This document shows positions 1-64,000 of a stretch of 64,000 bases of DNA, piece after piece. The number at the start of each line of letters is the position of its first letter. Within the stretch, counting starts at the first letter, position 1. Below the pieces are notes generated by a model, which saw only the letters and a list, made by a program, of their open reading frames with translations, was not told where the DNA came from and made no database searches. The position numbers and the translations under genes were made by a program. This stretch comes from the human T2T-CHM13v2.0 reference genome, Homo sapiens: the NCBI RefSeq assembly GCF_009914755.1, contig NC_060930.1, one strand, 5' to 3'.

Positions 1-137
<137 letters not shown>

Positions 138-170
138 CTAGCTATCTATCTATAGATATAGATATATCTG

Positions 171-285
171 GGATTAGTGGTGACCAGCTTCCAAGATGAC
201 CCTCAATGATCCTGCCTGCCTCTGAGTACCCACACTCTTGTGAAGTTCCCTCCCTCACACACTATGCCAGGGTTAGTCTGTTTGA
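171..285 (+). repeat. MLT1-type LTR fragment that is an inverted copy of 8234-8348
   Basis: 105/115 identical, no indels, to the reverse complement of 8234-8348. Confidence 0.9.
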
Positions 286-334
286 CTAACCCTGGTTAGT
301 CAAAAACAAAAACAAGGAAATAAAAAAACCCAAA

Positions 335-815
335 CTCTTCAGTATGCCCTTCAAGGCTCCATGTGACCTTGTCGTGTCTACCTCTTCTGCCTCATCTGAA
401 CCTTAGCTCTTTCCACACCCTTCTCATTCTGCTACAGTCATCTAGTCCTTACTGTTCTATGAGCAGCTCATTTGCTAAGCACATTTCTTCTCCAAGGAGT
501 GGCTCCATTTCTCGAGCGATTCCCATTTCCACTGGCTGGTTTATCATTATCATATAAGCTCCATGTCTAACTCAAGTGTTACCACTTCAAATGGGTTTTC
601 ACCATCCTAGCTAAAATAGCAGCCACTGTCTCTCTTGCTCTGTTTTATATCTTCGTGGCAATATTGCCAACTGAAATTTTATTATTATTATTTTAAAATA
701 TTATTTATTTCTTACTAGAAGGTTAGTTCTGTAATGACCAACTTTTCCTGTCGTGTTCACTATTGTTTTCCAAGCACATAATCGATACCCATTAAATATC
801 TGTCAAATGAATACG
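335..815 (+). mobile_element. L2 3' fragment
   Basis: L2-like text ending ...cccattaaatatctgtcaaatgaat. Confidence 0.65.
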
Positions 816-889
816 TAATTTTTAATGGGGATGATGAATAAAATATTATTTTTTGAGGAGGGAATAAAAGAAAATAAGTATATCTATAA

Positions 890-928
890 ATACTACACTT
901 GATCTTAGCCAAAAGGCCGAGAAGCGAT
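890..928 (-). pseudogene. 3'-truncated U2 snRNA pseudogene (U2 nt 1-39)
   Basis: Reverse complement is ATCGCTTCTCGGCCTTTTGGCTAAGATCAAGTGTAGTAT; 19-bp direct repeats at 876-894 and 929-947 (1 mismatch). Confidence 0.95.
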
Positions 929-1601
929 ACGTATATCTATAAATACTTAAAAAGTATGAAGTACTACAATATTAATATTCTTAGATATATAACTAAAAGG
1001 GTTGGATGGTAAACAAAGTACTTGGACATGTTTCTGGTAAGTTTCTCTATGAGCTGGGACATAAGTTTTACATTTAATCCTATTTTCTATGTTAAAGGAG
1101 GATAAGTGAGTTTTACCCATTGAACAAATAGACCCACTACTCATATTTCACAATTAGCTGCTTTATGCATATTTGACCAACGTTGCACTTTAAGCAATTA
1201 CAGATAACACTTAGTCCTGGACTTACAGATGGTTTGACTTATGGATGGGGAACGCAGTAGAATATTGTGTTCCCAATAATGCTGCCTATTTACAAAAGCA
1301 GAGTTGCCATCCTTTTCATTAGTTAAAAGTGAATAGTTTTTACTAATTAAATTAATATTTAATATTTAATTTGTGTCAATTAAATATGCACAAATTCTGC
1401 ACAACCCTCAGCCCCCTTTTGCAGATTCTGATATGACAGTTGAGTATTATTATATGAGTAATGATAACTGTCAGGGCCAATGTTGGAAGCAACCATGTGA
1501 CCTACTAATACAATATTTATCCTCTGTCCCTTTGATTTTCTGTTTAGTAGGCTCTCCAAATTATCACTCATTATGTATCCCAAAGCAGAAATCAGTGTAG
1601 G

Positions 1602-1792
1602 TAGCATTACTAAACTTAGCAAATAAAAATATGGGATGCCAAGTTAAATGTGAATTTCAGAAAAATGAGTGCTTTTCTGGTATAAGTATGTCCTATGCAT
1701 AAGTATGTAGGGGTACCGTTTTGCTAAAAATTATTTATTGTATATTTGAAATTTATATTTAGCTGGATATCATGTATTTTATCTGGTAAACA
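1602..1792. mobile_element. MER53-like palindromic hAT MITE
   Basis: ttagcaaataaaaatatgggatgccaagttaaatgtgaatttcag ... tatttgaaatttatatttagctggatatcatgtattttatctggtaaac. Confidence 0.8.
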
Positions 1793-2155
1793 TATATATA
1801 GGATATAGCCAGTGACATAATTCCTGATGCCATCACTGGTCCTTTGGCTCAGACCACAGTATTTCTAATATCAGCGGAGCACAGCTAGATTGTTCAACTG
1901 TTGCATCTGTTAAGGTGGTTAGAAGATGGTATTTCATGGAACAAGAATATTTACTATGCCTTCCTTTATCTAAGTGCCTTTAATATGTTTCCTTTTATTT
2001 GAATAACTTTGAGTGAGAAATAGACATAAAGGAGAGTTTTCCTATGATGCTTGACTAACTCTGAATACTTCCTGGCACTTGTAAGATAAACTTGGTCATG
2101 ATAAATTAAGTGATCAGTTATTGCTCCCAAGGTTTCTGTCATCTGGGTTTAGGGT

Positions 2156-2321
2156 CAGAGGTGGATTTTCTGTGAAGTTAGGAAAACTATAGCTTTAGGG
2201 CCGTCACTCGCATAGGTCACTTCCATGGCCCCGTGCCTAATTTTGTATTCTTTTTCTTAAATACAAAAAAAAGAGACCTCCCAAACTCTATAAGTGCCAT
2301 GAAAACCTGCATTCTATCCCC
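2156..2321 (+). mobile_element. MER45A-like hAT-Tip100 MITE
   Basis: cagaggtggattttctgtgaag...cctaattttgtattctttttcttaaa...aaaacctgcattctatcccct. Confidence 0.7.
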
Positions 2322-2859
2322 TCATCCCCCACCCATGTCTAGGGATAAACAGTCTAGCATGCTAGCTCTAGATAATTGCTGCTTTGGATAATTTCCAGAT
2401 AAAATGCCCAAATTGACAAGACAAATGTTTTACATGTAAACAAGTTGCACTTACTTATCTCAGGCCCCCAACAACCTGATTCATTTCAGCTATTGGCTTT
2501 TTCTTTTCTCTATGGTCACAGTTATCACAGTATGCTCTCAGGAACATGGGGGCAGAGCTTCAACGTTAAACAGGTCTTTCTGTTTTCCTTTCCACTGGGA
2601 GATACCTAGTTCAATGTTCCTGTAACCAGTTGTAATATATGCCAATCTCAAAGTTAAATTCTGGCTCTTTAGGAGGGAGCTTTCATCTGAAGACCTGGGA
2701 TCTTCAGATTATCACTGCGTTGTCACTTCCCCTAATTTAACAGCTGCTTGTTTTGCTTTACTCCAGTCCTCAACCCCCAGATGAGGTAGTAGAGATCCCC
2801 TACTGTTTCGTGGAACACCAGCAACACGGACACAAAGGCAAACTCCAGCTTTCCTCACA

Positions 2860-4240
2860 CCTCTTAAAGAGCATCTTGAACCCTACAAGTCTAGATGGCC
2901 CTGGCCTATTCCCTGGGGGATATTTTTTCCCCATAGGTAGGGCTGGTGAGATATTATGTTGGAGTCACCCGGGGCCTATTCTTGTACCTCTTCTGTCTTT
3001 CTTTGGGTACTTTCATTCACTTGGTAATCCCATCTTTTGTCATGGCTCTAAAAACCATCCAAATGTTGACAGCTCCCTAGTTTATATCTGGGAAATAATA
3101 GGAGGGTTTAGAGTAAAGAAGTGACCCGATACATGCGTGATTAACACATGCTTAAAGGATCAGCCCCGAATTATCCCTTGACTCAAAACTTATTCAACTG
3201 TCTATCTGGGTGTCCTTTAGGCATCTCAGACATACTGTGATCACAGCTGAGCTCCTGATCTTGCCTCCAAATACGGTCTTTCTGCAGTTTTCCGTATCTC
3301 GATAAATGACAACTTCATCTTCCCAGTGTTTCAGGCCAAAAATCTTGGAGTCATTTCTGACTCCTCTGTTATTCTCACGTTAGCTGTTCAAACCACCTAA
3401 ATAACAGTCTACCTACTAAATACCCTTTGTCTCTACCTTCAGAATATATCCAGAATCTGATCCCTTCTCAGTATCTTCACAGCAAACACCTGGCCCAGGC
3501 CACCCCATCTCCTACGTGGCCTTGTAATTGCCTCCTAACTAGTCTCCCTGCTTCTGTTTTCAGCCAACTTTAGTCTGTACTCAATGTAGCAGTCAAAGCA
3601 GTCTTTTCAATACATAAGTCAGAGCATGTTAGTTATCCTCTGCTCAAAAGCCTCCAAGAGCTTCCCACATTAATAGGAATAAAAGCCCAAGTCCTATAAT
3701 GGCCTGCAAGGTGGTATCTGATCAGACCCTCTGCAACGACTATTGTCCTTGTCTCCTAAAATTTTATCCACCACCCACTCCCCTCCAGCCTTGCTGACCT
3801 TGCTGTTTTTCACAGAAGCCAAACATTTCCCCACTTAGTGCCTTTCCATTGGCTGTTCCATCTGCCTGGATTGCTCTTCCTTCAGGTGTGTCTATCTGTG
3901 TGTGTGTGTGTATGTGCATGTGTGTGTGTATACATGCTTACATGCTTCCTTACCTCCTTCAAGTACTTTCTCAAATGTTACCTTCTCAATGATCACCCCA
4001 TTTAAAATCGAAACCCCCCCTCCACAATTGTTAATCCTTGTTTTGATTTTTCTCCATAGCATTCATTACTTCTAAGATAGGTTTTTAAAAATTTTTTATT
4101 CTGTCTCTTCCAATTAAATATAAGCTCCATGAAATCGGGTTTTTATCTGCTTTCGTTCCTGCTCTATCATTCCTAGCACTCAGAATAGTGCCTGTCACAA
4201 GAAATGGAGGGCACTCAACATATATCCATTGAATGCATAA
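2860..4240 (+). mobile_element. L2a long 3' fragment with an internal (TG)n near 3895-3930
   Basis: caggccaaaaatcttggagtcatttctgactcctct, ccagaatctga, 3' end agaatagtgcctgtcaca...cactcaacatatat. Confidence 0.85.
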
Positions 4241-4343
4241 AACAGGATAAGAAAGTCTTAAACATTTGCTTAATGTGTCTTCATCAATCCTTAAAGGTTC
4301 AAAAGCACTCAACCCTCTTTCTCTTCTTTGGACTTCCCCTTAT

Positions 4344-4344
<1 letters not shown>

Positions 4345-4392
<48 letters not shown>
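4345..4392. repeat. (GT)n microsatellite
   Basis: Perfect GT run of about 24 units. Confidence 0.98.
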
Positions 4393-4396
<4 letters not shown>

Positions 4397-5069
4397 CAGC
4401 TAAAACCTAATATCCTTGAGTCACACCATTAAGAGAGTTGCAGCTAGCTCTTCAGAAATCTTGTATCTACTGAACTCCAAGAACATCATTTATTCAGTAC
4501 CCAAGGATGGGACATAGCCAATGATGATGATGGGAACATTTTCAGGAACTGTGCTCACTCACATAGATTTTTGTTCATGGAATAAGTTTCTGAAGGTCTG
4601 TTTATCAGGGTAAAACTTCAGTCCTGTATCAACTAACAATCCCATACAGAAGGGTCACTGTTTATATTTCTCCAAAGCCTGGTCAAAAGTAACTTTGACT
4701 AATTTGATTAAATTGATTGATAAAGTAAATCATATCACCAAAACACTTCTCATTCCAATGCTTGATAGTTATGGAATTTGCTGAGACCACCCACTGAATA
4801 CCCGTTCAAATGAATGGAATCTCACAGAGCACACATAATCATCTCTGACTTTTGTAGCCATAGGGATACATTAATACCTGTGCCTCATACTTAACTGAAA
4901 ATCACCAGTTGTCTGCTGAGTAGTTTACTGCATGTCAAATCTGAGGTCCAGTGTAATAGACTGTTTTACCACTTCTATTCAGAATTTTCTAATTCATAGA
5001 CATTCTAATTTTATTTGTCTTTTTCTCTCAAATACCATGATAGGGTGAAAGTTTGAGCTTTTGTATCTT

Positions 5070-7180
5070 AATGTTTATTGAATATTAAGATACATAGAGA
5101 ATACTCTACTATACATAAATGCATACCATTCAATGAATTGTCCTTGGATGAACATTGCTGTAAAACTATTCAAGTTAAAAAATAATATTTCCAGTATCCA
5201 GAAGTCTTCTGATGTCTCCTCCCCATCACTACTCCCTTCTTCCTCCCCAATGTAACTGTTACGCTCATTCTAACACTGGAGTTCAGTTGTGTCTCTTTTC
5301 CAACTTTCTATAAATGAAATCATCTGTATAAATCTTGCATCTGGCTTCTTTTGCTCCATATTATGTTTGTGAAATTCATCTATATTATTGAATATAATAA
5401 CTGTGGTTCATTCAGTATTACTGCTTCATAGTATTCCACTTTATGAATTTATCACAATATATTGTTTCTAGTTTTTCATTTTTATAAATCATGTTGCTCT
5501 GGGCATTCTTGGAAATATTTTTGGTTACCATGATCCCCTTTCTGTTGAATATACACTTTGGAGTGCAATATCTGTGTCATAGGTATGTACATGTTCAACT
5601 TTAGTAGATAATGTAAGCAGTTTTCCTAAATCATTGTCCCAATTTAACTCCCACCAGCAATATAAGAGACATCCTATTGCTACATATCCATGTCAGCAGT
5701 TAGGATTATCTCTCTTCTTTATTTTAGTTATTCTCCTTGGTAAATAGTAGTAGTATCTCATTGAGGTTTTAATTTGCATTTCTCTGACTACAAATAAGAT
5801 TGAAAATATGCAGATATCCTTTTCCTGAAGTGTCCACTCAAGTATTTCCTTCTTTTTTCTATTGCATTATTTATCTAGTTATAGTTAATTTGTAAAAGTT
5901 TAAAAATTATTTATCTGGATGCAAGTCTTTTGTTAGTTATGTGTGTTGCAAATATCTTTTCTCACTCTGTGGCTTGTTTTTATAGTCTCTAAATGGTGTT
6001 TCTGTTGAAAAGAAGTTTTTAATTTTAAAACATCCAATGTATCCATCTTTTCTTATGAACAGTCATTTTTGGTCCCAATTTATCAAATCCTTACCTATCC
6101 TAAAGTCTTGAAGGTATTATCTGAGTTATAGTCTTAGATTATCTTCTAATTGATTTATTATTTTCTCTTTCACACTTTTCACAGTTAAATCTACAATCAC
6201 CCAGAATGGATTTTCATGTGTGGTGGGTGGTAAGGGTCATTTCTTTTTTAAATCGTCAACTTTTTAAAAAAATTATTTTTATACTTTAAGTTCTGGGATA
6301 TATGTGTAGAACATACAGGTTTGTTACATAGGTATACAAGTGCCACGGTGGTTTGCTGCACCCATCAACCCATCATCTACATTAGGTATTTCTCCTAATG
6401 CTATCCCTCCCCTAGCCCCTCTCCCCCTGGCAGGCCCCAGTGTGTGATGTTCCCCTCCTTGTGTCATGTGTTCTCATTGTTCAACTCCCACTTATGAGTG
6501 AGAACGTGCAGTGTTTGGCTTTCTGTTCCTGTATTAGTTTGCTAAGAATGATGGTTTCCAGCTTCATCCACGTCCCTGCAAAGGACACGAACTCATCCTT
6601 TGTTGTGGCTGCATAGTATTCCATGTTGTATATGTGCCACATTTTCTTTATCCAGTCTATCACTGATGGGCACTTGGGTTGGTTCCAAGTCTTTGCTATT
6701 GTGAACAGTGCTGCAATAAACATACATGTGCATGTGTCTTGAATTGAACCAGCATCATTTGTTGAAAAGACTATATTCTGTGTGGATTTCAATTTGAAAA
6801 TTTTATATAATAAATATTGTATCTATATTTATAACTATGATTTCTCTTTATGTTTGTAAGGCTTAGCAATTAGGATATGCTATCAATTTATCATTTTAAG
6901 GCTGATTTTGTCTTTTTTTAAATGTCAAAGTATTTATTTTACCTCAATTGTTGGAAGAACTCATTGGTTGGAGCAGCTAAACCTAGATCTTTGTGGAGAG
7001 ATAATGGAAAAAATCTGTAATAGGTGTTTGATTTTCTACTTAAATCTATTCACTGATTACTAATTTGCTCAGTTTATTTTCTGGAGTCAATTTTTAGTCA
7101 TTTATATTTCTCCAGAAAATTATACATTTAAAGGCATGTTTTATTTTTACTACTATAAAGCTACATTCAATATTCTGTTA
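5070..7180 (-). mobile_element. Old L1M fragments (3' region), interrupted by an L1PA
   Basis: ctcccaccagcaatataagaga, gttgcaaatatcttttctcactctgtggcttg, ccagcatcatttgttgaaaagac. Confidence 0.75.
6270..6740 (-). mobile_element. 5'-truncated L1PA 3' end (L1PA7/8-like)
   Basis: atactttaagttctggg...; ORF 6481-6792 is the ORF2 C-terminus (MFIAALFTIAKTWNQPKCPS). Confidence 0.95.
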
Positions 7181-7536
7181 AATGTGTAAACAATTCTTGT
7201 AAATACTGTTTTTCATTTGTAGTTTTGGTATGATTTTTGTTTTCCTATTGTTACGGTCTGTATATTTTATAAAATGAATGTCTTTGATTCTGTTATCTAT
7301 TGCTGTGAAACAAATTACTCCAACACTTAGTGGCTTAAAAGAACAAACATTTAGTATCTCATGCAATTTCTGAGGCAAGGAAATCTAGGGGCAGCTTGGC
7401 TGGTTCAACATCTCTCACAAAGTCACAGTCAAGCTTTTCTTCCTGGGCTGCCATTGTCTCAAGGCTTGGCTGGGGCTGGAGAATCCACTGTTAAGCTCAC
7501 TCACTTGGATACCGACAGAGCTCAATTCCTTGCTAG

Positions 7537-7993
<457 letters not shown>

Positions 7994-8450
7994 TGGAGGC
8001 TCCATTTTTTTTTTTTACCGTGCAGTCCTCTCCATAGAACTGTTCACAATATAGCAACTTGTTTTTCACTCCTTTCCCCTTCTCACTCCTCTTTTCCAGC
8101 AATAGATCAGAGAGAGAGAGAGCGACAAAGACACAAAGAGACAGAGAGAACAAGAGAGCTCAACGTGGAAATTATACTCTTTCAAAGTCTAATCTTAGAA
8201 ATGACTTACCATCACTTCCACATCTGCTATTGTTCAAACAGACTAACCCTGGTATAGTGCGTGTGGGAGGAGACTTCACAAGAGTGTGGGTACTCGGAGG
8301 CAGGCAGGGTCATTGAGGGTCATCTCGGAGGCTGGTCACCACTGATCCTGGTTATATACATATTTTATATATATATTATATATATTTTATATATTATATG
8401 TATTACATATATTTTGTATATATAATTTATATGTAATATAATATATATAA

Positions 8451-8804
<354 letters not shown>

Positions 8805-8905
8805 TGATATTAATATTATTTTCTACTTTTGATTTGTGTATTTACATATATATGTTTACATGATTTTTATCTTTATATTTTTAAACTTTTAAAATGTCAC
8901 TATTT

Positions 8906-9235
8906 GGCTGGGTGTGGTGTCTCAGGCCTGTAATCCCAGCACTTTGAGAGGCCAAGGCAGGTGGATCACTTGAGGTCAGGAGTTCGAGACCAAACTGGCC
9001 AACATGGCAAAACCCCGTCTCTACTAAAAATGCAAAAAAAAAAAAAAAAAAAAAAAACAATTAGCCGGGCATCGTGGCACATGCCTGTAATCCCAGCTAC
9101 TTGGGAGGCGGAGGCAGGAGAATCTCTTTAACCCAGGAAGCGGAGGTTGTGGTGAGCCAAGATCACATCACCACACTCCAGCCTGGGCAACAGAGTGAGT
9201 CTCCATCTCAAAAAAAATAATATATATATATATTT
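8906..9235 (+). mobile_element. AluS with expanded middle A-tract (about A24)
   Basis: ggctgggtgtggtg...ctactaaaaatgc(A)n...ccatctcaaaaaaaa. Confidence 0.96.
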
Positions 9236-10489
9236 TTAATTAAAACGCCACTCTATTTTAGCAAAACATGGGTTTTGTTCATTGAATCTGAAAGTCTTCA
9301 GTTTTCCATAGAAGAACCGAAAACATTTAAATGTACTGTCCTGATACTTGGCCTTACTTCTTATTCCTCTTATTTTCAAAAACATTGTTGAATTATATTT
9401 GTGTCTTTATTAAGATGATGTCCAAACAGGAGTTTAAAATTTCTTCTGTATAATCATGGAACATTCTCTGAACTAGCACATTGTAGACACTCAATAAGTA
9501 TTTGTTGAATCAGTGATACAGATAGATGGATGGTTGGTTGAAAGAGGAATGACGCCGCTTTGCTAGGGGAGGTGAGTGTAGGACTCCCTCCCTCAAAGTA
9601 GTCTGTTAAACAGGGAAGTGGCTGCTTGGTTATCTGAACAAGTATTCACTCCACATTTTGAGCTAGACATAATCATTGAAAGAGAGCTAGAATGCCTTCC
9701 TATTGACTTCCTGGCCTGCTGGGAATTTTTGCTTCCTTCTCCCCCAGCCATCCAATTTTTCAAGAAAAATTTTCTGTTTGCCAGCTTATTTCCCCAACTC
9801 CCCTACTCTTTTGTCTTTCCTACCCTCTAAAGAGAGTCTAGGTCTCACAGGTGATCTTTTGTAGCTCTGTGATGCCTAATAATAGAACAGAAAAGGAGAT
9901 GGGGAAGAACTGACAGAAAGACTAAAGAAAGGAATTAACTAGCGAGTTTAAGTGGAGCTGCCTAAGGATGCAATGCAGGAAAAAAAAAACACACACACAC
10001 ACAAAATGGATGGGGACTACATGCTGAAGGGACTGAAGTCAAGAGGGAGAATTTGGGCTGCGAGTCGCCAATGAGAGATTCCAAAAGGAATAGAAAGTGC
10101 TGAGAAGACAAAAGCACATGTAGCCTGATAAGGGCATGGTGACCAGGAGCTCAGGTCCCTCAGAAATGAGTGTCTAGTTCATGCCATCAGGTAAGCTACT
10201 AAGACTAGCAGAGCTGCAGCCTGATATAGGAGGAATCCAGACGGATAATGGAGGAAGGAGATGATGAGTATCAGTTGCAGCCCTGGGACTGGTGCAGAAG
10301 CAGGGGTGGAGTTCCTCCTATTAACTTCCCCTATTGTAGATTTCACTGGGAAGAGATGCCTCTTGGTACAGTGGAGGAACTGCTCCTTGAACGTATTCAA
10401 GTGGCACATTTGGCTCCTTGAAGTGGATCCAAGTGGCACATGGGATAGATGGTGGTAGAAACAGAGAAGTGCATCTCAGAAGGACATGT

Positions 10490-10910
10490 TGTCCTTCTGC
10501 CAGTTATAGTTCTGCCAGTAGATAGCCTCTAGGGCTCAGCCCCTTCAGGGATTCTTTTAGCTGCAGAGGTGCAGGTTAAACAGGTTGCCTTAAGGTGGCC
10601 CTTAACAAGTGGCCTTAAACAGGTGGCCTGAAAAAGGTGGCCTTAGCTAAGGCCACCACCCCCATCCCCTCAAAGGTTGGCATGCAGTGACTGATGGAGG
10701 GCCATGTTCACCCTAAGTGAGGCAACTCCAGCAGGCACCTACAGCTTCCTGTGGAGTTGGCTAAGGCAATCAGGTCTGCATCACAACCTGACTTCTCCCT
10801 CTGCTCAATTGTTTTCCCCTTCTTTTCACAGCTGTTGGTCCCAAGGGATACCCTAGAAATATACTAAATGCTAAACATTGTCTCAGGTCTGCTGTTGGAT
10901 AACTCAACCC
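10490..10910 (+). mobile_element. LTR16-like ERVL LTR
   Basis: gcagtgactgatggagg...ggtctgcatcacaacctgacttctccctctgctcaatt...tctcaggtctgct. Confidence 0.7.
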
Positions 10911-11079
10911 ATGGCAGTGCTCTGTAAGACTACGGAGATTTTGTGGGATTAAAACTAGTAGAGAGTATGAAAGCCTTTTTTTTTTTTTTTTTGGCAGATG
11001 CAGTATTCTGAGAAATGGATTAACATGATTTAAAATGGTGGCCAAGAAATATGATTCTTCTTGTTTCATTGGAAGGCCT

Positions 11080-11415
11080 GGAAGTGTAAGAGGCTAAAAT
11101 ATAAAACAGACTGGGAATTTGTTTCAGGAGTCTAAGAATAAAATCCACAGGCTAAAAGAGGGTTGCAGTTGGAGGGAAAAAATGTACTTGCTATTTTTCA
11201 AAAAAGAGTTGGAAAGATTTGGTGTCAACCTGGATGTGAGGATGAAGACAAGCCAGCTAGAATAAATATTGATTCCAAGATTGAGGGCAGAGGTTTCTGG
11301 GAGTGTCACTGATGGGAACAGACAAAATGGAAAAAGACTTAATGAAGAAGATAATATCCTCAAGTTTTGACATCTCTAATTTAAAATGTCAACAAGCTAT
11401 TTAAGAGGAAGTTTC
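11080..11415 (-). mobile_element. L2 fragment
   Basis: Purine-rich antisense L2 text (aagttttgacatctctaatttaaaatgtc). Confidence 0.5.
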
Positions 11416-11424
11416 TTTGTGTTG

Positions 11425-11620
11425 GGAGCCACCTTAGTTGTCCAGCCATATTAAGGGGCTGCAATACAGTCATGAAGGCTATAACCAGCACTATGGTATC
11501 ATGCCCAGTCTAAAATGAGGCTGAGCTCTGACCAATGTGGGGGCTGCATGTGCCAGGAAGAAGGGGTGCCTTTTCTGACTGGCACAAAGAGGTTGTGTGA
11601 GCTGGTAGGGGGCCTGGCCA
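11425..11620 (+). mobile_element. MER91-like hAT-Tip100 element
   Basis: ggggtgccttttctgactggcacaaagaggttgtgtgagctggtagggggcctgg end. Confidence 0.55.
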
Positions 11621-11649
11621 TTGCCTCAAAATCAGTGAGAGAGACAATG

Positions 11650-11795
11650 TGATGTCTGGTGAAATGCACAAATTTGGTTTAGATTAGAGATGGAAAGTTA
11701 GTGAAGGAGAAAAGGCTTTAGTAAGTTAGATTTCTTTAGGGTGGGAGAATAGGCAAGTCACTTAAACCTTCTGAATCTCCTTTTCCTTATTTGTG
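11650..11795 (+). mobile_element. MIR fragment
   Basis: ggcaagtcacttaaaccttctgaatctccttttccttatttgt core. Confidence 0.6.
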
Positions 11796-12343
11796 TGGCA
11801 GGATGCTTTTCTTTTCTCCACTCCCTCACAGCTTCCTCGTACCAAGATATGATAGCTGAATGAGATATTTGGCAAGGCAGAGAAAAGAGATGGAGACGCT
11901 TAGCCTAATTAATGTGCTACACTTATGCCAAGAAGGGATTCTATGCTTACCTAGCAGATAATTTACCCTGAAACTGGACTAGGCAGGTCACCTTTTTCTT
12001 CATTTTATTCTTGCATATGCAAGATCTAATTATCCAGACGTATCCACAGAGAGAGGAACCAGATGAAATGAGGAAAGCACGGTTCACCTTCAAGAGAAAG
12101 AAGTAGGACTCTGGGGTTTTAAGCCGAGGCATGAAATGTACCGATTAATAGCGTCATTTTGGAAACACAGGTCTCAGGAGTTTTGGGAAGGTTAGTATGA
12201 GCTTGTCAGCATTGCTTATGAATAACAGTGAGATTGCTGCTTTGCACCTGATCTCAGTCAGACCTCAGAGGCTCAGCCACTGGGGCTGGTTATGCAGCAG
12301 GAATATATCCATGCGACCAGCAGGGTGTAAGAAGTCCAGGCCA

Positions 12344-12654
12344 GGACGGGCGCAGTGGCTCATGCCTGTAATCCCAGCACTTTGGGAGACCAAGGTGGGT
12401 GGATCACAAAGTCAAGAGATCGAGACCATCCTGGCCAACATGGTGAAATCCCGTCTCTACTAAAAATACAAAACTTAGCTGGGCCTGGGGGCGCGCGCCT
12501 GTAGTCCCAGCTACTCAGGAGGCTGAGGCAGGAGAATCACTTGAATCCAGGAGGCAGAGGTTGCAAGTGAGCCAAGATTGTGCCACTGCACTCCAGCCCA
12601 GGTGAGAGAGCAAGAATCCGTCTCAAAAAAAAAAAAAAAAAAGAAAAAAGAAAA
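12344..12654 (+). mobile_element. AluSc-like with TSD aagtccaggcca (12332-12343 and 12655-12666)
   Basis: Full dimer, polyA, perfect TSD. Confidence 0.97.
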
Positions 12655-13364
12655 AAGTCCAGGCCAGACTCCATCTCAGGCTCACTGGTTCCAATGTGTT
12701 CCATCCATACCTCAGTGGCTCTTGATTTAGGGAAAAAAGCACATCCTGCTATTTAATTTGCAAAAATTAAATAACTACTTGATGTGTCTTTTGTGCAGAT
12801 AATACCCACAAAATATTAGTTTTTGCCCTTTTTCCCTTATAATTTTAACATACTTATTTTCTTTACTTGTCTCATGTTTTCTTTCAGAGATTCTAACTCT
12901 CTTTGCTAAATGGATATAGGAATAAATACTCTTAAAATACATTTTTTATTGTATTGATGTGGAAAATGTAGAAAAGCACAAAGGGATTTTTTTAAAACTC
13001 TGCAATATCATCCACCAGTCATAATCATTATTAAGATGTTTTCACAGATATTCCCAGCTTTTATTCTATAAATAAGACTCTCATGATTCACTTATCCCTC
13101 ACTTGTCTAACTATTTTATACTTTTTGACGCACTAAGATTCTAAAATGAACCATAAAAGCTGGCACATATTTATAGTAATCAGTTTTCTTATTTAAGAGG
13201 ATGAGATAGATGAGTGTAAATAATCTTGCTATACACAAAATTGTTTCTGCTACTCTGAAGACAAGGTGTTCTTACATCTCGGTCTTTGAGCATATATGTA
13301 ATAAAGTTTTGTGTAAGGTTGCAGACTTTGTCTTTAATACAAAGGAAAACAACAGGTACAGCCT

Positions 13365-13495
13365 TCATATAAATTATCTCATTTAATCCATACCGTGATT
13401 TTATGAGATTGGTATTGTTACCTTCATGTTACTGATGAGGGACCTGAGCCAGGAGAGGCAAAATATCTCAGTCAAAGTAGCCCAGCTGCTAAATG
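13365..13495 (-). mobile_element. MIR fragment
   Basis: tatctcatttaatccatacc...tgttactgatgagggacctgagcc. Confidence 0.7.
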
Positions 13496-13509
13496 ATTCT
13501 GCCTTTGAA

Positions 13510-14200
13510 AAATCGCCTGCCATTGACACCTTTGTCACCGTCACCTCCATCTCTGTCTGAGCCACCATGATCTTTTTTGACCTATTGCAAAATCTATTTA
13601 ACTGCTACCTCTACCTTGGCCCCTGTATAGTGACCAAAGTGAGCCTTTCAAAAACATAAAGCAGATCATGTCATTCCTCTGCTTAAACCTTTCACTGGCA
13701 TATCCCTCAGGGTAAAATCCAGAGCATTAGTAGGGCTTCTAAGGTTCTATATAATCTATTCCCCACTCCCTCACTTTCCCAGTCACTCTGGTCTCACCTC
13801 TCCGTCTTGCTTCCTGAACTCAGTGCTGCCATTCTCCACACAGCTTGACATGTTCCTACCTCAGGGCCTTTACACCTGCTCTGTCTCCTTTGCCAGAAAT
13901 CTATCACTTTATTCCCATCTCTGATTAAATGTCACTGCTCCTTCAAACCCTTGCCTGGCTACGCTATATAAAATAGCCCCTTTCCCAACTTTCTTTATCA
14001 ATTACCCCGATTCATTGTTTTTCCCGTGGTATTTGTTACCACCTGGCTTTTATTTGTTTATTTCTTCATTTGTTTATTTTCTGTCTTCTCCTGCAAGAAT
14101 GTTACTGTATGAGAGTGGGGACTTTGTTTTATTTGTTGTATTTCCAGGCCCAAAACAGATCCTGGGCCCACTAAGGAAAATTTGTTAATGAATGACGGAA
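13510..14200 (+). mobile_element. L2a 3' fragment
   Basis: cagatcatgtcattcctctgcttaaacc, tcctacctcagggcctttacacctgct. Confidence 0.85.
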
Positions 14201-14524
14201 AGGAAGGAGCCAGATTTCCAGTTCACATCTTCACCCTAAGTCCAGGCTATTTCCTCTATGCATTCTGAATACCAGAGCCACTTGAAGGAAGGAACATACA
14301 GTGAAACACCGGTGATATTGTAAACCTTCCTTGCAACCCTCTTCGCTTGCCTTGCTGAGATTAGGAAGATTGGAATGAGTCAAAGCCAGAGTCCTTCCTC
14401 GGAAGATCACTCTAGCATTTGCTCTTCTCCACTGTCAGGAAAGAAGAGAAAGCATAGAGAAAATGGTACCTATAACAGTGAATTCACAAGAAAGAGGACA
14501 TGAGACCATTTGATTGTACATAAG

Positions 14525-14650
14525 TAACCTGGACTTTGGATCAGAGGACCCTGGCTCTGCTGTGTGACTTGGAAAAACTTTTTAAAAACCTTTCTGAGGT
14601 TGTTTTTATCATTTTTAAAATGAAATTAATGATCCTTCCTTTGGTCATGA
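14525..14650 (+). mobile_element. MIR fragment
   Basis: ctggctctgctgtgtgacttggaaaaac...tttttaaaatga. Confidence 0.6.
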
Positions 14651-15194
14651 GAGTCAGGTTCTCCAAAAAGCCAAAGGAACTGTTTCCTCACAAAGTGTCA
14701 GAGAGATTTTTGAAAGAGCTAGATACTGTATCTCTGGGATTAAAATGACAAAGCATGGCCTTTAAGAGATCAGAAGTAAAAGATATTTTAGCACAGTGGA
14801 TTGTCAGTCTGCATTAGCAGGTGGTGGAAGAGCTTTCGGCAGACATGCCCCTATAACTTCAGTTAGTGGCAGCACCATTGGCACAGGTACACCCCCAGGC
14901 AGCTGGCCCTGGTAACAAGGTGGCAGCAAGGGGAATTCACATTTAGAGGCAATGAAGGCAGCTGTCGCCACCATCATAAACTTCTCCTCCTCCTCCTTAC
15001 TCTTCCTCATAATTCTCCTTTCTCCCTCTTCTCCCCTCCTCCTCTCCCTTCTTCATCCTCCTCATCCTTCTTCATCTAGCTGTGATATTTTTTGTCCTGG
15101 ATTTAGGTTGTACTGGTGAGGATAGAGACAGCAAATCAATAATAATATTTTAAATAAATTTTTAAGCACATATACAACAAACGCTGCATTTGAT

Positions 15195-15400
15195 ACCTAC
15201 ACTGTCTCATTTCATCATTATTTAATCTCCCTTAAGGTAGGTATAGTAACTCTGCAATGGAGTTGAGAGAAATGAGGCATAGGAGGGAGAATGACTTGCT
15301 TAAGGTCTCACAATTCATAAGTGATGGCAGGAGGATTTGAACTTCTTGGAGGTTCAGATTTGAACCTGGAGTCTCTTTGACTCCAGGACACTTGTTCTAA
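15195..15400 (-). mobile_element. MIR fragment
   Basis: gagaaatgaggcatagg...gacttgcttaaggtctcaca...atttgaacctgg. Confidence 0.7.
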
Positions 15401-15899
15401 AGTCACTCAGATTCAAAAGGTAGAATCAGATGGCTTAGTGATTGGATGTGTCAGGGACAGGGGACTGTGAGGAGGAGAAGGGGTCTAAAATACTTCCTAG
15501 TTTTCTGATTTGGGTGGCCTGTTGAAATGTTAATGGTGCTTTACCCAGGGTAGGGACACTCTGACTCCTAGAAATAGTTCCAGCCTCTAATTAGTGTCGA
15601 GATCATTTTTTAGGTTAAAAATGAGCTTTGGGCTAGAGTTACAGGAATTCTTATTTCAATCTTTCACTTGGTTTTGCCTGTAATAGACTGGCTAAACTGT
15701 AAGAGGCCTCCTATTAATTTTAAACTGTCTTGAACTCAAAATAGTCAAAGTATTAAGCTAATGAAAGAGCAGTGTTCTTGTTGTTGAGTAATCCACTTAT
15801 TTATTCTATAGCTTCCTCTCCCATGCTCTTTGTTCCCTTTGATCATAATTTTAATGGGTTTTGGAAAAAATAGAAACCCATGCACTACATTGGCTATAT

Positions 15900-17330
15900 T
15901 TAACAGGAGTACCTATAAAATATCATTTTGTCTAATGTACTGTAAATATTTTTTTCCAGATGCTTGAATGTTTTTGGAGTGTATACCTTTATAAATTATA
16001 CATTTTTATATAACACCTGTATCTGTTTTTCCTTTAATTGCTTCTCAATCTTGTGTCACGTTTAGAAAAGCCTCCTCATTTTAAGATATACAAATATTCA
16101 CTCTCATTGTCTTTTAGAAAGCGATAGATTTATTTCATAAATGAATTATCTGATAAATTTTTAAATGGTGTAATTTTTTTCTACCATTGATTAGAAATGC
16201 TATGTATATTAAAATAAATTCATATAGATAAGTACATATATTTATATATAAGATATACATATGCATATGACTCATATATATGAGTCAGTGTCTCCCTCAG
16301 TAGAATGTTTGATTTAACACCCCAGAACATATTTTAATACCTTGTTTTAATATCTTTTCTCATACTCCTATAGTTTTTCTTTCTTTCAACTTTTATCCTT
16401 TTTATATACACAGTAAAACAAAAAATTTATTTTTGTTTTATATGAGACCATATAGAATTTATATATGAATTTAGAATTACCATATCTAAAACATTGAGCC
16501 TTTCTACCCAAGAACATGCTATGCAATTGAAAGCATTTAATAATCTTTCATAAATCATTCATTATAATTTTAAGATTTTCTTTTGTTATGCATTTATAAC
16601 AGTTTATTCCTTGGTGTTTTATCTTTTGGGTTACTATTGTAAATAAAATATTAGTCTTCATTTTATTTTCTAAACGACATTTATTTCTTATTGGAAATCT
16701 ATACATTTCTTACAAAGATTTGTCAGTAGACCACAAAATAAAATTATTTTATTTCTAATAAGTTTTTTAAATCAATTCTTTTATTTTACTATATTCATAA
16801 TCATATCTATAAACCACAATAATTGTGTTTCTTCCTATCCAATTTATACTTCCTCATTTTTTGACTTGTTTATATACTTAAATACTTTCAGGAGCCTAAA
16901 TTAATAGCAGGCATTATTGATTGTAATGCAAAATGCTTTATTACGTCAACATAAAGCTAAATAAAAACTACTTTTTATCTGGTTTAACACTTTCTATCCT
17001 AAATTCCACCTTGATATATCAAGTCTGTAGTTCCAGCCTTGTTCTCAATTAAGATCTCTCCAGTAAGTTTTTCTGTTGTGTGTTTTTGATCCTTCTAAGT
17101 CAAAGTGTTATAATGAACCTCTTAACCTAGAATTGCTCTTACTTTGATTTTTGAGGTAATTTAATAGATGTTAATAACCAATATGTCTTTTATGTGTTTA
17201 TAATATTTTTGTTTTCTATTTTGAAATGTGAATTGTGTTTTATTTATTTATTTTGTGGTCTGTGATGTTATTTATTTCTTATAATTTTGAAATATTTGTC
17301 TGCTTTTGATCCTCTATTATACTTTTAAAG
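15900..17330 (-). mobile_element. Highly diverged L1M (L1ME-like) fragments
   Basis: acattgagcctttctacccaagaacatg and similar antisense ORF2 remnants. Confidence 0.55.
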
Positions 17331-20300
17331 GTGTATAATCTACTTAGCTTTGTACTTCCTGAAATGGATACACTAAAATCAATGAGACCAATATTTTCTA
17401 TTAATAGTGCATTTTTGGTTTTTGTAGCACACACTTTACTTCATACAATGGAATTCATAATGTATCCTACCTACACACCTAATATTAAAAATTAACCAAG
17501 ATAATTCCCTAACTCTAATATAAAAAGTATAAGAGACCACTAATTTACAAGACCACTATTTCTATACAAAAAATACTAAGGAATGACTGAACTAGAAGAT
17601 ACATTGAAGTGGTTAGCTCTTTGCACTCATACACAGAATTACCATGGGTTTGGTAGCCATAAATAAAGACTGATAATAGTCATTTCCTATTAGACACTCA
17701 AGTAGGATGATGTATTTTTTTCAATATAGTTAAAAAATTCTAAGAAATTTCTGAATGAAAAATATTTATTGACTTAACATAAAAAATTTATTCCTGATAT
17801 AGTCAATGATTATTAAAATTGTGTAAAAATATTTCATGCCAATATGTGACATGAAATTCAGATCTAGGCTTAGATATTCATATATAGGTTTTATACACAC
17901 ATTAACATATGCTGTGACTTTTAGAAATTGTGCAATCTGTGAAAAACGTTTGCTTTGCCTGAACTGTTCTGTGCATTGAAAGATTTATAACATTCATCAT
18001 TCACTACCCATATCCTAAAATTAAACTGTTCCAGTCAATTATTCTGAATATTGACAATGACTCTAGAAGTTCCCAAGATGCCTCTAGAAGACAAAATACT
18101 CTCCCTGAAAATTACTGAGCTGAAATAAATTTCTCCAATTTACAAAAGCACTCATCACTTTTCACCCAACCATGTACTAGTACGTCTAGCATTTTGTCAT
18201 AATAATTAATAAATTCAAATAAATTGTAATATATATGTGTACATTGATATTGAGTACTAAGAGAAATGGCTATCAGATTGAAAGCTTTTCAGTGAGTACA
18301 TCAATTTTGCTAAAATATCAATTTTGATGAAAATTATAGTAACCTATAAATGTTACTGATATCTTGAAAATATGTAAATCTAAAGAAATTTTCTTTGAGA
18401 AATCAAATTGGACTAAAATAATTTATGAATGTATTGCTAACTGTATTAAATATATAAATTTTAAAATATAAATGGGAAACAAGTGAATAATATGATAGAA
18501 AGTAAAAAGCAGAAGCCTACTAGGTAAAATTCTATAAGTTAAAAATATGATCTAATGTGAAAATATTATAATTATTAGTTTTTTATCATTTATGTTTTTA
18601 ATGAAAAAAATTCTAGGAATAGAAAAACTAAAATTATTCCTTTACACATTATCCTGAATCCTAAAGTTATGACCCAAATACCATATAAACTGTGGATGCT
18701 CAATTACTGTTGCATTAATATGGTCAACAAATGCATTTTAAACTTGAGCAAGCTATGCTTAAGACAAAGGTCACCTTTTAAAGATTCTGCATAAAAGGCT
18801 GCATGAAACTCCAAGTCTTAGAAAATAATTTGAAAAGCAATGCTAAAAGGTTATACCTATAAAAACGATTTAAATATAAATTTAAATAAAAATCTGGCTT
18901 AGGTAGTATAAAACTATATAACATGCACAAGTCATTTTATTGTTTGAGATATGAAATTGAAGTATGAAAAGTCATAAAACCTGAAGCTATAATACGGTCA
19001 AACTTTAATTTTAAATATATAACGTATGTATTTGGGAAAAATATATGAGAGATAATTGTGTATAGATGAGTTAAATTTCAACCCATATGAAACTTGAAAC
19101 TTTATTATTCAAAAATGCTTCATTTAATGAAGTTTGTTATAATAATTTTGGTATGTGTATGGGTAATACAATGATATGTACTCTAGAATTGCTTAAATGA
19201 ATGATTTCTATATCATTTTACTATAAGGATTTAAGAACCAAGATTATTTGGTTTTCTAGAGCATAATAAAGAGAGAAAATATATCAGTGTATGTAAGTGC
19301 CTTAGACAAAAAGATTTAGACACTTGATCTAGTGGTTTCAAGACTGGCCCCAACCCAAAAATACATTCAATATGACACTTTCATATGCAGTTCAATATCT
19401 TTTTTGCTTTAAAGGTAAAAATATACCCACATAAAACTTTTACTTGAAGGCAGAAAAGTTTGCATAGTATAGCCAAAATAAATAAATAAACCTAAAACCA
19501 ACTATTCAACTTGTTAATAAAATCACGGACATCACGACAGAAATTACAATAGTCTTAGAATAAATAATTATTAGACTTTTGGGATCAGAAATAATTTAAG
19601 AAAATCCTGGTCAAATTATACTATACTTTTGTGCCATATTCACATAAAGCTCTATTTTTACAAGCCTCCTGACTCTACAGAAATAGTTTTTGAAACTTCA
19701 CCTGATTTTCTTATGGACTTTTAGATTCTACACTTTGAAACAGAACTCTTACTTATAACTGAAAATTATGTTTTGGATATATTTAACATTACACAGAAAA
19801 TGTGAATCTCCTAAAATAGCCTGTAAAGGAAACAGGTTAAATTTAAAACTTCCAGAAAGAAAGCCAGAAGACACACTGCTATAATCAAGCAACTTGTATG
19901 TTCAGAAAGTGAAAAAAATAATTACTTTAGTACTTTAAAAATGTGTTCACTTTCTAAATGAAACAGAAGAACCATGAGATGTGTTCTGAAGAGTGTATAA
20001 TCTTACCTATGTATAGTACATTACCTGGGGACAGGTATCATGTCTCATTGTCATAACATTTTGAAAAATATCTTCCAGTTAGAGGAGATTCAATAAATAA
20101 TAAATGTATGAATGAATATATTTCATTCTGTTATGATATTTCTGGTAGCAAGTAGGGATTGGTGACTTAGACATAAATTTGAGGCTTCAAAAACAGGTGG
20201 GAGTCATGAACACTTCACAGTCTGGGCATGGTATTAAGAAATTAACATCCCAGACTTAGCAAATCTTTCCTGGTCTTAAGTAACAATATGGCTGGTATGA

Positions 20301-21043
20301 TTTAGTCTTTGGCTCATTAAACATTTTATAAACCCCCAGAAAAATTTTTTGAAGATTTCAGGGCAAAAAAATGTGGTAATATGCAGACCTGTTTGAAATA
20401 CATCATTTATATAATGAATTTTAATCTGCACCCATTTAAAATACACTTTAAAAGAAAATGTTTATACGCTATTCATTAACTTTGTGTCTGTTAACATCAT
20501 CAACATTATTAGTGTCTATCATTATAATACTATCATTATTTTGCCTTATAAATTGAGTTTAATTGAAAAATTTCTCCATCCCGAAATCACAAAGATATTT
20601 TTCTACATTTCTTTCATTTATATCGTCATTTTACCTTAAACTTTTAGATCCCTATACACATTTAGAGTCTACTTCTATATAAGGTATAAGGTTGTAATCC
20701 AGTTTCATTTAAGGTCTTATTATGAGCCATTTCCTCAATACCATTTACTAAAGAACCCTGTATGTTCAAATGAGATTATAGCCAAATTTCTCATATATTG
20801 AGTTCCCGTATATACTCGGGTTGTTGTCAGAGCTCTCTGTTGACCCATTATTATTTTTTTTCCTTTAAAGGCACCCATATGTGTTATGTAGTCTGTCATG
20901 TCATATGGTTCATCAGATCCCACCCCATTAGTCTTCCTTTTCAAAGATGACTTCATAATTTAGAAAATATTATTCATAAATATATATAACATGATAATTA
21001 GTTTCTAAAATAACTTGCAATATTTTTACTATTGCATTAAATG

Positions 21044-21178
21044 TGTGAATTAATTTGGGAAGAATTAATATTTTAGCTAATTTAAGGCCTAATATTTAAC
21101 TCCATGCATTATATTTCCATTTATTCAGTGTATATATAATTTTCTCTTTTTCATTGAGCTTAGTGGTATGTAGAGGGT
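21044..21178 (+). repeat. Copy A of a 135-bp direct duplication (copy B at 22248-22382)
   Basis: 126/135 identical, no indels. Confidence 0.95.
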
Positions 21179-22152
21179 CTTTTTAATGGAGAATTAGAGC
21201 ATCTTTTTTTTAATTCTAAACATTTTGCATATCTTTTGACATTATAACAGGTGTTATCACACATATAATTTCTAGATATTGCAACTGATATAGAGAAACT
21301 TAATTTTATATAAAATACTTGTATCTGCAACATTTGTTGGGCTCCATTGTTAGTATTAATTATGAGACAATATCAAGAACTCATTAAAGTGTTGATAAAT
21401 TACAAAAATTTTGTAATTTATCCAAGATTCTCTGGATATCAAAAAATAATGGCAAACAAAAGAGAATCACAAAATCAGAAAAAAGGAAATAACATCACAA
21501 AACGAAGGATAATTTTCTTAGTAAATAAAAAAGCTTCTGAAAATCATTGTTTCATTAAACAAGTATTTGTTGAGCACTATTCTATGTGTCTTTTGTGGCT
21601 TACTACTTTTCCTTATCAAAATGTTTTCAATGTTTATTCGTATTGAAGCACATATCAGTAATTCATCTTTGTCTATTGCTGAATAACATTTCATTGTATG
21701 GATATAACAAATTTTATATATCCATTCATCAGTTGATGGTCATTTGGGTTGTTTCAACTTTTTGACTCTTTCGAACAAAACTGTAAACATTCACATATAA
21801 ATTTTTGTAAAGAACATATATTTTCAATTTTTTGAGTATATACTAGAAGTAGAATTGCTGGGTGTAAAGTGTTATCTCATTGTTTTGATTTAAAATTCCA
21901 GTCTTTCAGCCTTTCACCGTAAAGTATAATGTTAGTTATGTTTCTTCATTCTTCTTATTTTTTTTTAACTTCTCTTATCAGATTGTGGAAGTTCCCTTTT
22001 ATTCTTTATTTGTTGAGTGTTTGTTTCATAAAGTGTTGTGAGATTCTGTAATACAATTTTTTTCTCCATCTACATTATCATGCATTTTCTTCTTTATTTA
22101 TTCTATTGATACATTAAATTACATTAATTGATTTTAAGCCACTAAATCAAAC

Positions 22153-22246
22153 TTATATTCTTACGATAAATCCCACCTGGTCATGCTGTATAAACCTTTC
22201 TATATGTTGCTGAATTTGGTGTGGTATCACCGTGTTGAGGATTCTT
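22153..22246 (-). CDS. EYS: Alternative terminal EYS exon, coding part RILNTVIPHQIQQHIERFIQHDQVGFIVRI*, derived from L1 ORF2 (isoform of about 619 aa); 3' UTR end not determined
   Basis: Acceptor ttcttcccaaattaattcacag at 22247-48; 94 nt complete the phase-2 exon 11 and give 30 aa plus TAA; agrees with my recollection of an annotated short isoform. Confidence 0.8.
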
Positions 22247-22247
22247 C

Positions 22248-22382
22248 TGTGAATTAATTTGGGAAGAATTAATATTTTAGCTAACTTAAGGCCTAATATT
22301 TAAGTCTATGCATTATATTTCCATTTATTCAGAGTATATACAATTTTCTCATTTTCATTGATCTTAGTGGTATACAGAGGGT
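22248..22382 (+). repeat. Copy B of the 135-bp duplication, inserted inside an L1 ORF2 fragment
   Basis: L1 ORF2 homology stops at about 22247 and resumes near 22415. Confidence 0.93.
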
Positions 22383-24109
22383 TTATAGTGCTATATAGAG
22401 GGATTGAAAACATAGATTTGCCTATAGTTTTCTTGTGATTTGTCTGGTTGTGCTATTGTTGTAATATTGGCCTCATAAAATGAGTTGGGAAATGTTCTCT
22501 TCTCTTCTATTTTTGGAGGAGGTGGTGAATAACTACTCTTAATTTTGCTTTAAATATCTGTTACAATGTCTCAGTGAAGTCATCTAGGCATGAACATTTC
22601 ATAGTGTTAATTTTTGTTAGTTTGTTTAATTACTGATTCAATCTTTTTACTTGTTATAGGTTAGATTTCCTACTTCTTCTTGAATCAATTTCAGTAGTTG
22701 GTATTTTTCTATTTTATCGAAGTTAACTAATTTTTTTAATTTACAGTTGTTCATAGCATTTCTTTATAATTATTTTTCTTTCTGTAATTTCAGTAATATT
22801 TTATATCTTATTCCTGATTTTAGTATATTTGTTAATGTTTAAAACAAATGAAATTTTGTTTTTTGATATTCTTTATTGTTTATCTATATTTTATTTTATT
22901 AATTTTACTCTACATTTTATGATTTCCTTCTTTCTACTTATTTTATTTAGGTTTAGTTTCCTCTCTTATCCATTGTGTTGTGGAAGTTTAGGCTATTGAG
23001 GTATTTACAGCTATAAATTTTATTCGCAGCACTGCATCACCCACATCCCATGAGTTTTGGTATCCATTTTCAATAATCTCAAAGTCTTTTCTAATTTCTC
23101 TTGCAATTTCACTTTGATTCATTGTTTAATAAAGATTGTATTATTTAACTTCCATGTAATTGTAAATTTATCAAGTTACTTATTGATTTTGATGTTTAAT
23201 CTCATTCAATTTTGGTCAGATAATGTCCTTTTTATTATTTCAATTTTTTGAAATATATTACAGCTTGCTTTATAGCATAGCGTAGGATATGATCTATCTT
23301 GGAGAGTGTGCCATGTACATTTAAGAAGGTTATTCTGCTGTTGTTGGGTAATGTGTTTTATAGCTATCTACTATTTCTAGATGATTTATAGTGTTGTTTG
23401 AATCTCCTATATCTTAGTTGATTTATAGCCAAGTGTTATATCTGCTATTGAAAGTAGAATATTAGAGCCTCTAATTGTTATTGTTGAATTGGCTATTTCT
23501 CCCTTAAATTATTTTTTAGCTTCATTATTTTGAGGCTCTGTTGTTAGTTGTGTATATACATATATATATACACACACATATATGTTTGTAATCACTACCT
23601 TTTCTGATAGTTTGATTCTTTTATAATTATAAAATATCTTTCTTTTTCTCTACTACCTGTTTCATTTTTTCTCTTAAAATCTATTTTTTCCCTGATGTTA
23701 GTATAGGCACTCCAGTTTTCTTCTTGATGCAGTTTGAATGATATTTTTTTATTGCTTTACTTTCAGCTTATTTGTATCTTTGAATCTAAAGTGTCTTCCG
23801 TAAACCATATATATATATATACACACACGTATACATAAAGTGTATCTTCTATAGATCATATATAGTTGACTAAATCAGAAAACAGCCAGTCTAAACGTCT
23901 CTAAATTTTGACTGAATTTCTGAAATCACTTTATTTAAATATTTTTGATATATTTGAATTTATGCCTGCCATTTTACTTTTTGTTTTCCACATGTCTTAT
24001 ATCTCTTTTGTACCTGTATTTTTTTCATTGTAATTATTCTAATACTAGTTTCTTTTATACTAAGTAAATCTCTAGGGCAATATTTTATTTTATTGTATTT
24101 ATTTTCTCA

Positions 24110-24398
24110 TGATAGGGTCTCACTCTGTTGCCCAGGCTGGAGTGCAGTGGCACAATCATAGCTCATTGAAGCTTCTAACTCCTGGGCTCAAGTGATACTT
24201 CTTCCTCAGCCTCCCAAGTAGCTAGGGCTAGGAGTACAGGTGTGCACAACCACACCTGGCTGATTTTTTTAAGTTTTTTGTAGAGACAAATTATCACTAT
24301 GTTGCCCAGGCTGGTCTCAAACTCTTGGCCTCAAGCTATTCTCTTGCCCTGGCCTCCCAAAACACTGAGATTACAGGCTTAAGTCACTGTGCCAGACC
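24110..24398 (-). mobile_element. AluJ
   Basis: agggtctcactctgttgcccaggctgg...cctgggctcaagtgat. Confidence 0.93.
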
Positions 24399-24699
24399 CT
24401 GAGGGCAACATTTTAATTTTGTTAATGCTAATTTTACTAAAGCATATGAGTTTTTGTTTGTTTTGTTGTTGTTTTTTGTAGTTGCTTTGGAGCTAATCGT
24501 ACACATCTTAACTTAGCAGAATTTACCACAGATTTATGCTAACTTAATTCTACAATGACATAGAGAAGTTATTTCTATACAGATATATTCCTTCTTCCCT
24601 CCTTTTATTGTGCTAGAATTGTTATACATAACATGTATTATGTAACATAATATATAATAACTATATATGTATATGTAAGTGTTTGTTATGGAAATTCCA

Positions 24700-24759
24700 A
24701 TCATTTTAATCAACAAAAACATTGTTACCATGAAACAGTTCGATGACTATCAATTTAAT
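24700..24759 (-). terminator. Intronic polyadenylation signal (ATTAAA at 24759-24754) with downstream U/GU-rich element
   Basis: Minus strand reads ...ataATTAAAttgatagtcatcg...tggtaacaatgtttttgttg. Confidence 0.6.
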
Positions 24760-24789
24760 TATAACTTTTTGATATGTGATATTATCTGC

Positions 24790-24808
24790 TCAAATGATAC
24801 ATAAATAC
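24790..24808 (-). CDS. EYS: Exon-11 read-through extension (R)YLCII-stop, short EYS isoform of about 594 aa
   Basis: AG|G TAT TTA TGT ATC ATT TGA read directly; ATTAAA 30 nt downstream; length agrees with a short isoform I recall. Confidence 0.8.
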
Positions 24809-24975
24809 CTGGGTCTATTAATTTCATCTTTACAAACAGCTTCATGTTGACACTCATTTTCTTGATCATCAGTTGTATTTTCCAGATACATGTTGCCAGC
24901 CCATCTGAGAAAACATAGATACCGATATTCCTGACTGTCTTCTTCACTCAAACAACTGCATCCATTTGCACAAAT
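24809..24975 (-). CDS. EYS: EYS coding exon (probably exon 11), 167 nt: ICANGCSCLSEEDSQEYRYLCFLRWAGNMYLENTTDDQENECQHEAVCKDEINRP(R)
   Basis: Acceptor ttacttctttcgttgctatag, donor CAG|gtattt, phase 0 to 2, EGF-like NECQHEAVCKD motif. Confidence 0.96.
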
Positions 24976-25036
24976 CTATAGCAACGAAAGAAGTAAAAAT
25001 GTTATGAATTCCTATCACTTACTACAATATTACAAT

Positions 25037-26111
25037 TGTGACCTGAGAGATCACGATAGATGCCTCTCTGTCTACTAAGATGAAACCTAGGGTTAAGGAA
25101 ACAGAAGGTAACTATTGGACAAGGGTTCAAAGCTTGGCTGGCACAGCAATTCCCTAAATTTCTAGAGCTACAAGAAAAACCACACCCTTGCTAAACTCCG
25201 TAATAGGAGCTATCAGTCAAATTGTCATTTCATTTCTAACTCTGATTTACAACCAAGGCCACCATAACCCTTATCAGACAGAGAATCGCCTTACAAAACA
25301 CTTTTCTGATAAGCAATTGTAGGCCTCAAACCAGTTTCAGCCAGTTTATACAGACAGGACATAAACTGTCTTTGTGTCCTGTAGTTCACTTTTTTTATGT
25401 GAACTGCCAAATTCCACCTCATTTTAAAGCTAAAGCCCTGCTTCAAAGAGAACATGGGATGTATGTTACATACATGTTTACTCATTGAACATGTGCTTGC
25501 CTGTCCCCCATAAATATGTATTGCTTTCCCCACAAACTTGCTGAATATGTCTGACTCTATTTTGAACACAGACCTTATGAGGCACAAAAATCACCCTGCC
25601 CTTTACCACTTCTAGGAGAGCACCCTGGGTCCACATCAGAGATGAAGTTTTCCCAGTTATATTATTTTGCTCTGTTTCCTCAGCCAAATTTCATGTTGAA
25701 TTGCGATTCTGACTGTTGGAGGTGGGGCCTGATGGGAGATGATTAAATCATGGGGGCAGTTTCCCCCTTGCTGTTCTCCTGATACTGAGTGAGTTCTCCT
25801 GAGATCTGGTTGTGTAAAAGTATATAACACCTCTCCCTTTACTCTCTCTCCTGCTGCCATGTGAAGACCATGCTTGCTTCCCCTTCACTTTCTGCCATGA
25901 TTGTAAGTTTTCTCAGGCCTCCCAGCCATGCCTCCTGTAGAGCCTGTGGAACTGTGTGACAATTAAACCTCTTTTCTTTATAAATCACCGAGTCTCAGGT
26001 AGTTCTTCATAGCAGTGTGAGAATTGACTAATACACCCAGTTAGCGAACTGATATCACAAATAAACTCTTCTTTCTACTGTTTAGTCTTTTTGGTAGTCT
26101 TTTGGATGACA
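25037..26111 (+). mobile_element. MER39-like ERV1 solo LTR interrupted by an MST element
   Basis: TG...CA ends; tgtgacctgagaga...ctacaagaaaaaccacacccttgctaaactcc. Confidence 0.75.
25657..26035 (+). mobile_element. MSTA-like MaLR solo LTR with 5-bp TSD cccag
   Basis: ctgccatgattgtaagttt...gactaataca; cccag at 25652-56 and 26036-40. Confidence 0.9.
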
Positions 26112-29009
26112 TAATCATTTCAAAGTTTGAATTTCAAGCTTTCATTTATTTGTTGAAATAATATGTTTCTTTAGCAAAGGTTAAAAAAATCAGTTTTGAT
26201 TTATGTCAAAATCATTTTTAATAGTCAAATTGTTTATACTCAAATTGTGACAGAAATATATATGTATGTGTAAATATATGTATGTATATATATGTATTGA
26301 ATATATGTACATTTATTACACAATTTTTTAAAATTCCATTTTATTTTAACCAAATTTTTATAGACATTATTTAAATACTAACTGATGTGATGGAAATAGC
26401 ATTGTATTGATAGACAGATCCATGGAAAATCTATTTGTGGTTTTGCTAAATACTTTTATCCTTCAGTGGTTTACTTGTTTTCTCCTTTGAACTGAGAGTA
26501 AAGCTTTACTGGATTCCTTATTAAAAGTAAATTAAATAATATCTTTCACACATGTTTGTTTAATATTTTCATAAAGTTATGATGCTATGTTTTATTGAAA
26601 ATTATAATTATATTTTTAACAGCTTTAAAAATCTTCCACAGATATGCCCAGTGGATTCACCTGATGGTTAGGTAAACTGTCAGAAGAGAAATGCACTTCT
26701 TATGGAGTGCTTAAACACAGGTATATATTTATATATTTACATATACATATATTCCTAATTTCTACAAGTAAATTCAAATGACAATAGAATTTTACTATCT
26801 TTAAAATCATTTCTCTGCATATTTTCACATTTTCTTTTTGGTTTTGGTTCATAGCCAACAAGTTATTTTCCATCTGTAGCAACAAAGATTAGGAATTTGG
26901 TTTCATGGTCTGATCCTTTATTGATATCTAACTAGATGAATGTTTCATAGAGATTCACTCTCTGTTGAATTAGAATCAAATGAGAATCTGTCTTTTCACT
27001 TTCTACATAGAGCTCAAAACAAGTAAGAAAGTCAAATCTACTAGGAAGTAGAATAGTTCTTTGACATGAACAGATAATAAAGTGTTATTTACACTTGCCC
27101 CAAGTCTAAAATATTACAACTGAAGCTATAAGTTTTCTCTGTGTCTGTATGTCTATGTGTTTGTAATTCACAAAGGCTTTCATTTCTGTTTGAGTATGTA
27201 ATGATTTTCTACATCCAGAGGATATTAGTTGTAAAGTTTTTTTTCAATTAAAGGAGCACTTTTATAACTGGCTTACAAATTTAATAAACACTCGTATAAG
27301 AAGCAACAAATTCTAGCATTTTATGACACTACTTTATTTTTCTATCTATCTCTAACTCTATATCTACAGGTAGTTTAGCTTCCTGAGATTTGAGACTATA
27401 TTGAACATAACTTACTGTGCTTTTCTTTAAAAAAAGAGAATATTCTCTTTTGTTACCTCAGAAAAATTACCAAAGTTAGAAAGTTGACTTGGCTATAAAG
27501 CTATATTTTCTAGCTTATAAGCCGTATTCAAAATTTGTTAATTTTTAAAATATTCTTTATGGAAAAATGCCTAATGTATTATTTCTGCACCTTATATATA
27601 ATTAGAAAATATGAAACACCAAAACTTCAAACTACCCATTGTATTTTTAATTATTATATATTTATTACAAAATAATACATAATGAAATCTTGAAAGAGAG
27701 CAATATTTTAACAAGGAATATTAGTATGAAATTTGGAAAACACAGACTTACTTCATATAACTATGTGCTTTCCCTTTTATTTTCAAAATAATTATTACTG
27801 GGATTTAAGAAAATCTGAAAGAACTAAAGTTGAATAATGAGTTTTTCTCTTGGCTATACCTCAAAAACCACATAACATTTTGTCTAAGGGATGTGATATG
27901 AACACCTAAATTATATCTAATGCTCTGGTTGAAATACTTTTATTAAATGGAAAAGATGGTGAATTATTTTATGCTGCAGTTATGTACTATATCTAAAAAC
28001 TATTGCAAGTAATTTCTAGGACTAAAAAATAATTTTGGATTTCAACATGATTTCTCATCTGTTCAGGTAGTCTAGACATCTACTAGAATTTTGGTTTTCT
28101 ATAAAATTTACACATAAGAAGTCTCTCAGAAAAATTAGCAAGAGAGTAAATTATATCAGTAGACATATAGAAACTTGAATCTGCCTTGTAAAGCAGAGGA
28201 AAGATTTCTCAACTTTGTGTATACAGAGAATCAAAGAGCTGCTTAAAGGAGTCCATTAATCTTTAAAAATTTTATACAAAAAATTCTATTAAACATTCTA
28301 TCAAAACATTACATCAAACATGTTAACAAATTTTGGACTGAATAGGGGTCGGCAACCCTAACTCCTGTATTTCACAGGTCAACTGTATATATATTATGTA
28401 CATAAAATATATAATTAATTATTAAACTTTGATTGCACAAAAACCTCAATATTACAAAATACACACAAATTAAATTAGAAGTTTTATTCTAGATATTTTA
28501 AAATGTTTACTTGATGAAGGAATGCAATAAAATCATGATTTTGGGCAGTGGAAGATCTTTTCTTCCCAAAGGAAACAGAAGTAAAACAAACAGCTGGAAA
28601 TTCCCTTTTTGATAATTCATTACTAGTAATGTATATACATAACACAATATTATTACCCCAAAGTCACTTCATCTGTAGAGAAATTAACCTTCCTGAAGGA
28701 TATTTATAACATACTTACAGAAAATGTTCTGCATAGGTAAATAAACAACTCTAGTTAAATAATGCCAGCTATCATTTCAGGGAATATCGTGTAATTTTCT
28801 AGAAATAATTTTGTCATATCCACATTATATTAGTACATAGGGTCACTTGGCAAAGGACTCTGTGGGAAAAAATTCTGTAAGATCTAATATATGCCCTTTA
28901 TCTTGCCATTTTGACCCTTGTTATTAAATAGATAAATAAAGTGACTTCAGAGGTGAAAGTGACTTTTCTTAATCATGATACGTAGAAAGCTGGATCCTTA
29001 AAATAATAT

Positions 29010-29858
29010 CTGTCAAGGTAAAAATTGCACCAAAGTTAGATAGGTAATTAAATTTTATTAAAGACTATTGAAATAGGGGAGAGAAACTAAACTCAATTCT
29101 CCAAAAATAGAATGCAGGAGAAATTTTAATTGCGAACTTGAACTAATAAAAAATGACAGCAGTCCTCCCTTATTGTTGGTTTCGCTTTCCATGATTTCAG
29201 TCACCACGGTTCAAAAATATGTTAGTATGGTTTAGTAAGATATCTTGAAAAAGAGAGACCATAGTCACATAACTTTTATTATAGTATACTGTTATAATTG
29301 TTATATTTTTATTAGTAATTGTTGTTAATCTCTTTTTGTGCCTGATTTATAAATTAAACTTCATCATAGGTATGTATGTATAGAAAAAAATACAGTAAAT
29401 ACAGGGTTTGGTACTATTCACAGTTTCAGGCATACACTGGGGTCTTGGAAAGTATCCCTGCAGGTAAGAGGGAAGACTGTTATACTTGATGTCACTGGAG
29501 AAGAGTTTGATCAATGAAATGTGTCAAGCAGATTGAGTTATTATTGAGTTTGCAAAGATTTTGCTCTGTGAGTAGGCCTTCTGTAGAGTACACAGGGAAG
29601 TAAGAGTACTATTTTCTTTGATGTTTACATTTCAGAGACATGGTTCCAAGGTCCTTGATACAGACATCCCAGGCATCCTTAAACTGGCAAGAGGTTGGAA
29701 GAAGATTTATATACATTTCAAAAAGGCAGATAATTTACAACTGCAAATTTTTTAAAGTACATCCTATAAGAAAAAAAGAGTGCAGGGGCCTGTAGGCAAT
29801 AAGAAACCTGTCTGAAGTTTAGTCAAGGTGAGGGAAAGAGGAAGGTTGTTTTGGCTCT
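29010..29858 (-). mobile_element. MER67-like ERV1 LTR interrupted by MER44
   Basis: taaactggcaagagg...aagtttagtcaaggtgagggaa; subfamily uncertain. Confidence 0.5.
29158..29480 (+). mobile_element. MER44A (Tigger family)
   Basis: cagcagtcctcccttatt...cacataacttttattatagtata...ggggtcttggaaagtatccc. Confidence 0.85.
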
Positions 29859-30189
29859 ATATTTAGCTAACTAAAAGGGAACAGATTTTAAAAATCATAT
29901 CTGGATGAATTAAAGTTCAAATTTATACTGGATTAAGACCTAGTCATAAATTCTGAAATAAAATAAACTTGGTAAAAACCTTTCACATCCCAAATTTTAG
30001 TGCTCCATGGACTCTTCTACTTTGTTTGAAATTCACCTTCCCTTCCCAGTAACTCATAATAATATATAATTTCATAACATTTTTGTAGCATGGTTGTAGA
30101 AAATAAGATAAACTTATTTGTAATTATGTGTTTCCATTCCAGAAGCATTTGCATTTAAAAGGACCTCACTCAGAGAAGGAACACATTTT

Positions 30190-31350
30190 AATACAAAAAA
30201 AATTAAAACAACACTCTTGGAATTTCTGTCTTTGATGATGAAAACTAAAATAAACCTAATTTCCCATCATAAGTTTCAAAATACTGAGAAAAAGCAAGAC
30301 TAACTTACTATTTACTCTATGAAATACTTGCTTCTGGAACATAAGACTGTGAACCAACTAAAATAAGTTATTTACAAAAACTAACAGTTTGCACATCAAG
30401 ACTCACTTTAAAGATTCTCAGTATATTGTGCCACCAATACGAAGCTTTCCTTCATAAACTCTAACCAATCCCCACTAAATACCCTCTACAACTGACTCAA
30501 GGCTCTACACCAAATAAATAACTTTCCACAACTTCTCCCATCTGATGCACTACTAAGACTCTACTAAGGTGTTGTTTTCCCTTATTGAAAGAAGTCTAAA
30601 ATAATTAGTTTTTCTCCATCAGCAGAATAGTCTGGTGGTCTTTTGGAGGGTAAATAGTGAATAAATCCAAAGTTTCACAAAATCTCATTAAAATGCCCTC
30701 ACTCTCAAGGCTGGATAGCAACCAATGCACTACGCTGAGACCACTGGATATTCTCTCCAACTGTGAAAGTGACATAGGTACAGTATCAAGTCTAAACTCC
30801 AATATTTTTCATCAACTTCACAAATGTCATGTTTCTGTTGTTTCTTAAGAATAAAAAAAATTCGAATATATATAAATAGGAAAACTCTCCGTCTTCATCA
30901 CTTTTTCAGGTGAGTCTATAAGAGGAAGCTCAGCTGGGAGAGGAAAGCGTGGGTTCTATAAGTACATCATTCAAGTGTTCTAAATAAGCGATGAGTTCAG
31001 ATGATCACATCACTCTGGTGTTCCTTTGGGCAACATTTTTATTGTCACCTTTTAAAAAATCTTCTAAACAGTCTTAGTTGATTTGAAATTGATTGATCTT
31101 TTGAATTTTCTGGAGACATGATATTGTACAAATGCTTGCTGACATAAGTTTTCACGGGTTCTTCTCAGTCTTTTATACCTGGACACCACACATTCCTCCC
31201 CTCATATTGTAAGCCATATACATATCTCTCTAATTGGCATAATTTCTCAAAGGACAATGTGAAATTGCAGTGACCACCCTGGGGAAATTTTGACATGAAC
31301 AAGACTATTTATTTGACAGATCTAATAGAACAAAAAGGGAAAAATCCTCA
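30190..31350 (+). mobile_element. Old ERV1-like LTR plus internal 5' fragment (MER31/MER67-like)
   Basis: LTR-like 3' end gtctggtggtcttttggaggg followed by leader-like text. Confidence 0.4.
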
Positions 31351-32323
31351 TGAGGAGATTCTCTGTCCTGTATATCTAATAGAGAGATTACTGTGTATTA
31401 TACAAAACCTTCTCTTTCATTTTCATGCTTCTGGGATTAAGAAGCACTAGATTTTTAATTATATGGCTCTGTGGAATTGTCAAGTATGTGAGTTGTTTAA
31501 ACTGTCTATAATAATTTGTTCTTATGTGTTTGAAAATAGGTTTTTCTTCATTTAAGCATCTCCAATGCTGTGCAGAAGGGAGATAATCAAACTTTGCAAT
31601 CATAATTTTACATCTACCAGAATCTAGATAAACTTCATTTATTCATTTTTCACTTTTTCTCCTTTTCTGTTTTGCTTAGAAAAAATAGAAATTAATTGAT
31701 CATAAATATTTTTATAACATTCTATATTGCCATTCTAGGATGATTTTTCAGATAGTCGACATTTTACAATGAAAGGAAACGATTAACTGTGCTTTATTTA
31801 CATGATTTCTCTTCCCAAATTTTAACAAATCAGGAAAAGCATTCATGTGTATGGGTAATATTGTTAGTCTTTTAGTTGAGAAAAACATTGGGCTCCACAG
31901 AGCTTTGGCTTAATCCTAAAGTTCTGATTTTTCAAAATACATAAATACTGAGGTTTGCTCATTTATATTAGTACATATGTATTTATTTATTCTAAAGAGG
32001 CTTATTTATTTAAAAAGGACTCATGTAATTTTTAAATAAATGACACTTCAGAAAAATTAGCCTGATTTAATTTAACTTTAAGAGAAATATTCTATAATTA
32101 TGTCCTCAAATTGTCTGATTACACAATCTAAAATTGATATAATCGAAATTTTAATAACAGATATAATTTAAAAGGGTTGAATCTTGTGAATTCTTACTAA
32201 TTTTACTACACTGATGTATTAGAATGTTTTATTGATGATACTACAAATCATAAGAACTTAAAATGATTGTGTAAGTTTACAATTTCTAAATATTTAGTCA
32301 ACATTAAGAACTTACACAGATAT

Positions 32324-32401
32324 TTAATCAAATTAGTCAAATTATTTTGGATGCCTGAACAATTAATCAAATTAATCAAATTATTTTGGTTGCCTGAACA
32401 A
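32324..32401 (+). repeat. 39-bp tandem duplication (37/39 identical)
   Basis: ttaatcaaatta(g/a)tcaaattattttgg(a/t)tgcctgaacaa x2. Confidence 0.9.
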
Positions 32402-33866
32402 TTCCTAATTAAGAAAATTATAAAAATATAGTCTCTAAATATAGATTTAAATTACCTCTGTCCTTATAGAATGGAAATAAGGTGTGCAAATACAGTTGAA
32501 GGATGTGTATTTATATTTATTTTGCCTATGATAAAAGTTGTTAAAGTTATATAAAATGTGTAATCATAAAGTAATAAAATAGCCAAAATGATCTTAGATT
32601 GCTATATTTGCGTATTTTCTTGAGTCTAAAGAAATTGTCTAATTTAATTAAAGTTGGTGATTTATATTATAAAAGGATACTGAGAACTAGAAATACATAA
32701 ACAAAACAACAAATATGATTTGCTTGTTCCTGACAAAGGTTTACAGTTACTGAATTATTAAGTGTATTATAATATGTAACTATTTTTAATATACTGATAA
32801 AGCTAAAAGTCTTAAAGATAAAGCTGTAATGTAATCATCTATGTGTATAGTGATGTATATGTGATTGGCAAAATATATATATATGTAAGAACGTATTAAG
32901 CTTACTTCATATATTTATGACTTGTAAACATATATCAAAATATATTTTAGGGCATACTTTTAGATGTTCTGTGGTATTTGAAGTCTTTTTGCCTGTAGTT
33001 GTAATGCCTCTAGATGAATTTGAAGGAAATAGTGACTTGTATCAGTTTTTACAAGGTTGACTCAATATAAATTGATACATTAATAAAGAAAAGGGCTTAT
33101 GAGTCTTTACTGAAATGTATACAATATGCAGAATTAAAACATGGCTTTCTTAAAATGACCAAATTAGGATGTATCAAGACAAGATAGGTTACAAATACTT
33201 TGTTAATTATCTTTTGGGAAAATTCTTGAATCATTTTAACAAAAAGTTCCTATTCCTAAGTTGTTTAAAATGAAGATTCTTAAATTTTTCTTAATTATTG
33301 TTACATATTAAAAAATATAATCTTAATTTGTATAAGACAGTGGTGAGGGGATAAAAGGAGGGCCTCTCTTTTATTCTTGCCATAGGCCTCACAATTTTTA
33401 GTGATGGAACTGCCTAGAGATTAGAAATTATTTTCATTTATTTTTATTTATTTTATTTTTTAAGTAGCTTGCTCGTGTAAGAGATTAGAAATCTCTCAGA
33501 GATTTAAACATATCCAAAAGACAAATGCATTTCATTATGATCTGTAAGCAAAAAAAGTGGCATAATCACAACTGTATCTGAGAGGCTTTAGTCAGCCTGC
33601 AAATTATAACATTAATAAAAAACAAGAAGACTAGGAACAAAATGATTCTTCAAAATTTTTACTTTCCCATATTATAAATGTATGACGTAAATATAAATTT
33701 CCAAGTAGACTGTTGAGAATTTGTTTACGAAGTTATATTTAAACTATGCAAACTATATATTTTGAATATTGAAGAATCTGTAACCTAAACATTTCTAACT
33801 TTCTAAAAATCAGACAATTACAAGCTAAAGAGAAAAATGAAAAGCAACTACATAAAATTACCTTAC

Positions 33867-34006
33867 CTCTTTTGTGCCTTCATGTGGGAACCAACATGAA
33901 GAATTATTATCTTCAGGATCGTTCACATAGGTTGCATCTTCAGTGCAGTTTGCAGCCAGAAAGAAATAGGCATCAATAACCCCTTGGCACTTTTCGCCTT
34001 CAGATC
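33867..34006 (-). CDS. EYS: EYS coding exon (probably exon 10), 140 nt: (G)SEGEKCQGVIDAYFFLAANCTEDATYVNDPEDNNSSCWFPHEGTKE
   Basis: Acceptor ttttttttaaag, donor GAG|gtaagg, phase 1 to 0, open frame continuous with both flanking exons. Confidence 0.96.
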
Positions 34007-34381
34007 CTTTAAAAAAAAAGAGATAAAAAATTAAATAAACTCTTACAAACTTGAATTCAGAATGAATTATTAAGGACTGTGGTCAAATTACTTGAAAAGA
34101 TAAATTTGACAACATCTGCCACAAAATAAGTTCCTGTATGCATATGATATTGAATTTGAAGAAGACCTCAAAGCCCAACACTCTCATTTTAAACATGAAC
34201 TGAGAAATACAGCATCACAAGAAGAAGAAGAGACAGCTCCCAGGCCAATTCATTTTTTAAAATAATCAAATTTTGACTAAACTGTAATTAATAATTATAA
34301 GAAAGGATGGTAGAACGATAAAAAGAACACTGTCCTATAACAAAAATAAAAGCAGAGATTGCAAAAGAGCAGAAGAAAGAA

Positions 34382-34420
34382 GTGACCTATATTCAAGAGA
34401 ATGTGACCTATATTCAAGAG
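34382..34420 (+). repeat. Tandem duplication, 21-bp period
   Basis: gtgacctatattcaagag twice, perfect. Confidence 0.9.
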
Positions 34421-36690
34421 GAAAACTAAAATTTTAAGGCCCAGACCTAGAATTCTCAGACAAGGACTTTAAAATGATTATATTAAACTTTCTGAAAAAT
34501 CAACAGGAAAAGATGAATAAAATAGATAATTAGATAAGGAATTAGGGGATGAGAGATTTTGAAATTGTAGGAAAAACCAAACAAAAAAATGGTAAATCTC
34601 AGAATTGTAGGGAAAAAGGAGTTAATTAAACTGGGCTGAAAACCCATTATTGGTCATTAATAGTGGTAATAAAAGAACATAGAAGACCTGATCCAATCTT
34701 TTTGTAAACATGACTACATCTCCTAGTAAACAAACAAAAAATATTTGTCAGAGGACAGTATTTATCTAAAGAATCTTTTAGCAAAATATCTCTGGCTTTG
34801 GATTGCTTATAGTAAACAAATCTAAACTCTAGGGACTCGCAAGGCATCATTTCTTGGAAAATAGAATGTAAGCTATGCATTTTACAACTGAGTTGTAAAT
34901 TAGAAATGATTCATAAACTGACATCTCCCTACCGTGTGAATATTTCACCAAGAAATCTCACATATTACTGGAAAAAAAGAAGGAGCTAGGAACCAAGCAC
35001 AATATCCCAAATCTCTTCAATCATATGTATGTAATTTGACTGTTTATAAATTTAAGATTACAGAAAATTATGGCTATGTTAATAAAACAATTAATGGATG
35101 AGATTATCAGATCAAACACAAGAGAAGAAAAGATCAGTAAATTTAATGATAGGTCAATAAAAATTCTACCTGTAACATTCTGAGAGTAATTAACTCAAAC
35201 AGGATTATGCTAGCTCCATATAATTAATTGATATGTGTTCCTCCCTCTGTGTTTTTGTGCAAATTTATGTAGTATTAGAATGAATACTTTATTGAAAATT
35301 TGGAGAACTTTAATAGAAGGCCATATATTTCAAGTATGCTTTTGTGGGATGATTTTTAAAACTATTTTATTCAGTTATTTAAGAAATTGTAGGATTATTT
35401 AGAATTGAAATTTATGATTTGCTCAGTTTTTCCAACTAGTATTTTTTTAGAAATTTATCCATTTCATTTAAATTGTCCAATTTATTAGTATAAAGTTTTT
35501 CATAATGATATATCTGACTAAACATTAGGATTTAACTCTTAACGTCTTCCCTCTGCCTCCCAAGACCTCAAAAAAACAGAGAATTAAAAAAATAAATAAA
35601 ACAAACGTTTTAACCCACAAAAAAGAGTGAGAAGATGAAAAAAAATGATACACTGACTAAATTAGCAGAAAGGCTACAGCCAAAACACAAATGAGGGGAT
35701 ATAATTATGAAAAAAAAATTGGACTAGCAGAAATACTGAGATGCTCTGGGTTTAAAAAGCATCTGAGAATCTGATACTAAGGTGGGCTCTGGAAACACGA
35801 TTAGCTGACACTGAGAGTCTCTCTCCCAACTCAGTGATCCAGATTATTATTCTAACTCCTCACTCAGCTTTACAAACAAACAATTTCCGAGGTTTGTTTT
35901 CAGGAGTTAAAGAATCTCAGGAGCTCCTGCCTTAAGGATACCAAGCTCCTTGAGGGTCCCCTAGCGAAAGCCTAGTTGCCATCCTGCAACCCTGTCATAG
36001 AGCTCCAGTCATCATGGCCCATCCTTGTATGGTCAGTTTCCAGTCAGCCTTCTTAGTTCCTCTCCGTTAAATATGATCACCCCACATTTGGCAGAAAGAC
36101 TCCAAACGAGAGAGAACAAATCTTTATAAACAGTATTTACAGAAAACTGAGACACTAGGCAAAAAAGAAGAAAATTAAAACAAACAAAACTATAACATTT
36201 TTAGAGAGAGAAGAAAAGTCATTTTACCCTTATTGAAAAAAAAAAAAAAAAACAATGTCCGAAGTGTGTATAATTTAAAGGATGGAAAACTGCCCTAGAT
36301 TATTACAAATATAGTAAAACAAATTAAAAATTCAAACTCATTTTGAGATATTCAATTGGAGGAATGGAGTAGAAAATAAAGCAATATGAAAAGAAATAGG
36401 AAAGAGAAAAGAAATTATGAGAAAACGAGGGGATCAATTTAGGAGATGTGATACCCAATTTTTGGAATTGGGGCTACAGAAAAAAACAGGAAAAAGGACT
36501 TTTTAGGGGAAAAAATACAGAAACTACCTAAAAATGGAAAGACCCATGCTTCCAAATAGAAGAGTTTAACAAGAGACAACAAGAACATACTATGTAAACG
36601 TTTCAACATTGTGAAATTTCAGAACACTGAGCAAAAAACATGGAAAAGTGTTCCACAGAAATAAACACAAATTATATATAAAGAAGCACA
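34420..36690 (+). mobile_element. Old L1M/HAL1-like ORF1-region fragments, mixed with other remnants
   Basis: cagacaaggactttaaaatg, cattgtgaaatttcagaacac; A-rich. Confidence 0.5.
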
Positions 36691-37389
36691 AGGTTGTCTA
36701 CTATACACATGATTCTACACTGCTGCATGCCTTTCTTTCACCTTATCATGTATCTCAGTCCTAGATGAGTTCTACATTCATTTCCATATTTATGTTTACT
36801 CTTTTTCTTAATAACCAATGATACCAGGTATAAAATTACACCTATATTATTTAGCATGTGGATGTATTCTCAATGATCAGAAGGTTAGGTCAAATGCTAT
36901 AGAATTTGTAATATTGACGGATATTGCAAAACTATCCCACTTAGATATTATAGTGATTTTACAGTATTGCCAGCAATGGATAGTCATTAAATTGTCCAAT
37001 TCTAAAATTTTTACCAGGCTAAGAGGAGAAAAATTATATACTTACAGTGTTTTTTAAATTTGCTTTGATTGCATTATGAATAGAGCTTAGCATTTTCCCC
37101 ACATATTTAGGGATACTCTCTGTGTCTTCGTATGTAAACTGGGTGTTTATATTACTGACTTACCTTTCAGCTTTTTCAGTTTTTCCTTCTTAATTTCTAA
37201 GTTATTGATATATTCTCGATCCTAATCTATCTTTTGTGAAGTAAAATGTTTGTGCAGTGTTTCTTTTGCATTTTGATTTTTATGTCTTTCATAAGCAGAT
37301 ATTTTTACTTGTCTTGTAGTGAAATTCACCAGTCTTTTCTTTCTGACATCAACATTTTTAGTATTAACTATAAACATCTTCCCCATCCA

Positions 37390-38750
37390 TTTTTTTTTTG
37401 TTTTTCCCTTTGAGTTTTTGTGGGTAAATACTAGGTGTATATATTTATGGGTTACATGAGATATTTTGCTACAGGCATACAATGTATAGCAATCACCTCA
37501 GGGAAAATAGTGTATCCATCACTTCGAGCATTTATCCTTTCTTGGTGTTACAGATAACCCAATTATATTCTTTTAATTACTTAAAAATGTACAGTAAATT
37601 ATTGTTGCCTGTAGTCACCCTGTGGTTCTATCAGATACTAGATCTTACTAATTATATCTAATTATATTTTTGTACCCATTATCTATCCCCACTTCCATCC
37701 ACCTCACTATCCTTCCAAACCTCTGGTAACCATCATTCTACTCTCTATCTGTAGGAGTTCCATTGTTTTAATTTTAAGCTCCTACAAATACATGAGAACA
37801 TGTGAATTTGTCTTTCTGCGCCTGGCTTATTTCACTTAACATAATGACCTCTATCTAGTTCCATCCATGTTGTTGCAAATGACAGGATCTCATTTTTTTA
37901 TATAGCTGAATAGTATTCTATTTAGTAAATATACCATATTTCCCTTACTCATTCATCTGTTGGTGGACATCCAGGTTGCTTCAAAATCTTGGCTATTGTG
38001 AACAGTGCTGAAGTAAACATGGAAGTGCAGATATCTCTTCAATATACTTATCCCCTTTCATTTGAGTATATACCTAGCAGTGGGATTGCTGGATCATATG
38101 GCAGTTCTATTTTTAGTATTTTTTAGGAACCTCCAAACTGTTCTCCACAGTGATTGTACTAATTTACATTCCCACCAACAGTGTACAAGGGTTCCCTTTT
38201 CTATACATTCCTGCTAGCATTTGTTATTGCCTGTCCTTTGCACTAGGGTGAGATGACATCTCATTTTAGTTATGATTTGCATTTATCTGATGACTAATAA
38301 TGTTGAGCACATTTTCATATGCCTGTTTGCTATTTGCATATCTTCTTTTGAGCCACATCTATTTAGATCTTTTTTCCCATTTCTAAAAATCATATTATTA
38401 TTTTATTCCTGTAGAGTTGTTTGAGCTCCTTCTGTATTCTGGTTATTAATCCCTTGTCAGACAGATAGTTTGCAAATATGATATACCATTCTGTGAGTTT
38501 TGTCTTTGTTGTTTCCTTTCTTCTACAGAAGCATTTTAACTTGCTGTGAGCTCATTTGTCTATTTTTTGTTTGATTACTAGTGCTTGTGGGGTATTACTC
38601 AAGAAATCTTTGCCCAGTCCAATATGCTGGATAGTTTCCCCAATGTTTTCTTTTAGTAGTTTCATAGTTTGAAGTCTTAGATGCAAGTCTTTAATCCATT
38701 TTGATTTGCTTTTTGTATATGGTGAGAGATAGGGGTTTAGTTTCATTCTT
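37390..38750 (-). mobile_element. L1MA 3' end nested in an older L1M (about 36700-39300)
   Basis: ORF 38552-38785 is L1 ORF2 (MKLNPYLSPYTK..KWIKDL); L1MA-type 3' UTR. Confidence 0.92.
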
Positions 38751-41564
38751 CCCCCATCCAAATTTACAAAGCATTTCTCCAACATTCTCTAATATTTTTA
38801 TACTTTCTTTTTATGTATTAAAACTTGTATCTATTTCAATTTAATCCAGAGAATGTTTAAAGGTATAAACAAGTCGAATTTTTTTTCAGATGGCTATCCA
38901 GTTGTTCCATGTTAATTATTAAATAGTCCCTACTTATTCTAATAATCGGAGATGGCAGTTTTATTATATGTTATATATTTTTTCATGTTTTGGATTCATT
39001 TTGAGACTTTGTGTTTTGTCATATTTGTTGACTACCAATGCGGTGGTGCCATGCTTTTCATTAATGAAGCTATGTAATCTAATTTAATATATGGCAGAGC
39101 TCATTCTATACACCACTTGTCCAAACAATGCACTTTTGCAGAGTACACTTGGCTTTATTTGTCTTTTATTCCATGTGAACATTAAGAAATAAGATGTCAG
39201 TTTCATAGAACACAAAGATAACACCATTATTTTATTAAAATCTCAATAAACCTATAAAATAATATGAAGAGTTGAAATCTTTAAAAGTTGTATGTCCAGT
39301 ATAATATAAGTTTTTCAGGAGGAAGGTTATTATTATTTTAAGTTTACAGATGAAACTGTATGTATCATACATAAGGTTATGATTATGTATGTATGATATA
39401 CAACATGATATTTTGAAGTATATACACATTGCAGAATGACCAAATCTAGCTAATTAACATATGCATTACCTCATATAGTTATCATGTTTGTGGTAAGTAC
39501 ACTTCTGAAATTATAAAACTCACTGGCAAAAGTAAACACATTGTAAAATTCAGAATACTCAAATACTGTATGGTAGTGTGTAAATCACTAATACAATTAG
39601 TATGAAGGTTGAAAGAAAAAACTATTAAGAATAATAGTAGCTACAGTGTAATATATCTTTAGAATTTTCTTTCAGATTATGTATGCATGCGCCTATACTA
39701 CAGCAATATCTAAAGTTTTCTCCATGTAGAAGTTGCATGTTTTTGTTAATTTTAGTCCAATGCATTTTAACATTTTAATTCTTGTTTGTAAGAAATATTT
39801 TCTTCCTTATGATTTAATTAGCTTTATTCTGTTTATTAAAGTTGTTTATTTCTAATTAGTGACTTAATTAAGAGAATTCTCTTTCAAGGCATGTAAAAAT
39901 GCTTTAAAAACTTACTATAAGTGATATGAATGAAAAATACTAAACCACTTTTTTTAATACTCAGATTTTTAAAAAGCCTTCAACTAAAGATTAAAACTAA
40001 AGTCCCTAAAATACTTAATAGATATATAAATAGCAGGCATTTGACAAAAGAAGACTTGAAGGTAGAACAATATACTAAGAAAAATAGATTTTGATAAAGA
40101 TTGCTTTGTTGATACAGCATTTCCTATTTTCACAAAAATCGTTTAAAATTTAAGAAGTAACGTATAATGCATAAATTATAATTAATATTCTGGAATGTCT
40201 TCTACCAGAAGATCCATTACTTTATAAAGGAAAAATAAAACTTTCAAAGTAAATATTTGTTTGCAATATCAACTCACAAATGCAACAATCACTATTTATT
40301 TAAAAAAAAAGTTCACTAGTACATGTTAAGTGTTTTAACTCTATGTTTAACTTGGATAAGCAAACTGAAATAACGACATGCTTCAAGAAGAAAGAGATTT
40401 AAAAGAATTTCTCTTATTTTCTTTTTTTGTCTAGGATTTTATCTTTTCTTAAGCATGATTCATATTGTCTTACTTCACTTCGCAACTCTTTATCCACTCT
40501 GTCAGTAGCTCTTTTCCTCAAACTTAATAATACACATAATGAACATAGATGATGACATTGAAAAGAAACAGTGCATGTCAGCTCTTTCTCAAGATGTGCA
40601 CTGTCGACCAATTGTCCTTGAAGGGGCTTCTTCTAATTAATCACCATCCCTTCTCTGTAGAGCAATCATATTGGCAAGAATTGATTGGGCGTGTAAGACA
40701 CTTAATTTAGTTGTTAGAAAAATCCCTTAATTAAAATAATCTTCCTGCTGGTAAAATTAATGCACCCCATGCAAAATTACCAGCATGATTTTAAAGTTCC
40801 TCTTCAATTACATTTTATATTTCGTGAGGAAAAAGTAAAAGAAGATCTTAATGGCAATTATCAAAAGAAATAAGAAGGAATTTTGCAATACATAAAATGT
40901 ATAATTCTATTTACATATGTTTTCATTTATTTTAACTTCTATTTTGTTTTGAAAACTTGAGAAGTTTCACTGCTGAATCTTCATATTGAAATTCAAAATG
41001 AGTTTAAGTGTTTTACTTAAACATTCATTCAGTCTGTGCATTATCACACTGTTTCTTTTCCATTGGAAAGCCCAAGTCATTTAGATTCTCAGATGTAGCG
41101 GTCACACAATTTTAATTTTTGTTATAATTAGCTATATTCAGTAAGTTCTGTCCAGTAATTCAGGAAGGAATAATGATTAAATATGCATACACTGTTTTGA
41201 AGATAATTGCTTTCTGCTAAGTTTTCCATGAGTAATTTTAACTTTGTATTACACCACCCATTTTCTAAAACATATATTTGTTATTTTACTGCCATTCATA
41301 AAGTTGACTATATTTGCTCAAAGCTGATTTATCCATGAGCAATTTGACTTACTATTACTCCTTCCATTTTCCCTCAAAAATACTTTTGCCATTTCATCAT
41401 TGTGAATATGTTCCCTGTAGCAATTTATAGTTCTCAAAAGAAGTTTAATATTTAAAAATAACCAAACATATGAAAGCATTATTCCTACTATGAGATAAAG
41501 GAAAATGAAGTGCAAAAACGATGCAAGCACTGAAATATGTGAACTAATTTGGTTGTAACAGTAG

Positions 41565-41738
41565 AGAGCATTTCTCAATCTGCACACTGAAAGCATGTAG
41601 GGAACCTCAAAAAATACTCTGTGTCCATCTCACTACAATTCCAGTTTGATTGTTCTGTAATGAGAGTTCACCATTAGTATGTTTCAAGAGCTCCTTCAGA
41701 TGATTCTAATATGTGGTCAGGGTTTAAAAACAACTGAA
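41565..41738. mobile_element. MER5A hAT-Charlie MITE, followed by a MIR remnant
   Basis: ctccttcagatgattctaatatgtggtcagggtttaaaaacaactg. Confidence 0.75.
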
Positions 41739-42399
41739 CTGACACAATCCCTAAATAGTCCTGAGGTTAATTCCTCTAACCTCAACTATATTTATTTCTT
41801 TGTTTCGTCTGATTGTGTCATTTATAAAATAGTAAGTATTCATAACAGAGTCTCTGAAAGTTCCTTTTAGCATCAACATAGTATAATCAACAATGCTTTG
41901 CTCTCTTCTACCACTTTTGGTCTTCAGTGTGATCTGATTAATGAACTGATAATTATTTCTGTCACTAAAGGTTGTTAACTCTACAGTATACTATTTTATG
42001 AGCATGGTGAAATAAATAATCATGTTTTCTGTTTAAAAGGCTAATTGTTAGTTTACTTCAACACTGTTGTGATGTAATACAATGTTAGAAATTCAGCTGC
42101 TGTTGGTTAGCTGTTACTCAAAAACAGACACATCAAACTGTTAATTTGCTGGTTGTTTGTAAACTGAAGTGCCAAAATATCACTGTCAGAGGAAATATTC
42201 TTTAAAAGAATGAAAATACCATATAGTCTTAAGAATGTAAATCAAATTTGCATCAGCTAAGTTAAATAATATTAGAAATGTAATCAAAGAATGAAAATTA
42301 AGCTCATCAAAATAGATTGCGATAGAAATTGAAACTCTATAATATAAACAAAAACATATATGGGAACACAAGTGCTGGAATGATTTCATTTCAAGTGTG

Positions 42400-43140
42400 T
42401 AAGACAGAAAACTAGGAGTCCTGTTGACACCTTCATCACTTGCTATTTCCAATTCATAATCAAGATCTTCCATTTATTTCAAGCTTCCAGCATTATGACT
42501 CACATTATTACTGCAACCAACTCCCTAGCTTTTTTCCTTCTCTTCCATGTGTTTCTCTACTTGTTATAAACTTATGGAATGTGTCAAAACCTATAGTAAT
42601 TTTCTATTCCTTTTAGAAGAGAAATCAAAATATCTAACCCAGCATTTTAGTTCTGGCTTTACCCCCTCCATGGAATTGTTATTAGTCTTTTCTCACAGCC
42701 CCAGACAGGCCTTCAAAGAAGCCATTTCTTCTAATATAATGTTTTTACAAATACAATTCCCTCCACCCAGAATTCTCTCTTCTCCAACTTCTCTGCCATG
42801 ACATTATTCTCTATATCTCTCTTCAGTGGTCATTTTCTCATGGAAACCTTTTCTGGCAACCCAACTCAATATCTCAATTGCCCAGTTTTTTTTTCTTTTT
42901 TTCTAAATAGGCTCATTGCTTATAAGCATTCATGGAATGCTACCTGTTTTCATAAGAGCATTTTGTTTTTAAATAAAATTACATAGTTATCACTGTATTT
43001 GTCCATTAACCACTCCCTTCCAACAAATGGATTTATGAAAGTAGGAAATAGCTCTAGTTTACTTCACTATTATCTCTCTTGCACCAAGTAGATTTCCTAG
43101 GATGTAGTTGGTGTTAAACACGTCAGTTAAAGGAATACAT
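42400..43140 (+). mobile_element. L2 3' fragment ending about 140 nt from the exon 9 donor
   Basis: aaactaggagtcctgttgacacc...ttcctaggatgtagttggtgttaaac. Confidence 0.6.
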
Positions 43141-43284
43141 TAGAAAATAAGAGTATTAATTTTATTTTTAGTTTATATTACGTTTTGAGATATAAAATAC
43201 TTTGTGTGTTTAGAAAATGAATACGTGACTAGCAAATTTTGAAATGATTCAAGCAGATTGAAAAAAATTACATAAATTTGTTAC

Positions 43285-43444
43285 CTGCAAATCCCAATTG
43301 CCACACATATTCAAATTGAGCAGGACCTTTATCTTGGCAAATACCATGGAAGGTGACTCCACAGTAGCAGAGGTGTTGATGAATTAGGTAAACATTCTTC
43401 AAAAACCAACATGGATTTTTTGTGCACCCTGGAATGCATACATA
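43285..43444 (-). CDS. EYS: EYS coding exon (probably exon 9), 160 nt: YVCIPGCTKNPCWFLKNVYLIHQHLCYCGVTFHGICQDKGPAQFEYVWQLGFA(G)
   Basis: Minus-strand polypyrimidine tract and acceptor ccttgtttcctttttgtag; donor GCAG|gtaaca; open frame, phase 0 to 1; peptide matches EYS as I recall it and joins the next exon in frame. Confidence 0.96.
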
Positions 43445-44338
43445 CTACAAAAAGGAAACAAGGAAAAATGGTAAATTCTTTTTTGATATATTTTTCAATA
43501 TATACATATAACATAAACAGCTAATTTTTAAAACCACAGTGATTATAGAAAACTTTATGGGACACACTTTTTATACTTCTCTTTATTTCTTCTATTTCTT
43601 TATCTTTTCTTTCTGTACTATCTTTTGTCATATCCATGTTCAAAAGCCTATATGATAATCTTTTAGCTTTGACTCACTCTCAATATACAACAGTCCCTAC
43701 TCTTCTGTTTGATGGGCTATAATACATCTTTCCCCTCACAAATTAAAAATACCTATGGTATAAATTAAGAGATACGCCATTTAAAACACTTATAACGGTT
43801 GAATTAGCACAATAAATGTCATGGTGTGTTCAAATTAGACTTTTGCTATCATTTGAAAATAGTTGAAGATAATCAGGGCATATTGTCTAATAATATGATT
43901 TGTTTATGGTAATCTCCAGCATCTTCAAATACAAAAATCATATATAGTTATATCCACAATTGAACTAACTAAATGTAAACCATTTTAGGTCACATTGAGG
44001 TCATCACTAAGTTTTAGTACATGCTGCACTACTTAGGTATTAGGAAGACATCAACCAGCGTGAAATTTAAGCCCTAGAGACAAACTAGGGCTATGTATTC
44101 TCTTTAGAGCATACCCCTCAATTATTTCTACTTCTCCACGTTTTTTATTAACAAATCTCCCTTGAATTTGGCAGAGAAAAGCACAGCTGAGACATGCAGT
44201 ACAAGGAATCTGACAGTTCCATTAATGAAATTACTACACTAAGTAAGCATTGTTCTGTTTCAAGTCATGGTGGTCTACCTGGATTTGCAATCACAATTTC
44301 CTAATTGCACAACAACCTTAAAGTATGAGTCAACACTA

Positions 44339-44680
<342 letters not shown>

Positions 44681-45024
44681 TAATTTAAAAAATAATTACC
44701 ATTTAATTATATTAAATGATTACCAAAAAATACAATTTTATGATATATTTCCAAGTTGTGAGATGATCAAAATCTTTAACCCATTACTTTCATACTGAGA
44801 CATCAAATGTTGAAGTCTACAAATGGCATTAACCAATCTTCACTGTCAGTGGAGATTGTCTTTATTGGATTTGGGTCCTCATTTTGATAGAAAATATGAA
44901 GGCCTAATGAATTCTGAATATATGACTGTACAAAATAAACTTAGCAGAATAGTACATTATTCATATTGATAGGATCCTGTAGAGTCATTTCTTCACTTAA
45001 AACTTAACAAAACAATAGACAGTT

Positions 45025-45203
45025 TTTATCTGTCATCTCCCTCTCACCCTTCCCTCTGAGTCCCCAAAGACTGCATATTGAGTACAGTGCACACTGCTTC
45101 AGTGACTGGTCTACCAAAATCTAAGAAATCACCACTAAAGAACTTATTCATGTAACTAAAAACCACCTGTACCCCCAAAAGTATTGAAATAAAAATTTAA
45201 AAA
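45025..45203 (+). mobile_element. Tiny L1PB 3' end with 5' inversion
   Basis: 45025-45069 is the reverse complement of the G-rich 3' UTR stretch that normally precedes gactgcatattgagtacag. Confidence 0.75.
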
Positions 45204-45214
45204 TAATTTCAGAA

Positions 45215-46025
45215 TATCCTCTTCTGGACACTGGCCTAGGAAAGAACTCATGACTGAGATCTCAAAGTACAAGCAACTAAAACAAAAGTAAACAAATAAG
45301 ACTTGATTAACCTAAAATGCTTCTGCACAGCAAAAGAAATAATCAATAAAGTGAACAGACAACCTTCAGATTGGGAGAAAATATTTGCAAATTATGCATC
45401 CAACAGGGGACTAAAATCCAGAATTTATAAGGAACTCAAGCAACTCAACAACTTCAAAATACAACCAAATAACCCAATTAAAAAGTGGACAAGTGACATG
45501 AATAGACATTTTTCAAAAGAAAACATACAAATAGCCAGCCCACATATGGAAAAATGCTCAACATCACCAATCATCAGAGACATGCAAATTAAAACCATAA
45601 TGAGACATCATCTTATACCAATCAGAATGGCCATTATTAAAAAGTCAAAAAACAATAGATGTTGGTGAAGATGCAGAGAAATGGAATGCTTATGCCCTGC
45701 TGATAGGAATGTAAATTAGTACAACCACTGTGGAAAATCGTATGGGAATTTCTCAGAGAACTAAAAACAGAAATGTGATTTGATCCAGCAATTGCACTAC
45801 CGGATATCTGCGCAAAGGAAAAGAAATCATTATATAAAAGAGATACCAGCACAAGTATGTTTAGATTCATTATTCATGATACCAAAAATGTGGGATCAAT
45901 CTAAGTGTCCACCAATTGATGACTAGATAAAGAAAATTGTTTATACACACATACACGTACATATACATACACACAATGGAATACTATTTAGCAATAACAA
46001 AGAATAAAATCATGTCTTCTGCGGC
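45215..46025 (+). mobile_element. L1PB ORF2 3' fragment lacking 3' UTR
   Basis: ORF 45303-45668 is L1 ORF2 ([28 protein letters not shown]). Confidence 0.93.
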
Positions 46026-46836
46026 AAAAAAATAACAAAACAGCAACAACAAAAACTAAGTTCGAATTAAGTCCTGTCTAAGGTATTTTGTTTTGTCTGC
46101 AATTGTTTTTGTTCTTGTTTGTTTGTTTTTTAAACTAAGAATATCAGAGGAAGTTGGATCAAAGATACGAATCCCTGTTTCTGCCACTCAGGAGCTAAGG
46201 AACCATTTAAAAATGAGACATTAAGTATTCTGTAACAACCTTGAGAGAGATGAGCTGATAAGGAGCAATGAGAGATGCCAGGAAAAATGACACAAATAAT
46301 ATGAATCCCTGCTCACAGGGGTGCTGTGGTATTCTTCCTACTACTTTAACCTGAAGACCAAATTTGACTTCTGGCTTTTCTTAATGAAAAAAACAAAGTC
46401 ACCCAGGATATATTTCAATGGGTGTCTGAACAATTTATCTGTACTTATACCCTTCTATACTGAATAAAGACACTATGAAGATATTATAACTTTAGATAAA
46501 ATTTGGATTTAGAGGGAGTTATTTGTGATTGCAGCTCTTAATACCTTTTTAAAATTATTGCAACACCAGTACATTATCCTCTAACATAACAACCTGAATG
46601 TTAAGAGCAGTTAATTTAAAAGAGCAATTTATTTAAGCCATATGTAGAGGCTAGGAGTGTTGTCATATAGGTCTATCTCTGATTCTGACCTCTCATTTAT
46701 ACCTTGTGTGTTCATGTGAGGATGCTGACACACACACACATTTCACAGCACCAACATGAAAATAGATGTACAATATAACTTTTAAAGCAAGTTAATATAA
46801 GTAAAGTATGATGGTGAGATGGAAGAGTGGAAGCAC

Positions 46837-47255
46837 TTTTTGCATAAAACATTTAACTTAATGGCCTTTTGGAGGAATTAGATGCATCACCGCTGTATTA
46901 CAACTGAGCCATTAATCTTGAAGCTTCATCAGTATTAACTTGGTTCACTTTCATCATGTTGTTGAGAGGCTCATCATTTCTGTAGAGGTTCAACAGAAAA
47001 GCCTTCTGAGCAGTGTACAAGTTCTTTTTGTATATTTACAAAAGCTTTATTCAGTTTGTTAACTTCTTAATCATTCATAATGTTTATCTTCTTAAGAAGA
47101 TTAGTGGTAACTGGTGTTGCTTTGATTTTAGTCTTAAAGTGTTTTTTGGCTTGCTATATGAAATACATTCCTGGCCTTTGCTCTCTTAATTTGTTCTTGT
47201 CCATCGTCTATAATACGCATGTGCACCTTCTTAAGCTTCAAGTGATGCCATCTAT
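46837..47255 (-). pseudogene. Processed pseudogene of RBIS (C8orf59); CDS-homologous part 47204-46898
   Basis: Across frameshifts it translates as MDKNKLR..RNVFHIASQK..FKTKIKATPVTTNLLKKINIMND*EVNKLNKAFVNIQKELVH..EPLQK*..VNTDEASRLMAQL*, matching RBIS as recalled; intronless, with stops and frameshifts; outer limits approximate. Confidence 0.88.
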
Positions 47256-48199
47256 TGAGTGAATAAACTAAATGTTTGTCTTTAAATTGCTCTGACCTTT
47301 CTAGAAGCCAAGGGAAAAGGGGAAACATTAAAATATACCACAGCTGTTTTTATTGATTAATTTTATACTGGTAGATTCATTTTGGTTTATTGGATGAACC
47401 AGATTTCCAGTTGATATTCCTAAGGAACAATTGTTATATGGTGGAGAATATAAAACAAATGACAATACTTTGGTAATACTATTATGAAAAAATATTTATT
47501 ATATAGACCAGGAGTCTGCAAAGTATTCTCTTAAGTACTATGTTTTACAAGTAAGATGATTTTTAACTAAATCAACTTCCTGTTTTTGAGTATGAAGTTC
47601 AAAAATGCTGCCAATAAAAGAAAAGTAATTATTTCAAATTCACAGTGAAATGGCGACTAATGTAATGCTCATTGCTTGCTAAAACACTATTTTTTTTGGT
47701 TTTTGTAAACTTAAATAAAAAGACAATTAAGTGAGTCAAACGTTATTTGTATGACCAGATAGGTGTCTTTGTGGAATTCAGTTATTTTAATGTGACCTCT
47801 CTTTTAAAATGAAGTTAATTTTCAGTAGAATGATGACCTTCTCTGTTAAGATATCTTAAGTTTCACAGCGACCTCAGGTACTATGGTAATATTAACTTTG
47901 GCCCATCAATCTTATTTAGAACCAAAGAGATTAAAAATTAGTTAGTTTACATGGAAGTGTTCACTTAGTTTGATTTTTTAAATTTATTTAAATTAATATT
48001 TGGAACTGATGCTTTAAAATAATCCCATTTTAAATACTATTTCCCATTTAATTCATAGATTAGGTGACAAATATTTAACAGAAAATTTTCTGTGGTCTGG
48101 GAATTTATATCAAAATTTATACATTTCAAACTTTACCTCTGAAATAGAAGTATGATTATCTTCATTTAAATAAGTTCACTTATTATGGTATGGCGAATT

Positions 48200-48310
48200 T
48201 AAGGTGATCAACTTAACTGTTTGCCTGGGACTTTCTGTTTTTAAAAGCTAAAAGTCTTATGTCTACTGAACTACTCATTCCTAGGCAAACTGGGATGGTT
48301 TCTTTTCCTA
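48200..48310. mobile_element. MER81-like hAT-Blackjack MITE
   Basis: taaggtgatcaac...tttgcctgggactt...ctaggcaaactgggatggtt. Confidence 0.7.
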
Positions 48311-48424
48311 AGCGTTGATTATACACTCAAAGCTTTATTTCTGAAATTAAGGAGGATGAGTAGTAGAGCTGTATTTGGCATGCCATGAGAGAGAGAAATG
48401 ATCCTCTGTTGCTGTAGGTTTCTG

Positions 48425-48426
<2 letters not shown>

Positions 48427-48458
<32 letters not shown>
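48427..48458. repeat. (GT)n microsatellite
   Basis: About 16 perfect units. Confidence 0.97.
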
Positions 48459-48459
<1 letters not shown>

Positions 48460-50900
48460 GGGAGAAGGGGGGATTTAGTTACCATAGAATAACCCAACTT
48501 AACATGCTTATCAGAAGTTTCCTCCACCTATAGGTGAGACTAAACTCATTATCAAATATATTAAATTAGACCTTATACTATAAAATGTATAGCTCATATT
48601 TCTATAAGAAAATAAAAATTACATTAATTGCAGTAAACAATAGGTGTTTATAAGTTGCTAATAACAATATACATGAAAAATAGCAATGTGTTAATCTATC
48701 CTGTACTTGACAGCCCACTCGATGTATAAAAACTGAAAAGAGGAATCAATTCAGCATTTGATCTATTTCTTCTTTTAGTGAGTTGAATGCCAAGGTTTGG
48801 AAATACACAAACATGCCTTTGGAAGCAAACATCTATCTTACTTTTGACAGTGAACTAATTAACTGGTACATATTAGACAACTAAACTTGAACTGACTTTG
48901 AACCTCAATAAGCTTGTGAGAGGAGTAATTCTGGTAAGCAAACAGTGAAATTAAGACAAAGATGAAATGGTTTCACAATGACAGTAAAAAGAAACAAGAG
49001 AATCAAGAAATTGTCTATAAAAAGGAAAGTAATCTATTTCTTGTATCTCATGTCACATCAGAAATAAGCAAATTTTGCAGTATCAAAGTTTTGTGATTTT
49101 TATTTGATTGACACAAAATACATATTCATAACAATTTTATAACCTTAACCAACTGATTTGTCATTTCATGTGCCAAATATATTCAATGTTGCTTTCCTTA
49201 AGGCTTTTATATTTTATAAGGGAAAACTAATTTTGATTGCTAGTATGAAGAGGATTTTAAAACAACTTTAGATGCTGATTTCTTATTTCAGCAGCAACCT
49301 TTCTTAGGAAAGATAATGATTTCCATTAGAAATCTTGCTTTTCATGATGTATTAAGCATTGTAAACTTCTCTTTCTTAAAGAAACTATATCATGAAATTA
49401 TGGCATATACCTAGAATTACAGCATCTATATTCCCTGGTGATTCTATTTATATTTATTTAAAGCATTTGCTAGTTTTTAGAAACCATACAGAAAAATGAA
49501 AAGAAATTCCTTCATATAGGCAGATATTAATAGTGGGAAAACCTCACCTCTCTCTCTTTCTCTTTTTTCTTAGTATTTGTATATGTGGCCATTTTACCAC
49601 ATATGTGAATTCATTGTTCAAATGGGTTCAAAAGCATTAACTCATTCTATTCATTTCATCATTTTTTTCAATAGCCTGGATAGAATATTTGTATATTCAT
49701 TTCCATACTTCAGATAAGGAAATAAAAATTATAGAATTTTTTTCAACTCACACACCTCAATTCTCACAGGTCTAAGACATAAAACCTTTATACTTAGGTT
49801 TCAAATCTCATCAATTGTTACTTTATTTTAAAATTTATTCTCTATTCCCCAATAAAAATATTTTCAATGGAAGTTTTAATTGACACATAAGAACTATTAT
49901 TGTTAAAAATTGGAAGTATATAACCTTATAATTCTGATGTTTTATTGTTTTTATGACACCACCTTCTTGCTTTGACATCACTTATTCACTTATCCTTCTG
50001 AAGTTTAAGTACTAATAAATTATTAACAGATTATTTCTAAAATATCTTATTCTATCCAATTTAAAGAAATGTAATGATCTTTCAAAAAGCAATGTTGAAT
50101 TTACATAAATTAATGTTCAATTTCCACTCATAGTCAAAACCTTCTATGGAAAATTAATGAAGTAAAATCAATAGTAATTATATTATTTAAATAAAAAAAT
50201 TAGCATTATTATTCCTCTAGCTCTTCTAGGTAGCACCTAAATTTAGGAACTGTATCCAAAAAACTTAGAATAATGCAAAATGAAAAACAAAGCTGGCCTA
50301 TTTTGGCTCTCTGGGGACCAAGGGAAATCTGATTTTAACAGAAAATTCTCAAGTAGTTTGGGAAATTATATAAGATCATTTTCTGGTCTCCTATTATTAC
50401 TTTAACATTTTTCCATAAATCACAGTAGTTGCTGACAACTCCGTGACCATACTATATTCTAGAGAAATGTGAAAATTCAACAAATATTTTCTGAAATATA
50501 ACTCTTCTCCAACTGTTATGCTAAAAAGAGATAAAAAGTTTAAATTACGGCATCCTTGCTCTCACTGAGCTCACAGTCTAACGTGTGTTTACAGTCATTC
50601 CAAGAAATCCCATTTAGTGTAGTCACTGCTATGTAGAAAGACAGTATTGCAAACAATGGGAACAGAAAGGAAGAAGTAGTCGACATAATCACAAATGTTG
50701 TGAGGTAGTTTCATTCTGGATGAAGGCATGTATTGGGATAGACATGAAATAGGAAATGCAATCTTTTCCATATTTCCATCTATATTTCTACATATAAAAT
50801 TGTGACTGGAGTTCAAGGAATGGTAGGTGACCATAAATTATTGAATATCTGTACTTTTACCCAAAGTATTATAATTAATTTCTAAATTTCCTTTAGAAAT

Positions 50901-51189
50901 ACCATCATTCTCAGCAAACTATCGCAAGGACAAAAAAAAAACACCGCATGTTCTCACTCATAGGTGGGAATTGTGCAATGAGAACACATGAACACAGGAA
51001 GGGGAACATCACACACCGGGGCCTGTTGTGAGGTGGGGAGTGGGGGAGGAAGGATAGCATTTGGAGATATACTTAATGTTAAATGATGAGTTACTGGGTG
51101 CAGCACACCAACATGGCACATGTATACATATGTAACTAACCTGCACGTTGTGCACATGTACCCTAAAACTTAAAGTATAATAAAAAAAA
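50901..51189 (+). mobile_element. Young 5'-truncated L1PA (about L1PA4) with TSD agaaatac
   Basis: Canonical 3' UTR, polyA, TSD at 50895-50902 and 51189-51196, TTT/AGAA endonuclease site. Confidence 0.95.
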
Positions 51190-51257
51190 GAAATACTCAT
51201 ATATGGATATGTGAATGATCAATTTAATTTAATGACTTGTGAGGTGACTGACAGGAA

Positions 51258-51598
51258 TTTCTTTCTCTTTTTTTTTCTTTCCTTCCTTCTTTCGTTCGTT
51301 CGTTCTTTTTTTTTTTTGGTCTGTGTCTCTCTCTATCGCCCAGGCTGGAATGCAGTAGTGCTATCTCTGCCCACTGCAACAACCTCCACCTCCTGGGCTG
51401 AAGTCATCTGCCCATGTCAGCCTCCTGAGTAGCTGGGACTGCAGACATGCACCACCATGACTGGCTATTTACATATTTTGTAGAAATGGGGTTTTGCTAT
51501 GTTGCTCAGGTTGGTCTCCAGCTCATGAGGTCAAGTGATCTGTCCATTTCAGCCTCCCAACATGCTGGGATTACAGGCATGCACCACCATGCTCATCC
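51258..51598 (-). mobile_element. AluJ with T-rich tail
   Basis: cgcccaggctggaatgcagt...cctgggctgaag...gctgggattacaggcatg. Confidence 0.9.
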
Positions 51599-52264
51599 TG
51601 AAAGTAATTTCTTAGACTACAGTGATTCATTATCTAATGTTTCCCTCCAAAAATAACACAGATAACACAAAGCAAAACAACTAAAGCCTCTTATTTTCTA
51701 ATTATGAGAAAATGACTGAAGAAATTGAGCAAATACTGGAATTTTTCATGATTGTGAAGAAATGTACACTATTCTAAAACATATACGAGTAACTAATTTA
51801 TTATTCACAATCTGTAGTATCTCATAAAAGTGCACCATAGCTAATGGCCAGAGAACCTGTTCTTCCCATATTTTCATTTATTCTTTTAAAGATTTCTTTG
51901 ATCTTCAAAAGTATTACTACAAGAACAAAAATGTGGCTACCTAATTCATCACCAAGTATTTGATTTTCTCATTTTAAGACATGATAATCACTATTATTCA
52001 AGATCACTTCTTTATTCAATAGGTATTTATTGTAAGTATGCTCTGGGGAGTTATTAACCACATATGGCACAAAGAAAGTAAAAGAATGAAATTGTCCCAG
52101 TTCTCTTAGATATAACTTTAAAATGAACACAAACAAACAAATGAAAATCTCACAATTCCTAAAGGCAATACATTCTAGGACATCGTTAATCCAAGATGCT
52201 GCAAGTTGAGTATGTCATTTAAACACACATAGATATATTTTACTATTTGGGAGTAAAGTAAAAT

Positions 52265-52462
52265 TGACATATATGTATTTATGTGCATGTGTATATATAT
52301 GTGTGTGCGTGTTTGTATAAATGTATATACACATGCATATACATTACATATATGCATATATGTATGTATACACATTACACATTATTATATATATACATAT
52401 ATGTACGTATACATTTATATATATGCCTACATATGTAATGTATATGCATGTGTATATATGTA
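52265..52462. repeat. Degenerate TA/CA/TG low-complexity tract
   Basis: Seen directly. Confidence 0.9.
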
Positions 52463-55400
52463 ATGTTTTTACTACAAGTGCTTAAAGATTTTCTTCTTAG
52501 GAGACAGTTTCTTCCCCTTCTTAAATATATACATTTTCTTTAAAAATTTCTACATTAGTATTTTATATCACTGTAGACAAAGTGTAATATTCTCCAGTGC
52601 TATACTGTTCTCTGATTCTGATGTATTTATTTTTTCTCAAGGACTTTCATTTTTAAACTTTATAAATACAGTGTCTCTTATTAAACTCTTATCATTGCTT
52701 TAAATTCAAAAAAAGAAAATTAGAAAAGTTATGGGAAATCTTTAGAGAGTGAAATCACCCTTTTCTTTTCAACAGGAAAGCAAGCAGTCTCAAAGAACCA
52801 TGAAAATGATCTGATTGCATTTAGTCCTAAACCAACTTTCAGCTGCTGAGGTAAAAATGCCTTTGCCGTGACATTACACCTTTGTAGTTGTCTCTCACAT
52901 ACTACATAGATTTGCATGCCAAATGTCATTCAACTTCAGGAATGAATGTGATCATCATGGGCTACAAAAGAAGATAAATGATTACCTTACTCATTTAAAA
53001 TGATATTAAAACTCTTTTTTTTGCAGTTAAATCTTCCTTTGCTCTTATAGGCTACATAACATCTATTTATTTCATTCTTCTATCAAACAAATGACTGTAG
53101 AAAACCAAAATCCCTATTTTCCTTTCCCAGATAATTGCTAATGCAAACTTCTTATAATAGTGGCATAATATTAAATAAACAATCAATTAAGCAATTAAAT
53201 ATATAGTTTTAGGTTCAAGATAACCAACATTGACTCTACTCATTTTTTGTTACAGTTATATTTAATCTTTTCAGAAGAAAAATAACTCCTTTAAGTATAT
53301 GTCATTTTGTTTCCACAACATTGTAAATGTTATGATTGATGTTGTTTTTCATGGTGTAGACAGACATACTTGATAACGTTGCCATCTCAGGAAGAGTACA
53401 TCTTTAACAGGCTAAAAGTGACTTTAATATTCTTTTTAATTTTCATAATTAGTTAAAAACTTTGATAATTGACGATTTAACTCTTTTAATACAAGTCAAG
53501 TTTATTTAGTAGCATTTATTTAGATAACTTCAATCTATCAGTAGTTTGCATTTTGTAATTTAACTAAAACTTAGATTAAATATATGTGTCACATATTTTT
53601 TCCAATTGTAGAAGTGTATGTGAACTAAATTTTCCCTCAAAATACCTTATTATAATTTTCTAATATCATTTTTGTATAATCAAACTTTACCCCACTGATT
53701 TCAGTTTGTAAATTCAGAAAATGACTTTAAATATATTCTTGCATTTGATTTTCTCTATTTTAATTTAATTATCTTTTTTATTGTGCTACAATAATATCTT
53801 AATTATTGGGGCTTTATAATTAATTTTTTCACCTGGTATTCCAAGTACTTCTTTGGTATTTTTTCAAAGTTTCCCTATATATTTTTAAATTTGTTTTTCC
53901 AAATAAACTCTTGGATGTTTTTTCTTAAATATCCCTTATATGTAAATTATTAAATAACATCTGATACATCACATCATTTGATTTTGTCTTTGTGAATTTT
54001 TGAAACTGTAGGGTAATATGATTTTTCTCAGGCTTTGACTAAAAAATAAAATCAACTAAATGTTTTTTTTTTTCAATTTTTTTTCAATTCATGGTAGAAC
54101 ATTGATTAGAACATTTCCTTCCATAAGAAGTAGTAAATAATCAACCTCAGAATTGTATTAGTCATTACATAGGAAACAGTTACAGATATACTAGAGTAAT
54201 AATACAGAAATACAAAATGAATAAAACTTTAAAATATGATAACCTTGCATGAGTTGAAAAAATTTTTTTCAAATAGTCCACTCATTACAGATATGCACTT
54301 CAGATATGTTTTAATTCATGGTCCTCATAAAAGAGATCAAATTGGACTATATTAAAAAAATATTAAGACTTATTATGATATCCTTCTCTTTAGGTTTGAT
54401 TCTAGGTAATTTTGTAATTATTTCAGATATTTCTTATATCTACCTTTTATATCAGGCATTTTAACGAGATAGTTCAGGGACAATGTTCTCTTCTGGGTTA
54501 ATTTGGGTACTTTTAAAGTTCAGCTCCTTCTCCCCGGATGACGCCATGGAGCTCTCAACATCTTTACTTAAAGAGATAGGATACATGTATTAAAAACAAG
54601 TACTTGGCCAATTAGAATATTATGGAGTTAGAAGAGAGGCAGCTAAATTTTTAAAAAATGAAATGTGTTTCTTCAGATTTCTATATTCATTATTCAAATG
54701 CGAAAAGTAACTTTTTCTTTGGATGAAAATCTCAGTGATAGTGTGTGTCAAACATTTTTGGTACAATTGCATAATTAAACTCTCCACCTCATTTTAAGGA
54801 GGTCTGGTCATCTGCGTACTGTCAAAAGGATTTTTTTGTGAGTTGAGATAGATTGCTTAAAAAAGTCATCCTAACTCTGAAGAGCAGCTGGAAAAATAAA
54901 CAGTCAGGACTTCAGCCAACTATCAATCTAGGGAAACTTGGTAACCAACAAAGAATGAATAAATTCCTTTCTCTGTTCTTATAACAGAAGTAAGAATAGT
55001 CAAGAACTGACCTATATTTGCTAATAGTAAGCTTATCCAAAATACAATAGCAACAACCAACAAAAAACTCACTCATATTTTTCCAGGACCTAGGAGGATT
55101 CCTGTTTTGGCCCTCCATCTGCCTGCCTTCTTACGCCTGAAAAATTTTCTGCCTGATCCCAGGTTTAGATTGGAAATGATTATGAAGAACTGAGCAAAAG
55201 ATAGAAAATATTAACCTGTGGATCTCTGTCTCCGTCTCCTGTATCTCCCCCTGTGTGAGTGCATATGTGTGGTCAGTCCCTCCTCAGTAATAGGTGGACA
55301 CTATTTTCAAATCTGAACTTTCAGCAATTGATGTTAGGTTTCTCTTTTATCTTTTATTTTGTTTGCAAATAAAGTTAAGATATATATCTCATTGACTGAC

Positions 55401-56457
55401 TATTACAAAGCATAAGGTAAGATCATGGCCTGTCGTCTTCAACATTGTGTGCCTGGAGTTGAGTTTCCACAATGTAATGTTTTTGATATTCTTTCAATGA
55501 GCTGTACTAGTTACATAGCACTAAGAGATTACAAAAGAATTAGAGAGAGATTTTCCTGAAAGACAAGTGACTAAAGATTTCACCAAAACTTACTGAGGCT
55601 AAACAAAAGTTACTTAGTCCATGGGCCTCTTGTAATACCCGTGATTACATCTGCAATCAGAATGTTGGCTGTCTAGTAAATTATGTATGATTCTCACTTT
55701 GTAATGTGGATTGCCTTATTTTTTAAATCAGTGTTTCTGTTGACTTTTGAGTACAAGGTGAAAACATGACTTTGCAATTGTTATAGATAACATAAGAATC
55801 ATGTAGATACCAATTTCTAAACATTAGATGTTCATATTGGGAAGAATACCAGTTAGTGCCTTTTGTGTAAACCAGACCTAGTTTAATGCCTGTTACTCCA
55901 GCCAAGCAACTGTTCGGACCCTTTTTCCTTCTCAAATGTGTCCTAGTATGAATGATAAATTAGTAAAGTATGTACACATGCAGGATATGGCATTAGCACG
56001 GGCTATTCTTGTCTGCGTTAGAAATGGGACAGCAAAATGTTACAAGCCAAGATCTCATTTGTGAAAGTCTGCGGTTTCACTAAGCAGTTGACAAATGGAT
56101 CTGCTAAACGTGCCAACCATGTCAAGGTAAATGCAGAATTTTAACTAATGAAAGTTAAATCCATTTGTTCTGAGATATGCAACTAACTAAACATCTTGCT
56201 GCTTTTGGTTTTTCCTGATCTACACTCAATCCACTTGTATCAGTTGGTTCAGATGGATCTAAAAGCTAAGACTAAAAATGACTGCTAAGAATAAATCTTG
56301 ATTGACTTCTTTTGTGTATTTTATATACATTTTTAGAGAGGACCTATCACCATATTTACATTCAAATTTATGTGTTCAGTTAGAGAGCTTCTTTAATGAT
56401 TTTCAGCTAGCAAGTTTACTTTGGTGTAAATTTTAAAATAAAATTTCTTGAAGCCTT

Positions 56458-56960
56458 TGTGGATTTGCTTTCTATTGCTACTGTAATGAAACACTACAGA
56501 TGCAGTGGCATAAAACAACATTTATTCTCTAACATTTCCGGAGGTCGGAAATCTGGAATCAGTCTTATTAATGTAAAGTCAAGGTGTCAGCAAGACTGGA
56601 TTCTTCTGCAGGTTCTGAGGGGGAAATCTGTTTCTTTATCTTTTTCTCAGCTTCTATTGGTAGCCTATATTATTTGGCTTGTACCTTCCTTCCTTCAGCT
56701 TTAAAAAATAACACTCCAATCTCTGCTTTGTTATCATATCACCTTCTCTGTCTCTGATTCTGTATGCAACTTTTTAATAAGGACCTCTGTGATTATATCA
56801 GGCCCCATCTGATAATCAGGATAATCTCTTTATCTCAAGATACTTATCTTCAACGTATCTGCAAAGTCCTTTTTGCCATGTTAGATAACATCCATAGGTT
56901 ATGGGGATTAGGACACAGAGGACACAGGGGAAAATTTGGGTACCATTATTCAGCCCAGCA
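56458..56960 (-). mobile_element. MLT1 (C/D-like) LTR
   Basis: gtggcataaaacaaca...tcaaggtgtcagca...atctgcaaagtcctttttgccatg. Confidence 0.85.
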
Positions 56961-57735
56961 TACTCTGGATGCTCAGAAACTGTTGAAGAAAGTTTACGTT
57001 CTGGTTTCTTTCCCAAATATTTGTGAAACTCCTTCTAAAGTACTGAGCTTTACCATATGTACAGATAGAATGGCTCTAAATCCTGTTAATAAGCATCTTG
57101 GTAGAAGAGCTGCTATCTTAAGGATCCAAAACATAATATGAAATAGATTCACATAAATAACCTGACCTTATTTTGTTTTTCTTTCACAAATGATTTATTC
57201 TTAACCATAGCAGGCGAATTTTTAAATAATAAAACTTGTTAAAAAAAGTTTTTTTCAATTATTTTTCCTGTTTCAGCACTAGTAAAGACATAGTGACATT
57301 CTCAATTTCTCTAAGACATTTAAAATGTCTATATGTTTCCTTTAAATATAAATGTTTTAACTATTCACAAGCATTGCACTAATTTGAATGAATTAATCTA
57401 TCACTTCTTATAGTTGTTTTAATTTATTTTATCACTTACAAAAGTTCCGCTGAAAAAAAGCGAGATACAAGATAAGCTTGCAACTCCTTTGGTGCTTACT
57501 CTTGTAAATGAATAATAGCATAAAAATCAAATATAAAAGTGTGAGAGAAGAAGCTTATGAATTCATTATTAGAGGTCTCCCTTAAACATTTCTTACTCTA
57601 TAGCTAATATCAATTATTATAGCCAATCAACAGAAAACATGTGGATTTATAAAGTACTTCTCATTGGAAATTAGTCAATTTACATATCATGCATGTAAAG
57701 GTAACATTGGCATAGCAGTAATTCCTGAGCATTTC

Positions 57736-58117
57736 TGTATTAGTCCATTCTCATACTGCTAATAAAGACATACCTGAGACTGGGTAATTTATAAGGGATA
57801 GAGATTTAATTGCCTCACAGTTCAGCATGGGTGGGAAAGCCTCAGGAAACTTACAATCATGGCAAAAGGGGAAGCAAATATGTCCTTTTTCACATGGCAG
57901 CAGGAAGGAGAAGTGCTGAGCAAAAGGGCAAAAAAGCTCCTTAAAAAAAACCATCAGATATTGTGAGAACTCACTCACTATCAGAAGAACAGCAGCATGG
58001 GGGTAACCGCCCCCATGATTCAATTACCTCCCACTGGTTCCCTCCCATAACACATGGGGATTATGGGAACTACAAGTCAAGATGAGATTTGGGTAGGGAC
58101 ACAGAAAAACCATGTTA
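57736..58117 (-). mobile_element. THE1C-like MaLR solo LTR
   Basis: tgtattagtccattctcatactgct...gatgagatttgggtagggacacag; atttc/atttt flanks. Confidence 0.92.
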
Positions 58118-59080
58118 ATTTTTATTTTTGTCCTAGATCTATTAAGATACTGGTAAATTTCCTGTACATCAAATCCTTCACACATAATGGAAGTTATGTG
58201 GTAACTTTGATTTCTATTAATCTTCTCAGTTGAACACATCTGAAGCTTTATTATTGTTTGCTGCCTAGGAAAGAACAAGCCAAAAGGGCCCAGATAATAC
58301 TATTTAAGGTTGACCAAAAATAAAGTTTCTACCACTTTGAATGACTAACAATTTTATGGCAATAAAACCACATGAGAATGACTTAAACATGAATCCTGTG
58401 AAAGATGCTTCTTACGTTATTTGAAAAAATTCTTCCAAGTAAAAGCACATTGTTGTTTGCTTATTTAAAATATGAGAGTAATTTAAATTATTAAAATATA
58501 TCATAGAACTAGAAAAACAGTAACACATGCACATGAACAATATTTAAAAGTGAACAGCTAGTTTGAGGATGCTGCTCTCTTTCAAGTAGTACTTTAAGCA
58601 TAAGCCAACTTCCCTCCCAAGAGTCAGTACAAGTACAGGATAAACTACTCAATTAATGAAGTTCTTTCAGAGAGCCATTGAGAAATATGTCCACGAAAGA
58701 GAGAGATGAGAGGAGATGTAAGGCATAGAACAGGACATGAATGAAATGGATCATGATCGTATGGTATTATTGAAGCTACATCAGAGCAATTCAGTGGCTA
58801 TTTGATTTTGTTATTTTATGCTTAATACATCTGGGATCCTACCTCTTTCTCCCCGTTTTCTTAAAAATGAAGTGGAGCAAGCTCTCTGTTATTATCACAC
58901 AAGTTCATTCTACTTAACAAAACTCTTTCAAATTTTTCACCTACATGACTAATAATATACATAGAGGAAAAAAATCAAGCAAATTTAATGTAAGCAAGCA
59001 TTTCAGAAGGAAGAACTGAAAAGCAAAGTTTGTGACCAAGCAGTACATATATATATATATACACATTTGTGACCAAGCAG

Positions 59081-59131
59081 TGTGTGTGTGTATATATATA
59101 TTTATATATATTATATATATATTTATGTATA

Positions 59132-59163
<32 letters not shown>

Positions 59164-59165
59164 AT
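59081..59165. repeat. (TG)n(TA)n tract
   Basis: Seen directly. Confidence 0.9.
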
Positions 59166-59454
59166 CTCATTCTGAACCAAAAGTGCTTAGTCTGTTCCAA
59201 CAAAGCAAGAAAATAACAAGAAAACAATTTGTCCTAACCAATTATGTGCATCTAACTGTCAGACGCAATGCCCACATGAACCAGAAAAAGATTTCCCAAT
59301 CTGGAATCTATCTCCTGTTATTATGGTCTGCTAGTCTGAAACAGTTTTTCTTTTGTAAGTCTGGGGTTCTCTAACTTTCATAAAGTTGTATGCATTTGAT
59401 CTTTCCTTTTTTCTTACTATTTTCCACTTTCTGCAACCTAAACTTCCTCTAAGG

Positions 59455-59662
59455 AAGAATTTTTCAACCACAACGATATTGGCATTTTGGACTCAATATT
59501 GCTTTATTGTAGGAAACTCTCCTGTGCACTGTAGGATCCTTAGCAGCAAACTTGGCTTCTATAGCCAAACGCCAGTAGCAGCCCTGATCTCTACTTGTGA
59601 CAACTAAAAATGTCTTTAGACATTGCCACATATTACCTAAGGGGCAAAATCACACTTGGTTC
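59455..59662. mobile_element. MER20 hAT-Charlie element
   Basis: tcctgtgcactgtaggat...ttgtgacaactaaaaatgtctttagacattgcc...ggggcaaaatc. Confidence 0.88.
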
Positions 59663-60009
59663 CTTCAGGGATCTTCCTGATTCTGACTCTAACTATTCCT
59701 TTTCAAAGATGTCTGCGACTCTCAGCACAAATTATGGCACTGACAACCCAGTCCCTAAGTGTGAAGAAACTGTCTCCGAAGACTGATAAATAATGAATAT
59801 ATTGGTGTGTTTATTTGGTTTGGGGTACAATCAGAAGATATCTTTCACAGATTAAAATGTAATTGGTAAGGTGATAGATGGTCACAGTATTTCTGTTTAA
59901 TTCAGGCTTTAGTAGATCAGCATAGCATGAATTTCAGATTTTGCAATTTTGTGTATATTTGAATACTAATATTTTGAGTGTCATAACATACTTAGCTTAC
60001 CCAATGCCT

Positions 60010-60357
60010 CTTCTTTCTTTCTTTCCCTCCCTCCATTTCTTTCTTTCTTTCCTTTCTATTTCTTTCTTTCTCTCTCTTTTTTTTTTTTTTTTGAAACAGG
60101 ATCTTACTCTATTACCCCAGGATGAAGTGCAGTAGCACAACCATAGCTCACTGCAGTCTTAATTCCTGGGCTCAAAGTGATTATCCTACTCCAGCTTCCC
60201 AAGTAGCCAGGACTATGGATGCGTGCCACCAGATCACACTAATTAAAAAAAAAAAATAGAAATTGCATCTCATGATGTATTCCAGGCTGGTCTCGAACTC
60301 CTGGCCTCAAGCCATCCTTCTATCTCAGTCTCTTTGTTAGTTTGGATTACAGGCCTG
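60010..60357 (-). mobile_element. AluJ with CT-rich tail
   Basis: catagctcactgcagtc...cctgggctcaa...ccaggctggtctcgaactcctggcctcaag. Confidence 0.9.
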
Positions 60358-60879
60358 GCTGTAACGCTTCTTTCTTTGACCGACTTTTATATTTTTTGAC
60401 ATAAAACCATAATGCAAATTTTTTTTATGTATCACTTAATTTTTCCCACCTTTCAACAAATGCATCTTTTCCCATGTTCTATGTATTGCTATAAAATGTA
60501 ATCTGGCTTTCCAGGCTTGGTCAATTTAGCTCTGACTATCTCATTACTAAGAAAGAGTTCTCCTGCTCAGTTTCTATAGTCTGCGCACTTCCTATAAGGG
60601 AGTCCCTCCAAATAGGGTTCCACCAACTACATTTGGCATAATTTGCCTTTAGGGCAATTTTTCTGCCTTCCCTGGAAGAAAGTTAGTACCATATAAAGAA
60701 ACAAATATATCTTTCTTCATAGAGATTACATTTCAGCCTAATCTAGTCTTCTAGTCAATAAAAATAATGTTTGAAGAACTATGTTGTAAACTGGGAAGCC
60801 AGATGGCAATAATTGTCAAGAAAAAAAAAACACAGAAAGTGGAGATGACACATATGGGCTGGATGAGAGTATGGGAGTG

Positions 60880-61216
60880 TGGCTGGTTCTCCTTCTCCAT
60901 GAGTTCTGCATCCATGGATTCAACCAACTGTGGCTGAAAATATTTTTTAAGACAAATGATGGTGGCCTCTGTATGAAACACACAGACTCCTTTTTCTTGT
61001 CATTATTCCTTTCAAAATACAGTATAACAACATAGCATTTACTTTGTGTTAGGTATTACAAGTAATCTATAGATAATGTAAAGTATATGGGAGGATGTAG
61101 ACTGGTTATATGAAAACACTATGTCCTTTTATATAAGAGACTGGAGCATCCATGAAGTATCCAAGTGGGTGGAGGTCCCTAGTACCAACACTCCACGGAT
61201 ACCTAGGGAGGACTGT
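60880..61216 (-). mobile_element. MER2 (Tigger) inside an antisense L2 remnant
   Basis: catccatggattcaaccaactgtgg...ccacggatacctagggaggactgta. Confidence 0.88.
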
Positions 61217-61512
61217 ATATAACATTTTAGATTGGGTTTCTACAGAAGGACAAACCGAGGATGTAACATTTGAGAAAATACCTACACAGAATGAAGAAAC
61301 TGATGAATAATAAATGTGGGTGAAAATTTGGGTGTAAATGCTCACAAAAAAGGCCTCAAGCAGGAATATGCCTGAGTTCTTATGGGAACTTCCAGGATGA
61401 TATCAATGTTATTGTAGAGCAAACCAGGAGAAGTATGATAATATTGAGCCTCTGGTTAAAAGCTTACCTGCTTTCCTCTCTGCAAAGTTTAATTATGTGA
61501 GCCTTCAAATTC

Positions 61513-61517
61513 CTCTC

Positions 61518-61598
<81 letters not shown>
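61513..61598. repeat. Compound (CT)n(GT)n microsatellite
   Basis: Seen directly. Confidence 0.97.
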
Positions 61599-61601
<3 letters not shown>

Positions 61602-63908
61602 GGGGGAAGTGGGGACAAGGAGAGAGGGACAGACAGAATGAGAGAGAGAGACAGAGACAGAGAGAGATTTTCTTTAGATTTTCAATTGTTGCAACTAAAA
61701 TTTAAAACTTTTAATCCTACCCGAATGCAAATTGTACTCATATGGAATTCTAATTCGAGCTTTACTTCTTCCAGCGTGAGTTTACATAAGTCACTCTTGT
61801 TGAGGATAATTGTAAAAAAAAAAAAAGCAAAACTGATTTAACTGGAGGATAGAAATAGAAGACAGAAATAAAGCAGATGGTGAAGTTAAAGTAGATTAGT
61901 TTTAAATTTTGTGTTTTTTTCTTTGTTCTCTAATGAAGCCTTATAGGAGATTTAAAAAAAATAAGATAAAACATAAACAGAATCCTTATATATACACTTC
62001 TGAGCCAGTTGCAAAAGAAGAGAATCAAAGGAGCTTTGTATAAAGCTCCGATGCTATTTTCTTTGATATAACAAACAACACTCGATAACTTTAAGTCATA
62101 ACATTAGGAAGTTATACAATATTTGAATAGACACAAACCAGAAAGTGCATTTCTAACTATATGTATTAAAATAAAATAAATGAAAATAAATGTGTCAGTA
62201 AATTACTGAAACTCTAAGGAAAAGAATGCCTGAATCATTGCAGTAAGGCATAATAAATAGTATTTAATTGCATAGTACCTGTATTTTACAATTATAATGT
62301 GCATAATATCAAACATTTTTAAATGTATTGGATGCCATTTATTTATATAAACATGAAAATAACTATAGGATTTTTTTTTGCCATGAGCTCTTAATCTCTT
62401 CAATAGTTTATACATATGTGGTGGTGATTAGAAACCTAACACTCTCAATTGTAAAGCAACAATTGTTTTATCATTGAGGCCATTTATATTATTAATATTG
62501 AGAATGCAATTGACATTGTGAATGTGCTTGATTAGATATTCCTCATCACAATTTCAATAAGGAAGTTCGCCATCCTTATGCCACTTCAATTATAAAGAAA
62601 ATGAATTGAAAATAGAGAAATTTAACTCATAATGAAGAGCATGACTTAGAATTAATAAGGTTCTGACCTACAGGGTTTTTTTATCTCCTCATATTTTCCA
62701 GCCTATTTTATTAATATCAGCTTCCTAATCTTAATGTTACTATGAAGAATGCTTTATTCTTCATAAAATTTCATTAAATGCATATTAAAAAAGAAATATA
62801 TTTTTGTTCTCTTTTTAATTTTAGTCTAATCCCATTAACAAGAGTAAACCACTATTAAATTTGTTGGTTTATTTTCTTATAGCTTATTTAATACACATCT
62901 GCACAAATACAAATTTCATCCTGGCCCAACTGGCCATCAAAACTCTGATTAAACTTGGTCTTAAGTTAAATCCTCATACTAACAGAGCCACTCTGTGAAT
63001 TCCAAATCCATTCTTCCACATGTTTCTCTTTGGATCCTTGCTTCGGTGTCCCTGTCTGTTTCAATTTATCCCTGGGCCAGGTAGGTCACAGGCTTTGGAA
63101 ATTTTAATGTTTCCATCAAACCAAATCAAATATGCTAAGAAAATTTCATGTTAAATGCTAAATGAGAATGGGGATGGATGACATCAAATACCACATCACC
63201 TTTTGCCATCTAAATGGCTCCCCTCCCTTATGCTTTCTGCTGCTTGGGAAAGCCTCTGCTCCTGATATATAATATTTTCTAGTGTCTGTAACACTCTGGG
63301 AGGTAAAATCAATTTCTGAGGGAGCAGTCCTGGAATGACTTCTAACATTTTCAGCACCTCAGAAAACACATAAAAATTAATTTTTTACAAGTGGATAAAT
63401 ACATACAAATATCTAAAACCAAATAATAGAATGATACAGGTGCTTTTCACAAAACATTTTAACTTGAGCATTTTCAATATGATTAATAACCTTCAAAAAC
63501 AAGGCCAAATGGATTCATCTTTTATTATATGGATACACTATACTTTTTAATATTCTTGTTGTTTAATTTGATTAATTTTCCTTTACAATAAATAATATTA
63601 TAATGAACATTTTATATGCATGTTTTATATAATCTTTTAAATTTACTTTAGATATTTCTAGATACTGAATTATTACCGGTTGAAAAATTTCAGGCACATA
63701 CTGCTGAACTGCCATTCAGTGGACTTATTACAAGTCATATTTTCCCTGGATACATGTGAACATACTGTCTCAATTTTCCTTTGTGATACAGAAATATAAA
63801 CTGCGTATGCTTTTATGTTCTGTGATATGAAAATATCAAATGATATCTTCATAGTGCCTTAAATAATATTTCATTAATTTTTTGACAGTTTGGATTACCA
63901 ACTGTAGT

Positions 63909-64000
63909 AAGATGGCTGAATAGGAACAGCTCCACTCTGCAGCTCTCAGCAAGACTAACACAGAAGGCAGGTGATTTCTAATTTCTGTATTTCCAACTGA
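63909..64000 (+). mobile_element. Start of an L1PA 5' UTR (L1PA7/8-like), continues beyond the window
   Basis: aagatggctgaataggaacagctcc...ctgcagctc...cagaaggcaggtgatttct...atttccaactga. Confidence 0.9.

What the first reader, a model, noticed from the sequence alone, without database searches (positions are those of the whole stretch)
21044..22402. A local 135-bp duplication appears to have built the splice acceptor of the L1-derived EYS terminal exon
Seen: 22248-22382 is a 126/135 gap-free copy of 21044-21178 placed in the middle of an L1 ORF2 fragment, followed by a re-copy of its last 17 nt (22386-22402, 15/17). On the minus strand the inserted copy supplies all the intronic context (ttagctaaaatattaattcttcccaaattaattcacA). 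The acceptor AG straddles the junction: A at 22248 from the copy, G at 22247 outside it. The source copy reads ...ttcacac and has no AG. Inference: a templated-insertion accident created a 3' splice site in frame with exon 11, exonising L1 sequence in the sense orientation. About 7% divergence suggests a simian-era origin, so this isoform should be lineage-restricted. I know of no description of this origin, but cannot search.
Basis: partly seen in the sequence, partly recalled or inferred. Interest (0 to 1): 0.85.

Follow-up and report, generated by a model that had tools for sequence, protein, structure and literature searches.

The report
Copied L1 piece supplies EYS acceptor
A 155-base block copied from 1.2 kb away sits inside an old L1 fragment and provides the end of the intron in front of the last exon of the short EYS isoform 2, a neat but fairly ordinary case of a repeat-derived exon.

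Summary
21044-21178 and 22248-22382 match 126/135 without gaps. A 15/17 re-copy lies at 22386-22402. These are the only two copies found in the T2T genome.

Natural L1 copies show that 22247/8-22402 is an insertion into an L1 ORF2 fragment that lost about 8 nt there. The exon 19101-22246 is the RefSeq last exon of EYS isoform 2. Its 30-residue tail is read in the old ORF2 frame, residues 541-567 of human ORF2p. It was reported amplified by RT-PCR in retina, testis and Y79 cells (PMC5112921).

New here: the source copy is itself in situ L1 ORF2 sequence, about residues 780-824. The acceptor CAG falls exactly where 7 of 7 L1 relatives carry CAG, in the Tyr-Arg codons. So the block moved a weak latent L1 acceptor. 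It did not supply anonymous sequence.

Whether the G came with the copy, and copy A lost it later, or arose at the junction is about even. The age is loose, roughly 7-67 My. Lineage restriction could not be tested because no primate DNA was reachable. Interest is modest.

The parts
22247..22382 (-). Copy B, the inserted copy of 21043-21178. It forms the last 136 nt of the intron before the isoform-2 terminal exon. Identity with copy A is certain from 22248. Base 22247 is the disputed G of the AG.
   Evidence: 126/135; absent from natural L1 copies; 22247 matches 7 of 7 L1 relatives of the source
22383..22385 (-). 3-nt spacer between copy B and the re-copy. It matches the source's continuation at 1 of 3 positions.
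22386..22402 (-). 17-nt re-copy (stutter) of 22365-22381, 15/17. It is also 15/17 to the same unit in copy A.
22247..22248 (-). Acceptor AG of the terminal exon of NM_001142801.2. It is homologous to the CAG spanning the Tyr-Arg codons (about residues 823-824 of human ORF2p) in L1 relatives.
22261..22272 (-). Short pyrimidine run ttcttccc (positions -22 to -15) and a TTAAT branch-point candidate (A at 22269, position -23). Both lie inside copy B.
   Evidence: read. The motif assignment is by eye and not tested.
21043..21178 (-). Copy A, the source. It is in situ in a second L1 ORF2 fragment and lies in the 3' UTR of the same exon. It reads AC where copy B reads AG.
20980..21360 (-). Second L1 ORF2 fragment (L1-Y) that holds copy A. 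It is not colinear with the fragment that hosts copy B.
   Evidence: 6 of 8 relatives colinear across it; site lies 816-823 nt from the host site in 5 of 6 natural copies; a relative's piece matches ORF2p 779-840, E 4.7e-24
21958..22246 (-). Host L1 ORF2 fragment (L1-X), the part downstream of the insertion. Its first 94 nt are the coding part of the exon.
   Evidence: (tail residues 1-27 match ORF2p 541-567, E 4e-5)
22403..22933 (-). Host L1 ORF2 fragment (L1-X), the part upstream of the insertion. It is intronic.
   Evidence: (matches ORF2p 499-536, E 0.14, weak)
21584..21861 (-). 3' part of L1-X. It is separated from 21958-22246 by a large internal deletion.
19101..22246 (-). Terminal exon of EYS isoform 2 (NM_001142801.2). 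The CDS is 22153-22246, and AATAAA lies at 19106-19101.
24809..24975 (-). EYS exon 11. Its donor (GT at 24808-24807) joins to 22246 in isoform 2. Isoform 3 (NM_198283.2) reads through the donor.

Best explanation
One DNA repair or replication accident copied about 136 nt from an L1 ORF2 fragment 1.2 kb away. The copy was pasted in the same orientation into a different, non-homologous part of another L1 ORF2 fragment.

The insertion removed about 8 nt of the host. It added a 3-nt filler and a 17-nt re-copy. That pattern fits serial template switching.

The copied stretch is the L1 coding sequence for about residues 780-824 of ORF2p. On the sense strand this stretch carries a weak latent 3' splice site: a short pyrimidine run, then CAG across the Tyr-Arg codons.

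After the event this motif sat directly in front of host L1 sequence. It now serves as the acceptor of an alternative terminal exon of EYS. The exon encodes 30 residues in the old ORF2 frame and ends at an AATAAA 3.1 kb downstream.

What is shown: the insertion, its direction, its L1 origin, the position of the AG, and the use of the exon. What is inferred: the repair mechanism, that the insertion was needed for splicing, and the age.

Whether the G of the AG was copied or arose at the junction is open.
For: - Repeat and stutter.
- Only 2 copies found in the genome.
- Insertion relative to natural L1 copies: 5 of 5 lack 148 columns. Among the 25 relatives, 5 have an 8-nt gap between the flank alignments.
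- Copy A is in situ: homology in 6 of 8 relatives runs across both of its edges. The two sites lie 816-823 nt apart inside 5 of 6 natural L1 copies.
- ORF2p mapping.
- 7 of 7 relatives have AG at the source-homologous site, with PWM scores from -0.57 to 4.03. The EYS site scores 0.82.
- At the host-homologous site the best AG in relatives scores lower: median -2.90, with 1 of 19 reaching 0.80.
- The host relatives have the needed base in only 2 of 21 copies and the dinucleotide in 0 of 21.
- There is no poly(A) and no target-site duplication at the block, only a small deletion.
- Exon use: BestRefSeq and RT-PCR in retina, testis and Y79 (PMC5112921, passages seen).
Against: - No primate sequence or RNA-seq could be examined. 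Necessity of the insertion and its lineage restriction are untested.
- The PWM is crude. It uses 296 acceptors from 20 gene-dense chr6 stretches. It rates the site weak: 17th percentile, and 12% of decoy AGs score as high. The gain over host-site relatives is only about 3.7 bits.
- Many host-site relatives already carry an AG 4 nt upstream. The host may therefore have had a weak acceptor of its own before the event.
- Microhomology at the junctions is 0-1 nt, so the repair pathway cannot be named.
- Copy A today has no AG. A carried-in AG therefore needs a later change in copy A. My rough odds between the two readings are 0.4-2 to 1.
Confidence: 0.65

Rival explanations
1. One reading: the AG was born at the junction. 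The A is the first base of the copy. The G is a host or untemplated base, or a later point change in copy B. The source never had an AG at the time of copying.
For: Today copy A reads AC, and A/B identity starts at 22248. The right junction shows filler bases, so untemplated or miscopied bases did occur in this event. The branch before the duplication is long, so an earlier change in the source is not unlikely.
Against: 7 of 7 L1 relatives of the source have the AG at exactly this position. The junction would therefore have restored the family's own state by chance. Host-site relatives carry the needed base in only 2 of 21 copies.
Confidence: 0.3
2. The insertion was not needed. The host L1 already had a usable acceptor a few bases upstream, or the exon is defined mainly by the downstream poly(A) signals. 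Copy B is a bystander.
For: Most host-site relatives have an AG 4 nt upstream of the homologous exon start. The present site is weak. The exon is A-rich, with 7 AATAAA and 5 ATTAAA.
Against: The upstream AG stretch of the host is among the roughly 8 nt deleted here. In relatives it scores lower: median -2.90 against 0.82, with 1 of 19 as high. The AG in use lies at the very edge of the block.
Confidence: 0.15
3. The two copies are not a local duplication. They would instead be two members of a repeat family, the product of gene conversion between L1 fragments, or copy B as the source of copy A.
For: Both copies are L1 ORF2-derived.
Against: They are 93% alike, while L1 relatives are 66-80% alike at the host fragment (most 68-75%) and about 68-77% at the source fragment. 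The genome holds only these two at BLAST level. The host site is a non-homologous part of ORF2, about residues 537-540 against 780-824, which rules out conversion. Relatives are colinear through copy A and interrupted at copy B.
Confidence: 0.02

Closest known systems
Exonisation of L1 sequence into host protein isoforms (for example 'Birth of protein-coding exons by ancient domestication of LINE-1', PMC12129022; start of abstract and passages seen)
   Same: L1 ORF-derived sequence, sense to the host gene, is spliced in and translated as part of a host protein.
   Different: That paper has 0 mentions of EYS. Here only a 30-residue tail of an alternative terminal exon is L1-derived. The acceptor comes from a second L1 fragment moved by a local copy event.
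Latent splice sites on the L1 sense strand and premature polyadenylation in L1 (Belancio et al. 2006; Perepelitsa-Belancio and Deininger 2003; both recalled, not read here; the first is cited in papers listed)
   Same: A weak acceptor-like motif inside ORF2 coding sequence, followed by A-rich L1 sequence with poly(A) signals.
   Different: I could not check whether this particular ORF2 position (Tyr-Arg, about 823-824) is on the published lists. Here the motif works after being moved out of its element.
Templated insertions and serial template switching (FoSTeS/MMBIR; polymerase-theta end joining; recalled, not read here)
   Same: A nearby template in cis, direct orientation, a small deletion at the target, filler bases, and a short re-copy.
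   Different: 136 nt is long for the polymerase-theta type. Microhomology is 0-1 nt. The pathway cannot be assigned from one old event.
Alu exonisation by small changes that complete a latent 3' splice site (Lev-Maor et al. 2003; recalled, not read here)
   Same: A repeat carries a near-acceptor that becomes an exon border.
   Different: Here the latent site was relocated, not completed by a point change, unless the junction-born reading is right.

Membership tests
Transposable-element exonisation (L1-derived alternative terminal exon) | Exon sequence is derived from the element | tested here: met
   Tail residues 1-27 match human ORF2p 541-567, E 4e-5. DNA homology to dispersed L1 copies.
Transposable-element exonisation (L1-derived alternative terminal exon) | Splice site lies in element-derived sequence | tested here: met
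   The acceptor region is a copy of L1 ORF2 sequence. 7 of 7 relatives carry the same CAG.
Transposable-element exonisation (L1-derived alternative terminal exon) | Transcript evidence for the junction | tested here: met
   BestRefSeq NM_001142801.2. RT-PCR with cloning in retina, testis and Y79 (PMC5112921, passages). The primer table is in a supplement that I could not see.
Transposable-element exonisation (L1-derived alternative terminal exon) | Lineage-restricted origin | not testable with these tools
   No primate DNA or RNA data were reachable. Divergence alone gives about 7-67 My.
Templated insertion by template switching | Inserted sequence matches a nearby template in cis | tested here: met
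   126/135 identity, 1204 nt away, same orientation. No other copy found in the genome.
Templated insertion by template switching | No retrotransposition hallmarks (poly(A), target-site duplication) | tested here: met
   The flanks show a deletion of about 8 nt of host L1 and no duplication or A-tail.
Templated insertion by template switching | Second switch or re-copy | tested here: met
   17-nt re-copy at 15/17. Shuffles gave a mean of 0.005 such events.
Templated insertion by template switching | Microhomology at the junctions | tested here: inconclusive
   At most one shared T at 22246. None is evident at 22402/22403.
Gene conversion between L1 paralogues | Donor and acceptor tracts are homologous | tested here: not met
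   The host site maps to about ORF2p 537-540 and the copied tract to about 780-824.
Tandem or segmental duplication | Copies adjacent, or the intervening sequence duplicated too | tested here: not met
   Only 135-136 nt is repeated. The flanks are unrelated.

The most novel reading that the evidence does not exclude
The 155-nt templated insertion was the single necessary event that created EYS isoform 2 in an ancestor of apes, or of apes and Old World monkeys. It would have done so by moving a latent L1 ORF2 acceptor in front of another L1 ORF2 fragment. The isoform, with a C-terminus taken from the L1 reverse-transcriptase fingers region, would then be a lineage-restricted retina and testis protein. 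This would be a documented case of exon birth by template switching between two dead copies of one element.
Probability: 0.25. Interest if true: 0.5.

Novelty: new member of a known kind. Interest (0 to 1): 0.33.

Why it matters
EYS is a major retinitis pigmentosa gene, and its short isoforms have no known role. Two facts bear on how much weight to give isoform 2. Its tail is L1 ORF2 sequence, and its acceptor came from a young local copy event. Together they suggest a recent, weakly spliced and possibly primate-only product. That affects variant interpretation and the choice of animal model.

As evolution, it is a clean small example of how repair accidents can move latent splice signals between repeat fragments. 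It opens no long-standing question.

Tried and rejected
Cross-species test. None of the tools holds primate DNA. The protein word search sees only proteins 0.55-1.75 times the query length. The longest single coding exon of the short isoform gives 249 aa, so it cannot reach 594-619-aa proteins. A spliced protein would be a joined sequence, which may not be typed, so I made no protein search.

Repeat masking in the annotation file was of no use. The L1 fragments here are not among the masked stretches.

A phmmer search of the copy-A peptide against PDB found no ORF2p hit. I used a better-kept natural relative instead.

Relative L037 showed the copy-A state at 21043. It aligned weakly (score 49-54) and at an offset of 614 instead of about 820 nt. 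I dropped it from the 7-of-7 count. Fourteen more of the 22 loci gave low-scoring, wrong-strand or no alignments over the site and were not used.

In some searches, 4 of 25 host-site relatives were skipped because their alignment stopped before 22240.

The first PWM score for the copy-A site (9.11) was an artefact of the fixed AG columns. It was replaced, where the AG columns are excluded (2.37).

Polarising the 9 differences gave about 6 derived in B, 1 in A and 2 unclear. This is not significant (p 0.125). It hints at error-prone copying, which would make the event younger than 7% suggests.

Literature. Seven searches and word finds in five papers gave no account of an L1 or duplication origin of this exon. 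PMC5112921 has none of the words LINE-1, retrotransposon, transposable or repetitive. PMC8127272 has no 'retrotransposon'. None of the 12 papers listed holds 'templated insertion'. Supplements were closed and may hold primer or junction details.

Full report
**Observation.** The repeat is as described. The repeat finder on 19000-25200 gives 21044-21178 and 22248-22382 as the largest direct repeat: 135 nt, 93%, spacing 1204. A script counts 126 of 135 matches, with 5 transitions, 4 transversions and no CpG in either copy. A search of the whole T2T genome with 22248-22402 returned 2 matches of 2 candidates, the block itself and copy A at E 1.9e-50. That search skips very common words, so diverged L1 relatives are not expected to show. 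The stutter 22386-22402 matches 22365-22381 at 15/17. In 22000-22800 there is one such near-repeat within 17-40 nt, against a mean of 0.005 in 200 shuffles.

**The block is an insertion into an L1 ORF2 fragment.** An 801-nt query across the block found dispersed copies matching either side. Hits ended at query 261-320 and restarted at 454 or later. Only copy A matched the middle. In an alignment with five natural copies, 5 of 5 lack 148 columns that the window has. In a table of 25 natural copies the host sequence typically runs on for about 8 nt between the two flanks. The target gap is 8 in L009, L016, L023, L026 and L029. The right flank resumes at 22403 in 6 of the 25. So the event removed about 8 nt and added 155-156 nt. 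There is no poly(A) and no target-site duplication.

Translation on the minus strand fixes the position in the element. The exon's tail matches human L1 ORF2p 541-567 (E 4e-5). The piece just upstream of the block matches ORF2p 499-536 (E 0.14, weak but colinear). Against one long natural copy the host fragment is colinear in four pieces: 21584-21861, 21975-22210, 22416-22733 and 22854-22933. A large internal deletion lies between the first two.

**The exon.** RefSeq NM_001142801.2 has 12 exons and a CDS of 1860 nt. It ends with exon 19101-22246, CDS 22153-22246, spliced from 24809. The phase is 2+1, and the tail is RILNTVIPHQIQQHIERFIQHDQVGFIVRI*, as in Table 1 of PMC5112921. That paper also reports RT-PCR and cloning of isoforms 2 and 3 from retina, testis and Y79, with isoform 3 the more abundant in retina (passages seen). 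The minus-strand AG is at 22248-22247. AATAAA sits at 19106-19101. Isoform 3 reads through the exon-11 donor. The tail is read in the old ORF2 frame. That is a one-in-three coincidence, since the other frames would give 21 or 5 codons.

**What the source is.** A search with 20700-21560 found three weak non-local matches that span the left edge of copy A (aligned). I then fetched, from 20 natural L1 copies, the stretch expected about 855 nt further along the element. That distance came from my recollection of ORF2. Eight of 22 loci examined gave credible alignments. In 6 of 8 the homology runs colinearly from about 20980 to 21330-21360, across both edges of copy A. In 5 of 6 natural copies the site homologous to 21043 lies 816-823 nt from the site homologous to 22243. 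The sixth, L037, lies at 614 and aligns weakly. A stop-free 64-residue piece of one relative covering the site matches human ORF2p 779-840 at E 4.7e-24. So copy A is in situ L1 ORF2 sequence, about residues 780-824, in a second fragment that is not colinear with the host fragment. Copy B is the derived copy. The two sites are non-homologous parts of ORF2, which excludes gene conversion.

**The AG.** On the + strand, copy A has G at 21043 and the window has C at 22247. All 7 reliable relatives of the source have C, giving minus-strand CAG across the Tyr and Arg codons. Host-site relatives have C at the gap-free analogue of 22247 in 2 of 21 copies, and the CT dinucleotide in 0 of 21. Two readings remain.

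- (b) The source still had the CAG when it was copied. The copy then runs to 22247, and copy A changed afterwards (aga to aca).
- (a) The source had already changed. The G then arose at the junction from a host, untemplated or miscopied base, or by a later change.

Reading (b) needs one change on a short branch. Reading (a) needs one change on a long branch plus a coincidence of about 0.1-0.25. My rough odds for (b) against (a) are 0.4 to 2. This is inference, not a computed test, and I leave it open. Either way the acceptor sits exactly where the L1 family carries a latent one.

**Strength of the site.** I built a simple position matrix (30 nt upstream, 3 downstream) from 296 annotated AG acceptors and 32,281 other AGs in 20 gene-dense chr6 stretches.

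| Site | Score | Note |
|---|---|---|
| EYS isoform-2 acceptor | 0.8 | 17th percentile of real sites; 12% of decoys score as high |
| Three other EYS acceptors in the window | 7.6, 9.5, 10.3 | |
| Source-homologous site, L1 relatives | -0.57 to 4.03 | 7 of 7 have AG |
| Host-homologous site, best AG within 30 nt | median -2.90 | 19 relatives with an AG of 21 usable; 1 of 19 reaches 0.80 |

So the block brought a weak acceptor that is still somewhat better than what host-type sequence usually offers. The matrix is crude, and its training set is richer in G+C than this region.

**Age.** K2P distance is 0.070, and the exact 95% interval of the raw difference is 0.031-0.123. At 1.0-2.2e-9 per site per year this gives 16-35 My, with limits of 7-67 My. 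The rates are from general knowledge. Polarised by the relatives, about 6 of the 9 differences are derived in B, 1 in A and 2 are unclear. The asymmetry is not significant (p 0.125). If some are copying errors, the event is younger. 'Simian-era' is possible but not pinned.

**Mechanism.** The event has a nearby template in cis, direct orientation, a small target deletion, a 3-nt filler, a 17-nt re-copy 21 nt downstream, and 0-1 nt of microhomology. These fit serial template switching during break repair or replication restart. The pathway is inferred. The stutter shares one derived base with B and one older base with A. This fits its being made in the same event.

**Literature.** I found no account of an L1 or duplication origin for this exon.

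- NM_001142801 occurs in one paper in the library.
- That paper has none of the words LINE-1, retrotransposon, transposable or repetitive.
- The 2021 EYS review has no 'retrotransposon'.
- The 2025 paper on L1-derived coding exons has 0 mentions of EYS.
- 'EYS' with 'exonization' gave 10 papers, none on this by title.
- Supplements were closed.

**Verdict.** The thing is a known isoform whose origin is a tidy, apparently undescribed example of L1 exonisation helped by a local templated insertion. Function and lineage restriction are untested. Interest is modest.

Noticed in passing
window 22156-22299, minus strand: A 48-codon stop-free frame runs from inside copy B across the intron-exon border into the tail (ILGLKLAKILILPKLIHR|RILNT...). 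The ORF2 frame of the copied piece is therefore in phase with the ORF2 frame of the host piece. This is probably chance.
   Followed up: partly
window 859-928, minus strand: The annotated pseudogene LOC124901559 matches Rfam U2 spliceosomal RNA (RF00004): 52 bits against a gathering score of 46, E 1.8e-09. At 70 nt it is a short U2-like fragment.
   Followed up: partly
window 19101-22246, minus strand: The 3146-nt terminal exon is 72% A+T. It holds 7 AATAAA and 5 ATTAAA, several of them within 250 nt of the stop codon. Shorter 3' ends of isoform 2 seem possible. The annotated end coincides with the last A of an AATAAA.
   Followed up: no
window 21861-21975: The host L1 fragment has a large internal deletion here relative to a natural copy on chr6. 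The second L1 fragment (20980-21360) carries sequence from within the missing span but lies on the far side of the 3' piece. Whether these are two elements or one rearranged element was not resolved.
   Followed up: partly
window 24074-24383: A masked repeat in the intron between exon 11 and the terminal exon matches many dispersed copies at about 70% and has an internal direct repeat. It looks Alu-like by eye.
   Followed up: no
window 23549-23570 and 23807-23833: Two TA/CA-rich simple stretches 237-251 nt apart appear both as a direct repeat (93%) and as an inverted repeat (90-95%).
   Followed up: no
window 22244-22382 against 21040-21178: Differences between the copies seem to fall mostly on copy B: about 6 derived in B against 1 in A, judged from L1 relatives. 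This hints at error-prone synthesis when the copy was made. It is not significant (p 0.125).
   Followed up: partly
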